A stretch of DNA of 64,000 nucleotides from Candidatus Obscuribacteraceae bacterium (GTDB taxonomy: Bacteria; Cyanobacteriota; Vampirovibrionia; Obscuribacterales; Obscuribacteraceae). The notes under the pieces were generated by a model. That model worked only from the letters and a program-made list of their open reading frames with translations. It did no database searches and was not told the origin of the DNA. The translations under genes were made by a program, and so were the position numbers. Of this stretch, positions 1-64,000 are shown in pieces. The DNA is taken from positions 1 to 64,000 of the forward strand of contig JBGAHS010000011.1 in NCBI GenBank assembly GCA_044226015.1, written 5' to 3'. The stretch's first letter is position 1. Every line of letters starts with the position of its first letter.

Positions 1-243
1 TCCATGCTGAGAGAATACGAAGTTGAATGGTCCTTTCTCGGTCAACTTCATGGCATTTTTGGGTCAGGGTATTAAATACATCAAACTTCTACTATATCTC
101 GAGGCTGGTCTTTCACATCAACGAATTCATCAGCTCTTAAAACCTAATCATACGAAGAAAAAGGTAAAGTAGCTTTCTCACTTTCGTGAAAGGCACACCC
201 AACGGTTATGAGCCGGTTTTGCTTTCAAGTTTATCTCAACCGC

Positions 244-696
244 CTATATGCGGAAGAGACACTCTTTGCAATAAGCTTTTGCAATGTCGACCGGTCTATC
301 CTCGTAATCGAGCGCAGTTTCGATGGACGCAGTCAAAGTGGTGCCACATTTCGGACAGGGAATATTCTTTTCCCCATCCAAAATTCTGTCTGTCAGATCA
401 TCTATATTGGGCTTGTTTGCCTGAATAAAATTTCTCATTCGTCGAACGTGTTCTGGCAAAGCTTCAACTTCGAGCAGAACCGCCGGAAGCACCTTCAATG
501 CTTTGGCTAGAACTTGCCGATCATAAACAGAAAGACAAACTTCAAGACCACTTTCGATTGCCTCTACTCGAGCTACTTGAAAGCGGCAAGCTTTTGCAAG
601 GTCAAGTACCGTCATGTTATGCATTTCGCGCAATTGCGCCACACGCCGGGCAAGAGTTTCGGCAAGGGGCTCATCTTTCTTATTTTGGTATTTCAC
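244..696 (-). CDS. XRE/Cro-like helix-turn-helix protein with C-terminal zinc ribbon
   Basis: LARRVAQLREMHNMTVLDLAKAC...VEAIESG is an XRE-type HTH pattern; CPKC...CKEC at the C-terminus. Start placed at GTG 696 (GGGAGAG upstream); the ORF track extends to 732. Confidence 0.65.
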   Translation of the reverse strand: MKYQNKKDEPLAETLARRVAQLREMHNMTVLDLAKACRFQVARVEAIESGLEVCLSVYDRQVLAKALKVLPAVLLEVEALPEHVRRMRNFIQANKPNIDDLTDRILDGEKNIPCPKCGTTLTASIETALDYEDRPVDIAKAYCKECLFRI

Positions 697-761
697 TGGA
701 CTGCTCTCCCAATGAAAGTATAGCGAAAACAATGCATAATCTACTACGAGAGGTCAGGACA

Positions 762-1952
762 TTGCTTGATTTTCAAAAACTCATGCCGCAAATCGCTGCC
801 CTCGCTGAAGAGACGCAGGAAAATAATGACGTCGAGACCGCAATTCTAGGCAAGGCTCAAAACAGTTTCGAAGAGGCGGCAAGAGACCAGACTAGATTTG
901 AGAACAAGTTAAGAGAAAGTGGTGGCACGACGTTTTGGCCCTGTGCACTTCCCCTGGAAGATATGCAGCCTTTCATAAAGTTGAGTACCCCTCCGCAAGA
1001 TCACGCCGTAGTGGCTTGTGATGGGTCGCAAATCATGCCTACTCAGCATGAGGTGGCTAGTTGTTTTTTACTAAATATTGGTGCTGTGGTATTAAACTAC
1101 GGCGAAAAGTCGAAAGCATCATTGACCTCATTTCCGTTTCTCTATCACAGTCATGACGAGATTTACCCTTTAATCAATAAGAGGAGAATTCACATCGACG
1201 AGGCTACGGTTTCGTTTGAAAGAGCTCTCAAAGAACTTGAACAAGCCCGGCTGCTGGCTGAAAAAGAAAGGAATGAAAAACAACAAGTACTCACTATGAT
1301 TGATGGTTCCCTGATACCATTCAACATTGATAGAAATCAAGATCGCCTTCAGGAAGAGCTTCTGGAGAGATTTGCAATTGAGCTCGACGCATTTAACGCG
1401 GCGGAACTTCCTCTCGTTGGCTACATAAGTCACTCCAGAAGTTCTGACATCGTGAACATTCTGCGCGTCTGGCGTTGCCCATACAGACTTAGCCGCTGCC
1501 AACTTCATTGCTCGAATATTGATGAACCCGAGTTTCCCTGTTCGGAAATCTGGCCTTTGTCAGACCGATACCTGATGCACTCTTTGCTGCCCGAAGCCCA
1601 CCGGTCGGCATTCTTTCTCTCTGGTGCTAGAGCCTCACAGTCACTAGCGCTACGAAATCGAATTTGTTTTTCCTATCTCAATACTGGATATGAAGCAGCT
1701 CGTATTGAGATTCCCAGCTGGCTTTTCGAAGATAAGAAACTACTTGAATTCTCACTAAATGCCGTGCTGATGCAAGCACAAAAAGGTAATGGCTACCCCA
1801 TTAGCCTCTCCGAGGCACACAACCAAGCCGTAGTCAGACAACAAGACAGAAAGCAATTTTTCCAATTGGTGGCACAAAAACTAATGAAAACCCGGCAGCC
1901 CAAGGTCACAGTATCTCCCAAAGAAAGTAAAAAGCGCAGCGGTATTGTTTAG
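762..1952 (+). CDS. nurA: NurA-family nuclease (DNA double-strand break repair)
   Basis: Motifs VVACDGSQI, MIDGSL, GYPISLSEAH are typical of NurA. TTG start at 762 (MLDFQKL..., GAGAGG upstream) avoids overlap with the divergent HTH gene; the ORF track begins at 498. Confidence 0.8.
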   Translation: MLDFQKLMPQIAALAEETQENNDVETAILGKAQNSFEEAARDQTRFENKLRESGGTTFWPCALPLEDMQPFIKLSTPPQDHAVVACDGSQIMPTQHEVASCFLLNIGAVVLNYGEKSKASLTSFPFLYHSHDEIYPLINKRRIHIDEATVSFERALKELEQARLLAEKERNEKQQVLTMIDGSLIPFNIDRNQDRLQEELLERFAIELDAFNAAELPLVGYISHSRSSDIVNILRVWRCPYRLSRCQLHCSNIDEPEFPCSEIWPLSDRYLMHSLLPEAHRSAFFLSGARASQSLALRNRICFSYLNTGYEAARIEIPSWLFEDKKLLEFSLNAVLMQAQKGNGYPISLSEAHNQAVVRQQDRKQFFQLVAQKLMKTRQPKVTVSPKESKKRSGIV

Positions 1953-2014
1953 TTCCTTTCAGGCTCGAAGGCTTCTGTTCTGCTATAAACAGGCTGAATA
2001 AGAGGATTGAACTA

Positions 2015-2332
2015 ATGCCACACTTTTTGCTCACTGGAAAAGACGGAAGCGATGCAGAGGCGCTAAATCGGCGCATGGCAAACCGCCCAGCTCATCTTCA
2101 TGGAGCTGAAATGATGAAAGAGTCTGGACAATTGTTGATGGGCGCGGCAATGCTCGACCCCGAAGGCAAAATGGTCGGCTCTGTGATGATTTTCAATTTT
2201 GAAAGCCGTCAGAAACTGGATGAGTACCTTAAGACCGAACCTTATGTAATCGGTAATGTTTGGCAACATATCGAAATTCAAGACATAGCCGTAGCGAGCC
2301 ACTTCCTGCCCGCCCAGACGGTCAAAGCCTGA
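2015..2332 (+). CDS. YciI family protein
   Basis: RMANRPAHL, GxxxGSVMIF and EPYVIGNVW motifs; RBS GAGGA upstream. Confidence 0.85.
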   Translation: MPHFLLTGKDGSDAEALNRRMANRPAHLHGAEMMKESGQLLMGAAMLDPEGKMVGSVMIFNFESRQKLDEYLKTEPYVIGNVWQHIEIQDIAVASHFLPAQTVKA

Positions 2333-2440
2333 GTGGATTTTTGCTCAACGAAATCATGAATGCCCGTGCAGGGCATTGCTTGCTGGCTGCATGCTAGGAT
2401 CGGGTACGTATCTGCCCGCGCGTTGTAAAGGAGTTGTAGA

Positions 2441-3628
2441 GTGTCATCTTTGCTAGACGCAGTGCTCGCTAAATCTCACCCACTGAGCGATATTGCACAA
2501 AAAGTTGTAGACAATCAGCGAATCAGTCGAGAAGACGCCATCAGGCTTTATGATGCCGAGGACTTACTCAGCGTTGGAGCACTTGCTGACTTTGCGCGCA
2601 AGCGGAAAGCTGGTCCTGGAAAAGAAAATTACGTCTACTACAACCACAATATGCATCTCAATCCGACAAACTTTTGTGTTGAGACTTGCAGATTTTGCTC
2701 ATACGCAAACCCAGGTTTGAGTGGCAATACCAGCTACACGTGGACTGTTGACCGAGTCCTCCAGGAAGCGGAGAAAGGGGTGAAGCTGGGCATCAAAGAA
2801 ATCCACATGGTTGGTGGACTGAATCCTGCTTGCGACATCAACTACTACGAAGAAGTGATGCGCTCTGTCAAAGCCGAGTTTCCGCATGTTCATCTGAAAG
2901 CGATGACTGCTGTAGAAATCGAATACATGGCTAACCTTGAGGGAATCAGCTACAAAGAAACTCTCGAGCGCTTAATGGCAGCTGGACTCGGCTCTATGCC
3001 AGGTGGTGGCGCAGAGATATTTGACGAAGAAGTGCGCACACGTATGGCAGTTAAGAAAACTCCTGCCAATGTGTGGCTCGAAGTTCATGGTGTTGCTCAT
3101 CAACTCGGATTGAAAACAAACGCCACCATGCTCACAGGAATTGGCGAAAATAACGCAAACAAAGTCGACCACATGATTTTGCTGCGCGAACAGCAAGACA
3201 AGACTGGCGGCTTCCAGTGCTTTATTCCTTTAAAGTGCTACTACGATGGCACCACAATCAAGGACGAAGTAACTGAACCGAGCAATGAAGACTTGCTGCG
3301 TGATGTTGCTATCTCAAGATTGGTCTTGGATAACTTCGACCACATCAAGGCATACTGGATTCAACTAGGTGAAAGACTCGCTCAGGTAGCGCTTTCATTT
3401 GGTGCAGATGATATGGATGGAACCATACTCGAAGAAAAAATCACTCACGCTGCTGGAGCAAAAACACCGCTTCAATTGGCAAAAGAGAAGCTGGAATTCT
3501 TCATCTACAACGCAGGTTACACTCCGGTAGAAAGAGACACTGTGTACAACATAATCCATGTTGGCGAGGCTCCTTCACAGCAGGCTAAACCAGTTGAGAT
3601 AAGACTGGCAGAACTGGCTTCGGTCTAA
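2441..3628 (+). CDS. mqnE: CofH-family radical SAM enzyme, most like aminofutalosine synthase MqnE
   Basis: TNFCVETCRFCSY (CxxxCxxC), EIHMVGGL, MPGGGAEIF, HIKAYWIQLG, FGADDMDGTILEEKITHAAGA. The AYW and DGTxxEEKI motifs favour MqnE over MqnC. Confidence 0.75.
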   Translation: MSSLLDAVLAKSHPLSDIAQKVVDNQRISREDAIRLYDAEDLLSVGALADFARKRKAGPGKENYVYYNHNMHLNPTNFCVETCRFCSYANPGLSGNTSYTWTVDRVLQEAEKGVKLGIKEIHMVGGLNPACDINYYEEVMRSVKAEFPHVHLKAMTAVEIEYMANLEGISYKETLERLMAAGLGSMPGGGAEIFDEEVRTRMAVKKTPANVWLEVHGVAHQLGLKTNATMLTGIGENNANKVDHMILLREQQDKTGGFQCFIPLKCYYDGTTIKDEVTEPSNEDLLRDVAISRLVLDNFDHIKAYWIQLGERLAQVALSFGADDMDGTILEEKITHAAGAKTPLQLAKEKLEFFIYNAGYTPVERDTVYNIIHVGEAPSQQAKPVEIRLAELASV

Positions 3629-3796
3629 TCGCTAACCGGTCTGGGATTGCCGCTTGCAGCTTTAGTTCTGGGAACACCATCAAGTGGTCCCGGGAACGCT
3701 GGTACCAAAACTTAAGTTAAGAAGCCGACGTTCACAGGCATCATTTTTTTCACGGATCCAATTTCGGCGCTTTTCACATTAAGATGAGCGATAGTC

Positions 3797-5368
3797 TCAC
3801 TGAACTACAGCCATACGGCTAAAATCCTGCATGAAGCTTTTCAGTGGTATGCGTATGACACCATCAGGAGTATCAGCCTTTCCACCCCATGGATTACGCA
3901 CCACAACCTGAGCCTCGGATCCCTTGGAAGCGGGAATGAAGTTCAGTACGGAGTAAACGTGCCTGCGATAGAAGCCGTCGCTAGTGTAATCCGAAAAGAA
4001 GTCACGATTGATTCCAACACTTACTGCCTTTCGTTTAGGACCACATAAAGCAGACTCAAGCAACTGAGCCATTTTCTGCTCGCTGCACAGATTAACCAAA
4101 TGCCAATCCACGTGGCGTCCACTAATTAAAGCGAGAGGATACTCCATAAAACCACCACCATCAGCAGCAGACTCTGGCACACCATCTGTGATCAAATTAT
4201 CAATACTCCGGCGCCAAAAATATCTCTGACAAAAAGCTCCATACGCCTTTTCCATCACAGACGCCCAGACGCCGTAAGGACCAGCATGATTAAATAGACC
4301 CATTTCAGCCTCGCTAGGAGTCCCCACAGTTATTGGTTCGTTAGGACACGCAGCAAATCTGACAGTAAATGTTCCATTGCCATTATCATGTATTGACCTG
4401 GCGATTGTTTCGGGCTCGCTATTGGCAATTGAGGCTAGTGGTGCAAGAAAATAGCAATCACCAATAGATCCTTGTTTAATGGCATCTGGAACTATGCTCA
4501 GCAGAGGGTCCTTACTTGCATACAAGCTTTTGGGATAGTGAGCAATCTGATTCTCATGAACTTTGAAGCAAGAGGACCAGACACCGAGAGTGAGTTTTGA
4601 TCCATCGTTTTCATTTAATAAAGAATTGAAGTAGGCATCGATATCACTGCTCTTTATCTCTTCCTCATTCCGCAATTTCTTGAAATGAGAAAGCAAATAA
4701 TCAATTTCAGTTTTATCCATGCCTGTGGTAGCTGGCTCTAGTTTCGCTGTGCTTAGCTCTGAGTGAGAAAGGGCTCCGTTGCCGTTTTTGTCAAGCTGAG
4801 TGAAGTGAAGCTCCGTCCACGACTTAGCTTCTATAGCCTCAGAGAATTTCCGATTGTAGATATGCTGAATCTTGTGATATTCGGCAAGGTCCTCAGCTGA
4901 AATGCTTTCATCAAACCAGCGTCCGTTAGATCCTACGACCTTGAGTCGGTCAAAATTTTGGTAGAGAGCAGCGATTATTTGAGCATCTTCACCGGTGTAT
5001 GAGGGGTCCTGAAGCGCCTTGCTGAGATCATTTCGATTGACCCGTCCATTAACGCCAATCCTGGAAATTAGATTCTCAGCTTTTGCCGCAAAGTCATCAT
5101 CCTTAACTTGTTCTACTTCTTTAGGCGATTGCTCCTTAATTGATGAGAGCGCGAATTTGGTGCACAGCTGAGAGTCAGATTGTCCATCGCCAGGCGGAAC
5201 AAGCCAAATTTTATGAGGCTCAATCTTCTCGTCAGAAGCAAGTGCCGAACAACACTTGAAATTATGCATGCTCTCGCGAAGAAACGCGAGGTTGGCTGCA
5301 TCTTCTTCCGAAACCAAACTTGAGACAAGAGATTTTGAATCATTGCCAACGAATTGTCTTTCCAACAT
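3797..5368 (-). CDS. Calpain-like (peptidase C2) cysteine protease with N-terminal EF-hand-like motifs
   Basis: QGSIGDCYFLA (catalytic Cys), EKAYG, HVYSVL (His), VRNPWG (Asn); DKNGNGALSHSEL is an EF-hand loop. Confidence 0.85.
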   Translation of the reverse strand: MLERQFVGNDSKSLVSSLVSEEDAANLAFLRESMHNFKCCSALASDEKIEPHKIWLVPPGDGQSDSQLCTKFALSSIKEQSPKEVEQVKDDDFAAKAENLISRIGVNGRVNRNDLSKALQDPSYTGEDAQIIAALYQNFDRLKVVGSNGRWFDESISAEDLAEYHKIQHIYNRKFSEAIEAKSWTELHFTQLDKNGNGALSHSELSTAKLEPATTGMDKTEIDYLLSHFKKLRNEEEIKSSDIDAYFNSLLNENDGSKLTLGVWSSCFKVHENQIAHYPKSLYASKDPLLSIVPDAIKQGSIGDCYFLAPLASIANSEPETIARSIHDNGNGTFTVRFAACPNEPITVGTPSEAEMGLFNHAGPYGVWASVMEKAYGAFCQRYFWRRSIDNLITDGVPESAADGGGFMEYPLALISGRHVDWHLVNLCSEQKMAQLLESALCGPKRKAVSVGINRDFFSDYTSDGFYRRHVYSVLNFIPASKGSEAQVVVRNPWGGKADTPDGVIRIPLKSFMQDFSRMAVVQ

Positions 5369-5432
5369 GAACTAAGCCTCGTCGCTCGGTATACGAAACT
5401 ATCGAGGCAGCCTGAAATTTGCCTGAAACGGT

Positions 5433-7259
5433 TCAATCCGTTTCTGCGGTTTCCCCCACTTCAAGAATTGCAAGAGCAGTTTTTAAAAGCCCAGGAGTTC
5501 CGCCTTCATAAACTAAATAACGTGACTGCCAATCAGGTTCAAACTTGTTTTTGTAATTACGCAAACCCTTGTAGGAAAAGAAGCGGTTCATATGCTCATA
5601 AATTTGCTTGCAAGCTTTCTCGTAGAGATTTGACTCTGGGTTATCACCGACTCCTGACAAAGCTGCCAGCCCCAGATTGAATTTCTTGAACCCTTCATTA
5701 TGAAATTCAAGAAGCAGCTTCACAAACAAGTAGTCCATGGTGCCATTTGGCACTTCGTGCCTGTGACGCATCAAATCAATACTTGCCTCCTTTTCTGCGT
5801 ATGAGCGCACTTGGTTCACAAAGGCGACCATAGCTCCGTCCTTATCTCTAACAAAAAAAATGTTGTCTTCTTTCAAAGTCTGACGATCAAAAACGCCCAA
5901 ACTGAATGAACGTTCTCGTCGCCCCGGCAGAGATAGCCACTCATTGGAAACTGCTTCCAGCTCATCGATAAATTTGTCGGTTTGCGGTGCTTTTGATAGC
6001 TGGAAGGAAAAACCATCCTTCTCCATTTTCTTTACTCGGTTTTTGAAATCTTTCTTCTTCACTGTAGATGCAGCGAATTTGTCCAGGTCTACAACAGCAT
6101 CTTCGCCGACCTTGAGCGCTGATAGAGTAGCCTCTTTATAGAGTTCGAGTTGCCCTTCCCCCGTCTGCAAGAAGGCGACAGTCCATGCGTTGCTATGACA
6201 CCAGGACATGTATGCTTTCAAAAATTCCAGTAGCTCGTCTTCAGGACCTCTCACATCACCCAAGCCGACAGCCACGGATAGAGCAGTTCTAAAAGCGACG
6301 AATGATTTGCCAGAAGCAGAGAAGACATAAGATTTATCATCTAGTAGTTTGTAATAGTCGAGCGCATCTCTTCCATCACGCTCAAGAATTTCACGGGCTT
6401 TAGCTTTCTCTAGAGGTCTCGTCCTCAGCTGATATTCGATAGGACGGAAAAGGCTATAGCAAGCAAAAACGGCAGAAACAGATCCCATCGTTTTCAGGGA
6501 GTCAACAAACCAGGCTGCATGTCTCGTTTGAGGCTGTATATCAGCATTTCCTATAAGCAAGAATTCTCGCAAGGTGCGCAGAAGAGAATCGGTCAGCTCA
6601 AAGTTGATGCCAAAATCTCGTTTGTCTAGCAGCCAGAACCCGAGAGTTCCATAAGACAGCGCAAGCATTAGAGAATAAAACAGGAAGCTAACTCCAGTTT
6701 TTATTTTCTTGATTTCGCTTTTTACGACAAATCGCTTGCGATAAATAATCAAAAGCACCAGATTCAGTACTATCGGAAGAATGCCAAAAGCTACCGACTC
6801 AGTGTAGAAATCAGCATCTTGCAGGTATTCCATGCGCGCACGCAGCAGGTGCACCAGGAGAGATACCAGCAATCCAAAGATTGCCAAAATCAATGACATG
6901 CGTTTACGAGCTGCCAGGTTGAAAGACAAATATATGAGAATGAAACCGAACAGTAAGCTCAGAGCACGGCTGAAATGGTAAAAACCATAAGGAACCACAA
7001 AATCAAATATACGCGGATGGCGAGCCAGGCGTTGAAATAGAGGCTCTGCGATGCCAACCAAGCCATTCAAGAATGTAATGGCCGAAATTGCCATTATAGG
7101 AAGATTTGCAAGCGCAAAGACTGCTTTGAGCCTGTTTTCCGCGAGACTCTTGTCGAATGACTCGCTCAGTGGAGAGGTATAGGTGAAATTACTCTGGCTC
7201 GATTTTGAGTCAAACTCTAACTCGTCCTCTGTAATTTCACTGTCATCCTCTTCTGTCAT
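5433..7259 (-). CDS. Aminoacyl-phosphatidylglycerol synthase (MprF/DUF2156 catalytic domain) with N-terminal membrane segments
   Basis: About 6-7 hydrophobic helices followed by DKSYVFS, KVGEDAVVDL, RERSFSLG, SIDLMR, NGTMDYLF, FNLGLAAL, GLRNYKNKFEPDW. Confidence 0.85.
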   Translation of the reverse strand: MTEEDDSEITEDELEFDSKSSQSNFTYTSPLSESFDKSLAENRLKAVFALANLPIMAISAITFLNGLVGIAEPLFQRLARHPRIFDFVVPYGFYHFSRALSLLFGFILIYLSFNLAARKRMSLILAIFGLLVSLLVHLLRARMEYLQDADFYTESVAFGILPIVLNLVLLIIYRKRFVVKSEIKKIKTGVSFLFYSLMLALSYGTLGFWLLDKRDFGINFELTDSLLRTLREFLLIGNADIQPQTRHAAWFVDSLKTMGSVSAVFACYSLFRPIEYQLRTRPLEKAKAREILERDGRDALDYYKLLDDKSYVFSASGKSFVAFRTALSVAVGLGDVRGPEDELLEFLKAYMSWCHSNAWTVAFLQTGEGQLELYKEATLSALKVGEDAVVDLDKFAASTVKKKDFKNRVKKMEKDGFSFQLSKAPQTDKFIDELEAVSNEWLSLPGRRERSFSLGVFDRQTLKEDNIFFVRDKDGAMVAFVNQVRSYAEKEASIDLMRHRHEVPNGTMDYLFVKLLLEFHNEGFKKFNLGLAALSGVGDNPESNLYEKACKQIYEHMNRFFSYKGLRNYKNKFEPDWQSRYLVYEGGTPGLLKTALAILEVGETAETD

Positions 7260-7260
7260 C

Positions 7261-8349
7261 TCATGCGGAGACTCGCTTAGAGAAGCACTGCTTGATTGTT
7301 CCGCTCAGACGTTCTCTGAGCTTGACGAATCTTTCCGAAATCTCCAGTCGGCGCTTTTGCAATTCCAGCATTTGCTGCCTGCGATGATCGTCCATAGCAT
7401 TGTCGAACACCTGGTTCAAAGCAATTTCTTCGCTGTGAGTCCACCACAAGTCTTCAATTATGCTGCCGATTGAATCGTAATCAGCCTCAGCAGGGGCCAG
7501 GCTGAGCAAGCGGAACTCCTGGCTCCAGATGTGCTCAAGTGAATGTCTGACATCAGCACGCAAATTTTGTGCAGCAGTTGAAACGGTGCTTGCCACAAAT
7601 TCTGGGTCAATATTGCCAGCTCGGCGACGAAGTAGCTTGATAGTTTCTTCGAGCAAATAACGTTGAAAACCAACTTGAATAAATAAGAAGTCCGGCAGAA
7701 AGGCTGTGAACATCAAATGCGCGATCTCACTTCGCTGCGGCAGATCTGGTATTGATATTTCTGTCAGAGTCGAGAGCTGTTCTAACTCCTCTAGAGCTGC
7801 AACTTTTTCATCTACCAGCTCATCAATTCCAGCGAGTACAGATTGTCTCAATGACTGAGTGTCGTAATCGATGGAGTCGCGCTCAGCAAGCTGACTAACA
7901 ATAAAACGATTCATGTAAGTTATGTTGGCACCAAGTTCTTCTAGAACCTTCATTGCCGACTCATCTTTGATATCAATCATCGCAAGAAGCAAATGCTCTG
8001 GCTCAACGCGTGAATGACCGAAAAACAACCTTATTTCTCTGGCTCGCTTGATCAGTTGCTTAGCTGGAAAGCTAAACTTCATCTCTTCAATATCAACAGT
8101 GCAAACTTCGAACGGGTGTGTGGTGATGTCTTTTTGTTTACCAATCAGGAGACTCCGCTCAAGTTCAGCCACCAAATTCTCTGAGTTTATGTTCACCGCC
8201 CCTAGTGCACCGGCAGCGATGCTCTCCTGATCATTTGCCAGTGAGGCAAGGATGTGCTCCGAGCAAACTTGATCTGATTTGAAGCGTCTCGAATTGCCAT
8301 AAGCATCGAAAAGGACTTCAACTGCCGCGTCACCAAACTTGTCGAACAT
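7261..8349 (-). CDS. Clp N-terminal (double Clp-N repeat) domain protein without an ATPase domain
   Basis: MFDKF... start; two repeats SEHILASL and VEPEHLLLAM; no Walker A/B motifs. ATG 8349 preferred over 8388. Confidence 0.7.
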   Translation of the reverse strand: MFDKFGDAAVEVLFDAYGNSRRFKSDQVCSEHILASLANDQESIAAGALGAVNINSENLVAELERSLLIGKQKDITTHPFEVCTVDIEEMKFSFPAKQLIKRAREIRLFFGHSRVEPEHLLLAMIDIKDESAMKVLEELGANITYMNRFIVSQLAERDSIDYDTQSLRQSVLAGIDELVDEKVAALEELEQLSTLTEISIPDLPQRSEIAHLMFTAFLPDFLFIQVGFQRYLLEETIKLLRRRAGNIDPEFVASTVSTAAQNLRADVRHSLEHIWSQEFRLLSLAPAEADYDSIGSIIEDLWWTHSEEIALNQVFDNAMDDHRRQQMLELQKRRLEISERFVKLRERLSGTIKQCFSKRVSA

Positions 8350-8568
8350 AGTATTTAAGCTCCTGAAGAACACTTGATTGCAATTCAAAGAAATGAAAAA
8401 TTGCTAATTCAAAGTGCCAGACACCGAATCGAAGCATCAATTATATGCTCTTCGTCCGATTCAAATATGATCTGTTTTGATCTTTGATGAATCTGAGAAA
8501 AGCAATGCCCCCTTACAAGGGTGGAAGTGTACAATCAGTCTTTTCATGGTCTGATTTTGGAGCCAATT

Positions 8569-9381
8569 TTGAAGATTCTCATTAGTAATGACGACGGTAT
8601 TTGGGCAAAAGGCATTCGCGTTCTAGCTGAGCGAATTTCCAGAGAAAAACAACACACGGTATATGTGGTAGCGCCTGACAGAGAACGAAGCGCAACAGGA
8701 CATGCACTGACTTTGCACAAGCCTCTTAGAGTGGAAGAAATTGAACTTGAGGGACATGTAAAAGGCGCCTGGTGGACGACTGGAACTCCAAGTGACTGCG
8801 TCAAGTTTGCCGTTGGACATTTGCTGCCAGAGCCCATTGATCTCGTCATTTCAGGGATCAACTCCGGTCCAAACCTTGGTGGAGAGATCCTTTACTCAGG
8901 CACTGTTTCAGCTGCAATGGAAGGCGCGTTTCTCGACATACCAAGTATTGCCGTTAGCCTTGGTTCATCGGGACATCGGCACTATGATGTGGCTGCAGAC
9001 TTCATTGTTAAATTGATAGACATTTTGCCAGACTCAGGGCTTGGAAATAAGCTCTTCCTAAATGTAAACGTCCCAAATCTTCCAGCAAATCAAATTGAAG
9101 GGGTGCGAGTCAGCTCACTGGGAGTGCGCGCCTATAATGACCACTTTGAAAAGCGCGTCGACCCTCGCGGCAAAGTCTATTACTGGCTTGCGGGTGAGGC
9201 AATTGAAGAGGGTGAACAAGAGGGCACCGACGCATGGTGCATGGTCAACAAAATCATCTCTATAACACCAATAGCTTTCAACATGACTGATTTCAACTGC
9301 AAGTCAAAACTTGAGCAGTGGGATGCTCTGACTAAACTAAGAGAGGACACAGCACGTGCAAGTGGAGCACGACAACAGTAG
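8569..9381 (+). CDS. surE: 5'/3'-nucleotidase SurE
   Basis: KILISNDDG, APDRERSATGH, GTPSDCVK, SGINSGPNLG, YSGTVSAA; TTG start with GGAG RBS. Confidence 0.95.
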   Translation: MKILISNDDGIWAKGIRVLAERISREKQHTVYVVAPDRERSATGHALTLHKPLRVEEIELEGHVKGAWWTTGTPSDCVKFAVGHLLPEPIDLVISGINSGPNLGGEILYSGTVSAAMEGAFLDIPSIAVSLGSSGHRHYDVAADFIVKLIDILPDSGLGNKLFLNVNVPNLPANQIEGVRVSSLGVRAYNDHFEKRVDPRGKVYYWLAGEAIEEGEQEGTDAWCMVNKIISITPIAFNMTDFNCKSKLEQWDALTKLREDTARASGARQQ

Positions 9382-10084
9382 TTTCAACAGTCCTCCTGAT
9401 GTGGGGCAGTTGATGCGGAACCTATTTGCAGACGACTGGATGCCCAAAACTGGTCTCGGTGGTCTGTTTTGCGGCGGCGCTGTGATTGCAATTCTATTCA
9501 GTTTCGTTTGCTTGCCACTGTTTGCGGCATTATGGGCTCTCACCATTGGCTATTGCCTTCGCTGTATTCGCTTGAAACTAGATGACCCCGAAGCCAAATT
9601 ACCAGACTGGAATGAATGGGGAGACCTGTTCATGTCTGGAATTACTTGGTTGGCTTTACAAACAGGCACATGGATTATTAGCGCAGCCATAAATTTTTCT
9701 GTCCTCGTGTTCTGCATTACTTATGGTTTCACTGAGAAAAGCGAGATAGCAAGCCTCTGTTGGGCGATTGGTGGAATGCTTTTTGTATTCGTCAATTCAG
9801 CCGTTGTGACGCTCTATTCCTCTTACTTGATGGTCAATTTCGCCATCGAAGAAAACGTAGCGGGTGGGCTGGCACTCAGAAAGGTAACCACGGCAATCAT
9901 TTTGGCGCCCAAGCGCCTCATCGCAGGTTTTCTGCTGGCACTGGGAATTCAGTGGTTGATGACTGTAATTCCAAGCTCAACAATAATTGGCGTCATTTTC
10001 GCACCGCAGATGTATTTTGCTTCACAACTCATTAGCGCACTGATTTTAGCTCAGCACTGGAAAGAGCCCGAGGAAGCACGCTAG
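9356..10084 (+). CDS. Integral membrane protein, DUF4013-like
   Basis: GY...LPDWNEWGDLFMSG motif and several TM helices; overlaps the surE stop. Confidence 0.6.
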   Translation: MQVEHDNSSFNSPPDVGQLMRNLFADDWMPKTGLGGLFCGGAVIAILFSFVCLPLFAALWALTIGYCLRCIRLKLDDPEAKLPDWNEWGDLFMSGITWLALQTGTWIISAAINFSVLVFCITYGFTEKSEIASLCWAIGGMLFVFVNSAVVTLYSSYLMVNFAIEENVAGGLALRKVTTAIILAPKRLIAGFLLALGIQWLMTVIPSSTIIGVIFAPQMYFASQLISALILAQHWKEPEEAR

Positions 10085-10258
10085 GAGGAGCATCCGCGGC
10101 TCAGCGGAGCCGCCGAATGTGATGATAATGCTTAGACGGTCCGCGTAATACAAGCCGATGAGCATCAATACACAGATGAAACGAACTACTCACCGTTGCT
10201 CGAAGCATCCCAAGTGAAGCCAGACGATTTCACGTCGAAATTTCAGCTGGAATACAAA

Positions 10259-10744
10259 CTAGTCAATCTGGAAGATTTGCTGGGTGCTGCGGACGCCAGG
10301 AAAGCTCTTATGTTCGGCTGGAATAAATGGCTTGAAATATGGGCTGGCATGCGGAGTGATGGTAGGGTTCGTTTTCATCGAACTCAGCATCCACAGAATG
10401 AAGTCGGCAATTCGCTGATTATAGCTGCGCGATAGCATTTCAAGCTTTTCAGCTCCGTCGATAATCGCAGCTTTGAAGCTATCTGGGATTTCCTTCTCTT
10501 TTGGATGGACATGGCTGCCAAATTCCGTAGCAGGCTCAACCGATGAAGTCTCTGCAGAGACTGATGTATGTTGGCTTTGAACTGAAACTGGAGTGGTCTT
10601 GACCGCAACGTTTGCCGGAGCTTTAGGGAGAACCATCGCAATACGCTTCTTTTCGCCAGTTTCTGAACTTTCCTGCGATATGGCTGGAAGTCCCGAAGCC
10701 AATACAATTAGGGATAGGAGAACTGCTTTTCTATGCATAATCAT
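10259..10744 (-). CDS. Hypothetical exported protein
   Basis: Signal-peptide-like N-terminus (RKAVLLSLIVLASGLPAISQ); no recognised domain. Confidence 0.55.
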   Translation of the reverse strand: MIMHRKAVLLSLIVLASGLPAISQESSETGEKKRIAMVLPKAPANVAVKTTPVSVQSQHTSVSAETSSVEPATEFGSHVHPKEKEIPDSFKAAIIDGAEKLEMLSRSYNQRIADFILWMLSSMKTNPTITPHASPYFKPFIPAEHKSFPGVRSTQQIFQID

Positions 10745-11257
10745 GACGTATTGATTTCCAAGCTAACGCGGCAAATTATCGCAGCTTTCCGTGATGCCAG
10801 AAATAATATCTTGATAACCCAAAAGGCTTAGCCTCTCTAGCAAAGCAGTCACTTCTCCTCTATCCAACAAGTAAAAGCGTGTAAATACGCAGCTTTTGAG
10901 ATAAGTCTTTAGCTGGAAACTTACGATCTTATGGTAGGATAAAAAAATTGGTAGGCTAACAACTGTCTACCGTTACCCGTTTAATTTAATGGACGAGTGC
11001 GAAAGTAGAAGCGAATTAACGATTGGAAACAGCCCCTGCCCGGGCTGTTCTTATGTTTTGCCGCCTTATCGTCAGTTCGAGCGCAAGAGCAGCATGCGAA
11101 CCTTGGCATCAAATTCCGGTTCTCCCAGCACCGCCACAGGGCTCTTCCCGTCCAAGATTAAATCCCCTAGAGAAGGAGCAGTGCACCTTTCCGGTGCGTG
11201 TGACGTCCTATAGACAAGTCGATTTTTGAGAACATTTTCCACCTCGTCCTTCTGTTC

Positions 11258-12637
11258 GTGCTCGTAGGCATAAACGCATTCTTCGTTGCAGCAGAAATGG
11301 CACTCGTGCGCATGCGCAGTACCAGAATTGACCAACTTGTAGAGCAAGGAAACAAAACCGCGAAGCTTATTCAGGATGAAATGGAAAGTCCTAATAGATA
11401 TATTTCTGCCTGTCAGCTCGGAATTACCTTCGCTACGCTCGGATTAGGTGCTACTGGCGAAGCAACGTTTGCTGGCGATTTATCAGCCGCCATCACCAGC
11501 ATGGGGTTTTTCCAAGGCTATTCTTTGCAGGTGGCGAAAGCCGCCGTCTATATACTTGCATTTTCCATAACAGCATTCGTACAAACAGTTTTCGGCGAAC
11601 TGCTTCCAAAGCAATTCACGCTTACGCGAGCTGAACCTGTACTTATGGCGCTTATCTGGCCTATGCGAGGTTGGTGCTGGCTAACCTGGCCTTTCCTGAA
11701 TATTCTGGATGGCTTCAGCTCAATAGTCATGAAGGCTTTGCGCATTCCTGAACCCGGAAGAGTTCACAGTGTCCATACCGGTGAAGAACTGAAGATGCTC
11801 GTCACAGCAAGCCAGGAAGAAGGCGTTCTAGAAGAAGAAGAAGAGGAGATGATTCACAGTATCTTCGACTTTGCAGATACTGTTGTGAAAGAAATCATGA
11901 CTCCGAGAACCGATATGGTCTGCTTACAATCAAGCAGTACAATCAAAGATTTCATTGACCTTGCACTACAAACAGGTCATTCTCGTCTTCCAGTTTATGA
12001 AGAAGACGTTGATAGCATATTCGGTGCCGTGCATATTCGGGATGCTCTGAGAGCAATAGTTGAGAATCGTGGCAATGAAGTCCTGAGAGGACTGGTAAAG
12101 AAAATCCTTGTGGTGCCCGAGAACAAGCCTGGCGGCGATTTGCTCACCGATTTCAAAGCCAACAAAGTACATATGGCAATCGTCGTCGATGAATATGGTG
12201 GCACCCTTGGTCTGATTACCATGGAAGACCTTGTCGAAGAATTGGTCGGAGACATTCCTGAAGAAGATGACGATGATGAAATTGAAATCGTCAACTGCGA
12301 TGACGGCTCTGTCATTTTTGATGCAAAAATGACTCTCGATGATTTGAGCGATAAAATTGGACTTGAGATTGAGGACGAAGAATTCACCACGGTTGGTGGT
12401 CACGTGTTCGGGCAACTTGGTCATAAACCGCAGGTTGGTGACAAAGTAGAAACCGAAGATTACGTGCTCATAGTCGAGAAAGCAGATCGTCATCGCATTA
12501 TCAAATTGCGGCTGATAAGAAAAGTTGTTGAAGAGACCACTGAGGAAACGGAAGAAGGTAGCTCTAACAACAGCAATAGCAACGGCAATACGCCGAAAAA
12601 TGGAACGCAAAAGACGGTCGAGATCAGCAAGCAATAA
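11258..12637 (+). CDS. HlyC/CorC (CNNM: DUF21-CBS-CBS-CorC_HlyC) Mg2+/Co2+ transporter; true start probably upstream
   Basis: NAFFVAAEMAL, CQLGIT, FGELLPK, EIMTPR, GHSRLPVY, HMAIVVDEYGGT, EDLVEELVGDI. The frame is open back to 11204 (see findings). Confidence 0.92.
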   Translation: MLVGINAFFVAAEMALVRMRSTRIDQLVEQGNKTAKLIQDEMESPNRYISACQLGITFATLGLGATGEATFAGDLSAAITSMGFFQGYSLQVAKAAVYILAFSITAFVQTVFGELLPKQFTLTRAEPVLMALIWPMRGWCWLTWPFLNILDGFSSIVMKALRIPEPGRVHSVHTGEELKMLVTASQEEGVLEEEEEEMIHSIFDFADTVVKEIMTPRTDMVCLQSSSTIKDFIDLALQTGHSRLPVYEEDVDSIFGAVHIRDALRAIVENRGNEVLRGLVKKILVVPENKPGGDLLTDFKANKVHMAIVVDEYGGTLGLITMEDLVEELVGDIPEEDDDDEIEIVNCDDGSVIFDAKMTLDDLSDKIGLEIEDEEFTTVGGHVFGQLGHKPQVGDKVETEDYVLIVEKADRHRIIKLRLIRKVVEETTEETEEGSSNNSNSNGNTPKNGTQKTVEISKQ

Positions 12638-13530
12638 TGAATCAACAACTCGATGATAAATTGCTCTTGAGATGGGCAAGAGCCTTCCACACGAAAAAGG
12701 ACCTTGGTCAGCATTTTCTAGTCAAAGAGCAAGCCATCACGCAAATCATCGATGCGATGGATCTTCAAGCTGACGATGAAGTGCTGGAAATAGGTCCTGG
12801 AATAGGCTTTTTAACGAGAATACTTTGTGAGAAAAGCGGTTCAGTAACAGCAGTTGAACTAGACAGACAAAGTGTCGAATATCTAAAACAGCTGAAGCTT
12901 GCCAACCTGTCAATCAAGCATGGTGACATTCTCGCTTACGATATCAATTCTGGTCGTTTCAGAGACAAAGAACCAGCATGGGAAGAGCGTGAGAAAGAAC
13001 AGAAGCTGAAGATAGTGGGAAATCTTCCATACCAGATAACAGGGTTGATTCTCGGTCATCTCATCGGTGAGATAGGAAAGCCTGCCGAGCACCTCATGCA
13101 AGTGGAGAGAATTGTTCTGACTGTGCAGAAAGAAGTTGCTCACCGCATGGTCGCAAAAGCAGGAAGTAAAAACTATTCACAGGTGAGCCTCTTAATCGGA
13201 TACTTTTGCAAAGCAGAGATTGTTTGCAACCTACCAGCAGAATTCTTCTTCCCTCCTCCAAAGGTAGATTCTGCAGTAGTTCGATTGACACCGCTTTCGG
13301 TACCACCTATAGATTGCAAAAACGTGAAGTTCTTAAAACGGGTCATTAAAGCCGGTTTTTCGCAAAGAAGAAAAATGTTGAGGAATGCACTCTGTTCTCT
13401 CGGTATTTCGCAAGAGAAAGTCAATGAAGTGTTCAAAGATTTGAGGCTAGACCCTCAGTCACGAGCCGAGACTCTTTCATTGGAGCAATTCTCTCTACTC
13501 AGCGATGCGCTAGAGACTGCAATCAAATAA
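12637..13530 (+). CDS. rsmA: 16S rRNA adenine(1518/1519) dimethyltransferase RsmA/KsgA
   Basis: KKDLGQHFL, VLEIGPGIG, VGNLPYQIT, VQKEVA, FFPPPKVDSAVV, FSQRRKML. Confidence 0.96.
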   Translation: MNQQLDDKLLLRWARAFHTKKDLGQHFLVKEQAITQIIDAMDLQADDEVLEIGPGIGFLTRILCEKSGSVTAVELDRQSVEYLKQLKLANLSIKHGDILAYDINSGRFRDKEPAWEEREKEQKLKIVGNLPYQITGLILGHLIGEIGKPAEHLMQVERIVLTVQKEVAHRMVAKAGSKNYSQVSLLIGYFCKAEIVCNLPAEFFFPPPKVDSAVVRLTPLSVPPIDCKNVKFLKRVIKAGFSQRRKMLRNALCSLGISQEKVNEVFKDLRLDPQSRAETLSLEQFSLLSDALETAIK

Positions 13531-13537
13531 ATCAACA

Positions 13538-14503
13538 ATGCAAATTCGAGTTAAAACCCCAGCCAAGCTGAATCTCAGTTTCAAAATTCTTGGTTTACGT
13601 GATGACGGATATCATGACGTCGAAACAGTATTTCAGTCGATTTCACTTGAAGACGAAGTGCTATTCAACATAGAAAAATCCAGCGGCGCCAGCTTCGAAA
13701 TGACTTGCGATAATCCTGCTTTGCGCAAACTCATGCCGCTTGATCAAAGCAATTTAATTGCAAAAGCGATTAGCGCTTACCTTGGGAAGATGAAAGAATC
13801 GCAAAATCTCCAGATAAAAGTTCAAATAGACAAGAGAATTCCAATAGGTGCGGGACTTGCCGGAGGCAGTAGCAATGCAGCAGGAGCACTTCTTGCCATT
13901 AATCGATTCTTTAATGACAGACTATCAGAAAAGGAATTGATCGAACTCGGAGCCAGCATCGGTTCGGATGTTCCATTTTGCATCAAAGGTGGCACCTGTA
14001 TTGGACGAGGTCGAGGGGAGATTCTGGAGCGAATAGATACATCGCTGCTGCTCAACTATTGCATAGTCAAGCCTAGAAAGCTCAGTGTTTCAACTCCTCT
14101 GGCATTCAAAATGTTTGACGAGTCCAATCTCAAACCAGACGTTCCAGCAATGGAAAATCTGGTTGAAGCCCTTAAAAACGGAGATCTGGAATCGACCTTA
14201 GCCCAGCTCGGAAATTCCTTTCAGGATGTCATTTTCAAAGCACACCCCGAATTAGATGCCCTGAGCAAACAGCTCATCGAACTTGGTGCATGGAACTGTA
14301 AAATGACCGGCAGTGGACCAACTCTTTTCGCTATTGTTGCAGGAAGAGAACAGGGTCACCGAATCAGGAGACATATTCTCAATGACGAAGACATTGGCTT
14401 TGTTTATGGAACAGAAGAGATTATACTTGAGGCTTTGCCACCAATAGATTTTCGTTTAGCGGAAACCGTTAATCACGGTGCCAGAATTGTTTCAATGGAG
14501 TGA
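13538..14503 (+). CDS. ispE: 4-diphosphocytidyl-2-C-methyl-D-erythritol kinase
   Basis: PAKLNL, DGYHDVETVFQ, KRIPIGAGLAGGSSNAA, GSDVPF, MTGSGPT. Confidence 0.96.
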   Translation: MQIRVKTPAKLNLSFKILGLRDDGYHDVETVFQSISLEDEVLFNIEKSSGASFEMTCDNPALRKLMPLDQSNLIAKAISAYLGKMKESQNLQIKVQIDKRIPIGAGLAGGSSNAAGALLAINRFFNDRLSEKELIELGASIGSDVPFCIKGGTCIGRGRGEILERIDTSLLLNYCIVKPRKLSVSTPLAFKMFDESNLKPDVPAMENLVEALKNGDLESTLAQLGNSFQDVIFKAHPELDALSKQLIELGAWNCKMTGSGPTLFAIVAGREQGHRIRRHILNDEDIGFVYGTEEIILEALPPIDFRLAETVNHGARIVSME

Positions 14504-14510
14504 GGACTCG

Positions 14511-15515
14511 ATGAAAGTAACTAAGTTTGAGCTTGCAGTTCCAGCTGGCAAAAGCAGCAAGTCGGGCAGTGCTAAGCCTTCGCCAAAAACGGCGACGGCG
14601 GAAGGAAAATCGGTGACGAAGCCCGCTGAAAAGAAGCCAATTACAACTAAGAAAAAAGTCACCGGCTCAAACTCAACAGCGAAAGCTACAAAGCCCAAAG
14701 CGGACGCAAAAACAAAGGCGTCTACTGGATCGACTAAGGGGGCGACTAAGCCACCTACAACAAACAAATCGTCAGCAACTAAAGCCAAAGCATCAAAAGA
14801 GCAGAACGGGAAAGCATCGAAAGGTAGCAAATCGGTTGCTGAAAAGCATGTAGCCAAAGCATCGGACCCAGGGCTAGTTTCGAAAGAACTAGCTCAAGAG
14901 ATGATGCATGAGTTATGCAAGCTCTATCCAGATGCTGATTGCGAACTTACACACAAGAACGATTTTGAATTGCTCACCTCGGTGATTCTGTCAGCGCAAA
15001 CAACTGATGTACAGGTTAATAAAGTAACTCCAAATCTATTCAAGAAGTTCCCCACAGCAAAAGCACTTGCCGAAGGGAATTTAGACGACATAAAAGAACT
15101 CATCAAAGCTACGGGCTACTACAACAATAAGGCTAAAGCAATTCAAGCTTGTGCAGCCGCTATCATGAGTCAATTCAATGGCAAGGTTCCGGATAATTTG
15201 GAAGACCTGACAAAACTGCCTGGAGTTGGTCGAAAAACTGCCAACGTTGTTCTTGGAGTAGTTCACAAAATTCCCGGGTGGACAGTTGATACTCACGTGC
15301 AACGATTGTCTCAAAGACTTGGTTTCACAAAAAATACTGACCCATACAAAATAGAATTGGATTTACAAGAACTTTTTCCAAAACAAGATTGGACGAAGTA
15401 CAGCATCACGATCATCTGGCACGGCAGAAGATTATGCTATGCTCGAAAACCCGACTGCATACACTGCCCGCTTAACCGCACCTGTCCATCATCTGAAGCT
15501 CCGCTAGGCAAGTAA
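14511..15515 (+). CDS. nth: Endonuclease III with long Lys/Ala/Ser/Thr-rich N-terminal extension
   Basis: LSAQTTD, HhH LPGVGRKTANVV, VDTHV, 4Fe-4S motif CYARKPDCIHCPLNRTC; ATG 14511 with GAGG RBS. Confidence 0.93.
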   Translation: MKVTKFELAVPAGKSSKSGSAKPSPKTATAEGKSVTKPAEKKPITTKKKVTGSNSTAKATKPKADAKTKASTGSTKGATKPPTTNKSSATKAKASKEQNGKASKGSKSVAEKHVAKASDPGLVSKELAQEMMHELCKLYPDADCELTHKNDFELLTSVILSAQTTDVQVNKVTPNLFKKFPTAKALAEGNLDDIKELIKATGYYNNKAKAIQACAAAIMSQFNGKVPDNLEDLTKLPGVGRKTANVVLGVVHKIPGWTVDTHVQRLSQRLGFTKNTDPYKIELDLQELFPKQDWTKYSITIIWHGRRLCYARKPDCIHCPLNRTCPSSEAPLGK

Positions 15516-15519
15516 ACCT

Positions 15520-16188
15520 TCAGTTTGAAGAATTTTCCTTCACTATGCGCCAGGACGGCGCGGGTACTGGTACTGGTGCAGCCTTTTTTATTGGTTGAAA
15601 GGGAAGAAAGTAATTTAGGGCATGCATATTGCTCACAGCTCGTCGATCTGTCCCAGTTGAGGAAAGGTCCGCGGAGCGCTTAATTCTATTCATGCCACCA
15701 GAAGTGGTGTAATAAGAATGAGAAGACTCATTAGCTTTGTTAGAATCGTGTGCTGTAGAAGCCTCTGATGACCTGCTGTCGGCGCTACCGCTAGTTGGTA
15801 CTGAAGAAGCAGCAGGACTTAATTTTTCCTCCGCGCTTGGCTTAGTCGCTGACTCAGGCAGCTGCTGCCAGGGAGACAATGCACCATTTCCATAAAGAAC
15901 ATTTGCGCCATTTGGATAATGCAAACGGGAGTTCTCTGCAGCCTGCCTTGCAATCGCTTCCGTTCCATCCTGAAATGATTGCTGATCAGCGTGATATCTC
16001 TGAGCCTGTGAACGATTTGACGAGTCATGATCTTCTCTCATCCGGTCACCAACGTCACCCAAAGAATTCATGAAATCGCTATGCTTCGATGAAAAATCGG
16101 TTTGAAACGGGTTCGCGATGGCTGGGACCGCAGCCATCAGACTGGGTCCCAAGATTATTGCTATTAGCTTGCTTCTCACAACGCCCAC
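15520..16188 (-). CDS. Hypothetical exported protein (paralog of 16233-16760)
   Basis: Signal peptide ending AIA-NPF; shares the F.NSL..G..MR.D.D.S..S...RY motif with its neighbour. Confidence 0.65.
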   Translation of the reverse strand: MGVVRSKLIAIILGPSLMAAVPAIANPFQTDFSSKHSDFMNSLGDVGDRMREDHDSSNRSQAQRYHADQQSFQDGTEAIARQAAENSRLHYPNGANVLYGNGALSPWQQLPESATKPSAEEKLSPAASSVPTSGSADSRSSEASTAHDSNKANESSHSYYTTSGGMNRIKRSADLSSTGTDRRAVSNMHALNYFLPFQPIKKAAPVPVPAPSWRIVKENSSN

Positions 16189-16232
16189 CGCGAACTACGA
16201 TCAAGTACCTATAACGAAATACCAGATACGAA

Positions 16233-16760
16233 CTACCAGTTACCATTAACACTGGACGAACCACCACCACCACCGCCATACCATCTGCTGCGGAATCGCG
16301 GTTTCGAAAAATTGCCAGTGCCGGCGCTACCACCAGAGCCCCAGGTGTCAGGGGTCATGTTGTACGAACTGTTGCCGGCTCCTCCGTTCATTCCTCCACC
16401 AAGTCCCATTCCACCGCCATAATAGCCGTAAGAACCGTTTCCGTTGTATGCGCCACCAGAGAGAACCATTTGAGCTTGTGAATTCTTAAAAGCGTCTTGC
16501 GAGGTCTTCCAGGTGTCTGTCTGGTTAGCCTGCATATTCGTCAAATAACGGTGCGAGTCAGACAATTGACTGTAGTCGTAATCGCGACGCATCTTCGAAC
16601 CCATGTTATCTAACGAGTTTGCAAACCCATCGAACGAATTGTTAAAGTACTCATCCGAGACCCCGTTGCGATCATCGATAAAAGGATCAGCGTTCGCAAC
16701 TGGTGCTAAAAGCCAGAAAAACGATGCAAGTGCCAAAACTCTTTTCAAACCTTTCATCAT
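16233..16760 (-). CDS. Hypothetical exported protein with Gly/Tyr/Asn-rich tail (paralog of 15520-16188)
   Basis: Signal peptide ending ANA-DPF; GGAG RBS; shared motif with the neighbouring gene. Confidence 0.65.
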   Translation of the reverse strand: MMKGLKRVLALASFFWLLAPVANADPFIDDRNGVSDEYFNNSFDGFANSLDNMGSKMRRDYDYSQLSDSHRYLTNMQANQTDTWKTSQDAFKNSQAQMVLSGGAYNGNGSYGYYGGGMGLGGGMNGGAGNSSYNMTPDTWGSGGSAGTGNFSKPRFRSRWYGGGGGGSSSVNGNW

Positions 16761-17047
16761 CAAATCTCCAACAATGTACAACAATGATCTTATTCCCGGC
16801 TGCGTGGTGAACTCGTGAGGAATTTACAAAGCTATGATTAAAATAGGGAATCTGGCGGGTTCGAAAGCTGCTTGATGTATATCGAAACAGACTCTTTCGA
16901 GCATATCCATCGGACGAAAAAGGGCGAACCTATTGCCTTTCCAGTGATTTTCCAGTATTTTTTTTCTAGATTTGTTTTGCGGACATCGTCCCTGGAAAGC
17001 GATATAAGTTGCTAGGATTTCAATGGCAGGCGGGTAAACAACCCGCA

Positions 17048-20000
17048 ATGAATTCCAATTCTGAAGCAGATAATGCTAACTTGAACCTGGATATAGATGG
17101 CAAAGGACTGACTGAAGAAGTCCCGAAACCGCCGTTGCAGTCACGTCCACGAAAAGCGAAAAAGATGCCCGCCGATGAGATTCTCGACCTTGAGGCAAAC
17201 CCACTCGAGGGTTTGAACTTTCGCTACCCGCTTAGACGGTATCAGCAAGAGATTATCGAGCTGGTAAAGCTTAAGCTGGAAAAAGGCGAACGAAGAGTTC
17301 ACATCGTGGCTCCGCCAGGTGCCGGCAAAACCATTATCGGACTCCAGCTAGCCGCCGAGTTCAAAAACAACACTCTCATAATCTCCCCAACGACAACAAT
17401 TCAGGCGCAATGGGGAGAAAAGCTACGCTCATTTCTACCTGTCGGACAAGAAGATTTTGGCACCGAGCATATTATCGGAACACATGAAGAAAAGCCGCTA
17501 AAGCCAATCACGGTGCTTACATATCAAGTTCTATCGACGCCAGGGCGTGAAATTGAATATCTCGAAAAGCTTGCACACCAAGCGTGGGTAGATGAGCTTG
17601 CGAGCACTGGCATGTCGAAAGGTGATGCTGAGCTTCGCATTCTCGAGATAATGCAAAACAATATAAAAGCACACGAGAAAGAAATCTCCCGGCACGTGAC
17701 CAGACTTCGGCGCAAGTTAACAGACGTTCTCGACCTGAAAGAAGTCGTGCATCCTAACGTTCTCACGCTAATGCAAGCCTTGCGTCGGCAAAAATTTCAG
17801 ACAGTAATCTTTGATGAGTGTCATCATCTGACTGATTACTGGGCAGCAATTATGATTCACCTGATAAGAAATCTGGAAGACCCAGTCGTAATAGGGCTTA
17901 CTGGAACTCCACCCGAAGGCAAATCGGCAAATCAGGAGAACCGCTATATTTCACTTGTTGGTGATATAGACTATCAAGTTCCGACACCAGCTCTGGTGCG
18001 CGAGGGAGGTCTGGCACCGTTTCAAGACCTGGTTTATTTCACGACTCCAAGTCCTGAAGAAGAACATTTTTTAGAAGGTCAACATCTAGAGTTTCACAAG
18101 TTGATTCTTGAGCTTGCCGAAGGCGCAGAATCTTTGCTGAGCAAATGGGTCGAGCATCGAGTTGAAAATGCAAGCAAAAACGGCTGGACAAGCTTTGCAT
18201 ACAAGAATGGAGAGCTTGCTTGCGCCTATCTACGTTTCATGCACAAATACAGGTTGCCTCTGCCAGATGATTTGGAAATGGCAGAAAATTTCCAGCAGTC
18301 GCCCTTCATTGAAGATTGGATGGTTTTGATTGAGGATTATGCGCTCAACTATTTGAAAACGAGTGCATCGAGCGACAACCACCTCCTTTATGAACGCATC
18401 AGGGCTGCCATTGCAAAACTAGGCTATGGCTTGACTGAAAAGGGCATCAGAAAGCAAGCTTCACCGGTTGATCGTGTCCTCGCCTTCAGCAGGAAAAAAT
18501 CACATGCGGTGGCAGAAATTCTTGACGTTGAATACAGAAATCTCGGCGACCGTTTGCGCACGGCAGTAGTTACAGACTTTGAACGAATGTCAGCAACCGC
18601 CGCAAAGCAGGTCAAAGGAGTGCTCTCAGAAGAGTCCGGAGGAGCAATTGCGGTATTGCGAGAGCTGCTCAAAACGGAGCTCAGTGCCCAAATAAACCCT
18701 TGCCTTGTGACGGGTTCACTGATACTCGTTGATAATAGAATCGTTCAACAGTTTCAAATTGCAATGCAAGAAATGCTGATTGCAGAAGGGTACAAATTCG
18801 AAGTTGAAGTTGTAGAACATACCTTCGAACATTTCAGCGAAATTCGTGCAAATACGGGTGATTGGGAAGCCAGACTGTATGTTGGGCTTGCGACCAAGTG
18901 CTTAGAGCGCGGCATCACGAAGGTGCTTATCGGCACAAGGGGAATATTTGGTGAAGGGTGGGACTGCCAGGCGCTAAACACTCTTATCGACCTCACAACT
19001 ACTACTACTCCTGTAAGCGTAAAACAGCTGCGTGGACGATCGATCCGTATCAATACAAGCGACCCGCTCGGAGCTAGAAAAGTCGCAAATAACTGGGATG
19101 TCGTGTGCATCGCACCTCACCTGGAGAAGGGCTTAAACGATTACCAGCGATTTGCACGGAAACACTCTGGCTACTTTGGCATTTGCGATGATGGACAAAT
19201 TGAATGCGGAGTGGGACATGTTCATCCATCTTTCTCCGAACTGAGTCCAGCTGAAGTTTTTGCAAACCTGGAAGACTTCAATCAGGAAATGAAACTCCGA
19301 GCCCTCGCTAGAGAAGGAATCTATGAACTCTGGAGAGTTGGACAACCCTACAGTAACAAGATGCTTGCGTGCATAGAAATCGGCAAGAAGTTACGTAAGT
19401 TGTCTCTTACTCCTCCTAATCTAAGACGAGATCTTGAGTATAGCGAACACGCAAAAATGCTTCGCGCAAACCTGAGCGGCGTTTGGGTCGAATGCGGCAG
19501 CCTTGGTCTATTTGTCACTGCTATAACCGGACTATTGTTGGCTCATGCAAGTCTTCCTTTATTACCAATGCTATTACCAGTAGTGGCATCGCTAGGTATC
19601 GCAGCGAAACGTTATCAAAACTTGTACTTCAAACTTAAGAAAGAAATTTGCAGACCAAACACTCAAGAATCATCTCTGATGGACATGGGAAGAGCGGTTC
19701 TTACCGCACTTCAGCAAGTAAAGCTTTTGCCGCCACACCTGAACAAAGACAGCATTCGTCTTTCAATAAGGTCTGACGGAAGTTATAGAATTTTTCTCGA
19801 TGGCGTTGACCAGCCTCAATCTGTCTATTTCGTAAAATGCCTGAAAGAGCTACTCGAACCAATTAGAAAGCAACCATATCTAATACCAAAGTATGAGTAC
19901 AGCTTCCCTGTAATAAAAGAAACGCAAAAAGGAAAAGCAAAGGAAAGCGACAAGCAGAAGGACAAGGAATCTGATTCAAAGCCGATAGCAAATAAAGCTA

Positions 20001-20389
20001 TAGATTCAAGCAGCGCATCGTCGCAAAAAGCGGATGAGAACGAAGACGCAAGAGACGCTAGCAGTTCACAGCTGCGCAAAAATGTCATCAGCCCTGAGAT
20101 AAAAACACAAACGCAAATCAGAGCAAATTTTGAAACATCAGAAAACGAAATAAGTGAAGACAGATTCTTCAAATCTTACTTAAAGGGTCGAGCAACGCCG
20201 CAAATAGCCGCTTATCATCCAGTTCCGTCCTTATTGGCGCGCTCTGAAAAAGGCAGAGAAGCATTTGCATCAGCCTGGAATAAATTTGTGAGCCCAGGCT
20301 TCATCATTTCCACTGAGGATAAACCAGAACTACTTAATCGTTATTTTGGGCTCAGCGCCAGCCTGGCCCAGCGTCTTCTCTGGGAATAG
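17048..20389 (+). CDS. Large SF2 (DEAD/DEAH, ResIII-like) helicase with a C-terminal hydrophobic hairpin
   Basis: PLRRYQ (Q motif), APPGAGKT (Walker A), DECHH, GLTGTP, GEGWDC, QLRGRSIR; hydrophobic stretch GSLGLFVTAITGLLLAHASLPLLPMLLPVVASLGIAA. Confidence 0.85.
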   Translation: MNSNSEADNANLNLDIDGKGLTEEVPKPPLQSRPRKAKKMPADEILDLEANPLEGLNFRYPLRRYQQEIIELVKLKLEKGERRVHIVAPPGAGKTIIGLQLAAEFKNNTLIISPTTTIQAQWGEKLRSFLPVGQEDFGTEHIIGTHEEKPLKPITVLTYQVLSTPGREIEYLEKLAHQAWVDELASTGMSKGDAELRILEIMQNNIKAHEKEISRHVTRLRRKLTDVLDLKEVVHPNVLTLMQALRRQKFQTVIFDECHHLTDYWAAIMIHLIRNLEDPVVIGLTGTPPEGKSANQENRYISLVGDIDYQVPTPALVREGGLAPFQDLVYFTTPSPEEEHFLEGQHLEFHKLILELAEGAESLLSKWVEHRVENASKNGWTSFAYKNGELACAYLRFMHKYRLPLPDDLEMAENFQQSPFIEDWMVLIEDYALNYLKTSASSDNHLLYERIRAAIAKLGYGLTEKGIRKQASPVDRVLAFSRKKSHAVAEILDVEYRNLGDRLRTAVVTDFERMSATAAKQVKGVLSEESGGAIAVLRELLKTELSAQINPCLVTGSLILVDNRIVQQFQIAMQEMLIAEGYKFEVEVVEHTFEHFSEIRANTGDWEARLYVGLATKCLERGITKVLIGTRGIFGEGWDCQALNTLIDLTTTTTPVSVKQLRGRSIRINTSDPLGARKVANNWDVVCIAPHLEKGLNDYQRFARKHSGYFGICDDGQIECGVGHVHPSFSELSPAEVFANLEDFNQEMKLRALAREGIYELWRVGQPYSNKMLACIEIGKKLRKLSLTPPNLRRDLEYSEHAKMLRANLSGVWVECGSLGLFVTAITGLLLAHASLPLLPMLLPVVASLGIAAKRYQNLYFKLKKEICRPNTQESSLMDMGRAVLTALQQVKLLPPHLNKDSIRLSIRSDGSYRIFLDGVDQPQSVYFVKCLKELLEPIRKQPYLIPKYEYSFPVIKETQKGKAKESDKQKDKESDSKPIANKAIDSSSASSQKADENEDARDASSSQLRKNVISPEIKTQTQIRANFETSENEISEDRFFKSYLKGRATPQIAAYHPVPSLLARSEKGREAFASAWNKFVSPGFIISTEDKPELLNRYFGLSASLAQRLLWE

Positions 20390-20430
20390 TGGTTATACTA
20401 TTCAGTTTCAGGTTTCAGCGGAGATGGGAA

Positions 20431-20775
20431 ATGAGTTGTGAAGACGGCGAAATTGAGTTGATTTCAGCCTGCGATCTAAAGAGTTGTCTGGATAAAAACG
20501 CGGATGTATTTCTTCTTGATGTAAGAGAGCCAAGGGAAGTTGATATATGCACGCTTAGATACAACATGCATATACCAATCGGCGACTTGCGATTCAATCT
20601 TGACAAACTTGAGCCATTCAAGAACAAAGAAATTATTGTCTATTGCAGAACAGGACGTAGAAGCGGAATCGCAGCTGAATTCTTGCTGGAAAAAGGCTTT
20701 TCGAAAGTCAAAAGCTTGCACGGCGGAATTGTCGCGTATAGTGATCAAGTCGATCCTAGCCTGACCAAATACTAG
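20431..20775 (+). CDS. Rhodanese-like domain protein
   Basis: LLDVRE, active-site loop YCRTGRRS, SLHGGI, C-terminal VDPSLTKY resembling MoeB-type rhodanese domains. Confidence 0.88.
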   Translation: MSCEDGEIELISACDLKSCLDKNADVFLLDVREPREVDICTLRYNMHIPIGDLRFNLDKLEPFKNKEIIVYCRTGRRSGIAAEFLLEKGFSKVKSLHGGIVAYSDQVDPSLTKY

Positions 20776-20795
20776 GAAAACGCACAATTTACGAC

Positions 20796-20823
20796 AAAAA
20801 AAACGAGCCTTTAGAGGCTCGTT
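20796..20823 (-). terminator. Intrinsic terminator between convergent genes
   Basis: AACGAGCCT-TTAG-AGGCTCGTT hairpin preceded by an A-run (U-tract on the minus strand). Confidence 0.75.
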
Positions 20824-20847
20824 GTCATTTATGCTTCAGATGCGCGA

Positions 20848-21141
20848 TTACATCGGAACTGCATCACCAAGGATAAGAACCTTATCTGTACTTGGTCTGC
20901 TTCCAACTGGATTATCGAGCTTCTGTGGAATCTTCTTTCTGATGTCGATCTTCTTTTCTTGTTGCTTGATCAAAGTCTCAATAGCTTTTTTGATGGTCGC
21001 ATCATTGACGACAACGGGCGCAGCTTGCTGACCACCCATGACACCTACCGTCTGGTTGGTGTCCGGTTCGTTTGCGAAAACCGGAAGGGTCATCGCAAGA
21101 GCGGAGAGAGAAGACAAAATTACTGTGTGTGTTTTATTCAT
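20848..21141 (-). CDS. Small hypothetical exported protein
   Basis: Signal peptide MNKTHTVILSSLSALAMTLPVFA; followed by a terminator. Confidence 0.6.
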   Translation of the reverse strand: MNKTHTVILSSLSALAMTLPVFANEPDTNQTVGVMGGQQAAPVVVNDATIKKAIETLIKQQEKKIDIRKKIPQKLDNPVGSRPSTDKVLILGDAVPM

Positions 21142-21455
21142 GCCTGCAGTATAAACCTGTTTTTTCGACTTGCAAAGCGTGTTTCTTATCCTTTAATGCT
21201 TTAAAGTGCGGATTATACGAAATTCATCACCTTTGCAAGACTTGCCAAGAGACTACGTCTACACAGTTTAGTTCCCACTAATATTTCAATGAGTTTTGCT
21301 GTATTCTCCTGGCTTGTCTTTCGCTGTCGGTAGCAGCCTCGCTGATACCACCAATGGTGACTAAAAGCACTGAAAAGCAAAAGCCACCGTGCTTCCAAAA
21401 CAAAAGCCACTGCTATTAAACAGCGGCTCCTATTACTCTAATAGTCATGGCTCAA

Positions 21456-22145
21456 TCAGATTGAAGGTTGATTCCAATTGCTTCCAGCAAGAAGCGCACC
21501 CTCAAGATTGGCACCGAATAGATCAGCTCCAAAGAGGTTGGCTCCAGACAAATCTGCTCCAGACAAATTTGCTCCACGCAGATTTGCACCAGAAAGATCA
21601 GCGTAATGGAAATTGCAATGACGCAAATCAGCGGACACTAAGCATGCGTTCCTCAGATTCGAATCCATGAAGTTTCCGCCTATCACAATTGCGCGGGCAA
21701 GGTTTGCCCCAGCAAGGTTTGATCCGCGAAAACGACCATTCGAAAGAAAGGCATAGGATAAATCAGCAAACGCTAGATAGGTGCCATCGAGGCAAATACC
21801 ATCACGAACCATATCTTCCAAATCGCTTCTTTTCAAATCGGGATTGGATTCTGTCTGATTTGCACAATTAGATTTTTGTTGCTTTGCATATTGCAAATGA
21901 GAAATCGGTTTTAGTCTTCCTGGCGCTTTTGCCAGGCTAGATGAACTCCAGCGCTTGTTGCCAGCTTTGTTAGTCACTGGAACTGCCTGTGGTTTACCTG
22001 TCAATCCAGAAAAGAAATCCTGAATCGTTGAGATTATTGTTTGCAGAAATCCGCTTCCTGCCGGCTTCTTTAACTGGTGCATTGTCTTTGGCTCCGTTGA
22101 CGACACACGCTCCAGGATTAATATTATTAAGAGCGGTCTTAGCAA
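21456..22145 (-). CDS. Pentapeptide repeat protein
   Basis: Long run of A(D/N)Lxx repeats (ADLSG ANLRG ANLSG ADLSG ANLFG ADLFG ANLEG); start may be ATG 22082. Confidence 0.85.
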   Translation of the reverse strand: MLRPLLIILILERVSSTEPKTMHQLKKPAGSGFLQTIISTIQDFFSGLTGKPQAVPVTNKAGNKRWSSSSLAKAPGRLKPISHLQYAKQQKSNCANQTESNPDLKRSDLEDMVRDGICLDGTYLAFADLSYAFLSNGRFRGSNLAGANLARAIVIGGNFMDSNLRNACLVSADLRHCNFHYADLSGANLRGANLSGADLSGANLFGADLFGANLEGALLAGSNWNQPSI

Positions 22146-22312
22146 GCCATGGTAAAAATACGCTCATGAGAAACTGCACATCTTTGAAAACACTCTCCCC
22201 TTAAGGGTCCTCGGAGCTGTCAAGAGCCTGTGACACTTCATTTCGAGAACAATGTGTAATTGAACAGTGCTTTTGCGCTTTTGCGCTATATTCGATTTAC
22301 GGAGAAATTTGC

Positions 22313-22345
22313 AAAAACGCCGCAGTTTTTTTTTTCTGCGGCGTT
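22313..22345 (-). terminator. Intrinsic terminator downstream of 22411-22842
   Basis: Perfect 10-bp stem AACGCCGCAG/CTGCGGCGTT with a 10-nt homopolymer loop; U-tract on the minus strand. Confidence 0.65.
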
Positions 22346-22410
22346 CTTTCACTGAGCTGCCCCGTGCGCCAGTCAAACGACAATGGCGCTGCGAACGGAA
22401 AGGTTTGCAA

Positions 22411-22842
22411 CTAGTTGCCCGAAGTTTCTTTTCTAACTTCTTTCACTGTTGAAGTAGAACCATCTGGTCCAACTGTTGTAGCTGAACTCGATTTCTGATG
22501 GGCAGAACCAAAGTCGCTTACTGAGTGACTCTCATGCTGTTTTGAAGATGAGACGCTGCCATCCATATTCTCTTGTACGTTGGTTTTGGTTTTCGAAACC
22601 TTCGCTCCGTCCGGACCTGCTGAAGCGCTGTAAGCCTTTGTTTTGGTTTGTCCTGGGACAGACTCTGCCTTATAAACTGATTTGCTGCTACCTACAGCGT
22701 TTGATGATGATTCAACCTTCGTTGTTGAACTGCTGACTGGAGTGCTTGTTTGCACTGTTGTCGAACTGGTTTCATCTGCCATAGCTGGTGCGAAGTTGAC
22801 TGCGCTCAAAGCTACCGCAACCAATAGTGTTTGACGAATCAT
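22411..22842 (-). CDS. Hypothetical exported Ser/Thr-rich protein
   Basis: Signal peptide ending AMA-D; AGGAG RBS; low-complexity S/T/K body. Confidence 0.7.
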   Translation of the reverse strand: MIRQTLLVAVALSAVNFAPAMADETSSTTVQTSTPVSSSTTKVESSSNAVGSSKSVYKAESVPGQTKTKAYSASAGPDGAKVSKTKTNVQENMDGSVSSSKQHESHSVSDFGSAHQKSSSATTVGPDGSTSTVKEVRKETSGN

Positions 22843-22976
22843 TTAATTTCTCCTGGAAAGTAGAACCATACTCGATTGTCTGAATGCCATTCATACGAAG
22901 CCATTCACATGTTCTACTTGAGCTAAGGTGCAGTCGCCAGAAATTAGTTCCCGAACTTCAGAGAATTATGAACGAT

Positions 22977-23006
22977 AAAAAAGAGAGCCTCACTTGGAGG
23001 CTCTCT
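22977..23006 (-). terminator. Intrinsic terminator downstream of 23029-24093
   Basis: AGAGAGCCTC-ACTTG-GAGGCTCTCT preceded by an A-run. Confidence 0.8.
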
Positions 23007-23028
23007 CATACTTTATTCTGCTAATCGA

Positions 23029-24093
23029 TTAAGCAAGGGCTGCAGCAAGCGGTCCTGGTGCTTTGACTTTGGACCTCTCGGTTTCTTCCATGTCTTCGAT
23101 TTCAATTGCCCAAACATAGAGGCAAGTGTAGAAAGCTGATCTTATATATATGGATGTAGCGGTCACCATAATTAGCGCTGCACCCCAGAAGAGTCCAGTC
23201 AACAAAACTGGTGGAGAGAACAAGGCTTTGGCGTAGAAGGCAGCGGCTGCACCGGCTCCACCAACGGTCCACAAACCGTAGGTGAATAGGCGGCAAATTA
23301 AATCAACACCTACTTCTCCAATTCCTATTGTGAGCAAACTGCCTTGAGCGATTTTGTCAGCACGCTTGAGACCGCCTACAAAAGAACATCCTTCAATTAC
23401 TATCGCTGGCAAAATCAAATGTCCAGCTAGAGTCCAGAAAACTTCAACGATGCCAGCGAGGAAATTGAATCCCATACCGAGCATGCCGGAGTGATTCTTA
23501 TTGCGCAGGAAGCTAGCAATTTTCTTGGCAATGAAGGTAACGATGCCGAGCATCACGATGGCTGGCAAGCTCTGAAACACTGCCGAGCAAGCTTTCGAGA
23601 ATTCGCCTGAACCCTTACCTTCAGTGAGGTGACTGTAAACCATTGCGGTGGTTACACCTTCAAGGAAACGGTTGGTAAGCCACCATATCGACATTAAAGA
23701 GAACACGATAATCATGTTATCTGTGGTGAACATAGGAGCAATGGCGTCCCAGTTAAATCCAAAACCACTGGTATCAGTGGGTCCATTAATCTGCATGTTT
23801 CCAATTAACGAACCAGCAGATGGCAAACTACCAGGTAGAAGACCGTTTGACGGCGAACTAGCCATCTGACCTGCGTGTCCAGCAGCAGCAGCTCCTGGTC
23901 CACCTTGCATCAGCGCACCGGCTTTGCCAGCTTGATGTCCCATTTGCTTAATTCCATCAAGAAAAAAGATGAAACCGAAAAGCATGTTGGTGAAAACGGT
24001 AAGAATGGATGGAATCAACAGACGTTTGTCTTGCCAGCCCATTTTGATGCTGGCCCATATCATCCGGAAGCCTCTAGAAAACGAATCGAACAT
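23029..24093 (-). CDS. Multi-pass membrane protein, DUF6159-like
   Basis: MFDSFSRGFRMIWASIKMGWQDKRLLIPSI N-terminus, ILPAIVIEG motif, several TM helices, Gly/Ala-rich loop insert. Confidence 0.6.
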   Translation of the reverse strand: MFDSFSRGFRMIWASIKMGWQDKRLLIPSILTVFTNMLFGFIFFLDGIKQMGHQAGKAGALMQGGPGAAAAGHAGQMASSPSNGLLPGSLPSAGSLIGNMQINGPTDTSGFGFNWDAIAPMFTTDNMIIVFSLMSIWWLTNRFLEGVTTAMVYSHLTEGKGSGEFSKACSAVFQSLPAIVMLGIVTFIAKKIASFLRNKNHSGMLGMGFNFLAGIVEVFWTLAGHLILPAIVIEGCSFVGGLKRADKIAQGSLLTIGIGEVGVDLICRLFTYGLWTVGGAGAAAAFYAKALFSPPVLLTGLFWGAALIMVTATSIYIRSAFYTCLYVWAIEIEDMEETERSKVKAPGPLAAALA

Positions 24094-24368
24094 CGCAAAA
24101 ACCCTCAAGGGTTGGGCATACAAAAAAACTGGTCAAATTTGTTGATTTAGTAAGAAGCGGACTTTCCTGTAAAGCCAGAGCAGATTAGCCCATCTGAATA
24201 GTGCCTATATTCTAACGAGTTGCCAAGCGAATGTAAAGCGATTTTAACCATTTAAATGCTTCTTTCACAGGGTTTTAGCGTTTCTTCTCTGCTATTGGCC
24301 CGGGTCGGGTCTCCAAAATCGAACAAATCCAGAACTAGATAACGTTGCAGAGAAGAAGTTTAGGAAGA

Positions 24369-26210
24369 TTACCGCGATTTCTCGATTTCCACATCCTCTT
24401 TTTCGTATAAACCATCAAGTAAGTCTTTGAATTTTTCAGTGACAAATTTGCGTTTAAGTTTAAGGGTGGGTGTTAATTCGTTTGTTTCAATGCTGAAATC
24501 GTTTTCGAGAATAAGGAAGCGCTTAATCTGCTCAAAGCTTGCCAGAGTTGCATTGCAATCATTGATTTGCTTCTGAACTGTTTCAAGCACTTTGCTGTGC
24601 TTGCTCATGTCTTCAGCGCTCGTGAAGCTTATGGATTGCTGCTCTGCAAATGATTTCAACTCATCTGCGTTAAGCGTGATGAGTGCAGTGATGTATTTGC
24701 GCCGATCTCCATATACGAGAATTCGACTGATTAAACCCTGTCCCGCAAGCTTGTTCTCAAGAAATTGAGGAGCAACGTGTTTGCCACCAGCAGTGATGAT
24801 GATGTCCTTCTTGCGATCCTTTATCTGCAGATAACCATCTGAATCAAACTCGCCAATATCACCAGTCAAGAACCATCCGTCCTTGAATGCTGCATCAGTG
24901 GCTTCTTGATTTTTGTAGTAACCTTGAAAGACGCTAGGACCTCGTACAAGAATTTCACCATCATCGGCAATGCGAACTTCCAATCCAGGCAAGGGTCTTC
25001 CCACAGTGCCTCTGCGATTGGTGGCAGGCTTGTTGCAAGCTATAGGTGCTGTAGACTCAGTCAAGCCATAACCTTCTAAAATTGGAATTCCGATTGAACA
25101 AAAAAACTGGTGCACCTCGGTAGATAGCGGAGCAGCTCCGGAAACCATGAAGCGAAGCCGTCCGCCAAAGCGTTGACGAATTTTCCGAAAAACAAATCTG
25201 TCAGCAATTCTAAGTTCGGTCCGATAGATTTGTCGAGCAACTTCTTTGTTGCCATTGCTTTCTTCTTGCTCTGCTTTCAGCGCTCGCCGCCCCAGAGATA
25301 GTGCCCAACGAGCAAAATATTGTTGGGGAGTTGGCAGCAGCCTTATGTTACTCTGAATCTTGTTATAAGCCTTCTCGTAGAAACGCGGCACCGCATTCAT
25401 GATAGTTGGCTTCACCTCAGTAATGTTCTGTGCGACAAGCTCCATCGATTCAGCAAAAGCCAGGGGAATCCCCTCGTAAATAGCCATAAACTGGCCGCCA
25501 ACGCGCTCGAAGATATGAGACAAAGGCAAAAACGAAAGCGCCACATCATCTTGTTTAAAACCGACATTCGCACTGATTGTCTTGCAAACGTAGAGAATAT
25601 TCGAATGTGCGATCATCGCACCCTTAGGTACTCCGGTCGTTCCTGAAGTATAAACAATGGTGGCAAGAGAACCTGACTCGACATGCGACAAGCGAGCAGA
25701 GACACAGTCATGTTGCTGATTTAATCGCTGTGCTCCAATTGCCAAAAATTCATCCCAAGCAAAAACTGGAATTGCAATTTCATCTTGGGCATCACCTTCC
25801 AGAAGCACTACGAACTTCAGCTTTTCAGGAAGACTGCTGATGCTTGCTAGTTTTCTGAGTTGTCGCGGATTTTCGAGAAAGACGGCCGCAGCTTCACTGT
25901 GTTGCAAAACAAAATCGCATTCTTGCGCGTTCAATGATGGATAGATTGGTACAGTTACCGCAGCAATCGATAAGATGCCCATGTCAGCCCAAGTCCAACG
26001 AGAGCAGCTTGATGAGCTTATAGCGACCTTTGAATTTGCCTCTATACCCTTATCAATCAGTGCTGCTGCAATCTTCTCTGCAATAGCACCTGATTCAAGC
26101 CACTTAACCGATTTGTATGCTCCATCAACCTTGTGCATGATGGAGATCTTTTCAGGTGTTTTATCAACCCTGTGCCAGAAAACATCAACGATGGTTCTGA
26201 AGTCAGTCAT
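24369..26210 (-). CDS. Long-chain fatty acid-CoA ligase (AMP-dependent synthetase)
   Basis: YTSGTTGVPKG, FLPLSHIFER, EGYGLTE, GWFLTGDIG, DRKKDIII, ELTPTLKLKR. Confidence 0.93.
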   Translation of the reverse strand: MTDFRTIVDVFWHRVDKTPEKISIMHKVDGAYKSVKWLESGAIAEKIAAALIDKGIEANSKVAISSSSCSRWTWADMGILSIAAVTVPIYPSLNAQECDFVLQHSEAAAVFLENPRQLRKLASISSLPEKLKFVVLLEGDAQDEIAIPVFAWDEFLAIGAQRLNQQHDCVSARLSHVESGSLATIVYTSGTTGVPKGAMIAHSNILYVCKTISANVGFKQDDVALSFLPLSHIFERVGGQFMAIYEGIPLAFAESMELVAQNITEVKPTIMNAVPRFYEKAYNKIQSNIRLLPTPQQYFARWALSLGRRALKAEQEESNGNKEVARQIYRTELRIADRFVFRKIRQRFGGRLRFMVSGAAPLSTEVHQFFCSIGIPILEGYGLTESTAPIACNKPATNRRGTVGRPLPGLEVRIADDGEILVRGPSVFQGYYKNQEATDAAFKDGWFLTGDIGEFDSDGYLQIKDRKKDIIITAGGKHVAPQFLENKLAGQGLISRILVYGDRRKYITALITLNADELKSFAEQQSISFTSAEDMSKHSKVLETVQKQINDCNATLASFEQIKRFLILENDFSIETNELTPTLKLKRKFVTEKFKDLLDGLYEKEDVEIEKSR

Positions 26211-26533
26211 TCAGCCTTCCCACTCACATTTGCTCTTAACCATTCCAAGTAAGGTGGATAACCCTCAGCAATTGAGAAACTGATTATTTCAGGAACCTCA
26301 TAGGGATGAATCTCCTTCATTCTATTCTCAAATTCTTTCCACTTACTCTTTGTTGTTTTTACTATCAACATTTGTTCTTCTTCGTTTTCGACTTGCCCCT
26401 GCCACATGTAAATCGAACGGACAGAAGGAATGATATTCACGCATGCGACCAGTTTCTCCGCAACCACGATATGAGCTATTTCCTGACCCTTTTCTGGAGG
26501 ACAGGTTATGAAGCCAATGAGTTCTTCAGACAT
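26207..26533 (-). CDS. cutA: Divalent-cation tolerance protein CutA
   Basis: KLVACVNIIP, SIYMWQG, HPYEVPEI, YLEWL. Confidence 0.95.
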   Translation of the reverse strand: MSEELIGFITCPPEKGQEIAHIVVAEKLVACVNIIPSVRSIYMWQGQVENEEEQMLIVKTTKSKWKEFENRMKEIHPYEVPEIISFSIAEGYPPYLEWLRANVSGKAE

Positions 26534-27612
26534 TAGCTGGCGCTCCGCAAAAGTTCCGTGCCGGTTTCTTTGATAAATTGACTTACTGCATCGCTCAACT
26601 GCACAAAAGTCTGCGGCTGCAAACGTGGCATGCGGAAACGACGATGCACGCGCATAGTCATTACCGGAACCGATAGAGTCTGAGAGATGAAACGCATCAT
26701 CGCCTTTACGTCATTATCTGGATCGCGCACAATAACTTGATCAATTGGGGAAATTTTCATTCGCAAGTGCGAACTGATTTCTTGAATCTGGTTTACGTCT
26801 GGTCCCATTTGTTCGAGCACTACAGCAGATGACTCATGCCAGTTTAGTCCGAGCACAATCAGAACAAGTCCAATTTTTCCAGACTTGATAATGTCTGCGA
26901 CAGCCCTGACATACGGTGTTTCAAGATAGGTGCAGGGGTCCGCAGGAGAGCAGTAAGTGCTGATTGCAGCATGACACCGCGACATTCTATGCAGACTCGA
27001 GGCAAATGCACCGGTAAATACTTCGGGCTCGAGAAACTCACCATCTCTAAAATAAGCAGTTGCGTGCGGCGCCAGAGTCAGAACAGGTAAGTCGCCACCG
27101 AAAAACTGATAGTCTTGCTGCCCTGCCGGAGGGTATTCCTCGTAGCGTCCTGAGAGTCCAGACTCAAACTGCAATGCCCAGTTTAGAATGTCAGTTTGAA
27201 GACTTTCTTCGATCAGGAAGTCCAATGCATTATTGATATCACCAAAACGGGCCTGCGAATGCGTCAGAACCCAAGGCGAGAATGGTGATGGTCCAACGAC
27301 CGTAACTTTTTTTCCTCTGCGATGAGCATAAAAGATCTCCATCGCAGTTCCGTAAGACGGCTTATTGAGATTTGCAAGCAGCGCATCACTCTGGTCGATA
27401 AGGTCAAGGGCTCGGCGAACTCTCTGTTCAACACTGTCAATGCGCTCGTGGTCGACGGCATCAGTGGGAATAACCCAATCAATTGGGTTGACAACGCGCA
27501 ATCCGTAACGTTGTAACTTAGTAATTGCCAGGGACCGCCAATCTGGCTGAGGAGCCATTGGGACCAATTCCGACATTTCAACTACTTCGTGGGTGATATA
27601 AATAGAGGACAT
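26533..27612 (-). CDS. Fusion of a nucleoside 2-deoxyribosyltransferase-like domain and a degenerate N-formylglutamate-amidohydrolase-like domain
   Basis: N-terminal VVNP, LDLIDQSDALLA, SYGTAMEIFYAHRRGKKV, SPW; C-terminal LPVLTLAPHAT...FTGAFA...DP. Confidence 0.55.
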   Translation of the reverse strand: MSSIYITHEVVEMSELVPMAPQPDWRSLAITKLQRYGLRVVNPIDWVIPTDAVDHERIDSVEQRVRRALDLIDQSDALLANLNKPSYGTAMEIFYAHRRGKKVTVVGPSPFSPWVLTHSQARFGDINNALDFLIEESLQTDILNWALQFESGLSGRYEEYPPAGQQDYQFFGGDLPVLTLAPHATAYFRDGEFLEPEVFTGAFASSLHRMSRCHAAISTYCSPADPCTYLETPYVRAVADIIKSGKIGLVLIVLGLNWHESSAVVLEQMGPDVNQIQEISSHLRMKISPIDQVIVRDPDNDVKAMMRFISQTLSVPVMTMRVHRRFRMPRLQPQTFVQLSDAVSQFIKETGTELLRSAS

Positions 27613-27739
27613 AAGTGTGAGCCAAAATCCGAACTATGCCTCTTTATATACCACAGAAAGTCTCGCTCAGAGCCGGAATTAACATGTAATGGCCGATTGA
27701 TATGAGATTTTACCCCATGGAGATATCCGGTAAATAACC

Positions 27740-28282
27740 ATGCAGACAAAGATTCAAGCATCCGCCCCAAAGGAAAACAAGAGATATAGCTGCGAAAACC
27801 GGCTGCGCAAACAGTCTTCGCTGCTTCCGCTCCTTTCGATACTGCTCATATCTCTAAGTGGATGTACTGCCCATCAGCAATCTGATGCGCCAGCAACTGT
27901 AGATCAGTCCCAGACTCAGACTGTAAATGCCGACGGAACCCAGCAGCAAAACAGCCAGGCCGATGTACTGACAGCTCAACGCATTCGTGCAAAGAAAGTT
28001 GAGCTGATATTTTCGGCGCCAGTTTGTCGTATTTTGCCAGATGACACAAAAGGATTGCCCCACCAACTATTCCTGGTACAGCTTGCAAACGGTTCGAGCG
28101 TCAAAGTTGCTCATGACACCAAGTACGCGCCAAAAGTGCCAATTCAAGTTGGTGACACTGTCACTATCAAAGGCGAATATATTTGGAACCGCAAAGGTGG
28201 CGTAATTCACTGGACGCACCATAGCGACAATCCGCGTCATGAGGGTGGCTACATAGACTTTGGCGGAAAACGATACGAGTAA
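27740..28282 (+). CDS. DUF3465-family lipoprotein (OB-fold-like)
   Basis: Lipobox LSGC; ILPDDTKGLPHQLF, VAHD, GEYIWNRKGGVIHWTHH, HEGGYI. Confidence 0.8.
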   Translation: MQTKIQASAPKENKRYSCENRLRKQSSLLPLLSILLISLSGCTAHQQSDAPATVDQSQTQTVNADGTQQQNSQADVLTAQRIRAKKVELIFSAPVCRILPDDTKGLPHQLFLVQLANGSSVKVAHDTKYAPKVPIQVGDTVTIKGEYIWNRKGGVIHWTHHSDNPRHEGGYIDFGGKRYE

Positions 28283-28780
28283 TTAGCGACCGATTAATCG
28301 CGTTACCTTAGGCGGCATGAACCATTTCAGTATGCCAGGACCAGTTGGTGGCATGTCAAAGATGTCGATGCGAGCAACTGCAGCCTTCTTGAAAGGCATG
28401 GGAAACTCAGCTTGCAACAAGGTCTGCGCGAGTTCTCCCATATCAGGCTCATGGCCAAAAAGCGCAATTGCGTGAGATTTTTGATGATGCTTCAAAAAAC
28501 GAAAGAGCTGTGGAGTGTCCATCCCAGGACACAGAGCATCGCAGATTTCCAGCTCGGCTTCCATTTTAAAAACATCGGAAAAGATCGCGGCGGTTTGCCT
28601 GGCGCGCACATAGGGACTTGAGACCAGGAGGTCAAGTTTGACTCCAAGTTTCTTGATTCCCTTTGCTACGAGCTCGGTTTCCTCTATTCCTTCGGCAGTC
28701 AATGGTCGTTGAGCATCCGTTTTAATCTCGCCACCAATTCCATCGACAGCTATGCCGTGCCGAACGAGAAAGAGTTTCAT
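28283..28780 (-). CDS. sixA: Phosphohistidine phosphatase SixA
   Basis: LVRHGIA, RPLT.EG, SSPYVRARQTA, GHEP, FKKAAV. Confidence 0.92.
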   Translation of the reverse strand: MKLFLVRHGIAVDGIGGEIKTDAQRPLTAEGIEETELVAKGIKKLGVKLDLLVSSPYVRARQTAAIFSDVFKMEAELEICDALCPGMDTPQLFRFLKHHQKSHAIALFGHEPDMGELAQTLLQAEFPMPFKKAAVARIDIFDMPPTGPGILKWFMPPKVTRLIGR

Positions 28781-28867
28781 TCAAACCTCCGATTTCTTGA
28801 ATCTGCCAGATCGGCTGAAAGGGAAAAAATAGTATCATTATCATCCCGAGTTCTTCTAGAAAAAGTA

Positions 28868-29320
28868 ATGACGAATAGACAGAGACCCCGGTGCCTGGGC
28901 CTTGATGTTGGCGACAAGAGGATTGGAATTGCGATTTCCGATCAACTTGGCTTGACTGCCGCGGGGCTTGAGACTCTGCATAGAACCAACATGCAAAACG
29001 ACGTAAAAGCGATTGCGGATATTGCAAAGCGCCATAGCGTCGTAGAAATAATCGTTGGACTCCCTTACAACATGGACGACAGCCTCGGAGAGCAAGCGCA
29101 GAAAGTCAGGTCGCTAGGTAAGAAATTAGCGAGAGTAACAGGACTGCCCATAATTTACGAAGACGAGCGGCTATCAACTTTCACGGCCATTCAAACACTT
29201 ACTTTGCTTGGCGTGAAAACAGGGCACAACAGAGACCTGGTCGACAAACAAGCTGCAGCGATTATCTTGCAAAAGTATCTGGACAGAACATATCACTCAC
29301 CAGATCCACCGATAGCTTGA
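28868..29320 (+). CDS. ruvX: RuvX/YqgF Holliday junction resolvase-like protein
   Basis: LGLDVGDKRIGIAISD, IVGLP, DERLST, VDKQAAAIILQ; ATG 28868. Confidence 0.93.
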   Translation: MTNRQRPRCLGLDVGDKRIGIAISDQLGLTAAGLETLHRTNMQNDVKAIADIAKRHSVVEIIVGLPYNMDDSLGEQAQKVRSLGKKLARVTGLPIIYEDERLSTFTAIQTLTLLGVKTGHNRDLVDKQAAAIILQKYLDRTYHSPDPPIA

Positions 29321-29365
29321 GCGTCGACAAAAAGAAACATTGAGCTGCTGATTAATTCCTCTCAA

Positions 29366-29383
29366 TTGACAGTTGATTGTCAA
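29366..29383. promoter_or_regulatory. Palindromic candidate operator TTGACA-N6-TGTCAA
   Basis: Perfect 6-bp inverted repeat ~75 bp upstream of the 29457-31068 operon. Confidence 0.35.
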
Positions 29384-29456
29384 GCAAAGACATTAAAATT
29401 GGGCATAATAGAGAAAGCTCTACTTACTATTTGTCTTTAGTCTTTCAGAATTTGGA

Positions 29457-29672
29457 GTGATTATGACGCAACTCAAGTCCGCTTTGTTCGATTTGATCAT
29501 GTTCACACTCCTGTTTGCTGTGCTAGCCAGCCCAAGAGCACATGCTTATGTGGATCCTTCAACAGGTAGCTACATTCTGGAGATGATAGCCGGATTTGTT
29601 TTGACATCATTTTTTGCCATTAAGAGCTTCCTCAAAAACAGAGTCGGCGCCCTCAAGAAAAAATCTAACTAG
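29457..29672 (+). CDS. Small membrane protein with AYVDPSTGS motif
   Basis: Hydrophobic signal-like helix ending AHA, then YVDPSTGSY, a second hydrophobic helix and a basic tail. Confidence 0.75.
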   Translation: MIMTQLKSALFDLIMFTLLFAVLASPRAHAYVDPSTGSYILEMIAGFVLTSFFAIKSFLKNRVGALKKKSN

Positions 29673-29703
29673 GTCGCCATAATCGAGGAGTAATCTCTAC
29701 AGG

Positions 29704-31068
29704 ATGACGCAAAAGCGGCTACCTGCTTCATTCCGCGACCCGCAAGGATTTGTCTTCGAACAAGACGGAAGAATTCTGCGCGCAGTTGCTGAGTCTTTCA
29801 AAGACAGTTATGAAATGCTGATGAGTTCTGGACTTTACGAAGAACTTGTGCGCGAGCATATACTGGTTGCGCACGAAGAGACAACGCTGAATGCAGAAAA
29901 TAGCTATAAGGTCCTGGCACCACAGAAGATACCATTTATTTCTTATCCCTACGAATGGAGCTTCGGTCAGCTTAAAGATGCTGCCTTGCTTACACTAGAT
30001 GCTGCGAACCGAGCACTGAGCCACGGCATGATTCTGAAGGATGCAAGCGCCTACAACGTGCAATTTCTCGGCTCACGTCCAATACTGCTAGACACACTCT
30101 CTTTTGAGATTCACAAGGAAGGAACTGGCTGGATGGCATATCGGCAATTCTGCGAGCATTTTCTTGCCCCTCTCACACTGATGAGCAAGGGAGATCTGCG
30201 AGCCAATAAAATGCTTCAGACATTCATCGACGGCTTGCCTCTCGATTATTCGTGCAGCATGCTCAGTGGAAGCACATTCCTGAACCCCTCTTTGCTCATA
30301 CACATATACCTTCACGCAAGAGCACAACATGCTTTTGCGGGTAAAGACATCAAAGAGGTAAAGAAGAAAAGTATGCCGAAGCAATCTGTGCTGGCGCTAC
30401 TGGACAACCTAATTGATTGCGTCAATGGACTAAAAATCAAGGAATCAAAAACGACCTGGTCTCACTATTATACTGATACCAATTACAGTGAGTCGTCTGC
30501 CAAAGAAAAAGAACGTATAGTCAACGAAATGATTGAACTAAGCAATATCGACGAAGTATGGGACATCGGCGCCAACAACGGGCACTTTAGCCGCCTGGCC
30601 GCCAGCGCAGGAAAGCGAGTGATCTCAATGGATCTTGATCCACTTTGTGTTGAACTCAACTATCGTAAAACCAAGGAAGAGAAGCAGAACATTCTACCTC
30701 TGCTAATCGATCTGAGCGCCCCTAGCCCCGCAATAGGCTGGAACAACAAAGAGCGTATGTCACTTACTCAGAGAGGACCTGCCCCACTAGGAATGGCTCT
30801 GGCACTAATTCATCATCTAGCAATAGGAAATAATGTACCACTACCAATGGTGGCTGAGTACTTCCAGAGCTTATGCAAACAGTTGATCATCGAGTTTGTA
30901 CCCAAGGATGATTCACAAGTTCAACGGTTGCTTTCAAGTCGCGAAGACATTTACCCTGACTACAACGAAGCTGGCTTCAGAAAAGCCTTTGCAGAACATT
31001 TTGATTTCGTAAGAGAGCTAAAAATCGAAGGTTCCTCTCGGACAATGTTCCTGCTTAAACGAAAGTAG
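29704..31068 (+). CDS. NoeA-like protein: N-terminal kinase-like domain + class I SAM-dependent methyltransferase
   Basis: SFRDPQGFVF, ISYPYEWSF, LKDASAYNVQF, DTLSFE; SAM motif WDIGANNGHFS; LALIHHLAI, LIIEFVPKDD. Confidence 0.8.
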   Translation: MTQKRLPASFRDPQGFVFEQDGRILRAVAESFKDSYEMLMSSGLYEELVREHILVAHEETTLNAENSYKVLAPQKIPFISYPYEWSFGQLKDAALLTLDAANRALSHGMILKDASAYNVQFLGSRPILLDTLSFEIHKEGTGWMAYRQFCEHFLAPLTLMSKGDLRANKMLQTFIDGLPLDYSCSMLSGSTFLNPSLLIHIYLHARAQHAFAGKDIKEVKKKSMPKQSVLALLDNLIDCVNGLKIKESKTTWSHYYTDTNYSESSAKEKERIVNEMIELSNIDEVWDIGANNGHFSRLAASAGKRVISMDLDPLCVELNYRKTKEEKQNILPLLIDLSAPSPAIGWNNKERMSLTQRGPAPLGMALALIHHLAIGNNVPLPMVAEYFQSLCKQLIIEFVPKDDSQVQRLLSSREDIYPDYNEAGFRKAFAEHFDFVRELKIEGSSRTMFLLKRK

Positions 31069-31252
31069 CAATCGGGATCCACAAGCCAGCGTAATCGGGG
31101 ATTCATGTACCCGCGCAATCGCAGCGTAATCGGGATCCGCATGCCGGCGCAATCGGGGATTCATGTACCCGCGCAATCGCAGCGTAATCGGGATCCGCAT
31201 ACCGTCGCAATCGGGATCCGCAATCGCAGCGCAAGCGGGATCCACATACCGG
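31068..31252. repeat. GC-rich intergenic tandem repeat array (58-bp duplication built from AATCGGGATCC / AATCGCAGCG subunits)
   Basis: 58-bp units at 31089 and 31147 are nearly identical; about ten AA(T/G)CG cores lie between 31070 and 31243. Confidence 0.9.
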
Positions 31253-31276
31253 ACTAAGGGGATCGATTATCTACAA

Positions 31277-32905
31277 CTAGCGAGGGCTGCCAGATTTAGC
31301 CTCGGGGAAGGTCATCTTGGAATAGACCTCAAAAATGTCTTGTTCGGGATCATAAGGAACAGCAATAAATGCCTTGTTTTCCAGCATTGGTATGTTAGCT
31401 GCATAGTAACTGTCGAACAACCAGCGAAATGTATTTACTGCACATAAGTCTGACGGAGGCTTTTTGTCATAGCCTTCTGGCAAATGAACAGCTGCCAGGA
31501 TGCGCATGCGCTCATTAACATACGGAGTATCTACAGATGCCTCGTGGACTGCGGAACCATGGTCGCTTTCGATGATAATGATAGCGTTGCCTTTCGATTC
31601 GTCGATAATGGTATCAACCAGCTTTATCATTTCCCTGTCAAAGTACTTTATCTGATCAATAAAGGGCACAGGCATAAATTCCTCGTTGTGCATCTTCAGA
31701 GAGAGTGTTGTCACATTCCCATCATGGTCAAGGAAATTTGGTGGATGAGCAACCAAGGTATGCATCAAAACGAACTTAGGACCGCCAATTCTAGCGGTTT
31801 CCGTGACCACAGAGAAAGTCCTCGTTCTTGTAACTTTGAATATGTTTGCCAGCACTTTAAGACGTTCTTCAAGACCAGCAACAACCGTTAATCTCAAGAG
31901 TGCGATGTGAAAGTTTCCTCCAGGAAGCCAACCAACATTCATATCAGCTGCAGTGTTGTAATCTGTTGGCTCCCAACTTGAGCTTACATTTATATACTTG
32001 TATCCGGCAGCTTTAAGTAAGCGACTAACCTCACTATCTTGCAGAAGCCTGAATCTGACCTCATAAGACTCCTTTACGAGATCACCGAGATAACACATAT
32101 TGAGAGTTGAAGGCACTGATGATGTTGTTCTATCGTGAGCAGAACTTGCGTTTTCAGCAACATAGAATTTCTTTTCCTTGAGATGCTCAATGAGTGCACT
32201 CTTGTAATGAAACTGTTCATTTAAGGTCTGAGCATTCGGGTAACAGTCAGCAACAATGTAGTAAACATCTGGGGCCGGACTTGGTGCCTTCAATTTTGAA
32301 ACAGGAATGAGGTTCATGATCTGTTTCTTGGCGCTAGCCACATGCTCTTGCTGCTTAATCTCACCGGCGACAACAGGAAAGACTGACATCATGAAAATAA
32401 AAATGGAATACAGATTCAAAGGCATAGTCAATTTTGCGATGGGCATCCAACGCAGTATCACGTAAATTGCATTCGCGCAAAGAGCAAGGTAAATTGGCAG
32501 CAAAATCAAATTATCAATTTTGTTGGGCTTCGTGAGTATCTGAACAAGAGCCTCAAAGCCCAACCAAAAATAGAGCGTGCCTACAAGAACGCCGACTATG
32601 ACGCCTGTTTTATCAAGGTCTTTTTTCGCAAGATAATACACAAGCGCAAAACACAACAGCGTTTTAATAAGAATGAACGCAATCACCAGCGCATACTGCT
32701 CTGGCAAATAGCTACCCATGCAGTTGTCCCAGACTTTCAGCATGGGCAGAAGTGCAAAGAAAAAAGGATAAACAGGAGGGAATTTGAAACCTTGCGGCTT
32801 TGTTATCGATTCATCGCCAGGGGACTGATTATCACTCTGAGCGGTCTCTTGTGCTGCTTGCGGCTCATTATCGTGACTTTCTGATTCGTTTGAAGGGTCT
32901 TTCAA
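31277..32905 (-). CDS. Membrane-anchored sulfatase/LTA-synthase-like hydrolase or transferase (alkaline phosphatase superfamily)
   Basis: About five N-terminal TM helices, then PDVYYIVADCY, TTSSVPSTLNM, PKFVLMH...HPP, IIIESDHG, AVNTFR. Confidence 0.75.
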   Translation of the reverse strand: MKDPSNESESHDNEPQAAQETAQSDNQSPGDESITKPQGFKFPPVYPFFFALLPMLKVWDNCMGSYLPEQYALVIAFILIKTLLCFALVYYLAKKDLDKTGVIVGVLVGTLYFWLGFEALVQILTKPNKIDNLILLPIYLALCANAIYVILRWMPIAKLTMPLNLYSIFIFMMSVFPVVAGEIKQQEHVASAKKQIMNLIPVSKLKAPSPAPDVYYIVADCYPNAQTLNEQFHYKSALIEHLKEKKFYVAENASSAHDRTTSSVPSTLNMCYLGDLVKESYEVRFRLLQDSEVSRLLKAAGYKYINVSSSWEPTDYNTAADMNVGWLPGGNFHIALLRLTVVAGLEERLKVLANIFKVTRTRTFSVVTETARIGGPKFVLMHTLVAHPPNFLDHDGNVTTLSLKMHNEEFMPVPFIDQIKYFDREMIKLVDTIIDESKGNAIIIIESDHGSAVHEASVDTPYVNERMRILAAVHLPEGYDKKPPSDLCAVNTFRWLFDSYYAANIPMLENKAFIAVPYDPEQDIFEVYSKMTFPEAKSGSPR

Positions 32906-32990
32906 AGTTAGCTCCCGGTCGCCAGCAAATCTGCCTGATTCTGTTAGGGCATGTTAGCGCACAGACAAGAATGTATCAACTCAAGCAATC

Positions 32991-33025
32991 AAAAGAAAAG
33001 AGAGCCGCTTGTTTGCGACTCTCTT
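32991..33025 (-). terminator. Intrinsic terminator downstream of the diguanylate cyclase
   Basis: AAGAGAG.CGC / GCG.CTCTCTT hairpin with an A-rich run on the 5' side of the plus strand. Confidence 0.65.
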
Positions 33026-33043
33026 AATTACGATTTGCAGTGA

Positions 33044-35644
33044 TTATGTCATGACCTTGGTTTGTACCAATCCATGCTGAATCAGCAAGCTTGCTGCACG
33101 CCACAGTGAGTGGGTTGGAACACCTTCCATGCTGCGGAAGATGTTGTGCAATGTTGTGTTTCCATCAGCCTTCTGCACAATGTCAGACATAACATTGAAC
33201 TCTTCAGGCATTGGTGGTTCTGGAATTTGACCAAGTTGCTGCCAGCGAGCTGCGAACTCTACAGGAGCGACTGGCCTGATTAGCATGTTCAAGGTTGGAA
33301 TGATCTTCTTAGCAGCATTGAAGTTATCTTGTGCAAGAGCACCATCCATCAAGATACGTTCTAAACTCTTCGCGATGTTGAAGGTGTCATCCAGGCGAGG
33401 CAACTTGGTCATTGTCTCTTTACCTGTTCCAGATTTTTCCTGGAAGTTGAAGCTTCCTTCTTCAAACGTTGAGACGAATTCCACAATTGCCGCAGCCCCA
33501 GCAAACTTCGCAAGACGTGCTTGCATTGGCTTACCGGAATCGAAGAGAATCCACAGCTGCCGTCCGTCTGGAGCCTGTACAGTCAAGACACCAGTCTTCT
33601 GAGCAGTAGCCAGAGACTGAAGCAAGGCTGCAGGGTCGAATACTCCGAGTTCGCCGCTAACTGCTGAAGCAGTCTTGGAGGACTTGTAGCTCTTCGGAAC
33701 TTGTTGCGAATGGATACACTTGTTTCTGTCTAGAACTTCTTTTACGTAGTACAGTGCTGTATCTGCCTTGTTGAGCAAGTCATCAGTGGTCTTACCGTCC
33801 ATTGGGAAAGTAGCAACACCAATAGAAACCGTCCACTTTGCGATACCTGCGGGCCAATCACCTTTAGCCTCGATTGCAGTTCTGACTCTTTCAGAAACTG
33901 CCATAGCGCGCTTAGCGTCAGTGTTTTCCATTACGATGATGAATTCTTCCCCACCATAACGAATTAGATAATCACCAGGGGCACTGAGTTTTTCGAGCGT
34001 GTCGGTTGTTCGCACACAGGTTTTGACAATCTTCGACAATTCCTGCAGCATCTGGTCACCAATCTGGTGCCCGTATGTGTCGTTGATCGACTTGAAATGG
34101 TCACCATCCATTATCACGAGCGAAACAGGATTTTGCTCAGGATTGACGGCTGCACGATCCATAATTTGAGGCATGATTTCGTAGAAGAACTTCTTGTTGC
34201 GCAGACCGGTTAGCGGGTCTGTACGAGCTGCTTCTTGTTCTTCTTCGTACTGAATATTCTGGTGCAATACACGTGATGCAAGTTCAACGACGTTACGCAA
34301 AACTCTGAGACGATCTTGCACGGTTTGACCTTCAGTGTTGAAGTAGATTGCTACTACACCAAGGTTGCGGCTTTGAAATACGATTGGCAGGTAGACTGCA
34401 GTGCGAATTCCATGAGCCTGAGCGATTTGAGTTAGCCCATAGTCACGAATTCCTTCCATACCCAGTGTCACGTGTTTGCTTGTGGCAAAAACTTCTCGCG
34501 CAATTCGGGAATGGTCAATTTTCTTGAGTCCTTGAGCGTTTCTATCATCGAAACCAAGCCAGGCATCAAGGTTCAAACGCTGATAGCGGTCAGCTTTGAA
34601 GAATGCACCGTACATGATGCTTGTCGGAAACTTGTCGTTGAGTTTGTCGAGAATTCGCTGACAAACCTGGTGACTGGACTTGAGCTGGTCGAGTTCTTTA
34701 CCAAGAGCATTGATAAATTCTTCTTCCGCTTCCTTTGTATATAGCTCTGAAATTTTCGCTTGAGTTTGATTGATCTGCTCTTCGTACTCTTGAGAAAGCT
34801 GTTTCTTTTGAGCTTCGAATTCTTTTCTTTCTTTCTTGAGCACATCATCTTTAGCAACACGAGCTGCGACCAACTCGTCATATTGTTGCCTGATGCCTTT
34901 CAAACCTTTTGCGACACGACCAACTTCTGAAATGGCGCCGGATACATCGAGACCACCGCCAGTAACCCCTGAGTAAGCATCACGAGCCAAAAGCAAAGAA
35001 CCGGTTGCACGAGCAATTAATAGAAGTGGTTTGCTTACAAACAGGAACAGGGCGCCCATTGTCAGAACACATACGCCACCAAGTACGGTGAATACATATG
35101 CAATGTTCGCAGGAGCAGCCATAAGTCCGCCGCCCATACTGAGGGCTGTGCCCATGAACGGCGCTTGAGAAAATCCGATGTGTAGCAGCTTTCCTTCACC
35201 CATAGCTTCTACTGCTTCGAAGTACTTTTTCTCACGCCACTCGATATCGCCGGAAGTGATGTCATATTTAGACAATTCCGGTGCGTATTTTTCGGTTAAA
35301 GGATCTAGTGTTCCATCTGCTGATGTCACGTAGTACCAGGCAAGATTATATTGATTGAATGCCTGAAGGATTTTAGATGTAGGCGGAACCTTCCTCTTAG
35401 CTTCATCAGCAAGTTGTTTGCAGATAATTTGATAAGAACCTTTAGCAACGGACGGATAAACAAAGTCTGCTGCAAACGGTACCGTCGCCCCGCCGATGGC
35501 AAAAATCATCACCAGTCTCAAAGGCAGGCCGCCGAAGAAATCCATAACGGAGCCTGTAACTTGTTGCACCGCCGAAGGTTTAGTGGGCTGAAGTTGCGAT
35601 TCGTCTTCAGATCCAGTACCTTCCAACGCCCCCTGATATGTCAC
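33044..35644 (-). CDS. Membrane-bound diguanylate cyclase (2TM sensor - coiled coil - GAF - GGDEF - DUF4388-like)
   Basis: TDPLTGLRN, DGDHFKSINDTYGHQIGD, RYGGEEF, TVSIGVA, ADTALY; GAF (TAVYLPIVFQSRNLGVV); C-terminal SGELGVFDPAALLQSLATAQKTGVLTV (DUF4388/PatA-N-like). Confidence 0.88.
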   Translation of the reverse strand: MTYQGALEGTGSEDESQLQPTKPSAVQQVTGSVMDFFGGLPLRLVMIFAIGGATVPFAADFVYPSVAKGSYQIICKQLADEAKRKVPPTSKILQAFNQYNLAWYYVTSADGTLDPLTEKYAPELSKYDITSGDIEWREKKYFEAVEAMGEGKLLHIGFSQAPFMGTALSMGGGLMAAPANIAYVFTVLGGVCVLTMGALFLFVSKPLLLIARATGSLLLARDAYSGVTGGGLDVSGAISEVGRVAKGLKGIRQQYDELVAARVAKDDVLKKERKEFEAQKKQLSQEYEEQINQTQAKISELYTKEAEEEFINALGKELDQLKSSHQVCQRILDKLNDKFPTSIMYGAFFKADRYQRLNLDAWLGFDDRNAQGLKKIDHSRIAREVFATSKHVTLGMEGIRDYGLTQIAQAHGIRTAVYLPIVFQSRNLGVVAIYFNTEGQTVQDRLRVLRNVVELASRVLHQNIQYEEEQEAARTDPLTGLRNKKFFYEIMPQIMDRAAVNPEQNPVSLVIMDGDHFKSINDTYGHQIGDQMLQELSKIVKTCVRTTDTLEKLSAPGDYLIRYGGEEFIIVMENTDAKRAMAVSERVRTAIEAKGDWPAGIAKWTVSIGVATFPMDGKTTDDLLNKADTALYYVKEVLDRNKCIHSQQVPKSYKSSKTASAVSGELGVFDPAALLQSLATAQKTGVLTVQAPDGRQLWILFDSGKPMQARLAKFAGAAAIVEFVSTFEEGSFNFQEKSGTGKETMTKLPRLDDTFNIAKSLERILMDGALAQDNFNAAKKIIPTLNMLIRPVAPVEFAARWQQLGQIPEPPMPEEFNVMSDIVQKADGNTTLHNIFRSMEGVPTHSLWRAASLLIQHGLVQTKVMT

Positions 35645-36654
35645 TGTTGTAAAGCCTCCCCTACTTTTGCAAAGTCTATTCTAAAGACAAGTTGCTCTCC
35701 GCGATACCACTCGGGCAACGCTTGGAATTCTGTAGCCTCAACTGCAGCGATAGCTTCTCTGTCAGCTCTCCTGTTTCCAGAACTTTCCACCACTTCGACT
35801 GATAATACTTTTCCATCCTTTCCAATAGAAATTTGAAGCGTCATCGCTTCTGTCTTATTTTTTGGACGCCAATTCTGAGCGATGCGCATAAGAACGTCTT
35901 TGCGGTAGGGTGCGATGTTGCCCATGGCTCGACCGCCGCCGTTTACTCTGGTGGCAATGTCTCCACCGATGTTTCCGTATCCACTGCCGGTACCAGGATC
36001 TCCCTCCCCTGAACCATTACCACCAGTGCCGTCGCCACCAGTGCCGGTGCCACCGTCCTTACCATCAGGTGCTCCCCCCTCTTGCGCTGCGCCAGAAGGT
36101 GCTGAGTTGGAGGTCTGACCCGCCATCATATTTGTTGGTTTGGGCGGCGCCTTAGGAGACGCTTTAGGAGCCTGAGTAGGCAAAGCTTTAGTCGTTTGAG
36201 CCGTCGTCACCATCACAGGTGGTGCGGTCGTAACTTCATGAGAAACTACAGGTCGAGCTTGCTCTGGTGTCGGTACGGGCAAAGTCTCAGGAGCTTTGAT
36301 AGTCGGAAGCGAGACTTTATCTGCCTCTTGTGGCTTTGCAGATTCAGCAGAGCCAGAATCAGGGTTTTCCCCTTCAGTCAGAGTAATCGGCTTAGGTATT
36401 TCTCCGACGCGGAAATCAGGCGCAGGCGGTGGCGCTGTGAACTCGAAAGATACGTCTACATCTCTGATGATGCGAGGATGCTTACGCTCATACTCTTCCA
36501 TCTTCACCAGCGCGATACCCATTATCGCGTGGAAGATGACAACAACAACAATTACTTGATTCAGTTGACCTTGCCGGTCAATGGAGTTTGGGTCACGCCG
36601 ATCGAAAAATCGATCAGAAATCTTGACCACTTCATTCATGAAGGAAATCGACAT
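35641..36654 (-). CDS. TonB/TolA-like energy transducer (TM anchor, Pro/Gly-rich linker, TonB C-terminal domain)
   Basis: TM helix with His (VIFHAIM), Pro-rich spacer, C-terminal IAQNWRP...ISIGKDGKV...ESSGNRRADREAIAAV...FQALP. Confidence 0.8.
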   Translation of the reverse strand: MSISFMNEVVKISDRFFDRRDPNSIDRQGQLNQVIVVVVIFHAIMGIALVKMEEYERKHPRIIRDVDVSFEFTAPPPAPDFRVGEIPKPITLTEGENPDSGSAESAKPQEADKVSLPTIKAPETLPVPTPEQARPVVSHEVTTAPPVMVTTAQTTKALPTQAPKASPKAPPKPTNMMAGQTSNSAPSGAAQEGGAPDGKDGGTGTGGDGTGGNGSGEGDPGTGSGYGNIGGDIATRVNGGGRAMGNIAPYRKDVLMRIAQNWRPKNKTEAMTLQISIGKDGKVLSVEVVESSGNRRADREAIAAVEATEFQALPEWYRGEQLVFRIDFAKVGEALQQ

Positions 36655-36861
36655 AAGCCACCCAACAAGTTACGCGAGTACAAAAATCCCCATTTGATAG
36701 GAGCATGCCCCATTTCGGAGCCAGTTAAAACCTTGACGGCGAAAAAAATTGCCAACGTACAATTCGGACCCAGTTGAGTTATTCCACGCCAAATGCCACT
36801 TCCATATATGGAACAAAAGAATTTTTTCACAAATTTCAGGAAGCATGTAGGTTTGACAAGA

Positions 36862-37851
36862 CTATTCGGATGTCAAGTCGATTTGGAACAGCAAATCCTC
36901 ACCCTTAAACCATTCGGGCAGTGGGCGAAAGGTAAGTGATTCAATTGTCGCAATTGCTTGATTATCAGCTCTGCGATTACCAGAACTCGACACAATTGAA
37001 GAACTCAACAAGGTGCCGTCTCTTGCAATCAGCAGGTTAACTGTTAATGACAATCCGCGCTGGGCTGGCTTCCAGGCTTCAGCAATTTGCTGCATCAATG
37101 CCCGATGATATGGTCCTATCGCGCCCATGGCTTTTAACATCGGTTCTTTCGCTTTTAGAGATAAGGGAATGGAACCAACTGGAGCCTGAGTTTTACCGTC
37201 CCCAGCCCCTTCAGCGGCGGGTCCATTTCCGTCAGTTCCGATTCCAACTCCGCCAACAGCATCACCTTGTTGCATGACGTTGCCTGACTCAATTGGCACT
37301 CCCGAACCCGGGTGAATCATGACATTATCGGCAGTGTGAGAGCCATTATTGGCTGAGTTTTGCTTTGAAGAACTGGCGAAAGTCGAATCGTTTGCAGTCT
37401 TATTAGCTTCTACAAGACGAGTGTTTTTCAATTCTCTCGAGCGCATCGGATCTGGGCGAGGGTTATCGTCCCTCTGTGCGGACTGAGGAATGGGCACACT
37501 CACCTTTTCAGCACGACATGCTGGACCCGTGCCCGAGCCAGGGTCTTTCGTCTTTCCTGCAAGAAGACTTAGAGGCTGGGGCTGTGTAACTTCAGCTTCT
37601 TTCAATTGCAGTTTCGGAGCTGAAAAATCTTCAAGACTGAACGATATATTTATCGAATTTCTTGTGACTTTATGATGCTTCAGCTCGTACTCCTGCATTT
37701 TTAGAAACGCAGTGGCCATAATCAGATGGAAGATCAACACAAGAACGGTCGCCTGTGTAATCTGCCCCTGGCGGTCGATGCACTCAGGGCTATTCTTATC
37801 GAACAGACGATCACAAATTCTCAATACAAAGCTCATATAGTGAGTAGACAT
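36862..37851 (-). CDS. Second TonB/TolA-like protein (tandem paralog)
   Basis: Shares IDRQGQ and IFH in the N-terminus and SSGNRRAD, LPEW in the C-terminus with 35641-36654; ATG 37851 with GGAG RBS. Confidence 0.78.
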   Translation of the reverse strand: MSTHYMSFVLRICDRLFDKNSPECIDRQGQITQATVLVLIFHLIMATAFLKMQEYELKHHKVTRNSINISFSLEDFSAPKLQLKEAEVTQPQPLSLLAGKTKDPGSGTGPACRAEKVSVPIPQSAQRDDNPRPDPMRSRELKNTRLVEANKTANDSTFASSSKQNSANNGSHTADNVMIHPGSGVPIESGNVMQQGDAVGGVGIGTDGNGPAAEGAGDGKTQAPVGSIPLSLKAKEPMLKAMGAIGPYHRALMQQIAEAWKPAQRGLSLTVNLLIARDGTLLSSSIVSSSGNRRADNQAIATIESLTFRPLPEWFKGEDLLFQIDLTSE

Positions 37852-38007
37852 GCCAACTCCTTGCATTGCAGTAGCAGCGAAATGAGTCAAACGCTCATTT
37901 CATCAGTGTGTTAAGCAGCCAAATTGAGCCTTAGCTCAAAAACGTCCAGAAAAACTGCTGCAGTTTTGCAGCCCCTTAAATATTATTGCTCATCGAAAAG
38001 CTTCCGC

Positions 38008-38036
38008 TTGACATCGCCGCTTTAGTTCTGTTTAAT
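38008..38036 (+). promoter_or_regulatory. Candidate sigma70 promoter upstream of the secG operon
   Basis: TTGACA-17 nt-TTTAAT, about 310 bp before secG. Confidence 0.35.
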
Positions 38037-38345
38037 GCGTCTTTACAGCTGTCAAGAACAAGTGCTTGCCTTGGAAATATTCAGGGTTAACCCTCTTGTC
38101 TACATCAGAAATTTATCGAGGGCGTCAGAGAAATACTCCCGAGAATGCTTACTAATCAGCCTTTCTGAGATCCAGGGCTGGATTTTACGGCATTTTTTGA
38201 AATGTTTCGAAATCGCAACAATTCAAAAAACCCCTCTATCTTGAAAAATTACAAACTTCAATTTTGCTGATGTATTCAATCGGCCGAGGCTTCAGAGAAG
38301 CGTTTCCGCTATAATCCCCTGAAGATAAATCTGTTAGGTGGTTTC

Positions 38346-38582
38346 ATGAAGACTCTGTATCTGGTCCTTCTCATTCTTGAAAGTCTCTTTGCGCTCAGCG
38401 TAATTGGACTCATTCTTATCCACCCGCCAAAAGGCGATGGAATGGGAGCGATCGGAAGTGCGGCCACAGTTTTCTCTGGCAAACGCGGTGCAGAGGCAGG
38501 TCTCGATAAGGTCACCTGGACATTCGTGGCGCTATTTATGATTGTCTGCGTAATTCTCGGTTTTGGTTTCGTGACACCATAG
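38346..38582 (+). CDS. secG: Preprotein translocase subunit SecG
   Basis: Two TM helices flanking HPPKGDGMGAIGSAATVFSGKRGAEAGLDKVTW (cyanobacteria-like SecG). Confidence 0.9.
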   Translation: MKTLYLVLLILESLFALSVIGLILIHPPKGDGMGAIGSAATVFSGKRGAEAGLDKVTWTFVALFMIVCVILGFGFVTP

Positions 38583-39331
38583 TGAGTTTTCAGCTTCCGA
38601 CAACAGAAGAAAAAGCAGATTATGTGCTGAAGCAGTTTGATCGAATCGCGCAGAAATACGATTTGATGAACGACCTTATCAGCGTCGGAATGCATCGCGG
38701 CTGGAAGCAGCAGGCAATCGCAGAGCTGATGAAGGGTGTTGACCTGAAAAATAGTGCAGGCAAGAAGTATCTTGATGTTTGCACCGGCACTGGTGACCTT
38801 GCATTGCTAATCGCAGAAACTAATGGTTTCCGGGGAACTGTCACCGGGCTCGATTTTTCGCCTGAAATGCTGAATGTCGCCCGCCGAAGAGGGGCAAACA
38901 AGGTCAGCAAACTAGAGTCGAGTCTAGAATTTCAGCAAGGTGATGCCCAAGCATTACCGTTTGCAAATGACAGCTTTGACGGTGCCATCATCAGCTTTGG
39001 ACTGAGGAATTTGACCGACCTGCAAAAAGGCTTAAACGAAATGGCACGAGTTGTTAAGCCCGGAGGCAGAGTCATCAATCTAGACTTAGGGCAGCCCACA
39101 ATGCCACTCTTCACACCTTTGTTCATTTTCTTTTTCGACAATGTAGTACCCATGCTGGGCGAAATCATTCAGCAAGACAGGCAAGCATATACCTACTTGC
39201 CTGAATCAAGAAAAAAATACCCTAACCCTCAAAAGCTCACAGAAATGTTTGAGTTAGCAGGCTTAACCAATGTCCAATGGAAGAGCCTTGCCTGCGGCTC
39301 TGTGGCAATGCACATCGGCACGGCAAAGTGA
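38582..39331 (+). CDS. menG: Demethylmenaquinone methyltransferase MenG/UbiE
   Basis: FDRIAQKYDLMNDLIS.GMHRGWK, LDVCTGTGD, GLDFS, GDAQALPF, ISFGLRN, AYTYLPES. Confidence 0.9.
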   Translation: MSFQLPTTEEKADYVLKQFDRIAQKYDLMNDLISVGMHRGWKQQAIAELMKGVDLKNSAGKKYLDVCTGTGDLALLIAETNGFRGTVTGLDFSPEMLNVARRRGANKVSKLESSLEFQQGDAQALPFANDSFDGAIISFGLRNLTDLQKGLNEMARVVKPGGRVINLDLGQPTMPLFTPLFIFFFDNVVPMLGEIIQQDRQAYTYLPESRKKYPNPQKLTEMFELAGLTNVQWKSLACGSVAMHIGTAK

Positions 39332-40554
39332 ATGAGCCTGATTCAAGCAACAAGAAAATAAAATCTCTCTTTATTTGCGCTGGTGATCACTCAGCCGACC
39401 TTCATGGTGGCAAACTAGTTCGCAAATTAAAGGAAGACATGCCATACCTCAAAATTTGGGGACTGGGTGGCTCTTCAATGGGTGAAGCGGGTATGCAACT
39501 GGTCTACAGTCGAGAGCAGCTTACAGTACCAATCGGTATATTTGAAGTAATAAAACATCTGCCGAAACTTGCAGCAGTGCGGGAAGACTTGCTAAATCAG
39601 ATTTTGAGCAAGAAACCAGATGTGATACTACTTATGGATTTTGGTGGCTTCAACCTGGGCTTCGCTACAAAGATAAAAGCAGGACTGCGCCAAAATAATA
39701 TACCGGACATACCGATTGTATATTTTATTTCCCCTCAAATCTGGGGATCACGACCGTGGCGTATCAATGCAATTCTGAAATCTGTCAACAAAATGCTAGT
39801 CATTTTTCCGTTCGAAGAAGCCCTTTACAGACAGAAAAAGATGAGCGCCAAGTTCGTCGGGCACCCACTCACGATGAAGTTCAAAGCAGAATCAGAGCGA
39901 AGTACTAAGGAAGATTTCTGCCAGCGAAATAATCTGGATCCGGAGAAGCCCATTATTGGTGTTTTTCCAGGCAGTCGCAGACAGGAAATAAAAGAACACG
40001 CTTCGCTGGTGCTACAGGCTATCGAATGGATATCGAGAGAGCGCTCGAATGTGCAGTTCGTGATTGTTAATGCGAATCAGCAGATGGCCGACCTCTTACA
40101 AGAATTCATGCAACGTGAAAAATTCATTCATCTAGTAGGAAAGTCGGTAAAAACAATTTCATCAGAACAAAGCGAAGATTTGATGACTCACAGTGATCTT
40201 CTCTGGACGAAATCGGGCACCACGACACTGGAAGCGACTCTGGTTGGGAAGCCTATGCTGATCTTCTACCGCGGTTCATGGCTCTCTTTCTTGTTAGTTA
40301 TGGCATTCAAAATCGTTAAGTTTGTAGGGTGGCCGAACCTTTTACACGGAGATGGAATCGTTCCTGAACTAATTCAACTAGATTGTCGAGCGGAACAACT
40401 CGTAAGATATACCTGTGACTGGCTGGACGTTCCGGGGCTGCGCAATGAGATTACGGCAGGACTGAAGACGTTAAAAGGCCATCTGGGCGAAGGCGATTTC
40501 ACTGATAACGCCCGCAACGAAATAATTGCGCTACTACAAGGAAACCTGACTTGA
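39328..40554 (+). CDS. lpxB: Lipid-A-disaccharide synthase
   Basis: AGDHSADLHG, DFGGFN, YFISPQIW, IFPFE, FVGHPL, FPGSRRQEI, KSGTTTLE, VPELIQ; GTG 39328 overlaps the menG stop. Confidence 0.92.
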   Translation: MNEPDSSNKKIKSLFICAGDHSADLHGGKLVRKLKEDMPYLKIWGLGGSSMGEAGMQLVYSREQLTVPIGIFEVIKHLPKLAAVREDLLNQILSKKPDVILLMDFGGFNLGFATKIKAGLRQNNIPDIPIVYFISPQIWGSRPWRINAILKSVNKMLVIFPFEEALYRQKKMSAKFVGHPLTMKFKAESERSTKEDFCQRNNLDPEKPIIGVFPGSRRQEIKEHASLVLQAIEWISRERSNVQFVIVNANQQMADLLQEFMQREKFIHLVGKSVKTISSEQSEDLMTHSDLLWTKSGTTTLEATLVGKPMLIFYRGSWLSFLLVMAFKIVKFVGWPNLLHGDGIVPELIQLDCRAEQLVRYTCDWLDVPGLRNEITAGLKTLKGHLGEGDFTDNARNEIIALLQGNLT

Positions 40555-42395
40555 ATCAGACCATGAGCACGAAAGAGCAAGAAAGCAAGGGCGCCAGCGA
40601 GCTGCCTCGCAACGAAAACAAGCCTAATGAAGGTGCAGAGCAGACGCAAATGCAACTTTATTTTCGCTTGCTCGACTATATCAAGCCTTACGGGGTTCCT
40701 TTTGTTATCGGTGTGCTGGCAGCAATTCCCTCGGGAAGTATGGATGCAGCCATCGCATGGTTAGCTGGTCAGGGCTTGCAAAAGATAATTGTTGATGGTC
40801 AGGAAAAACTGATTTATTGGGTGCCAATTCTGGTGCTTATTGTGGCCGGTTTACAGGGACTATTTCGCTTCATCGAAGCTTTCACTATCAGAATGGTAGG
40901 CGCAGCTGCAATCAGAGACTTGCGCAACGAACTCTTTTGCCATATTGAAGACCAGCCCCTCGTGTATTTCCAAAACATTTCCTCTGGAATTTTGATTGGG
41001 CGTCTTACAAATGACGTCGCTATGATTGAGAATGCAATTTCTCAGACATTTCAATCACTGATAAGCCGCACAACAACGCTGATATCACTGGTGGTGGTAT
41101 TACTGAGTCAGAGCTGGAAGCTAACCTTGATTGCCGTCTCGATTATGGCTTTCATCGTTCTACCAGTAAACATATTGAGCCGACGTATTCGTAAGTCAAG
41201 CAGGCTAGGACAAGAAGCTATCGGCGACCTGGTCTCAGTTATTTCCGAGTCGATTCAAGGTGCGAAAATTGTTCAATCGTTCAACCTGGAGAGCTTCCAG
41301 ATTTCACGATTCATGACCACAAACCAACATTTTTACGACAATTCGATGAAATCAGTGCGAGCAGAAGCGATGATGTCGCCGATTCTCGCGATGATAGGAG
41401 CCTTGGGTATAGCTGCAGTTATGTGGGCTGCAGGATGGCAGGTCGTCCACAAAGTTATGACGATTGGATCTCTTACATCGTTCTTGATTGCCCTTCTTCT
41501 GCTCTACTCTCCTTTGAAAAATCTGGGCAGAATAAACGGCATAATTCAACCAGCGCTGGCTGCGGCCCAGAGAGTGTTCGAAGTACTAGACCGCAAAGCT
41601 GAAATCACCGATAAAGCGGATGCAGTTGAACTAGAAAAAGGCAGTCACATCATCGAGCTCAAAGAGGTCTTCTTCCAATATCCCTCAATGAGTGACAAGC
41701 CATCACAGATGGTTCTTCAAAATATCAATCTCACCGTCCCTCCAGGCAAAACATTTGCACTTGTTGGTCTCTCGGGTTCGGGCAAGTCAACGTTAGCCAA
41801 CCTGGTGCCACGTTTCTACGATGTCAACTCAGGCACAATTATGATCGATGGCAAGCCATTGAGTGCATACACGCTAGATTCACTGAGGGCTGAAATATCA
41901 ATCGTAACTCAGGATAACTTCCTATTTAACGCCACGGTGGCAGAAAATATCAGGTTAGGAAGACTGAATGCAACTGACGAAGACGTGGTTGCAGCAGCAG
42001 GTGCAGCTTACTGCCACGACTTCATCATGGAACTTCCAGAAAAGTACAACACAAAGATTGGCGAGCGTGGTCTTCGGCTTTCAGGTGGACAGCAACAGAG
42101 GCTGGCTATTGCTCGTGCATTCCTGAAAAACGCCCCAATTTTGATTCTCGATGAAGCAACCAGTTCGCTTGATAATGAATCCGAGAAGATGGTTCAAGCC
42201 GCTCTGAGCGACTTAATGCGCGGACGCACCGTAATCGTCATTGCGCATCGCCTGAGTACAGTGCGTCACGCAGACACCATAGTAGTGCTTGAAGCTGGCA
42301 GAATCATCGAAATGGGCAAGCATTCTGAACTGCAGAATGCTGGTGGGCTTTACGACAGACTTCTAAAAGCACAATTCGAACGTCCAACAGCATAA
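40551..42395 (+). CDS. msbA: MsbA-like lipid A export ABC transporter
   Basis: ABC TMD + NBD (GLSGSGKST, LSGGQQQR, ILDEATSSLD, IAHRLST); directly after lpxB. Confidence 0.8.
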   Translation: MNQTMSTKEQESKGASELPRNENKPNEGAEQTQMQLYFRLLDYIKPYGVPFVIGVLAAIPSGSMDAAIAWLAGQGLQKIIVDGQEKLIYWVPILVLIVAGLQGLFRFIEAFTIRMVGAAAIRDLRNELFCHIEDQPLVYFQNISSGILIGRLTNDVAMIENAISQTFQSLISRTTTLISLVVVLLSQSWKLTLIAVSIMAFIVLPVNILSRRIRKSSRLGQEAIGDLVSVISESIQGAKIVQSFNLESFQISRFMTTNQHFYDNSMKSVRAEAMMSPILAMIGALGIAAVMWAAGWQVVHKVMTIGSLTSFLIALLLLYSPLKNLGRINGIIQPALAAAQRVFEVLDRKAEITDKADAVELEKGSHIIELKEVFFQYPSMSDKPSQMVLQNINLTVPPGKTFALVGLSGSGKSTLANLVPRFYDVNSGTIMIDGKPLSAYTLDSLRAEISIVTQDNFLFNATVAENIRLGRLNATDEDVVAAAGAAYCHDFIMELPEKYNTKIGERGLRLSGGQQQRLAIARAFLKNAPILILDEATSSLDNESEKMVQAALSDLMRGRTVIVIAHRLSTVRHADTIVVLEAGRIIEMGKHSELQNAGGLYDRLLKAQFERPTA

Positions 42396-42397
42396 CA

Positions 42398-42934
42398 ATG
42401 TTTGCGTTTTTCAGAGACTTATTCAAGTCAAAACAAGAGCTGGAAGAAGCTCGAAAACGCATACTCGCTCTTGAATCTGAAATGCAATCTCTGAAGCTGG
42501 AGATGCAAGAACAAGAACGTCTGTTGAAGCAAGCTTGCAGCGATTTAGAACTGGCAGAGAAGAAAGTCGACGGAACAATTAAAGGCAAGTTCGAGCAACA
42601 AATGGAAGCGCTAGCCCGAGAGCTGGCATCACCAATGGTGCAACTAAAAACTCAACAGCATCTTTCAGCACAGAGGCAAATTCAGGCGAAAGATGTTCTT
42701 GCCGTGGCCATGCGAATGGTGCAGAGCATCGAGTCCAGCGGAATCAAGCTTCTGGGAAACATTGGTGAGTTGGTCAAGTTCGACAGCACAGCTCACGAAG
42801 GGCTAAACATGAATGATGGCACTCTAAATGAAGGTGGCAGCGCAAGAATTAGTATGCCAGGCATCTCATACAACGAACGAATTATTCGAAAAATAGCAGT
42901 GATTTCAACTGAAAACGACACGGAGACTAACTAA
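42398..42934 (+). CDS. GrpE-like protein (coiled coil + GrpE-type beta head)
   Basis: Long coiled coil, then GIKLLGNIGELVKFDSTAHE...MPGISYNERIIRKIAV, matching the GrpE G..FDP..HE / GY....R.LR pattern. Confidence 0.65.
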   Translation: MFAFFRDLFKSKQELEEARKRILALESEMQSLKLEMQEQERLLKQACSDLELAEKKVDGTIKGKFEQQMEALARELASPMVQLKTQQHLSAQRQIQAKDVLAVAMRMVQSIESSGIKLLGNIGELVKFDSTAHEGLNMNDGTLNEGGSARISMPGISYNERIIRKIAVISTENDTETN

Positions 42935-44521
42935 ATGGCAGGCAGAGTAGCCATCGATTTTGGAACAGCAAACACAGTCATTGCCAACTGGGACAATGTG
43001 CGCCAGCAGGGGTTTGCATTTCCGTTGAACGATTACTGCCGTTTTCTTGCCGTGAATGATGAGCAAATAGGTGTTGTACCATCGCTCGTTCATTATGGAA
43101 CAAATGGACAAACTTACTATGGCAATGAAGTACACTCTCGCAATTTGTTGCAGTCGCCTCGTACATTTCAGTGGATGAAACGCTACATCTCGATGCGAAG
43201 CCCGGCTTCAAGACGAATAGATGATCGCAGTGTGAGTGTGTATGATGCAGCAGAGGAGTTCTTGATTCGCGTTATTAAAGCTGCTGATGCTGAGCTCAAT
43301 ATAAAAAATGAAGAAGTTGCTTTCACCGTGCCGGTTGAAGCATTTGAGCATTATGAGAATTGGCTGCTTAGCGTTACTCAAAAGGCTGGTCTACAAAAGA
43401 TTCGTTTGATAGACGAGCCCTCGGCAGCGGCACTCGGATATAGCACTCGACTGTTTCCTGATGAAGCCTGCATGGTCTTCGATTTCGGCGCCGGCACCCT
43501 TGATGTATCCATAGTGAAGCAAGACCCTTCTACAAACCCTGGAGCCGAACGCTGTCGCGTATTGGGCAAGGCAGGCACAGAGATTGGCGGAAGCACTATT
43601 GATGAATGGCTCTACGAGGAAATAATTTCACAAAACGGTTATACCGAAAAAGATCAAGAAGTCCAGCAAATAAGCCGATTCCTCTTAAGCGAATGTGAGC
43701 TTTTAAAGGAGAAGCTGTCCTTTCAAGATAAGGCTTCATTGACAGTGATGAATCCCCTGACGGGAGCAGTAATTTCGGCTGATTACACCCGTTCTCAGTT
43801 TGAAACAATGCTGGAAAACAAAGATGCTTATGCGACAATCGACCGCACGATTCGCCGTGCTCTGGCTGATTCACGTGAGCGAGGCTTTGATGTAGATGAT
43901 ATAAAAACGGTACTCATGGTTGGCGGCTGCAGCCAGATACCGAGCATTCAAAGCACTCTGAAAAGAATATTTGGTTCCAAGAAAGTGAAAATGGACCGTC
44001 CACTAGATGCGGTGGCACGAGGTGCCTCCTCCTTTATCGGTGGACGCAGCTTTGATGATTACATTCAGCATGATTATGCAATCAGACATAGAAACTCAAA
44101 AACACAACGTTATGAATACAGAACGCTCGTAAAAAAGGGTAGCACTTATCCTTCTGATGGACCGATCGACACCATTAAAGTGAAAGCAACGCAAAATGGG
44201 CAAGAGGAATTCATCATGCAAATTTTCGAGATTGGAGACAAGGCAAACAAACATCAGGATGGATTCGAACTTTTCTTTGACGAAACTGGTACAGCAAGAC
44301 TGAATACAGTGACTGCAGAGGACATGGATCAACGCAACATGTTCTGGATCAATGAAAAGAATAGAACTCTTCTAACAGCAAAACCGCCTGCTATGGAAGG
44401 GCAGGAGAGATTTGAAGTGTCGTTTTCCATTGATCAGAACCGCCGTTTATTAATCACGACTAGAGACTTACTTTCTGGGCATCTTATACATAGCGATTAT
44501 CCAGTAGTTAAACTTCATTAG
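42935..44521 (+). CDS. Atypical Hsp70-family ATPase (not canonical DnaK)
   Basis: AIDFGTANT, TVP, IDEPSAAALGY, VFDFGAGTLDVS, IGGSTID, LMVGGCSQIP, AVARGA; short beta C-terminal domain without a helical lid. Confidence 0.88.
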   Translation: MAGRVAIDFGTANTVIANWDNVRQQGFAFPLNDYCRFLAVNDEQIGVVPSLVHYGTNGQTYYGNEVHSRNLLQSPRTFQWMKRYISMRSPASRRIDDRSVSVYDAAEEFLIRVIKAADAELNIKNEEVAFTVPVEAFEHYENWLLSVTQKAGLQKIRLIDEPSAAALGYSTRLFPDEACMVFDFGAGTLDVSIVKQDPSTNPGAERCRVLGKAGTEIGGSTIDEWLYEEIISQNGYTEKDQEVQQISRFLLSECELLKEKLSFQDKASLTVMNPLTGAVISADYTRSQFETMLENKDAYATIDRTIRRALADSRERGFDVDDIKTVLMVGGCSQIPSIQSTLKRIFGSKKVKMDRPLDAVARGASSFIGGRSFDDYIQHDYAIRHRNSKTQRYEYRTLVKKGSTYPSDGPIDTIKVKATQNGQEEFIMQIFEIGDKANKHQDGFELFFDETGTARLNTVTAEDMDQRNMFWINEKNRTLLTAKPPAMEGQERFEVSFSIDQNRRLLITTRDLLSGHLIHSDYPVVKLH

Positions 44522-44522
44522 A

Positions 44523-45971
44523 ATGTTCAATAAAAAGCAAAAGCCAGCAAGCAGCCAAGATTTGTGGATCGAGGCGCAAAGCTCTGCGCCTCTGCAAATG
44601 GCTCAGCTTCTCAGTGATTTGCGAGAGCGCAACTGGGCACCATCCGAAAAGTTAGAACGAGAATGGTTTGATGAGCTGAATAATTTATATGCGCCCCTCA
44701 ACCTGAACGCTTTCAAGAAAAGTGGCATCGATTTGCTAAGTAAGCTCATGCATGAAGAACAAGAACATTCCTTGCATGAAGATGTAAATCTACTTCCGAT
44801 TCTGACCCCAGAACACAGTGGTGCAGAATTCTCGATGCACACCTTAGACGATGGCAGAATTGCTACTCATGCTCCTGCAAGCGCTGGTTTGATTCAAGTA
44901 TGGACTCTTCCACAATGCGTTGAGACCCTCAAGCATAAACTCTATTCCCGCCGTTCAGCCTGCGCAGTGTCTGGAGACGGACTTTTTGTTGCAAGCAAAA
45001 CTGAAACAGGAAAGCTTGCAATTGATCGCCTGGAAGACGCTAGGACATTGAAAACATGGACACATCCAAACGAATTTAATGGCGGCACTTATATGATCGA
45101 GAAGTATCTGAACAACAACGAACTTCTTCTTAGTGATTCGAACAATTCTGTCCATTTTCTCTCTATAAACATGCGGGTACCGCGGACCTACGCAAACCTA
45201 CTCGTGCGAAACAAGTCGCTTATAGATTGTTCGAATGATGGAAGCATGCTTATCACACCTGAGTACGGCAAGCGTCCTTACACGATATGGAAGTTCACAA
45301 ACACATTTTCCAAAACAGACGAGGGAATTCGTCCTAATAGCGACATGGAGAAGCTATTGTCGCTTGGCTCGGAATCTCTTCCGAACATGCGAGCTAAATT
45401 CAGCCCAAATGGGAAATTTCTGGCGATATCTACTCCCATAGAAATACAGGTTAGAAAATTTCCTTTTGAAGAAGTGGTTTTTCAATCTGAACTCGGCAGA
45501 GACATCGAGCAGCCTCTTCTTGCATTTGATTCAGATAGCCAGACGCTTGCTGTTTTGCGCCGTTCAAACCCAGCAGAACTTATTTTTATAAACCTGAATC
45601 AATTGCAAATAAGCAAGAGGTTGAAACTTGCAAGCATTTTTTCCCGTTCCCCTCTGACACAAATCGAATTTATGAGTGATTCCAAAACGCTTTTATTGGC
45701 TGGGAAAGAGCGAATTTACGCTTGCAAGCAAAATGATACGCACGACGCCACAGCTCTGTTAAACAGGCTTGTAAATCTTCGCATTAAAGACATTCAATTA
45801 GAAGATTTACAAAGTCTGGAAAGCCTTCAAAATAGCGGATGGCTGAGCATGTATTTACGTCCATGGGTCGAAACGCTTCTATATCTATTGAAGCGAAGAA
45901 CTTATGACATAGCCATTTCAGAGCCAGACAAGACCCAATCTCGATATGACATTGAGATAGCCGAATCCTGA
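44523..45971 (+). CDS. WD40/beta-propeller-like protein
   Basis: Blade-like repeats AVSGDGLFVAS, DCSNDGSMLIT, KFSPNGKFLAI, AFDSDSQTLAV, EFMSDSKTLLL. Confidence 0.65.
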   Translation: MFNKKQKPASSQDLWIEAQSSAPLQMAQLLSDLRERNWAPSEKLEREWFDELNNLYAPLNLNAFKKSGIDLLSKLMHEEQEHSLHEDVNLLPILTPEHSGAEFSMHTLDDGRIATHAPASAGLIQVWTLPQCVETLKHKLYSRRSACAVSGDGLFVASKTETGKLAIDRLEDARTLKTWTHPNEFNGGTYMIEKYLNNNELLLSDSNNSVHFLSINMRVPRTYANLLVRNKSLIDCSNDGSMLITPEYGKRPYTIWKFTNTFSKTDEGIRPNSDMEKLLSLGSESLPNMRAKFSPNGKFLAISTPIEIQVRKFPFEEVVFQSELGRDIEQPLLAFDSDSQTLAVLRRSNPAELIFINLNQLQISKRLKLASIFSRSPLTQIEFMSDSKTLLLAGKERIYACKQNDTHDATALLNRLVNLRIKDIQLEDLQSLESLQNSGWLSMYLRPWVETLLYLLKRRTYDIAISEPDKTQSRYDIEIAES

Positions 45972-46046
45972 ACAGGAGCCCGGCTTGAAGGATAGCTGGC
46001 AATACAGTAAACTCAAAGCCTTCAAGTTTCAGCTCTCGGACAGGGT

Positions 46047-48227
46047 ATGGACCTTAGTTCTCTATCACCAATACTTGAAACCGTTTCAGATGGCATGCTT
46101 GTCGTTTGCACTAAGTTCAGCGTTCTAAAAATGAACAAGGCTGCAGAAGACATACTTGGACCGGGTTGCGAAGGATTGTTGCGTCCGCCAATCAGAGAAA
46201 ACAGATTGCCGATGATGAAGGTCAACAAAATCTTCAAGCAGACCATCAGCGCTGTAAAACCACAGATGCATAGCGGCGGGGGTCCTCTACAGATTTTTGG
46301 CAGCTTCCATTTCGATGGAAAACAAGCTTTCAGTTACGAGCAAATGCCGGTGCAACGAGCGATGCGCGGTGAGGTCGTAGAGAAGGTCGAACTGATGATT
46401 CGCAATAGATTTCGACCAGAAGGAGTGCGCTTGCTTGCCAACGCCCGTCCTGTCTACGACGAACACGGACAGATGAGCTACGTAATCTGCTGCTTTACCG
46501 ACGTAAGTGCCGCACATGCCAGCGAACAACGCTCAAATATTTTCCGACAGGTGTTTGCTCAGACACAAGAAGCGATAGTGATTACCGACGCTTCCTTCAT
46601 TGTTCAATATGCCAACAAGTCTTTTTGGGATCTTACCGGCAGTACACCAGAGCGAACTTTAAACCAGCCGTTTGCGCCGCCGCAGGAAGAGTACGGCGAT
46701 GGAAGCTCCTGGCTTGAGATTCAGAACATCACCAGAAAGACGGGAAGTTGGTCAGGCGAATTCGTCATCCGAAAAAAAACGAGTGAACTCTTACCACTTT
46801 GGGCCAGTTTGCGTTCAGTGGTAGATTCAGACAAAACAATCACAAACTACGTTCTAACCCTTGCTGATCTCACTAGTCTGAAATCGTCTCAAGAAGAGCT
46901 TTACCGCATCGTCAACAAAGACACTGTAACAGGTTTGAACAACCGTCAATCATTTTTTGAAGATCTCGACCAGACCATAGAACGCGCTAGGAAGCAGGAA
47001 GAGCGCTTTGCTTTGATCTTCATGGATATTCAACGTTTTAAGGAACTGAACGATTCTCTCGGTCACGAAGCTGGTGACAAAGTCTTGCAAAAGATAGCAG
47101 ACAGACTGAGTTTTATGCTCAGGCAAGACGATTGTATAGCTCGACTCGGTGGCGATGAGTTCGCGATGATTGCGGCGGACTGCAGCAATGACCTTGACCT
47201 TGCCATGACTATCGAACGCATTCGCAATGCTGTAGAAGCACAAATGCAAATAGAAGAGCATCTAATTACTCCGAACATATGTATCGGTGCCGCGGTGTTT
47301 CCTGATGATGGGCAAGATGCGCTTACACTGGCAAAACATGCGGACATTGCTCTAACCTCTGCCACCAATTACGGTGCGGCTGTGACCCAGCTGTATACAG
47401 AGACAATGAACAATAACATTTCACGCCACTTCTGGGTTGAGAACAATCTTCGCAACGCATTTGGAAGCAACCAACTGATACCTTACTTCCAGCCACAGCT
47501 TAATCTGGCGAACATGAAACCTGAAGAAGCTGAAGTACTGATTCGGTGGAAACACCCCCAAACGGGGCTGATAAACCCTGGAGAGTTTATTCCAGTAGCA
47601 GAGCGTACGGGACTAATCGGGCATGTGACCTGGGAAGTGATGGAAGCAAGCTGCCGACTAGCTCTCCAATGGAAAGCCGCAGGCATGCCACTTTCATTGA
47701 TTGCAATCAACATTTCTGCAAACCTTCTGCTGGAAAACACTTTTATGGATGGCTTATACCAAACCATTGAGAAGATTGGCATTACGCCATCGCAGGTCTT
47801 AATCGAGATAACTGAAAGTTCTGCCATGGCAGATCCGGACTTAACCAGTTCGGTTTTGAAGGACATGAAAGACTATGGTTTGTCTCTTGCCATAGACGAT
47901 TTCGGCACAGGCTATTCTTCACTTGCATACTTAAAGAAATTCGCAGTAGATCAAATCAAGATTGATCAATCATTCGTGAAAGATCTCTCTAGTTCGCAGG
48001 AGTCGCGTTCTATCGTAAAAGCCATTATTAGAATGTGCGAGACACTGGGCTACGAAACATTGGCAGAGGGAGTCGAGACTGGAGAACAAGCACGCATTCT
48101 TCAGGAGTTGGGATGCAACAAGCTTCAAGGTTATCTGATCGCTAAGCCATTAAGCGCAGATGAGTTTGAAGCATTCATGCGCGAAAACGGTCAAGGTCTA
48201 AAGAACCTGCAGTCAACCTCAATCTGA
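46047..48227 (+). CDS. PAS-PAS-GGDEF-EAL c-di-GMP signalling protein
   Basis: Two PAS domains; RQDD...ARLGGDEF; EVLIRW, EITES, DDFGTGYSS, IKIDQSF, AEGVET. Confidence 0.92.
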   Translation: MDLSSLSPILETVSDGMLVVCTKFSVLKMNKAAEDILGPGCEGLLRPPIRENRLPMMKVNKIFKQTISAVKPQMHSGGGPLQIFGSFHFDGKQAFSYEQMPVQRAMRGEVVEKVELMIRNRFRPEGVRLLANARPVYDEHGQMSYVICCFTDVSAAHASEQRSNIFRQVFAQTQEAIVITDASFIVQYANKSFWDLTGSTPERTLNQPFAPPQEEYGDGSSWLEIQNITRKTGSWSGEFVIRKKTSELLPLWASLRSVVDSDKTITNYVLTLADLTSLKSSQEELYRIVNKDTVTGLNNRQSFFEDLDQTIERARKQEERFALIFMDIQRFKELNDSLGHEAGDKVLQKIADRLSFMLRQDDCIARLGGDEFAMIAADCSNDLDLAMTIERIRNAVEAQMQIEEHLITPNICIGAAVFPDDGQDALTLAKHADIALTSATNYGAAVTQLYTETMNNNISRHFWVENNLRNAFGSNQLIPYFQPQLNLANMKPEEAEVLIRWKHPQTGLINPGEFIPVAERTGLIGHVTWEVMEASCRLALQWKAAGMPLSLIAINISANLLLENTFMDGLYQTIEKIGITPSQVLIEITESSAMADPDLTSSVLKDMKDYGLSLAIDDFGTGYSSLAYLKKFAVDQIKIDQSFVKDLSSSQESRSIVKAIIRMCETLGYETLAEGVETGEQARILQELGCNKLQGYLIAKPLSADEFEAFMRENGQGLKNLQSTSI

Positions 48228-48237
48228 GCCAGCTTCC

Positions 48238-49323
48238 TTATTTCTTCGCTGGTACTATTGAAAGGAAGTTTGGAACAGTTCTTCCCGGATAAATGTAGTT
48301 ATTCTCTTTCCAACGAAACTGGCTGGACGATCCACCATCCAGCATCATAGTAGGACCTGCTCCGAATTCTCTCAGGGTTAGTTCGGCGTGCGCTTGAGAG
48401 GAAGCTGGAGATACGAAAATTAAAACCCTGGAGTAAGAACCATCAGAGCCAGGATTTCCCAGACCCACAAAAGTTCTTCCAACCCTTGATGCTGCAGCAC
48501 CGTCAATATTCACCCGTGGACTAAGACTAACTATAGCGTTATCAGCCTGGAGCTTGCGAAACTCCTCAATGTTCTTATTATCAAAAGAAATTATCCGAGC
48601 AGAATTTTGCTCCAAAACAAGTGTAAGCCTGTTTCCCACATGCTTATCAGTGGAGGCGAATCCTTCGCTGACAACCTTAGAATCTTCAATCAGAGGAAAT
48701 GCAATTGGCACAGCGTTTCGAGGCAAATTAGCAAAGAACTCTGCATTCACTACTGCGATAGCATTTGGCTCAGTTTTCCTTTCGAGTTCGAGAGCCTGGT
48801 CTGGAGACATTCTGGCGAAGCTGGGGTTAGGTCCACCGTAAGCCGACTTACGGCTTTGCTCCGTGGAATCTCCATGCACAACGTCAATTTGAGCACCTGC
48901 AGCGAGGTTGGTTGATACGATGAACTCATCACCTTTTCTGTAAAGCGATACACCAGGCGCGGTGTCAACCAGAGAAAAGCCCGAAGCTACACCATTGCGG
49001 AACTTATCCGCAAAGAAAGCCAGGTTACGTTGCGCAGTATCGTCAGAGACATTTTCCTTTCGCGGATGAGCCGAATTTTCAGCTTCGCTATGAGCCTCTA
49101 CTTTGTTCGGTTCCGCATCTTTGCCCTTTTTATTATCAGCAGAATTTTGCTCAGACAACCAGTTCTTTAGCAGCAGTATTTCATCAAGCACAATGTCTAC
49201 AAAAGACCTTTGTGCTTTTCCAGCAGCGACCATTTCAGCGTCATTTGGCGGCAACAGCTTGCTTTCACTATTGTTGGAATTGACCTTATCGATTTCGTCT
49301 TTTTCGCGATGTTCCATCTTCAA
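48238..49323 (-). CDS. Phosphodiester glycosidase (NAGPA/DUF2233)-family protein with acidic N-terminal extension
   Basis: AVVNAEFF, RVGRTFVG, MMLDGGSSSQ, RTVPNFL. Confidence 0.7.
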   Translation of the reverse strand: MKMEHREKDEIDKVNSNNSESKLLPPNDAEMVAAGKAQRSFVDIVLDEILLLKNWLSEQNSADNKKGKDAEPNKVEAHSEAENSAHPRKENVSDDTAQRNLAFFADKFRNGVASGFSLVDTAPGVSLYRKGDEFIVSTNLAAGAQIDVVHGDSTEQSRKSAYGGPNPSFARMSPDQALELERKTEPNAIAVVNAEFFANLPRNAVPIAFPLIEDSKVVSEGFASTDKHVGNRLTLVLEQNSARIISFDNKNIEEFRKLQADNAIVSLSPRVNIDGAAASRVGRTFVGLGNPGSDGSYSRVLIFVSPASSQAHAELTLREFGAGPTMMLDGGSSSQFRWKENNYIYPGRTVPNFLSIVPAKK

Positions 49324-49487
49324 ATCCCAAGGGGTCAGCTTAGATTAAATGTCAAATTTGAAAAATCCTTGAAACGAACTTACTCACTCGGCTGGCGAAT
49401 AGCTAATAAAATCCCTGGAGTATTCCAAAAGCCTATGTGTTAAAAGAGACGTATCTGGCAATAATGTGAATAGAAGCGGGGGTGTTC

Positions 49488-49868
49488 ATGTCACACATAA
49501 GCCGAGTAAAAACTGAGCTGCGCGAACTTGAGTTCATCATGCAAGCTTTGAGAGATCTAGAAATCGATTTTGTGACCGAGGACTTTGAACATATCCCTGA
49601 AATAGAAGATCCTATTGAGCTATTGATTCGTCTGCCGAAGAGCCGCCATCCAATCGCATTGGTAAAAGGAAAAGACGGTAGCTATTCCTTTGAGGGAGAG
49701 CAAAGCGTGATAAAAATGGCAAAAGAGCTCGACCTGACCGATAAGATAAGCCAGCGATATGCCTATCACTTTGTAAAAGACAGACTTTTGCAGCAGGGCT
49801 TTCATCTTGAAAGCGAATCTAAAGGTGAAGAGGACGAAATCCATCTGACTCTCAGACGAAATGCTTGA
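49488..49868 (+). CDS. DUF1257 (Ycf35-like) protein
   Basis: MSHISRVKTEL...ALRDL, DGSY, ISQRYAY, QGF; adjacent to DUF2997 and Ycf46-like genes. Confidence 0.75.
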   Translation: MSHISRVKTELRELEFIMQALRDLEIDFVTEDFEHIPEIEDPIELLIRLPKSRHPIALVKGKDGSYSFEGEQSVIKMAKELDLTDKISQRYAYHFVKDRLLQQGFHLESESKGEEDEIHLTLRRNA

Positions 49869-49880
49869 TGGAGTGAACTT

Positions 49881-50078
49881 ATGAACATTGAAACAGTTCG
49901 CGTAACTATAGACAAAGATGGACAGGTCAAAATCGAGGTAGACGGTGTTCATGGACCAGTCTGCCTCGACCTGACTGATGAATTGATAAAGCAACTCGGA
50001 ATCGTTCTAAAACAAGACTTAAATGCAGAGTATTTTGAAGAGAGACAAGTATCTGACGAACAGAGAACTTCGAACTGA
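49881..50078 (+). CDS. DUF2997 family small protein
   Basis: IDKDGQVKIEVDGVHGPVCLDLT..L...LG...EYF. Confidence 0.8.
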   Translation: MNIETVRVTIDKDGQVKIEVDGVHGPVCLDLTDELIKQLGIVLKQDLNAEYFEERQVSDEQRTSN

Positions 50079-50090
50079 GGCTAAAAAAGA

Positions 50091-51620
50091 ATGGAATTCA
50101 GCAAAGAGTTAGAGACTCTATTACACGCACGCTTCACTCTCATAATCGTTACTACTCCTGAAGAGTTGCGATTTATGGACTCTATCAGAAAAATGTGTGC
50201 GACTTCAAACCGACTCTGCATCAGTTGGGATATGGGTCGAGGATTTCAACTTGTTTCTCAGGGGTCAATCAATCTTCCTCAGGCAGCCAATCCAATAGCT
50301 GCGCTTGAACATATGGAAAAGATGGATAACGATGCTATCTACATTCTGAAAGACTTTGACGATTGCTGGTCTAATGCACAAGTAAAACGTCAACTGAGAA
50401 ATCTAGCTCAGTCTTTTAAGCAATCGCGAAAATCCATTGTAGTCACGACCTGTACCCAGAAAATTCCTGAACAATTGAAAGATGATGCCTTCATAACTGA
50501 CTTTCCGTTGCCGGAGGTCGAACAACTAGAGCTGGAATTAAATCGAGTTGCCCAGGCTCCAGGTGCGGTTGTAAAACTCACGAATCTAGGTAAGCAGAAA
50601 CTCTTGCAGGCTGCTCTCGGTTTAACTGCATCACAAGCCTTACGTGTTTTCTCGAAGGCAATGGTCAGAGACAGAATGCTCGACGATCGCCACATAGATA
50701 TGGTCACTGAAGAGAAGCGACAGGTCATCAGAGAGAGTCAGGCTTTGGAATTCTACCCTGTCAGTGAAAAGGTTGATGATATTGGTGGCTTAGATGTTCT
50801 CAAAGAATGGCTCAGATTAAGACAAAGAGCTTTCACACAAGAGGCAAGAGACTTTATGCTGCCACCACCAAAAGGAATTGCTCTAATAGGCATTCCGGGA
50901 ACAGGTAAGAGTCTAACTGCAAAAATAATTGGCTCATACTGGCAAATGCCAGTGCTCAGATTAGATGCCGGCTCGTTGTTTGGAAGCCTGGTAGGCGAGT
51001 CAGAAGAGCGCACCCGAAAAGCTCTCCAGTTAGCTGAAACGGTGGCTCCGTGTGTTTTATGGGTTGATGAAATTGAAAAGGCGTTTTCATTCGGTGACAA
51101 TGATGGAGGAACAAGCCGAAGGGTGTTTGGGCAGATTCTCACATGGATGCAAGAGAAGCAAAAACCATGCTTTGTTGTTGCCACCGCCAATGATGTCAGT
51201 GTTTTGCCTCCAGAGTTCCTTCGAAGAGGTCGCTTTGATGAAATATTCTTCTTAGACTTACCAACAGCAAAAGAGCGAAAGGAAATACTTGGAGTTCATT
51301 TGAGAAAACGCAGACGCCTCGCGAAAGATTTTGATCTCGAAAAGCTCGCTCAATTATCTGAGGGTTATGTGGGCGCTGAACTAGAACAAGCAATTTTGGA
51401 CGCAATGTATTTTGCCTTTGATGGAAACAGAGAATTTGACACGAACGACATAGTAAAAGCGCTTGAGAAACAGGTTCCTTTGTCTGTTTCACAAGCAGAG
51501 ATAGTTACGGAACTCAGAAGAATGCTAATGGACGGCAAGGCGCAGTCAGCCTCGTTCAAAGAAGCTAAAGATGCGAAACAATCTTTTGTCGACCTCAACC
51601 TGGAATTGTCTAGAGACTAG
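50091..51620 (+). CDS. Ycf46-like AAA+ ATPase
   Basis: N-terminal TPEE.R and [61 protein letters not shown]. Confidence 0.88.
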
Positions 51621-51638
51621 ACGGCGAAAGGCGTCGAA

Positions 51639-52940
51639 TTACTTTATCAAAGGCTTGAGTTCTAGTTTTTCAGGGTCGCCCTTAAAAACACAAAACTGGT
51701 TATAGCCCTGTGCTAAAAGAGCATCTAACTGCTTGTTCATGTCTTTCTTGCGAGCTTGAATTGAAACCGTCTGTCCATCAGTTCGCAACTTATTAGCTGC
51801 TGTGACAATGCTGCTGGCACTGTCTCTATCAGCGTCAACAATCAATGCTATCTTAGACGCTGTGCTAGGAATTTGAAAACCCTTGTCCGTCAAAATATCG
51901 ATTACGCGCTCAAAGCCAATCGAGAAGCCGCATGCCGGCACATCACGCCCACTAAATTTTCCGACCATTCTGTCGTATCTGCCACCACCGGCGATGGAGC
52001 CGGAGTAGCCTGGATATTTCACCTCAAATATCTGCCCAGTGTAGTAGCCCATTCCACGGACGAGGGTGGGATCAAATTTGATTCGATATCGATCATCAGA
52101 ACCGCTTTCTATGGCACTAATCACGTTGCGTAGTGGCTTTGTGAATTCATCTTCTAGCAGCTCAGCAAACATGCCCTCGATATCTGAAAAGGAATTCTTA
52201 CCCTGCTCATGCATTGTTAGATAGGTTCGCAACAATTCGCGCAATTTCTCAATTGCCTGATGTTCATCACAGACATCGGAAAGCTCTTTCATCACATTGT
52301 CTAAACCAACTTTGTCCAATTTATCCAACGCAATAAATACAGAAGACATTTTTGCATCTGTAAAACCACAGTGCTTAGCCAGTTTGCTGAGAAACCTTCT
52401 GTCATTAATCAAAATGGTGAAGTCTTCAAACCCAAGAGCTAACAGTGCGGCTGATGTAGCCGTAATCAGCTCAACCTCAGCAAGCTCTGACTTCAACCCG
52501 ATAATATCGATGTCACACTGAGTGAATTGACGAAAGCGCCCCTTTTGTGGACTTTCCGCTCTAAACACTGATCCAATCTGTACAGACTTAAGAGGTGTGG
52601 GCAGACTGCTGTTATTTGCTGAATAGTATCGTACAAGCGGCACGGTCAGGTCGAAACGCAGCCCCAGGTCGCTTAGTTCTTCCTTGCGAGCAGAACCTGA
52701 CTCCAGCGCCTTATCGAGTTTTTCGCCTCGCTTTAGCACTTCGTAAATGAGTTGAAGATTTTCACCGCCTTCGCCACCACGAAGAAGTTGAATATTCTCC
52801 AGCACAGGAGTTTCGATGCGAGAGAATCCGAATTGCCTGTAAGTGTTCTGGATAACTCCAGCTGCCCAGTCACGTAATGCAACCTGTTCTGGAAGGAAAT
52901 CGCGCATACCTCTAGGTGGAGCAACACTTATAGAACTCAT
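51639..52940 (-). CDS. hisS: Histidine--tRNA ligase
   Basis: PRGMRDFLP, LRFDLTVPL, FRAESPQKGRFRQFTQCDID, LVRGMGYYTG, GGGRYD, GFSIGFER. Confidence 0.97.
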   Translation of the reverse strand: MSSISVAPPRGMRDFLPEQVALRDWAAGVIQNTYRQFGFSRIETPVLENIQLLRGGEGGENLQLIYEVLKRGEKLDKALESGSARKEELSDLGLRFDLTVPLVRYYSANNSSLPTPLKSVQIGSVFRAESPQKGRFRQFTQCDIDIIGLKSELAEVELITATSAALLALGFEDFTILINDRRFLSKLAKHCGFTDAKMSSVFIALDKLDKVGLDNVMKELSDVCDEHQAIEKLRELLRTYLTMHEQGKNSFSDIEGMFAELLEDEFTKPLRNVISAIESGSDDRYRIKFDPTLVRGMGYYTGQIFEVKYPGYSGSIAGGGRYDRMVGKFSGRDVPACGFSIGFERVIDILTDKGFQIPSTASKIALIVDADRDSASSIVTAANKLRTDGQTVSIQARKKDMNKQLDALLAQGYNQFCVFKGDPEKLELKPLIK

Positions 52941-53076
52941 TCGAAACCTCTCGTCGCAAAGGCAAACTAGTGTTGAGTTTTGAGCATCTCAACAAGAAGG
53001 TTCTATTCTACATCAACGATGGTCTTAGCATGCTTCCAGGCTACACGGACGCAACAATTCGCATGCTTTTCCAGGC

Positions 53077-53112
53077 AAAAAAAGAGAGAGAATATAGTCA
53101 TTCCCCCTCTTC
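53077..53112 (-). terminator. Intrinsic terminator downstream of 53128-53550
   Basis: Minus-strand AAGAGGGGGAAU/AUUCUCUCUCUU stem (G-U pairs fix the strand) followed by a U-tract. Confidence 0.75.
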
Positions 53113-53127
53113 TTCAAATTTCAATTA

Positions 53128-53550
53128 TTAGAGCCTTTTGACGATTTGTTTTCCGCGCTCTTCAAGGACGACCTGCTCAGGGTCGATTTGAGCAACAGTA
53201 ACATTCTGATAGATGGCACCCTTCTTCAGGTGGACTGTTTCCTCACAGGAAGCAAGTTTGAAGAAAGCGACATCATCGACAACTGCAGTTAGTTTCATCT
53301 CTTCCGCAGTAGTCAGCTTGGGTTTATGCACAATTGGAACAAAGCGAGACATGCTAGTGAAGCCGCCGGAGTAATTTCTTCCGTAGGATGCCAGCACAAG
53401 AGGTGACACCGGCACTGGTGGCGGAGGTGGAACTAGATAACTATTGTAGTGCCTGCTATGAGACTTGCTCTTGCCTGCAGCCATGGCAGTGAGTTCGGTT
53501 ACTTGCAAAGCTGCAAGTAGTAAGCCGATGAGTAGAAAAGTTTTTTTCAC
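53128..53550 (-). CDS. Exported protein with PilP/GspC-like small beta domain
   Basis: Signal peptide, poly-Pro linker, then MKLTAVV...VHLKKGAIYQNVTVAQIDPEQVVL. Confidence 0.5.
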   Translation of the reverse strand: MKKTFLLIGLLLAALQVTELTAMAAGKSKSHSRHYNSYLVPPPPPVPVSPLVLASYGRNYSGGFTSMSRFVPIVHKPKLTTAEEMKLTAVVDDVAFFKLASCEETVHLKKGAIYQNVTVAQIDPEQVVLEERGKQIVKRL

Positions 53551-53911
53551 GATTAAAACCCCGCCAAGCCAACCAGATGAAATGCTTCCGGTCCAATGGA
53601 TTTATACCCAGAATTTCATCTTTTCTAATTATATAGATTACAAGCAGATAATACGAGATATCAAAGCTTAACCCTTTTGATATCTTCACGACCCACTTGG
53701 CATCCTGAATTTGAAACGAGGCTTGGAAACGCAGTCAGCACAGCACAGACATGGCTCTTCGCATGCGTGAGAATACAAATTGGCTCTGAAAATGATCAAT
53801 TTTCTGCAATTGCTAATCGAGAGAAATTTGCCCTTGGAAATTCGAGCCAGGGTACTAATTCCGACAAATCAGCTCAATCTGGGATTGGGCGCAGCACAAT
53901 CACCTGGAGAA

Positions 53912-54811
53912 TTACTTCTTCGGCGGGAGGTAAGCACGGAAGTATTTCTCTTCCTTGTAGCGGCCAAAACGATCATCTAAACCTTCTTTACGCCATGTTC
54001 CACCATAATTGTCGTAGACCATTCGTTTGCCATTTTCGATACCGCCTACGATACCAACATGGCGCGTTGTCGTACCGGGATTTTGTCCCTCGATAATGTC
54101 GCCTTCTTTGACTTCACTGGCGTTTATTTCTTTCATCAATCTCTTCGAAGGGTCAGAACTATTCAGCCCCATGGCTTTGTTCATCTCAGTCATGTTTACC
54201 TGATAGAGTTCTTTATAGGCACTATCTTCGGTGCTATTAATTCGCCCGGACATTTTCAATGTTTCTCGATAACGATTACTAAACGAGGAGACACATCCCA
54301 GTTCTGGTGGGGGAACCGGCAACATGGACTTAGCCCACTTAGGCAGTTTATAGATGGACTGATTTACTACTGCGTCGGCGGATTTCAGCAAAAGCGCGTT
54401 GGCTTCTTCTAGTTCTTCTGGATTGTCTTTAGCTTTTTCGCCAGCATCTTTAACTTCTCCGTTCTTCAGATCACCCGGTTTTGATTCGCCAGACTTCCCA
54501 TCGGATTTGGGATCCTCATGCTTGTCATTTCCCTTGGGATCTGGTTTTGCATCACGTGAATTCTGGTCCACCTTCGAGTCAGCAGATGGCTTTGAATCAG
54601 CTTTTGCAGGCTCATCGGATTTTGCATCCTTCTTGTTATCGAGACCTTCAATAGTAAGATTTGTGAGCTGCGTGCCTTTAAGTTCGGCATTTCGGGGCTC
54701 AACTTTCGAATTGCTCTGCCACTGCTCTGCGGAAAGCTCAGCAGCAGAATTGCGGCCTTTATCACCTTCAGCAGCGACTTTATCGCTTGTATGTTTATTT
54801 TCCAGACCCAT
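53912..54811 (-). CDS. Protein with charged N-terminal region and C-terminal NlpC/P60 (papain-fold) amidase-like domain
   Basis: ELGCVSSFS (Cys), VKEGDII, RHVGIV (His), VYDN; ATG 54811 with GGAGGA RBS. The ORF-track extension to 55093 runs through the promoter and RNA and is judged spurious. Confidence 0.6.
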   Translation of the reverse strand: MGLENKHTSDKVAAEGDKGRNSAAELSAEQWQSNSKVEPRNAELKGTQLTNLTIEGLDNKKDAKSDEPAKADSKPSADSKVDQNSRDAKPDPKGNDKHEDPKSDGKSGESKPGDLKNGEVKDAGEKAKDNPEELEEANALLLKSADAVVNQSIYKLPKWAKSMLPVPPPELGCVSSFSNRYRETLKMSGRINSTEDSAYKELYQVNMTEMNKAMGLNSSDPSKRLMKEINASEVKEGDIIEGQNPGTTTRHVGIVGGIENGKRMVYDNYGGTWRKEGLDDRFGRYKEEKYFRAYLPPKK

Positions 54812-54929
54812 TGCGTACATTCCTCCGACCTTATTATTGTATTTTTTTAAGGAAGGCTGAAAAATGTGTAAGTGTGCAGTTCTTCGCCCCAATCTTCCTC
54901 TATAAGGACACGGATTCCCTGCAAAGCAA

Positions 54930-54958
54930 TTGACAGACATACATTTGTATGGTATATT
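54930..54958 (+). promoter_or_regulatory. Strong sigma70-type promoter with palindrome in the spacer
   Basis: TTGACA (54930-54935), 17 nt, TATATT (54953-54958) with extended -10 TG; CATACA-TT-TGTATG inverted repeat at 54938-54951. Confidence 0.8.
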
Positions 54959-54962
54959 ATAT

Positions 54963-55216
54963 GTGATCGCTCTGGCTGAACTAAGCGTAGCGATCAATTC
55001 TGGGTCAGGCAAAAGCGGATCTGGAAGCGGGAGCCGGCGTGTATCGCGAAAGCGATGCTTGTCCGGGGATGGCAGCCCCCTCTCGCGTTCCATAGGGTCC
55101 GCTAGAAGAGCAGGCTAATTTCCGGCCGGCCGGCTGAAATGTAGAAATCGAAGTTGCACCCGGAAAGCGAGAGCGCAGCGATAGCGCATGGAGATATCTA
55201 GCGCTGGGCGATTCAC
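54963..55216 (+). ncRNA. Unidentified ~250-nt structured non-coding RNA
   Basis: Starts at the predicted TSS; GC-rich island with nested helices 54963-54972/55206-55216, 54998-55005/55158-55165, 55014-55022/55094-55103, 55027-55033/55080-55086 and a GAAA-capped hairpin 55041-55058; no convincing sense ORF downstream. Confidence 0.65.
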
Positions 55217-55287
55217 CGATAGCAAAAACAATAAACACTTAGTCGCCGGCAAAGCTGCTGAATTAACGAGAGCACCAAGCAGGTGAA

Positions 55288-57777
55288 CTAGGAAACGAAT
55301 CTGCCGCTGGCTCTGTCGAATTTCTTAGCATCAGATGGAAGAGCGACGCGATTTCCAGACTCATCCACGAGCACAGAGAACTGATCCGTAGACGCTGCTG
55401 CATCAGTAGAAGCTTCTGGCTTGTAAAGCTTCTTCTTAATCGTTAGTGAGACCAATTTGCCGTTTTCATAACGAGCTGAATTAACATCGTTTGAACTTGG
55501 ATAACGGTAAACTTGCGTCTCATTTCCGCTTTCAGTTGTAACACCGGTAGCATCAATGCGAACAGTTAGACCTGCCTTGTCATTGCGTCCAGTCAAAACC
55601 ATTTCGCCATCAGGACCGAGATTTGAAGCAGCGGCCCAACTGTTAGCGTCGTAAGTGACACCATCAGCTCCCAATATGCCGTTTTCAATTTGGGTCCAAG
55701 CTAGCTGACCTGGATTTGCCGAAACACCCATGTACTTGCCTTCGGCATTGCTTACACGCCAGTATTTGTCTCCACCGGCTTTAACACTTGTACTTCCGTT
55801 TCTCGGATTGTATACGGTCTGAAGTTCCTTTCCATCGGTACCCTTGGTCACTGCCAGTACTGAACTATCATCTAATACCTTCAGTTCTGATACGCCATTT
55901 TCACCAACCTTCAGGGTGCTTAGAGCGCCATCTTTGCCAGGAATCTGTACAGCCTTAGCGACTGGTTTCGGAGGATTGCTACCATCGCTGCCAATGCTAG
56001 CGACAACGCCATTCGGCAAGTAATAGTCACGCAGTCCAGTTGATGTCTTGTCTTGAATGACTGAACCATCCGTCAGAATTTCTACTTTACCTTCAGTGGA
56101 ATTCAGGGTGATGTCTCTTCCTGCGCGGTTGAACCTGAAGGTAGATTCTTTTGTTGCTTTATCGAAAGTCTCGATTACATTACCTGCGTGCTCTGACACC
56201 ATGGTGCTTCCCAAGTCGCGGTAACGGTCTTGTCCAGGTGACTCGTATGTCACATAGGTCTTACCTGGACCACCACTAGTTTCCATGCGAACGGTACCAT
56301 CTGCGGTGACGTTCAAGTTCATGCGCATTACATTGCCGGTGGAGTCAACGAATGTGTTGTAATCAATCGTGTCTTCTATGCTTCTTGGTGGGAGGTCAGA
56401 TGGAGAGCCAGGAGAATTGAGCCCGTGGCTTGAGCGCCAGCGTTCCATACCCGGATAAAGCTCGCGGCCCTGACGAGTCATGACTTGAGTTACTTGATTG
56501 CCTGTTTGATCAGCGTAGGTATGTTGAGCTCGATAAATGTCGCCATTTACGTCTCTCTGGAATTGCCAGGTTCCACGAGGACCAGTGATGCTGGTGACAT
56601 AACCATCTGGATCTTTCTCGACTACGGTGTTGTCTTGACGGTAGGTGGTCATCGATCCATCAGAATGCTGGACAGCTGTGATCGGTTCACCTGGTCGTGG
56701 TTCCTTGTATGTGTAGGTCACATCGCCTGGTCTGGGTTTGTCATTTTCGGTTTGAGTAGCCTGAACGTAGTCAGCACCATTAAAGTACGTGGTGTCTCGT
56801 TGTTCAGGCGGTCCTGGATTTATTCTTACTCTGGAATTAGTGCGAAAATCGCAATCATATTGAATTCCCTGGTTGAACTGAATGCTTGCTTTGTCGACGC
56901 CGCTGCCTAGTTCACGCTTCATGAAGTCTGGCTTTGCTGCATCAGCCGGAACGAACTTGATGCGACCATCAGCCTGGACTTCACCATTGCGATACTCATA
57001 GCCATCCCAATAATCAGACTTAACCTGACCATCTGGACTCATGACGGTGCGCTTCCATGTTCCCAGGTCTACAGCTTGAACAGTGCCATCTGCTCTGCGA
57101 AGATACTCAACACGGTCTGGTCCTTTGCTAGGAACATATTTGATGTCGCCGTTAGCGCGGAAATTCAGGTCACCTTGAACCGATCCATCTGGATTGATGC
57201 GAACTGGAATTCCTTCGAAATTTATTTTGCCATCTTGCGGCATATATTTCCCTGTGGCGCTCATGACCTTCAGGGCGCCATTTGCATCTCTGGCTAGTTC
57301 GATGCTTCCAGATCCATCAGGACTGTTGTAAGCGATTTTTTCAGCACGACCGTCCAGCCTGGTGGACAGTTGATAGTCGTTGCTTCCCAGGCGGAAAGCC
57401 TGCTGCATGATGGAATCGATCACAGGAGCAACGATTTGTTCTGCAACCGGTGCTGGAGGAATAACTTGATCTAGAACCGGACCAATTTGTGTGCGATTGC
57501 CCAGCAAACGAGCAACATTGTCCATCGCATTTATAGCGACGGAGTCGGCTAAGTTTGGTGCTGGACGAAACGGATTTGCATGACCATCGATAACCAATGG
57601 AGCAAGTTGATACTCTCCCGCTGTGCGCTCGACAGTGGTCTTAGCAGGGTCTGTCGTTGAGCGGACATCGCTCAAGAACTGCTCGTTCAAACTTGCATTT
57701 TCTTGCCTTGTGTCGCGAGCATCATCAGTGGTCTTCGCGACTTCTTGCTTTAAAGATTTTTGTTCTGTTCCAGCCAT
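55288..57777 (-). CDS. Large hypothetical protein with YD/RHS-like beta-hairpin repeats
   Basis: 829-aa ORF; recurring x-D-x-x-G turns (ARDANGAL, EKDPDGYVTSITGPRGTWQFQRDVNGDI); no signal peptide. Confidence 0.65.
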   Translation of the reverse strand: MAGTEQKSLKQEVAKTTDDARDTRQENASLNEQFLSDVRSTTDPAKTTVERTAGEYQLAPLVIDGHANPFRPAPNLADSVAINAMDNVARLLGNRTQIGPVLDQVIPPAPVAEQIVAPVIDSIMQQAFRLGSNDYQLSTRLDGRAEKIAYNSPDGSGSIELARDANGALKVMSATGKYMPQDGKINFEGIPVRINPDGSVQGDLNFRANGDIKYVPSKGPDRVEYLRRADGTVQAVDLGTWKRTVMSPDGQVKSDYWDGYEYRNGEVQADGRIKFVPADAAKPDFMKRELGSGVDKASIQFNQGIQYDCDFRTNSRVRINPGPPEQRDTTYFNGADYVQATQTENDKPRPGDVTYTYKEPRPGEPITAVQHSDGSMTTYRQDNTVVEKDPDGYVTSITGPRGTWQFQRDVNGDIYRAQHTYADQTGNQVTQVMTRQGRELYPGMERWRSSHGLNSPGSPSDLPPRSIEDTIDYNTFVDSTGNVMRMNLNVTADGTVRMETSGGPGKTYVTYESPGQDRYRDLGSTMVSEHAGNVIETFDKATKESTFRFNRAGRDITLNSTEGKVEILTDGSVIQDKTSTGLRDYYLPNGVVASIGSDGSNPPKPVAKAVQIPGKDGALSTLKVGENGVSELKVLDDSSVLAVTKGTDGKELQTVYNPRNGSTSVKAGGDKYWRVSNAEGKYMGVSANPGQLAWTQIENGILGADGVTYDANSWAAASNLGPDGEMVLTGRNDKAGLTVRIDATGVTTESGNETQVYRYPSSNDVNSARYENGKLVSLTIKKKLYKPEASTDAAASTDQFSVLVDESGNRVALPSDAKKFDRASGRFVS

Positions 57778-58071
57778 CTAATCGATTTCACCGCTTCAGC
57801 AATTGAGAAACTCAGTTGCTATAACCAACCCCGACCAAACGTTCCAGCTCGTTTGGATGATCCGTCCGTTCTGATTAACCCAGGCACCGAAATTACAAAC
57901 ATCAGGCGGTTCAGATCATGTATAGAGAATCCTTGATATTGGGGGGTGGGTCAATGGGAATTCCACGCAAACAGACCCATTTTCGCACACGATAGTCTAC
58001 ACACATACATGTTTAGTTAGTTAAAATTTAGCGAAAAGACACCTTTGGCTGAATCGCTAGAAATATCAGGC

Positions 58072-58213
58072 AAAATTTGACACCCAGCAGGATCCGAAAA
58101 AAAAGAAGCGCGCAAAGTTTGATACTCCTCCGTCAGAACTTCCCGCGCAAAGTTTGTCCCCAGCAGGATCCGTCAATAAATCCCCAGGAAAATTTGACAC
58201 TCCGCGGAATCTG
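58072..58213. repeat. Four imperfect direct repeats spaced 35-42 bp apart
   Basis: AAA(A/G)TTTG cores; CCCAGCAGGATCCG twice, CGCGCAAAGTTTG twice, AAAATTTGACAC twice. Confidence 0.7.
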
Positions 58214-58292
58214 CCTAATAACGGAACAGAAACATGGTCAAAACCAAAAACCGTTCAGGTATCAAAGACACAAGTCAAGAAAGCTAAATGTA

Positions 58293-59174
58293 TTATTTTT
58301 TGGCGGTGTTGGAAGGTTCACTGGAGCTCAAAACGTCACCTAGATTCACCAGCGTTTTCTGGTCGGCGATTACGACTTTGACCTCAGGGGCGAGTTTTTG
58401 AACATACTCATAGCGAACAAGTGTAGGATTCTCGCGAAGTGCCTGACCCCTGCGACGCATAGCTTCAGCTTCACCCGTTGCAGCGATGATCTTTCTGTTC
58501 TTCTCAGCTTCTTCCTTTAGCAGAACATACTTCATGCGTTCGGCATCTTGCAGTGCGACCTGTTTTTGCTCTATGGCTTTGGCAAACTCATCGGAGAATC
58601 CGACATTGCGCACCAGCACCTCATCGAGAACGATGTGATACTTTTCCATATCAGCTTGAAGTTGATCTCGCATCTGACCCTGAATTTTTTCACGATTAGA
58701 AGAATAAAGTTCAGTCACAGTGTACTTAGCGACAGCATTACGCACAGTTGTTTGAGATTGAGGACGAATTATCTTTTCCAGGTAATTAGGTCCCACAAGT
58801 TGATGCACTTGCCAAACTTTGTCAGGGTCCAGATGATACCTGATTGAAATGTCCAGCTTAACAGTCTGACCGTCAGAACTTAAAGCATAAATGGCGTCAT
58901 CACCGGCTTTATCACCTTCATCCTGATAGCCAGACATGGTGTAGGTTTGTGTTCGCACATCATACTGAGTTGCTGACTCAACGAAGGGAACGATCATGTG
59001 CATTCCCTCGGAAAGATTGTGCGTTTCAACACCGTTGAACATATTGAATATAGCCGCTCTGTGACCAGCAGGAACAGTAACAAACGTTCCTACTGTTACA
59101 GCTATTAATCCACCAACCAACACTACAGCGAGCACTGAAGAACCAGTGCTGAATACAGTTTTAAGCAATGACAT
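58293..59174 (-). CDS. Prohibitin/SPFH (band 7) family membrane protein
   Basis: N-terminal TM, VPAGHRA, EGMHMIVP, YDVR, SSDGQ, FAKAIEQKQVA, GEAEA. Confidence 0.92.
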   Translation of the reverse strand: MSLLKTVFSTGSSVLAVVLVGGLIAVTVGTFVTVPAGHRAAIFNMFNGVETHNLSEGMHMIVPFVESATQYDVRTQTYTMSGYQDEGDKAGDDAIYALSSDGQTVKLDISIRYHLDPDKVWQVHQLVGPNYLEKIIRPQSQTTVRNAVAKYTVTELYSSNREKIQGQMRDQLQADMEKYHIVLDEVLVRNVGFSDEFAKAIEQKQVALQDAERMKYVLLKEEAEKNRKIIAATGEAEAMRRRGQALRENPTLVRYEYVQKLAPEVKVVIADQKTLVNLGDVLSSSEPSNTAKK

Positions 59175-59463
59175 GAGACATCACCTTTCAATATTTTATT
59201 TAATGGGAGACAGGAGCCCGTCGCTATACGACGGACAAATCAAATTCAAATTTCGGAATCATTTGGTCGTCTTTAGAGCCACGACCGCAGCTCAACTTCC
59301 TCGATTGTTGTCTATCATAGCACTGAACTAGAAGCATGGTTACAGTCTTAATAATTAAGCGTAAGATTAGCCCAGATAAGAAGGACATACATATATAGTA
59401 TTGCTTTCGCGGGACTCTACGACAGTTTACAGCTCCTCAAACAGGACTCATTAAGCACCATAT

Positions 59464-59880
59464 ATGATACCAGCGCAGATTAAAGTAAATAAGCTAGCAG
59501 TGTTCTTGACCTTACTTGCCATTGCAATAGTAGTATCTATCTCCAATTGGGCTTTCAGCGAAATTATGGTTTGCCCATTCAATGCTCTCAAAGAATACTC
59601 ACTCGAAGAAACAGCTCATGAAGCGCCTCAGACAATGCATCTGCGAGCATTAATCGATGGCAGCGTAGGATGCGACAGAGTTACAACTGAATTAGCAGGA
59701 CAAGATAACATGCTATTGAAAGTTCACTGTTTCCCAGGTAAATCAAACCAAATCGACTATAGCTTCGACATTCCAGCTAGTGTCAACAAACTGTACTATG
59801 GCTACGAGAACCATGTAATGTGGACAAGGAAAAATGGCATAGCCGACCCCGTTTCGAGTTACTGGAAAAACAAAAACTGA
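59464..59880 (+). CDS. Hypothetical membrane-anchored protein
   Basis: One N-terminal hydrophobic helix plus a small beta-rich domain with three Cys. Confidence 0.55.
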   Translation: MIPAQIKVNKLAVFLTLLAIAIVVSISNWAFSEIMVCPFNALKEYSLEETAHEAPQTMHLRALIDGSVGCDRVTTELAGQDNMLLKVHCFPGKSNQIDYSFDIPASVNKLYYGYENHVMWTRKNGIADPVSSYWKNKN

Positions 59881-59952
59881 AGAACTGACAATTTGGTTAC
59901 TTTTCAGAAAAGAAACTAGCTTAAGCTGTTTCGTAGGACCCGCAATTTCTAA

Positions 59953-59981
59953 TTGACAAATATCGCAAGCACCATTAGTTT
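59953..59981 (+). promoter_or_regulatory. Candidate sigma70 promoter for 60028-61416
   Basis: TTGACA-17 nt-TAGTTT, about 45 bp before an ATG with a GAGG RBS. Confidence 0.45.
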
Positions 59982-60027
59982 GAAGCAAGGACGGGACGGG
60001 CTGACAAAGACTCTTTGAGGAATTGTT

Positions 60028-61416
60028 ATGCCAGAAGATTTTGTTGCGCCAAAAGACGACACAAATAGCAGATGGGAAGCGCGTGAGGCACGAAATTCGA
60101 TCAGTGCGCTAGAGCTATCTCGCCTCGTCTATGACCTCGAAATGGGCAGAGGCAATCACAAGCGGACGGAGAATACAAAAGCTCCGAACGAACTTGAATT
60201 CGATCATTCGTCAGCGAAGCCTGCATCATCTTCGGAGTTCGACAAAGCAGCAAAACAGCTCAGCAAATCTGAACATTTGATACCAGCTGTGGGCGCTCAA
60301 GCAAGTTCTATTCCTGGCAGGCTGTTGAATGATTACAGAGAGCCACTTGGGGCTGCAGCAGGCGTATTATCAACTGGTGGAATAGCCGTAAGCATCGTCA
60401 GAATGAGCGAAAAATACATACCTTCTCCTACAGGCAGAATACTGCTGGGCGCGGGTACTGCACTCATGGCTGGAGGCTTGATTAACAATGAAGTCTCAGG
60501 AAGAGAAATGCTCGACCCTACGGGGTATGTCCATAACGCTGGTTTATCAGCAGCGACGTTTGCACTTGGTGCTGGTTCGTATAAAGCAGTTTCACGTCTG
60601 GAAATTGCTTCGACTCGTGGCACCACAGCTGGTGCAACAGACATGCTGGGAAGACAATTCTCCGTCAAAAATCATAGTGAATTGGTCGCAGCAACTGAGG
60701 CAATCTTTAAATCAATGCCAAAAGGTGCTGAGGGCGCTCAGTTTTCCCGTCTTGCTCCAGCAACTGAGGCTCTCTTATCGAAAGGCATTCCGATAAGCAG
60801 CCCAGCGCAACTTGAGTCAACCGTTGATCGATTGCTCAGAGGCGCTTTCCCAGTAAGCGCTGAAACAAGAGCCGCGGTCAGCACCTTGACACCAGCGGCG
60901 GAGTCAATGGCAGGCAGAGCACTATCTATTCACAAATCAGTCCAACTCACTGCAGCAACCGAGTCGTTGATTGGACGCTCAATTCCAATCAATGTAGAGA
61001 CCAGAAACGCAGTTGCTCAGCTATCTCTTGCCGGAGCGCCTGAACTTGCACCAGCAAGCAGAACCATAATAAAAGCAGCTATACCATTAAGCGTTGAAAC
61101 CAGAAACGCAGCTGCTCAGTTTACTCTGAGCAATGCAGCTCATTTGAGCCCGAATACAGAAGCTTTAGTTGCCGCAGCAATTCCTATCAATGTCGAAACA
61201 AGAGCCGCCCTTGCTAAACTTTCAGACACTAGTGTAACTGTTCTTAAATCTGCAATCGAAGCAGAGACAAAATTAGGCTCGGCGGAGGCAGCAGCAGCAA
61301 TGCAAGCGCCAAATGCACTTGCCAAAACACTAGCAGGTAAACCGCACTTCGAAAGCGAAATGGATCGGTTCAGAAAAGCTGTTTTCGGTGATTTAGACAA
61401 GTATCTGTCTCAGTAA
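60028..61416 (+). CDS. Hypothetical protein with Gly/Ala-rich hydrophobic helices and 33-aa tandem repeats
   Basis: GAAAGVLSTGGIAV, LLGAGTALMAGGLI, AGLSAATFALGAG; repeated IP(I/L)(N/S)VETR(N/A)A. Confidence 0.7.
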   Translation: MPEDFVAPKDDTNSRWEAREARNSISALELSRLVYDLEMGRGNHKRTENTKAPNELEFDHSSAKPASSSEFDKAAKQLSKSEHLIPAVGAQASSIPGRLLNDYREPLGAAAGVLSTGGIAVSIVRMSEKYIPSPTGRILLGAGTALMAGGLINNEVSGREMLDPTGYVHNAGLSAATFALGAGSYKAVSRLEIASTRGTTAGATDMLGRQFSVKNHSELVAATEAIFKSMPKGAEGAQFSRLAPATEALLSKGIPISSPAQLESTVDRLLRGAFPVSAETRAAVSTLTPAAESMAGRALSIHKSVQLTAATESLIGRSIPINVETRNAVAQLSLAGAPELAPASRTIIKAAIPLSVETRNAAAQFTLSNAAHLSPNTEALVAAAIPINVETRAALAKLSDTSVTVLKSAIEAETKLGSAEAAAAMQAPNALAKTLAGKPHFESEMDRFRKAVFGDLDKYLSQ

Positions 61417-61478
61417 ACACAAACGCCACGCTTGCAACAAGTGTGGCGTTCATAGTTATTGCAGCAAGCTGTGAGAGC

Positions 61479-62309
61479 TTAACCGCTGACAGATAGTACC
61501 AGTTGTGGTGCTGGAATTCTGTGGTCAGCACGAATCGGAACAATCGCAGTGCCAACGACAAAGAACTCAATGACGTGTGAACTCCATCCGTAGTTGCCTT
61601 CGTAGATGTCTACACCAACAATTCCTTCAGCTTGTAAGGCTTCTGCTTCTGTCTGCATTCTTTCCATTGCCAGCTCACGCGCGTCATAGAGAGCTTGAGT
61701 GAAGTTGGTCATTTCAGTGTTAACACCGACTGTCTTGAACCATTGACCGAAAGTCTGGTGTGCAACGTGATAGACGCAGTTACCCATGACCATGCCTACT
61801 GGGCGATAGCCTGAACGCAAAAGTGTCCAGAAATCTTGACCCGAAAGATCGCTGGTAAACGGCAAGCCCTTAGCGGTCTTAAACGAATGGTCTCCCGCGC
61901 GATTTTTTACAGCTGTACCTATTGCTACAAATTCAGCCAGGTCGGAATTCCAATCCATATGTTTGACTTTGAGCCTGACCCCGACCACACCGTCAGCCCC
62001 GAGTTCCTGAGCTTCTTCTTCCATTCTGGACATTGCAAGTTCTCTGGCATGATACAGAGCCTGCGTCAAAACACTCATTTCTTCGTTTTTGGTCCAACGG
62101 GCAGATTGATAGCCAATATGATAAATCGATGAACCAACAACCATTCCGACAGGGTCGAAACCAGCTTCTTTCACTAGAAGAAACTCGTTTACGGAAAGGT
62201 CACTCGTAAACAAGGCCCGGTGACCTCCCTTTCCTTGCATCCACTGCAAGCGTTCCTTTGCGTGGTCAGGCAAATCTGCATGCTGATTGGGATCATTAGG
62301 ATTGGGCAT
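61479..62309 (-). CDS. Tandem YbjQ/UPF0145 (heavy-metal-binding-like) domain protein
   Basis: Two repeats: FTSDLS..(E/D)F, G..P.GMV.G, YxARELAMxRM..EA..LxAxG(V/I)VGV, EF...GTA; AGGAG RBS. Confidence 0.85.
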   Translation of the reverse strand: MPNPNDPNQHADLPDHAKERLQWMQGKGGHRALFTSDLSVNEFLLVKEAGFDPVGMVVGSSIYHIGYQSARWTKNEEMSVLTQALYHARELAMSRMEEEAQELGADGVVGVRLKVKHMDWNSDLAEFVAIGTAVKNRAGDHSFKTAKGLPFTSDLSGQDFWTLLRSGYRPVGMVMGNCVYHVAHQTFGQWFKTVGVNTEMTNFTQALYDARELAMERMQTEAEALQAEGIVGVDIYEGNYGWSSHVIEFFVVGTAIVPIRADHRIPAPQLVLSVSG

Positions 62310-62365
62310 TGGTTTTCTCCTGCTTACTTTTTGGGCGGATACCTTTTATGGTTATGGAACCTGGC

Positions 62366-63394
62366 TTACTCATCGTCTTCACCAACTAGATTTCTGTCGG
62401 CCGCATCCCAATAATTGTTTTCGTACTCAGCAGTTGATCCTAACTGCCTGTACGATTTGCTAGCGAGGTCTAAGCACACCAGTGGTGCCGTATGATTTGG
62501 CTCGCGATTCGGATGAGCCGAAACTGCGGTTCCAATCATCACGTAATTCAAAAGCATGTCTGTATAACGAACGTCGTTTATTTCATATTCGACGAATTCC
62601 CTGCCAGGGTCTACGCTAACACCCACAGCTCCGTCTGCACTTAGGCGAGCAAGTTCTTGCTGCATCCTCGTGTTTGCGGATCTTGCTGCGTTTCGGTAGC
62701 CTTCAGTGAAAGAATACACTTCCTGATTTGGCGCAAACCAACCGTAAATTTGATTGCGCGTATTGGGATCCATGTGAATGTAGTATGCACAATTTCCCAT
62801 GACTACAGATCTCGGCAAATAGCCATCTTTATACAACTGCCAAAATTCCTGTCCGTTTAAGGCACTCGTAAAGGGTTCTTCCCCATCAGGCCAGTCAGGA
62901 ATTTTTATGGCAGTACCAAATGCGGTGAATTCTGTGACGTTAGAACTCCACTCATGGCGGCGCTTCTGCACCCTCACGCCAATTACACCTGATGCACCGA
63001 GAAGCGCGGACTCTTGCCTCATTCGATCAACCGCCGTTGAACGTGCATCTGACATTGCCAGTGTCACTGCACTAAGCTCGCCAGTCCATCTCTGATAGCT
63101 GGAAAAATTACCCCAAAAACTAATCTTGAAAAACGATGTACCCATCACTTGACCAAGAGTCTGAAAACCAGCCTGCTTGGTCAACAAAAATTCTGGGGTA
63201 CTCAAATCACTGGAAAAGAAATTACGTCCGAGGTCTCTTTCTTTCAGCAGTCTTTCGCGCGCTATAGGAGGGATTTCACCGCGTTCAAGAGCTGCGATAC
63301 ACTCTGCTTGACGCAGCTTTTCATTTTCCTGACGAGCCTTAAGCTCTTGCTTTGCTCGTTTCTCTTCTTCACTTTCTTTTCGCCAAAATGGCAT
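62366..63394 (-). CDS. Second tandem YbjQ/UPF0145 domain protein with N-terminal coiled coil
   Basis: FSSDLSTPEFLL, AVDRMRQESALLGASGVIGV, EFTAFGTA, FTSALNGQEFW, ADGAVGV, IGTAV; ATG 63394. Confidence 0.82.
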   Translation of the reverse strand: MPFWRKESEEEKRAKQELKARQENEKLRQAECIAALERGEIPPIARERLLKERDLGRNFFSSDLSTPEFLLTKQAGFQTLGQVMGTSFFKISFWGNFSSYQRWTGELSAVTLAMSDARSTAVDRMRQESALLGASGVIGVRVQKRRHEWSSNVTEFTAFGTAIKIPDWPDGEEPFTSALNGQEFWQLYKDGYLPRSVVMGNCAYYIHMDPNTRNQIYGWFAPNQEVYSFTEGYRNAARSANTRMQQELARLSADGAVGVSVDPGREFVEYEINDVRYTDMLLNYVMIGTAVSAHPNREPNHTAPLVCLDLASKSYRQLGSTAEYENNYWDAADRNLVGEDDE

Positions 63395-63398
63395 GATT

Positions 63399-63800
63399 TT
63401 ATCCTTCGACGAATCTACGCAAAGCATCCTTCATACGAGTATTTTTTTCGGCAACTCTAGTCAACTCTTTAACTATCTGATTAATGCATTCAGACAGTTC
63501 CATTTCGGTAGACTTGAGCGCAATACCGCGCACTATTTTCATTGACTTTGCTGAATAAGAAGCCATGCCCTTATCTTTACTGATTTGATAATGGGTTTCG
63601 TCAAAACGAACGAGAAGGTCTTCTATCGGTTTCTCTTTGGAGAAAATCCAACCACCTCTAGAGACCGTAACATTGTCGGGTAGCGCACCCTGCAACATGG
63701 TTGCAAGAGACTCGACTAAACTCTTAGCTTCTCGCCTGTCCATTTCCAGACTCGCAGCAAGAGTTTCAAACATCAACGGTTGATCTAATTCGTCTTCCAT
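63399..63800 (-). CDS. Conserved-looking hypothetical protein heading the YbjQ operon
   Basis: LAASL..D...LVESLA..L..ALP..V.V.R and KIVRGIALKS motifs; 4 bp from the next gene. Confidence 0.7.
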   Translation of the reverse strand: MEDELDQPLMFETLAASLEMDRREAKSLVESLATMLQGALPDNVTVSRGGWIFSKEKPIEDLLVRFDETHYQISKDKGMASYSAKSMKIVRGIALKSTEMELSECINQIVKELTRVAEKNTRMKDALRRFVEG

Positions 63801-64000
63801 AGCAAGTATTGAACCGCTTTTTCAATGATTGCTCATGCTAGCACGTTCCCCTAAAACGAACCTGAGAAAAGGGAAAAGGCGCCAAACCAAGCCAAACTTG
63901 GCCGAATAAATTCGACGAGCATATTCAAATTTGATGCGTGTTCAAATTAGAACTCAGCAACAAGTCCAAATGATGCGATTAGAAGGATGCAGAAAAAGTA

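Follow-up and report, generated by a model that had tools for sequence, protein, structure and literature searches.

A new multicopy family of structured small RNAs, likely under LexA control, in Candidatus Obscuribacteraceae

What is encoded in the intergenic region at 54812-55287, which lies between two minus-strand genes in the 64,000-nucleotide stretch of Candidatus Obscuribacteraceae DNA analyzed here (the window)? A preliminary description, drawn up from the letters of this stretch, had placed in it a stand-alone, highly structured RNA of about 250 nt behind a near-consensus promoter on the plus strand, and the locus is indeed a real and well-supported structured small RNA gene, belonging to a new family and equipped with its own promoter. 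The plus-strand promoter, TTGACA-17-TATATT with a TG extension (54930-54958), is present as had been described, and in a consensus scan it agrees with the consensus at 11 of 12 positions; the flanking genes are both on the minus strand (Table 1), and the RNA is not the 5′ leader of either neighbor, again in agreement with the first reading. Neither of the two neighboring proteins has a Pfam or NCBIfam match. The host genome comprises 8.19 Mb in 13 contigs (92.2% complete, 47% GC), and the sequencing runs listed as containing the locus stretch are all DNA runs, from sludge, bioreactor and biofilm metagenomes. On balance, we consider it probable that the gene is one of ten paralogs for a structured RNA of ca. 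170 nt that is repressed by LexA and made after DNA damage.

Table 1. Positions of the RNA gene, its parts and its neighbors, in coordinates of the window.
Feature	Position	Strand	Remarks
Upstream neighbor gene	53912-54811	minus	299 aa; GGAGG ahead of ATG
-35 hexamer TTGACA	54930-54935	+	Consensus scan
Dyad CATAC-ATTT-GTATG, probable LexA (SOS) operator	54938-54951	.	Centered in the promoter spacer, between -35 and -10
Extended -10, TG-G-TATATT	54950-54958	+	TGG(Y)A kept in 20/20 copies
Predicted transcription start	54963-54966	+	Estimated from its spacing to the -10 hexamer
5′ hairpin	54964-54996	+	From MFE folds; sequence different in each copy
Linker J1 (AAUUCUGGGUCAGGCAAAA)	54997-55013	+	Semi-conserved YUGGAU...GCC, alignments A1-A3
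Central branched arm, P1-P3 enclosing P4 and GGGG hairpin	55014-55103	+	Core conserved across the family
P4 hairpin, GAAA loop in this copy	55036-55063	+	Variable, covarying
GGGG-AUGGCAG-CCCC hairpin	55065-55079	+	Invariant stem, purine-rich loop
J3 (AGAAGAGCAG and spacer)	55104-55121	+	Motif (C)UAGAAGNGCWG; unpaired in the consensus
GC palindrome CCGGCCGG(CCGG)	55122-55133	+	Last conserved stretch of the family
Copy-specific tail	55134-55216	+	Outside the conserved element
Downstream neighbor gene	55288-57777	minus	829 aa

The term stand-alone holds for this RNA in that it has its own promoter and is no leader, but not in the sense of a sole copy: a search of its own assembly with nhmmer recovered ten copies, each beginning at the promoter (E 3e-95 to 4.9e-10), and one further marginal match (E 2.4). 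Shared by the ten are the promoter, with TTGAC invariant at -35 (10/10; it is also found in the congener copies, with TGGACA in L026), the semi-conserved J1 linker (YUGGAUCAKGCC), the branched arm, the conserved single-stranded J3 stretch (CUAGAAGNGCWG) and an invariant CCGGCCGG. A covariance model (R1) was built from the ten own copies; in a search of 104 family genomes it found the same ten, together with six in the congeneric genome G007 and four in G002, and a model of all 20 copies (R2), run over the eight genomes of the genus with looser filters, found the same 20. The RNA was thus detected by model in three of the eight genomes of the genus and in none of the other 96 genomes of the family. 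The numbers of copies per genome may be off, since every genome is a metagenome bin. Homologues, on which the preliminary description had made its reading depend, accordingly exist, although they were found only in these two congeneric genomes.

In wider searches, plain BLAST against 60 relatives gave as its sole match a 33-nt stretch of the promoter. A pattern scan of species-representative genomes returned at least 120 mostly chance matches; among the 80 loci that were scored with the model, four were real, all of them from Candidatus Obscuribacteraceae/Obscuribacterales (the family being placed in the phylum Melainabacteria in the NCBI taxonomy) and with bit scores equal to those of the known G002 and G007 copies, and one Streptomyces match reached E 0.006 (19 bits). 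The same kind of scan of JGI metagenome contigs gave ten matches, none of which was confirmed. No neighboring gene is shared between copies, either within the genome or between species, and the gene downstream of a copy is convergent in 12 of 20 cases and co-directional in the other eight; this mixed orientation, together with the differing neighbors, argues against a dedicated role as a leader and equally against one as an antisense RNA. The copies also occupy non-syntenic positions in the three species, which is weak evidence for mobility because ordinary genes are poorly syntenic as well (the window's two neighbor genes are not adjacent in relatives, where their orthologs are only 28-62% identical).

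Conservation among the copies spans TTGACA (54930) to the CCGGCCGG palindrome (55122-55133), and the conserved unit of 54930-55133 therefore implies an RNA of ca. 170 nt, rather than one of about 250 nt with paired ends as first drawn. Past the palindrome, the tail has no similarity among paralogs and no conserved pairing with the 5′ end. The outer helices on which the longer molecule had been built (GTGATCGCTC/GGGCGATTCAC and TTCTGGGT/ACCCGGAA) lie wholly or partly beyond 55133 and are peculiar to this copy, and the AGCGC/GCGCT hairpin and the supposed second arm (55115-55144) likewise fall wholly or partly past the end of the conserved block. In MFE folds, the 5′ end of the RNA pairs locally, forming the hairpin that had been noticed before, and not with the downstream outer strand; pairing of the 5′ end with downstream sequence gives z = -0.73 for this copy against shuffled controls and is no better than the controls in 19 of 20 copies (z from -2.4 to +1.2, mostly near zero, with only L023 at -2.4). 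The suggestion of two conformers finds no support, because it depended on the non-conserved outer helix. A plus-strand scan of 54930-55600 revealed no terminator-like site (a GC hairpin with a U tract) downstream of the element, and for this reason the 3′ end of the RNA is a prediction only.

Within these boundaries the RNA consists of a variable 5′ domain, the J1 linker, a central branched arm, J3 and the palindrome. The 5′ domain (27-71 nt) is predicted to fold in all 20 copies, at -8.9 to -21.2 kcal/mol; it cannot be aligned among copies and was left out of the covariation scoring. The arm appears in MFE folds much as it had been read by eye, with the helices AGCGGAUCU/AGGGUCCGCU, GGAA/UUCC and GCGGGAG/CUCUCGC and with both the GUAUCGC-GAAA-GCGAUGC and the GGGG-AUGGCAG-CCCC hairpins, and RNAalifold, applied independently to a MAFFT alignment of the ten own copies, returned the same arm with 37 pairs, 13 of them compensatory. 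Across all 20 copies, the arm pairs are formed in 93.3% of cells, compared with 43-53% in slid controls in which the 3′ partners were shifted by 1-3 columns, and 22 of the 37 pairs have changes on both sides (85 cells), which supplies the covariation that the first reading had proposed to look for. None of 500 column shuffles reached the observed arm values, a figure that is not a probability, given the kinship of the paralogs and the fitting of their alignment to the model.

The changes are unevenly spread over the arm. In P4 (helix 4), where pairing holds in 92.9% of cells, all 12 pairs have changed on both sides, and in P3 six of seven pairs covary; P1 and the GGGG stem (helix 5) are near-invariant, the latter with 98.8% of cells paired. 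The loop closed by the GGGG stem varies (AUGGCAG, AAGGAU, UGGAU, AGGGC), with GGC in the loop of all ten own copies and GGA in five of the ten congener copies. Alternations between U-A and U-G and between G-U and G-C are frequent and compatible only with the promoter strand, so that the strand preference first read from the G-U pairs of a single copy is borne out across 20, and all covariance-model matches are in the promoter orientation. The folding energy itself departs only modestly from expectation (54963-55220, z = -1.71; 54963-55133, z = -2.07; opposite strand, z = -0.93), and the GC content of the cores is 51-67%, compared with 47% for the genome; the strong evidence for structure is comparative, not thermodynamic.

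The spacer of the promoter holds a further element, the dyad CATAC-N4-GTATG, which is exact in seven of the ten own copies and has one mismatch in the other three. Only 11 exact sites are present in the genome: the seven RNA promoters, one ca. 190 nt upstream of an imuA-like operon (with genes for a RecA-like protein of the ImuA type, an ImuB-type member of the IMS family and a polymerase of the DnaE2 type, DNA_pol3_alpha), one ca. 90 nt upstream of ssb, and two others. The single lexA gene (C1:697528-698214; LexA_DNA_bind and Peptidase_S24 domains) has the related site TATAC-TTAC-GTATG ca. 45 nt upstream of its start, within a 20-mer (GATACTATACTTACGTATGT) that is identical upstream of lexA in seven of eight genomes of the genus and has diverged flanks; the region upstream of recA has no exact dyad. 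At the scale of the family, the combined pattern TTGAC-N3-CATAC-N4-GTATG is found in 74 of 104 genomes, and a reversed control pattern in none. Thirty such sites were retrieved and classified by eye, of which 19 were imuA-like, four dnaE2-like, four Uma2 (two of these endonuclease genes being confirmed by Pfam) and one a second type of RNA, type B, discussed below, with two in unknown sequence. Six congener copies (L022, L025, L028, L031, L032 and L036) have a weaker left half-site, with nGAC or AGC in place of ATAC, and in the same six CATAY abuts GTATG. A TGGCAC motif considered as a sigma-54 promoter was rejected by eye, there being no GC element at the right spacing after it.

The occurrence of the dyad at the RNA genes, at lexA, at imuA-like/imuB/dnaE2 genes and at ssb, and its recurrence in 74 of 104 genomes, argues for a LexA box, and very probably for the LexA (SOS) box of this lineage. 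Compared with the cyanobacterial (AGTACWNWTGTACT) and Bacillus (CGAACN4GTTCG) LexA boxes (PMC3091678), the dyad has the same half-site length of 4-5 nt, the same N4 gap and xxAC-N4-GTxx core, and a similar placement ahead of lexA, ssb and genes for error-prone polymerases, but its half-site is ATAC/GTAT rather than GTAC or GAAC, and most of the exact dyads (7/11) precede RNA genes. If the dyad is the LexA box, an assignment made from regulon content, the RNA gene has an operator that overlaps its promoter, as would be expected of a member of the LexA regulon, and the RNA is likely to be induced by DNA damage through LexA control. In the mechanism that we propose, LexA on the spacer dyad would keep the promoter shut until it is lost by self-cleavage stimulated by RecA, and the RNA then made might act in trans, by binding a protein or by pairing with itself. 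A usable prediction of the LexA box of the Obscuribacteraceae lineage is also gained in this way.

Small RNAs under LexA control have precedents. IstR-2, at the tisB locus of E. coli, is reportedly a LexA-controlled small RNA. An SOS-linked small RNA regulator of cell division in Klebsiella (PMC10907235) and LexA-bound small RNA genes in M. tuberculosis (PMC3381160) have been described. All of these resemble the present case in being non-coding RNA genes with a LexA operator in the promoter and thus, like ours by prediction, members of an SOS regulon. Such RNAs are, however, single-copy, short and base-pairing, with known or proposed mRNA targets, in contrast to the 4-10 paralogs per genome of ca. 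170 nt found here, with their branched, covarying arm and palindrome and with no target detected; neither in sequence nor through Rfam is a relation to them seen.

A different account of the same promoter would make the copies a selfish or mobile repeat (a non-autonomous element, say, or what is left of a retro- or transposable element) that carries an outward-facing, SOS-inducible promoter, with an RNA structure that serves its own propagation. Mobile elements are commonly under SOS control, and the multiple, patchily distributed copies (10, 6 and 4, in three of the eight genomes of one genus), their non-syntenic positions in the three genomes and the sharp edges of the element, at the promoter on its 5′ side and at the palindrome on its 3′ side, would all be consistent with such an origin. 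We nevertheless regard it as unlikely, given that the copies are 72-79% identical and differ by compensatory changes, a pattern that points to old paralogs selected for structure and not to recent transposition. Moreover, aligning the copies together with their flanking sequence shows no terminal inverted repeats, none of the copies has a gene for a transposase, integrase or reverse transcriptase next to it, and the genome's two reverse transcriptase matches are far from every one of them.

The lack of a terminator after the conserved block bears on a second alternative, in which promoter and fold would form a module that acts in cis, driving SOS-induced read-through into whatever lies downstream, as antisense RNA where that gene is convergent and as a leader where it is co-directional, with the fold merely a stabilizer or processing site. 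In 11 of the 12 cases with a convergent downstream gene, the distance from the core to its stop codon is 17-189 nt, and in half it is 17-69 nt, distances that suit this proposal, as does the fact that the downstream sequence is different in every copy. A module of this kind is, in our estimation, a distinctly improbable explanation, as the downstream genes face both ways, with eight co-directional cases to set against the 12 convergent ones, the neighbors are unrelated, and the invariant junctions and invariant hairpin of the branched arm exceed what a stabilizer would need.

Comparison with known RNA classes leaves the RNA, which we continue to read as a probably LexA-controlled gene of a new family, without an established relative. 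The covariance models of Rfam 15 (4227 families) gave no match in the whole 64-kb window at the gathering threshold, and at E ≤ 10 only three chance-level matches (E 1.5-6.8) were returned for 54850-55350, so the novelty claimed at the outset stands with respect to known families. No tRNA or tmRNA was found at the locus. Among the housekeeping RNAs that had been expected elsewhere in the genome, genes for RNase P, SRP RNA and tmRNA are there, but a 6S gene was not found: the 6S model (RF00013) has no match at the locus, nor genome-wide at E ≤ 0.001. With the 6S gene thus unaccounted for, the RNA might be a diverged member of a housekeeping class, either 6S RNA, which had been one of the original suggestions, or a protein sponge of the Y-RNA or CsrB kind. 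The RNA shares with 6S RNA a similar length, a strong promoter of its own and the fact of not being a leader, but it differs in having no model match, ten copies, a LexA-type operator and a fold made of a hairpin and a branched arm in place of a rod with a bubble; the long irregular duplex with central bubble that characterizes 6S RNA was not found, and the pairing of the ends is not conserved.

The two sponge classes fare no better. DNA-damage-linked bacterial Y RNAs, associated with Rsr/Ro, are known from Deinococcus and Salmonella (yrlA/yrlB), and hairpin loops with GG(A/C) motifs, such as occur here, would suit a CsrB-like RNA. Neither a TROVE/Ro gene (PF05731) nor a CsrA gene (PF02599) was found in the 92.2%-complete genome, however, and candidates of both kinds were rejected, the Y RNA/Ro RNP for the lack of a Ro gene and of conserved neighbors, the CsrB/RsmZ-type sponge for the lack of a CsrA gene and for a GGGG-hairpin loop that has GGC in every own copy. 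The likeness to bacterial Y RNAs (PMC9879122) extends to a structured non-coding RNA that is linked with DNA-damaging conditions and has several paralogs in a genome, and the differences to the absence here of a Ro/TROVE gene, of a tRNA-like module and of an Rfam match, and to the scattered positions of the copies. Taken with the absence of any Rfam family even at E ≤ 10, of a rod with a bubble and of a single-copy gene, this makes a diverged housekeeping RNA very unlikely.

The likeness of one segment to group II intron domain V finds no support either. Domain V is a conserved hairpin of ca. 34 nt, marked by a catalytic triad, a bulge of 2 nt and a GNRA loop. The segment in question, P4, has a sequence and a GAAA loop found in this copy alone; all 12 P4 pairs covary in the family, the loops vary from copy to copy, and no intron family matches the locus.

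Nor is a coding function apparent in the alignment. Seven of the 20 cores, this copy included, are stopped in all three frames, seven lack any ORF preceded by a Shine-Dalgarno sequence, and no small ORF common to the copies was found, the ORFs of the rest being unrelated and not hydrophobic; loop indels have lengths that are not divisible by three. The structured mRNA of a small SOS-induced toxin or other protein, comparable with the type I loci tisB and dinQ and suggested by the LexA-type control, the highly folded transcript of ca. 200 nt and the multiple copies (some type I toxin families being multicopy), is a reading that these same results, with no frame open across the copies, leave close to refuted and exceedingly improbable.

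For the RNA as a probably LexA-controlled gene in its own right, a role in trans, as a protein-binding or dimerizing molecule, can be put forward only tentatively. A protein-binding or dimerizing RNA is favored over a simple antisense RNA because of the invariant junction strands, the purine-rich GGGG hairpin and the exposed palindrome, and a crude scan for complements of J1 and J3 near start codons gave no convincing mRNA target. The high copy number may serve dosage.

The palindrome deserves closer description. CCGGCCGG occurs 36 times in the 8.19 Mb of the genome, 12 of these occurrences being within the ten RNA copies; it is invariant in all ten own copies and is present, or displaced downstream, in 18 of the 20 copies overall. 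In this copy it reads CCGGCCGGCCGG, it often has symmetric A/U flanks (AAAUCCGGCCGGAUUU), and in one congener copy the aligned position is taken by GGCGCGCC, with CCGGCCGG further downstream. As an 8-mer, the palindrome is unable to fold on itself. In RNAcofold predictions, it provides the only intermolecular pairs in nine of 18 copies, including this one, for which ddG = -15.9 kcal/mol. The YUGGAU of J1 can pair with the AUCCGG of the palindrome in 72% of cells, with double changes in two of six pairs, and a pairing of the palindrome with a GGCCG junction, judged by eye, is not kept in the G007 copies. Intermolecular pairing, a closing helix with the YUGGAU of J1, or formation of the 3′ end could each, on these predictions, be the role of the palindrome.

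Dimerization through such elements is familiar from other RNAs, among them the palindromic dimerization loop of HIV-1 RNA, and large, ornate bacterial RNAs (OLE, ROOL and GOLLD) self-assemble. The present RNA resembles these in offering an exposed, self-complementary GC stretch able to pair two molecules; unlike OLE, ROOL and GOLLD it is much smaller, it has no sequence relation to them, and its dimerization is a prediction.

The RNA described so far (type A) has a counterpart in other genera of the Obscuribacteraceae, where a second non-coding, multicopy family, type B, stands behind the same promoter. Its layout is similar, with a variable 5′ hairpin followed by a core of the form CCUAUGCGCGAGUGUUGCCYRGGGCCCUCGCG...GGGCAGUUAYUCGUGUUGG, and it has no match in Rfam. 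A type B model found 1-21 copies in 18 of the 104 genomes, in five genera and not in the genus of the window, and the two types do not co-occur in the genomes searched. A 6-mer in the type B loop is either CCCGGG (12/19) or CCUAGG (7/19), with both forms present within one genome and no intermediates, which argues that the self-complementarity of the loop is kept.

To our knowledge, SOS regulons are usually viewed as consisting of proteins for repair, mutagenesis and the cell cycle, and of no more than one small regulatory RNA. In contrast to this view, seven of the 11 exact dyads of an 8-Mb genome precede paralogous genes for structured RNAs. It may be ventured, as a speculative proposal that we hold to be rather less probable than not, that in the Obscuribacteraceae most of the strongest LexA operators, more than for any other class of gene, serve multicopy, ornate small RNAs (4-10 copies for type A, up to 21 for type B) that pair with themselves through GC palindromes, as an RNA-based arm of the damage response, an assembly or RNP, without counterpart in known SOS regulons. 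Should the RNAs be damage-induced, they would suggest that the non-photosynthetic sister lineage of the cyanobacteria has an RNA-based function in its response to damage, and protein sequestration, scaffolding or self-assembly would be among its possible roles. Among the top-ranked matches of a literature search, which are not proof of absence, no publication linked Obscuribacter, Melainabacteria or Vampirovibrionia to LexA-controlled or structured RNAs. The family covaries well, and its size would permit structural and biochemical work, within the limits set by its narrow taxonomic range and uncultured hosts.

The relation between the two types is hinted at by one copy in a type B context (L242), which carries GGCGGCUAGAAGCGCU, the J3 motif of type A, and from which a common origin of types A and B may be suspected. 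A third pair of look-alike elements (L253 and L254) stands behind the same promoter in G003.

The TTGAC-N3-CATAC-N4-GTATG promoter, which contains the inferred LexA (SOS) operator, precedes not only type A, the structured RNA of the window, but also another non-coding family that is present in multiple copies, here called type B. Type B is present in 18 of the 104 family genomes searched, at 1-21 copies per genome, and no Rfam family was matched in a search with it. Its core, CCUAUGCGCGAGUGUUGCCYRGGGCCCUCGCG...GGGCAGUUAYUCGUGUUGG, includes a loop palindrome that is either CCCGGG or CCUAGG, with no intermediate forms. A single copy (L242, genome G116) carries both the type B core and GGCGGCUAGAAGCGCU, the unpaired motif conserved among type A copies; this hints at common ancestry of the two types or at an exchange of modules between them. 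A near-identical pair of units (L253 and L254) lies downstream of the same promoter in G003, a genome of the window's genus. Both contain GAGCGGAGUGUGCGGGCCCGCCGCUCCGCC, neither matches the type A or the type B model, and the pair may represent a third type behind the SOS-type promoter.

Protein-coding genes are also found behind promoters of this kind. Genes of the Uma2 family (PF05685, putative restriction endonuclease) follow it at five loci, with several in the one genome G010; the assignment was confirmed with Pfam for two loci and judged by eye for the remainder. In G000, the assembly to which the window belongs, the core SOS regulon is predicted to comprise an imuA-like/imuB/dnaE2 operon, ssb and lexA, each with the ATAC-N4-GTAT dyad; the exact dyad was not found in the 350 nt upstream of recA. 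One more exact dyad, CCATACTCCAGTATGG, is flanked by a 163-aa gene without known family and a gene for a 403-aa coiled-coil protein, both of which are possible additional SOS genes.

Positions of the genes, RNAs and loci discussed
Feature	Position or loci	Genome	Remark
Type B loci	L235-L251, L206, L002	G116, G109, G110, G114, G117, G018, G009	
Uma2 loci	L207, L209, L210, L230, L252	G068, G010, G015, G089	
Core SOS loci	C7:719269-725900 (L061); C8:634893-635475 (L062); C1:697528-698266 (L058)	G000	ATAC-N4-GTAT dyad
Further exact dyad	C9:318655 (L063)	G000	
RNase P RNA	C6:773337-773681	G000	present
SRP RNA	C1:499970-500063	G000	present
tmRNA	C11:389582-389962	G000	present
RVT_1 domain	C4:68720-69286	G000	82 bits
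Genes neighbouring the type A copy	53912-54811 (299 aa); 55288-57777 (829 aa)	window	minus strand

Among the housekeeping RNAs of G000, 6S RNA was searched for with RF00013 across the whole genome, and none was found at E <= 0.001. The same genome encodes an RVT_1 reverse-transcriptase domain inside a 323-aa open frame, a length that matches a retron-type enzyme; the frame is distant from every type A copy. Neither protein neighbouring the type A copy in the window matched a Pfam or NCBIfam family, and the congener relatives of the 829-aa protein lie in open frames reaching about 1400 aa.
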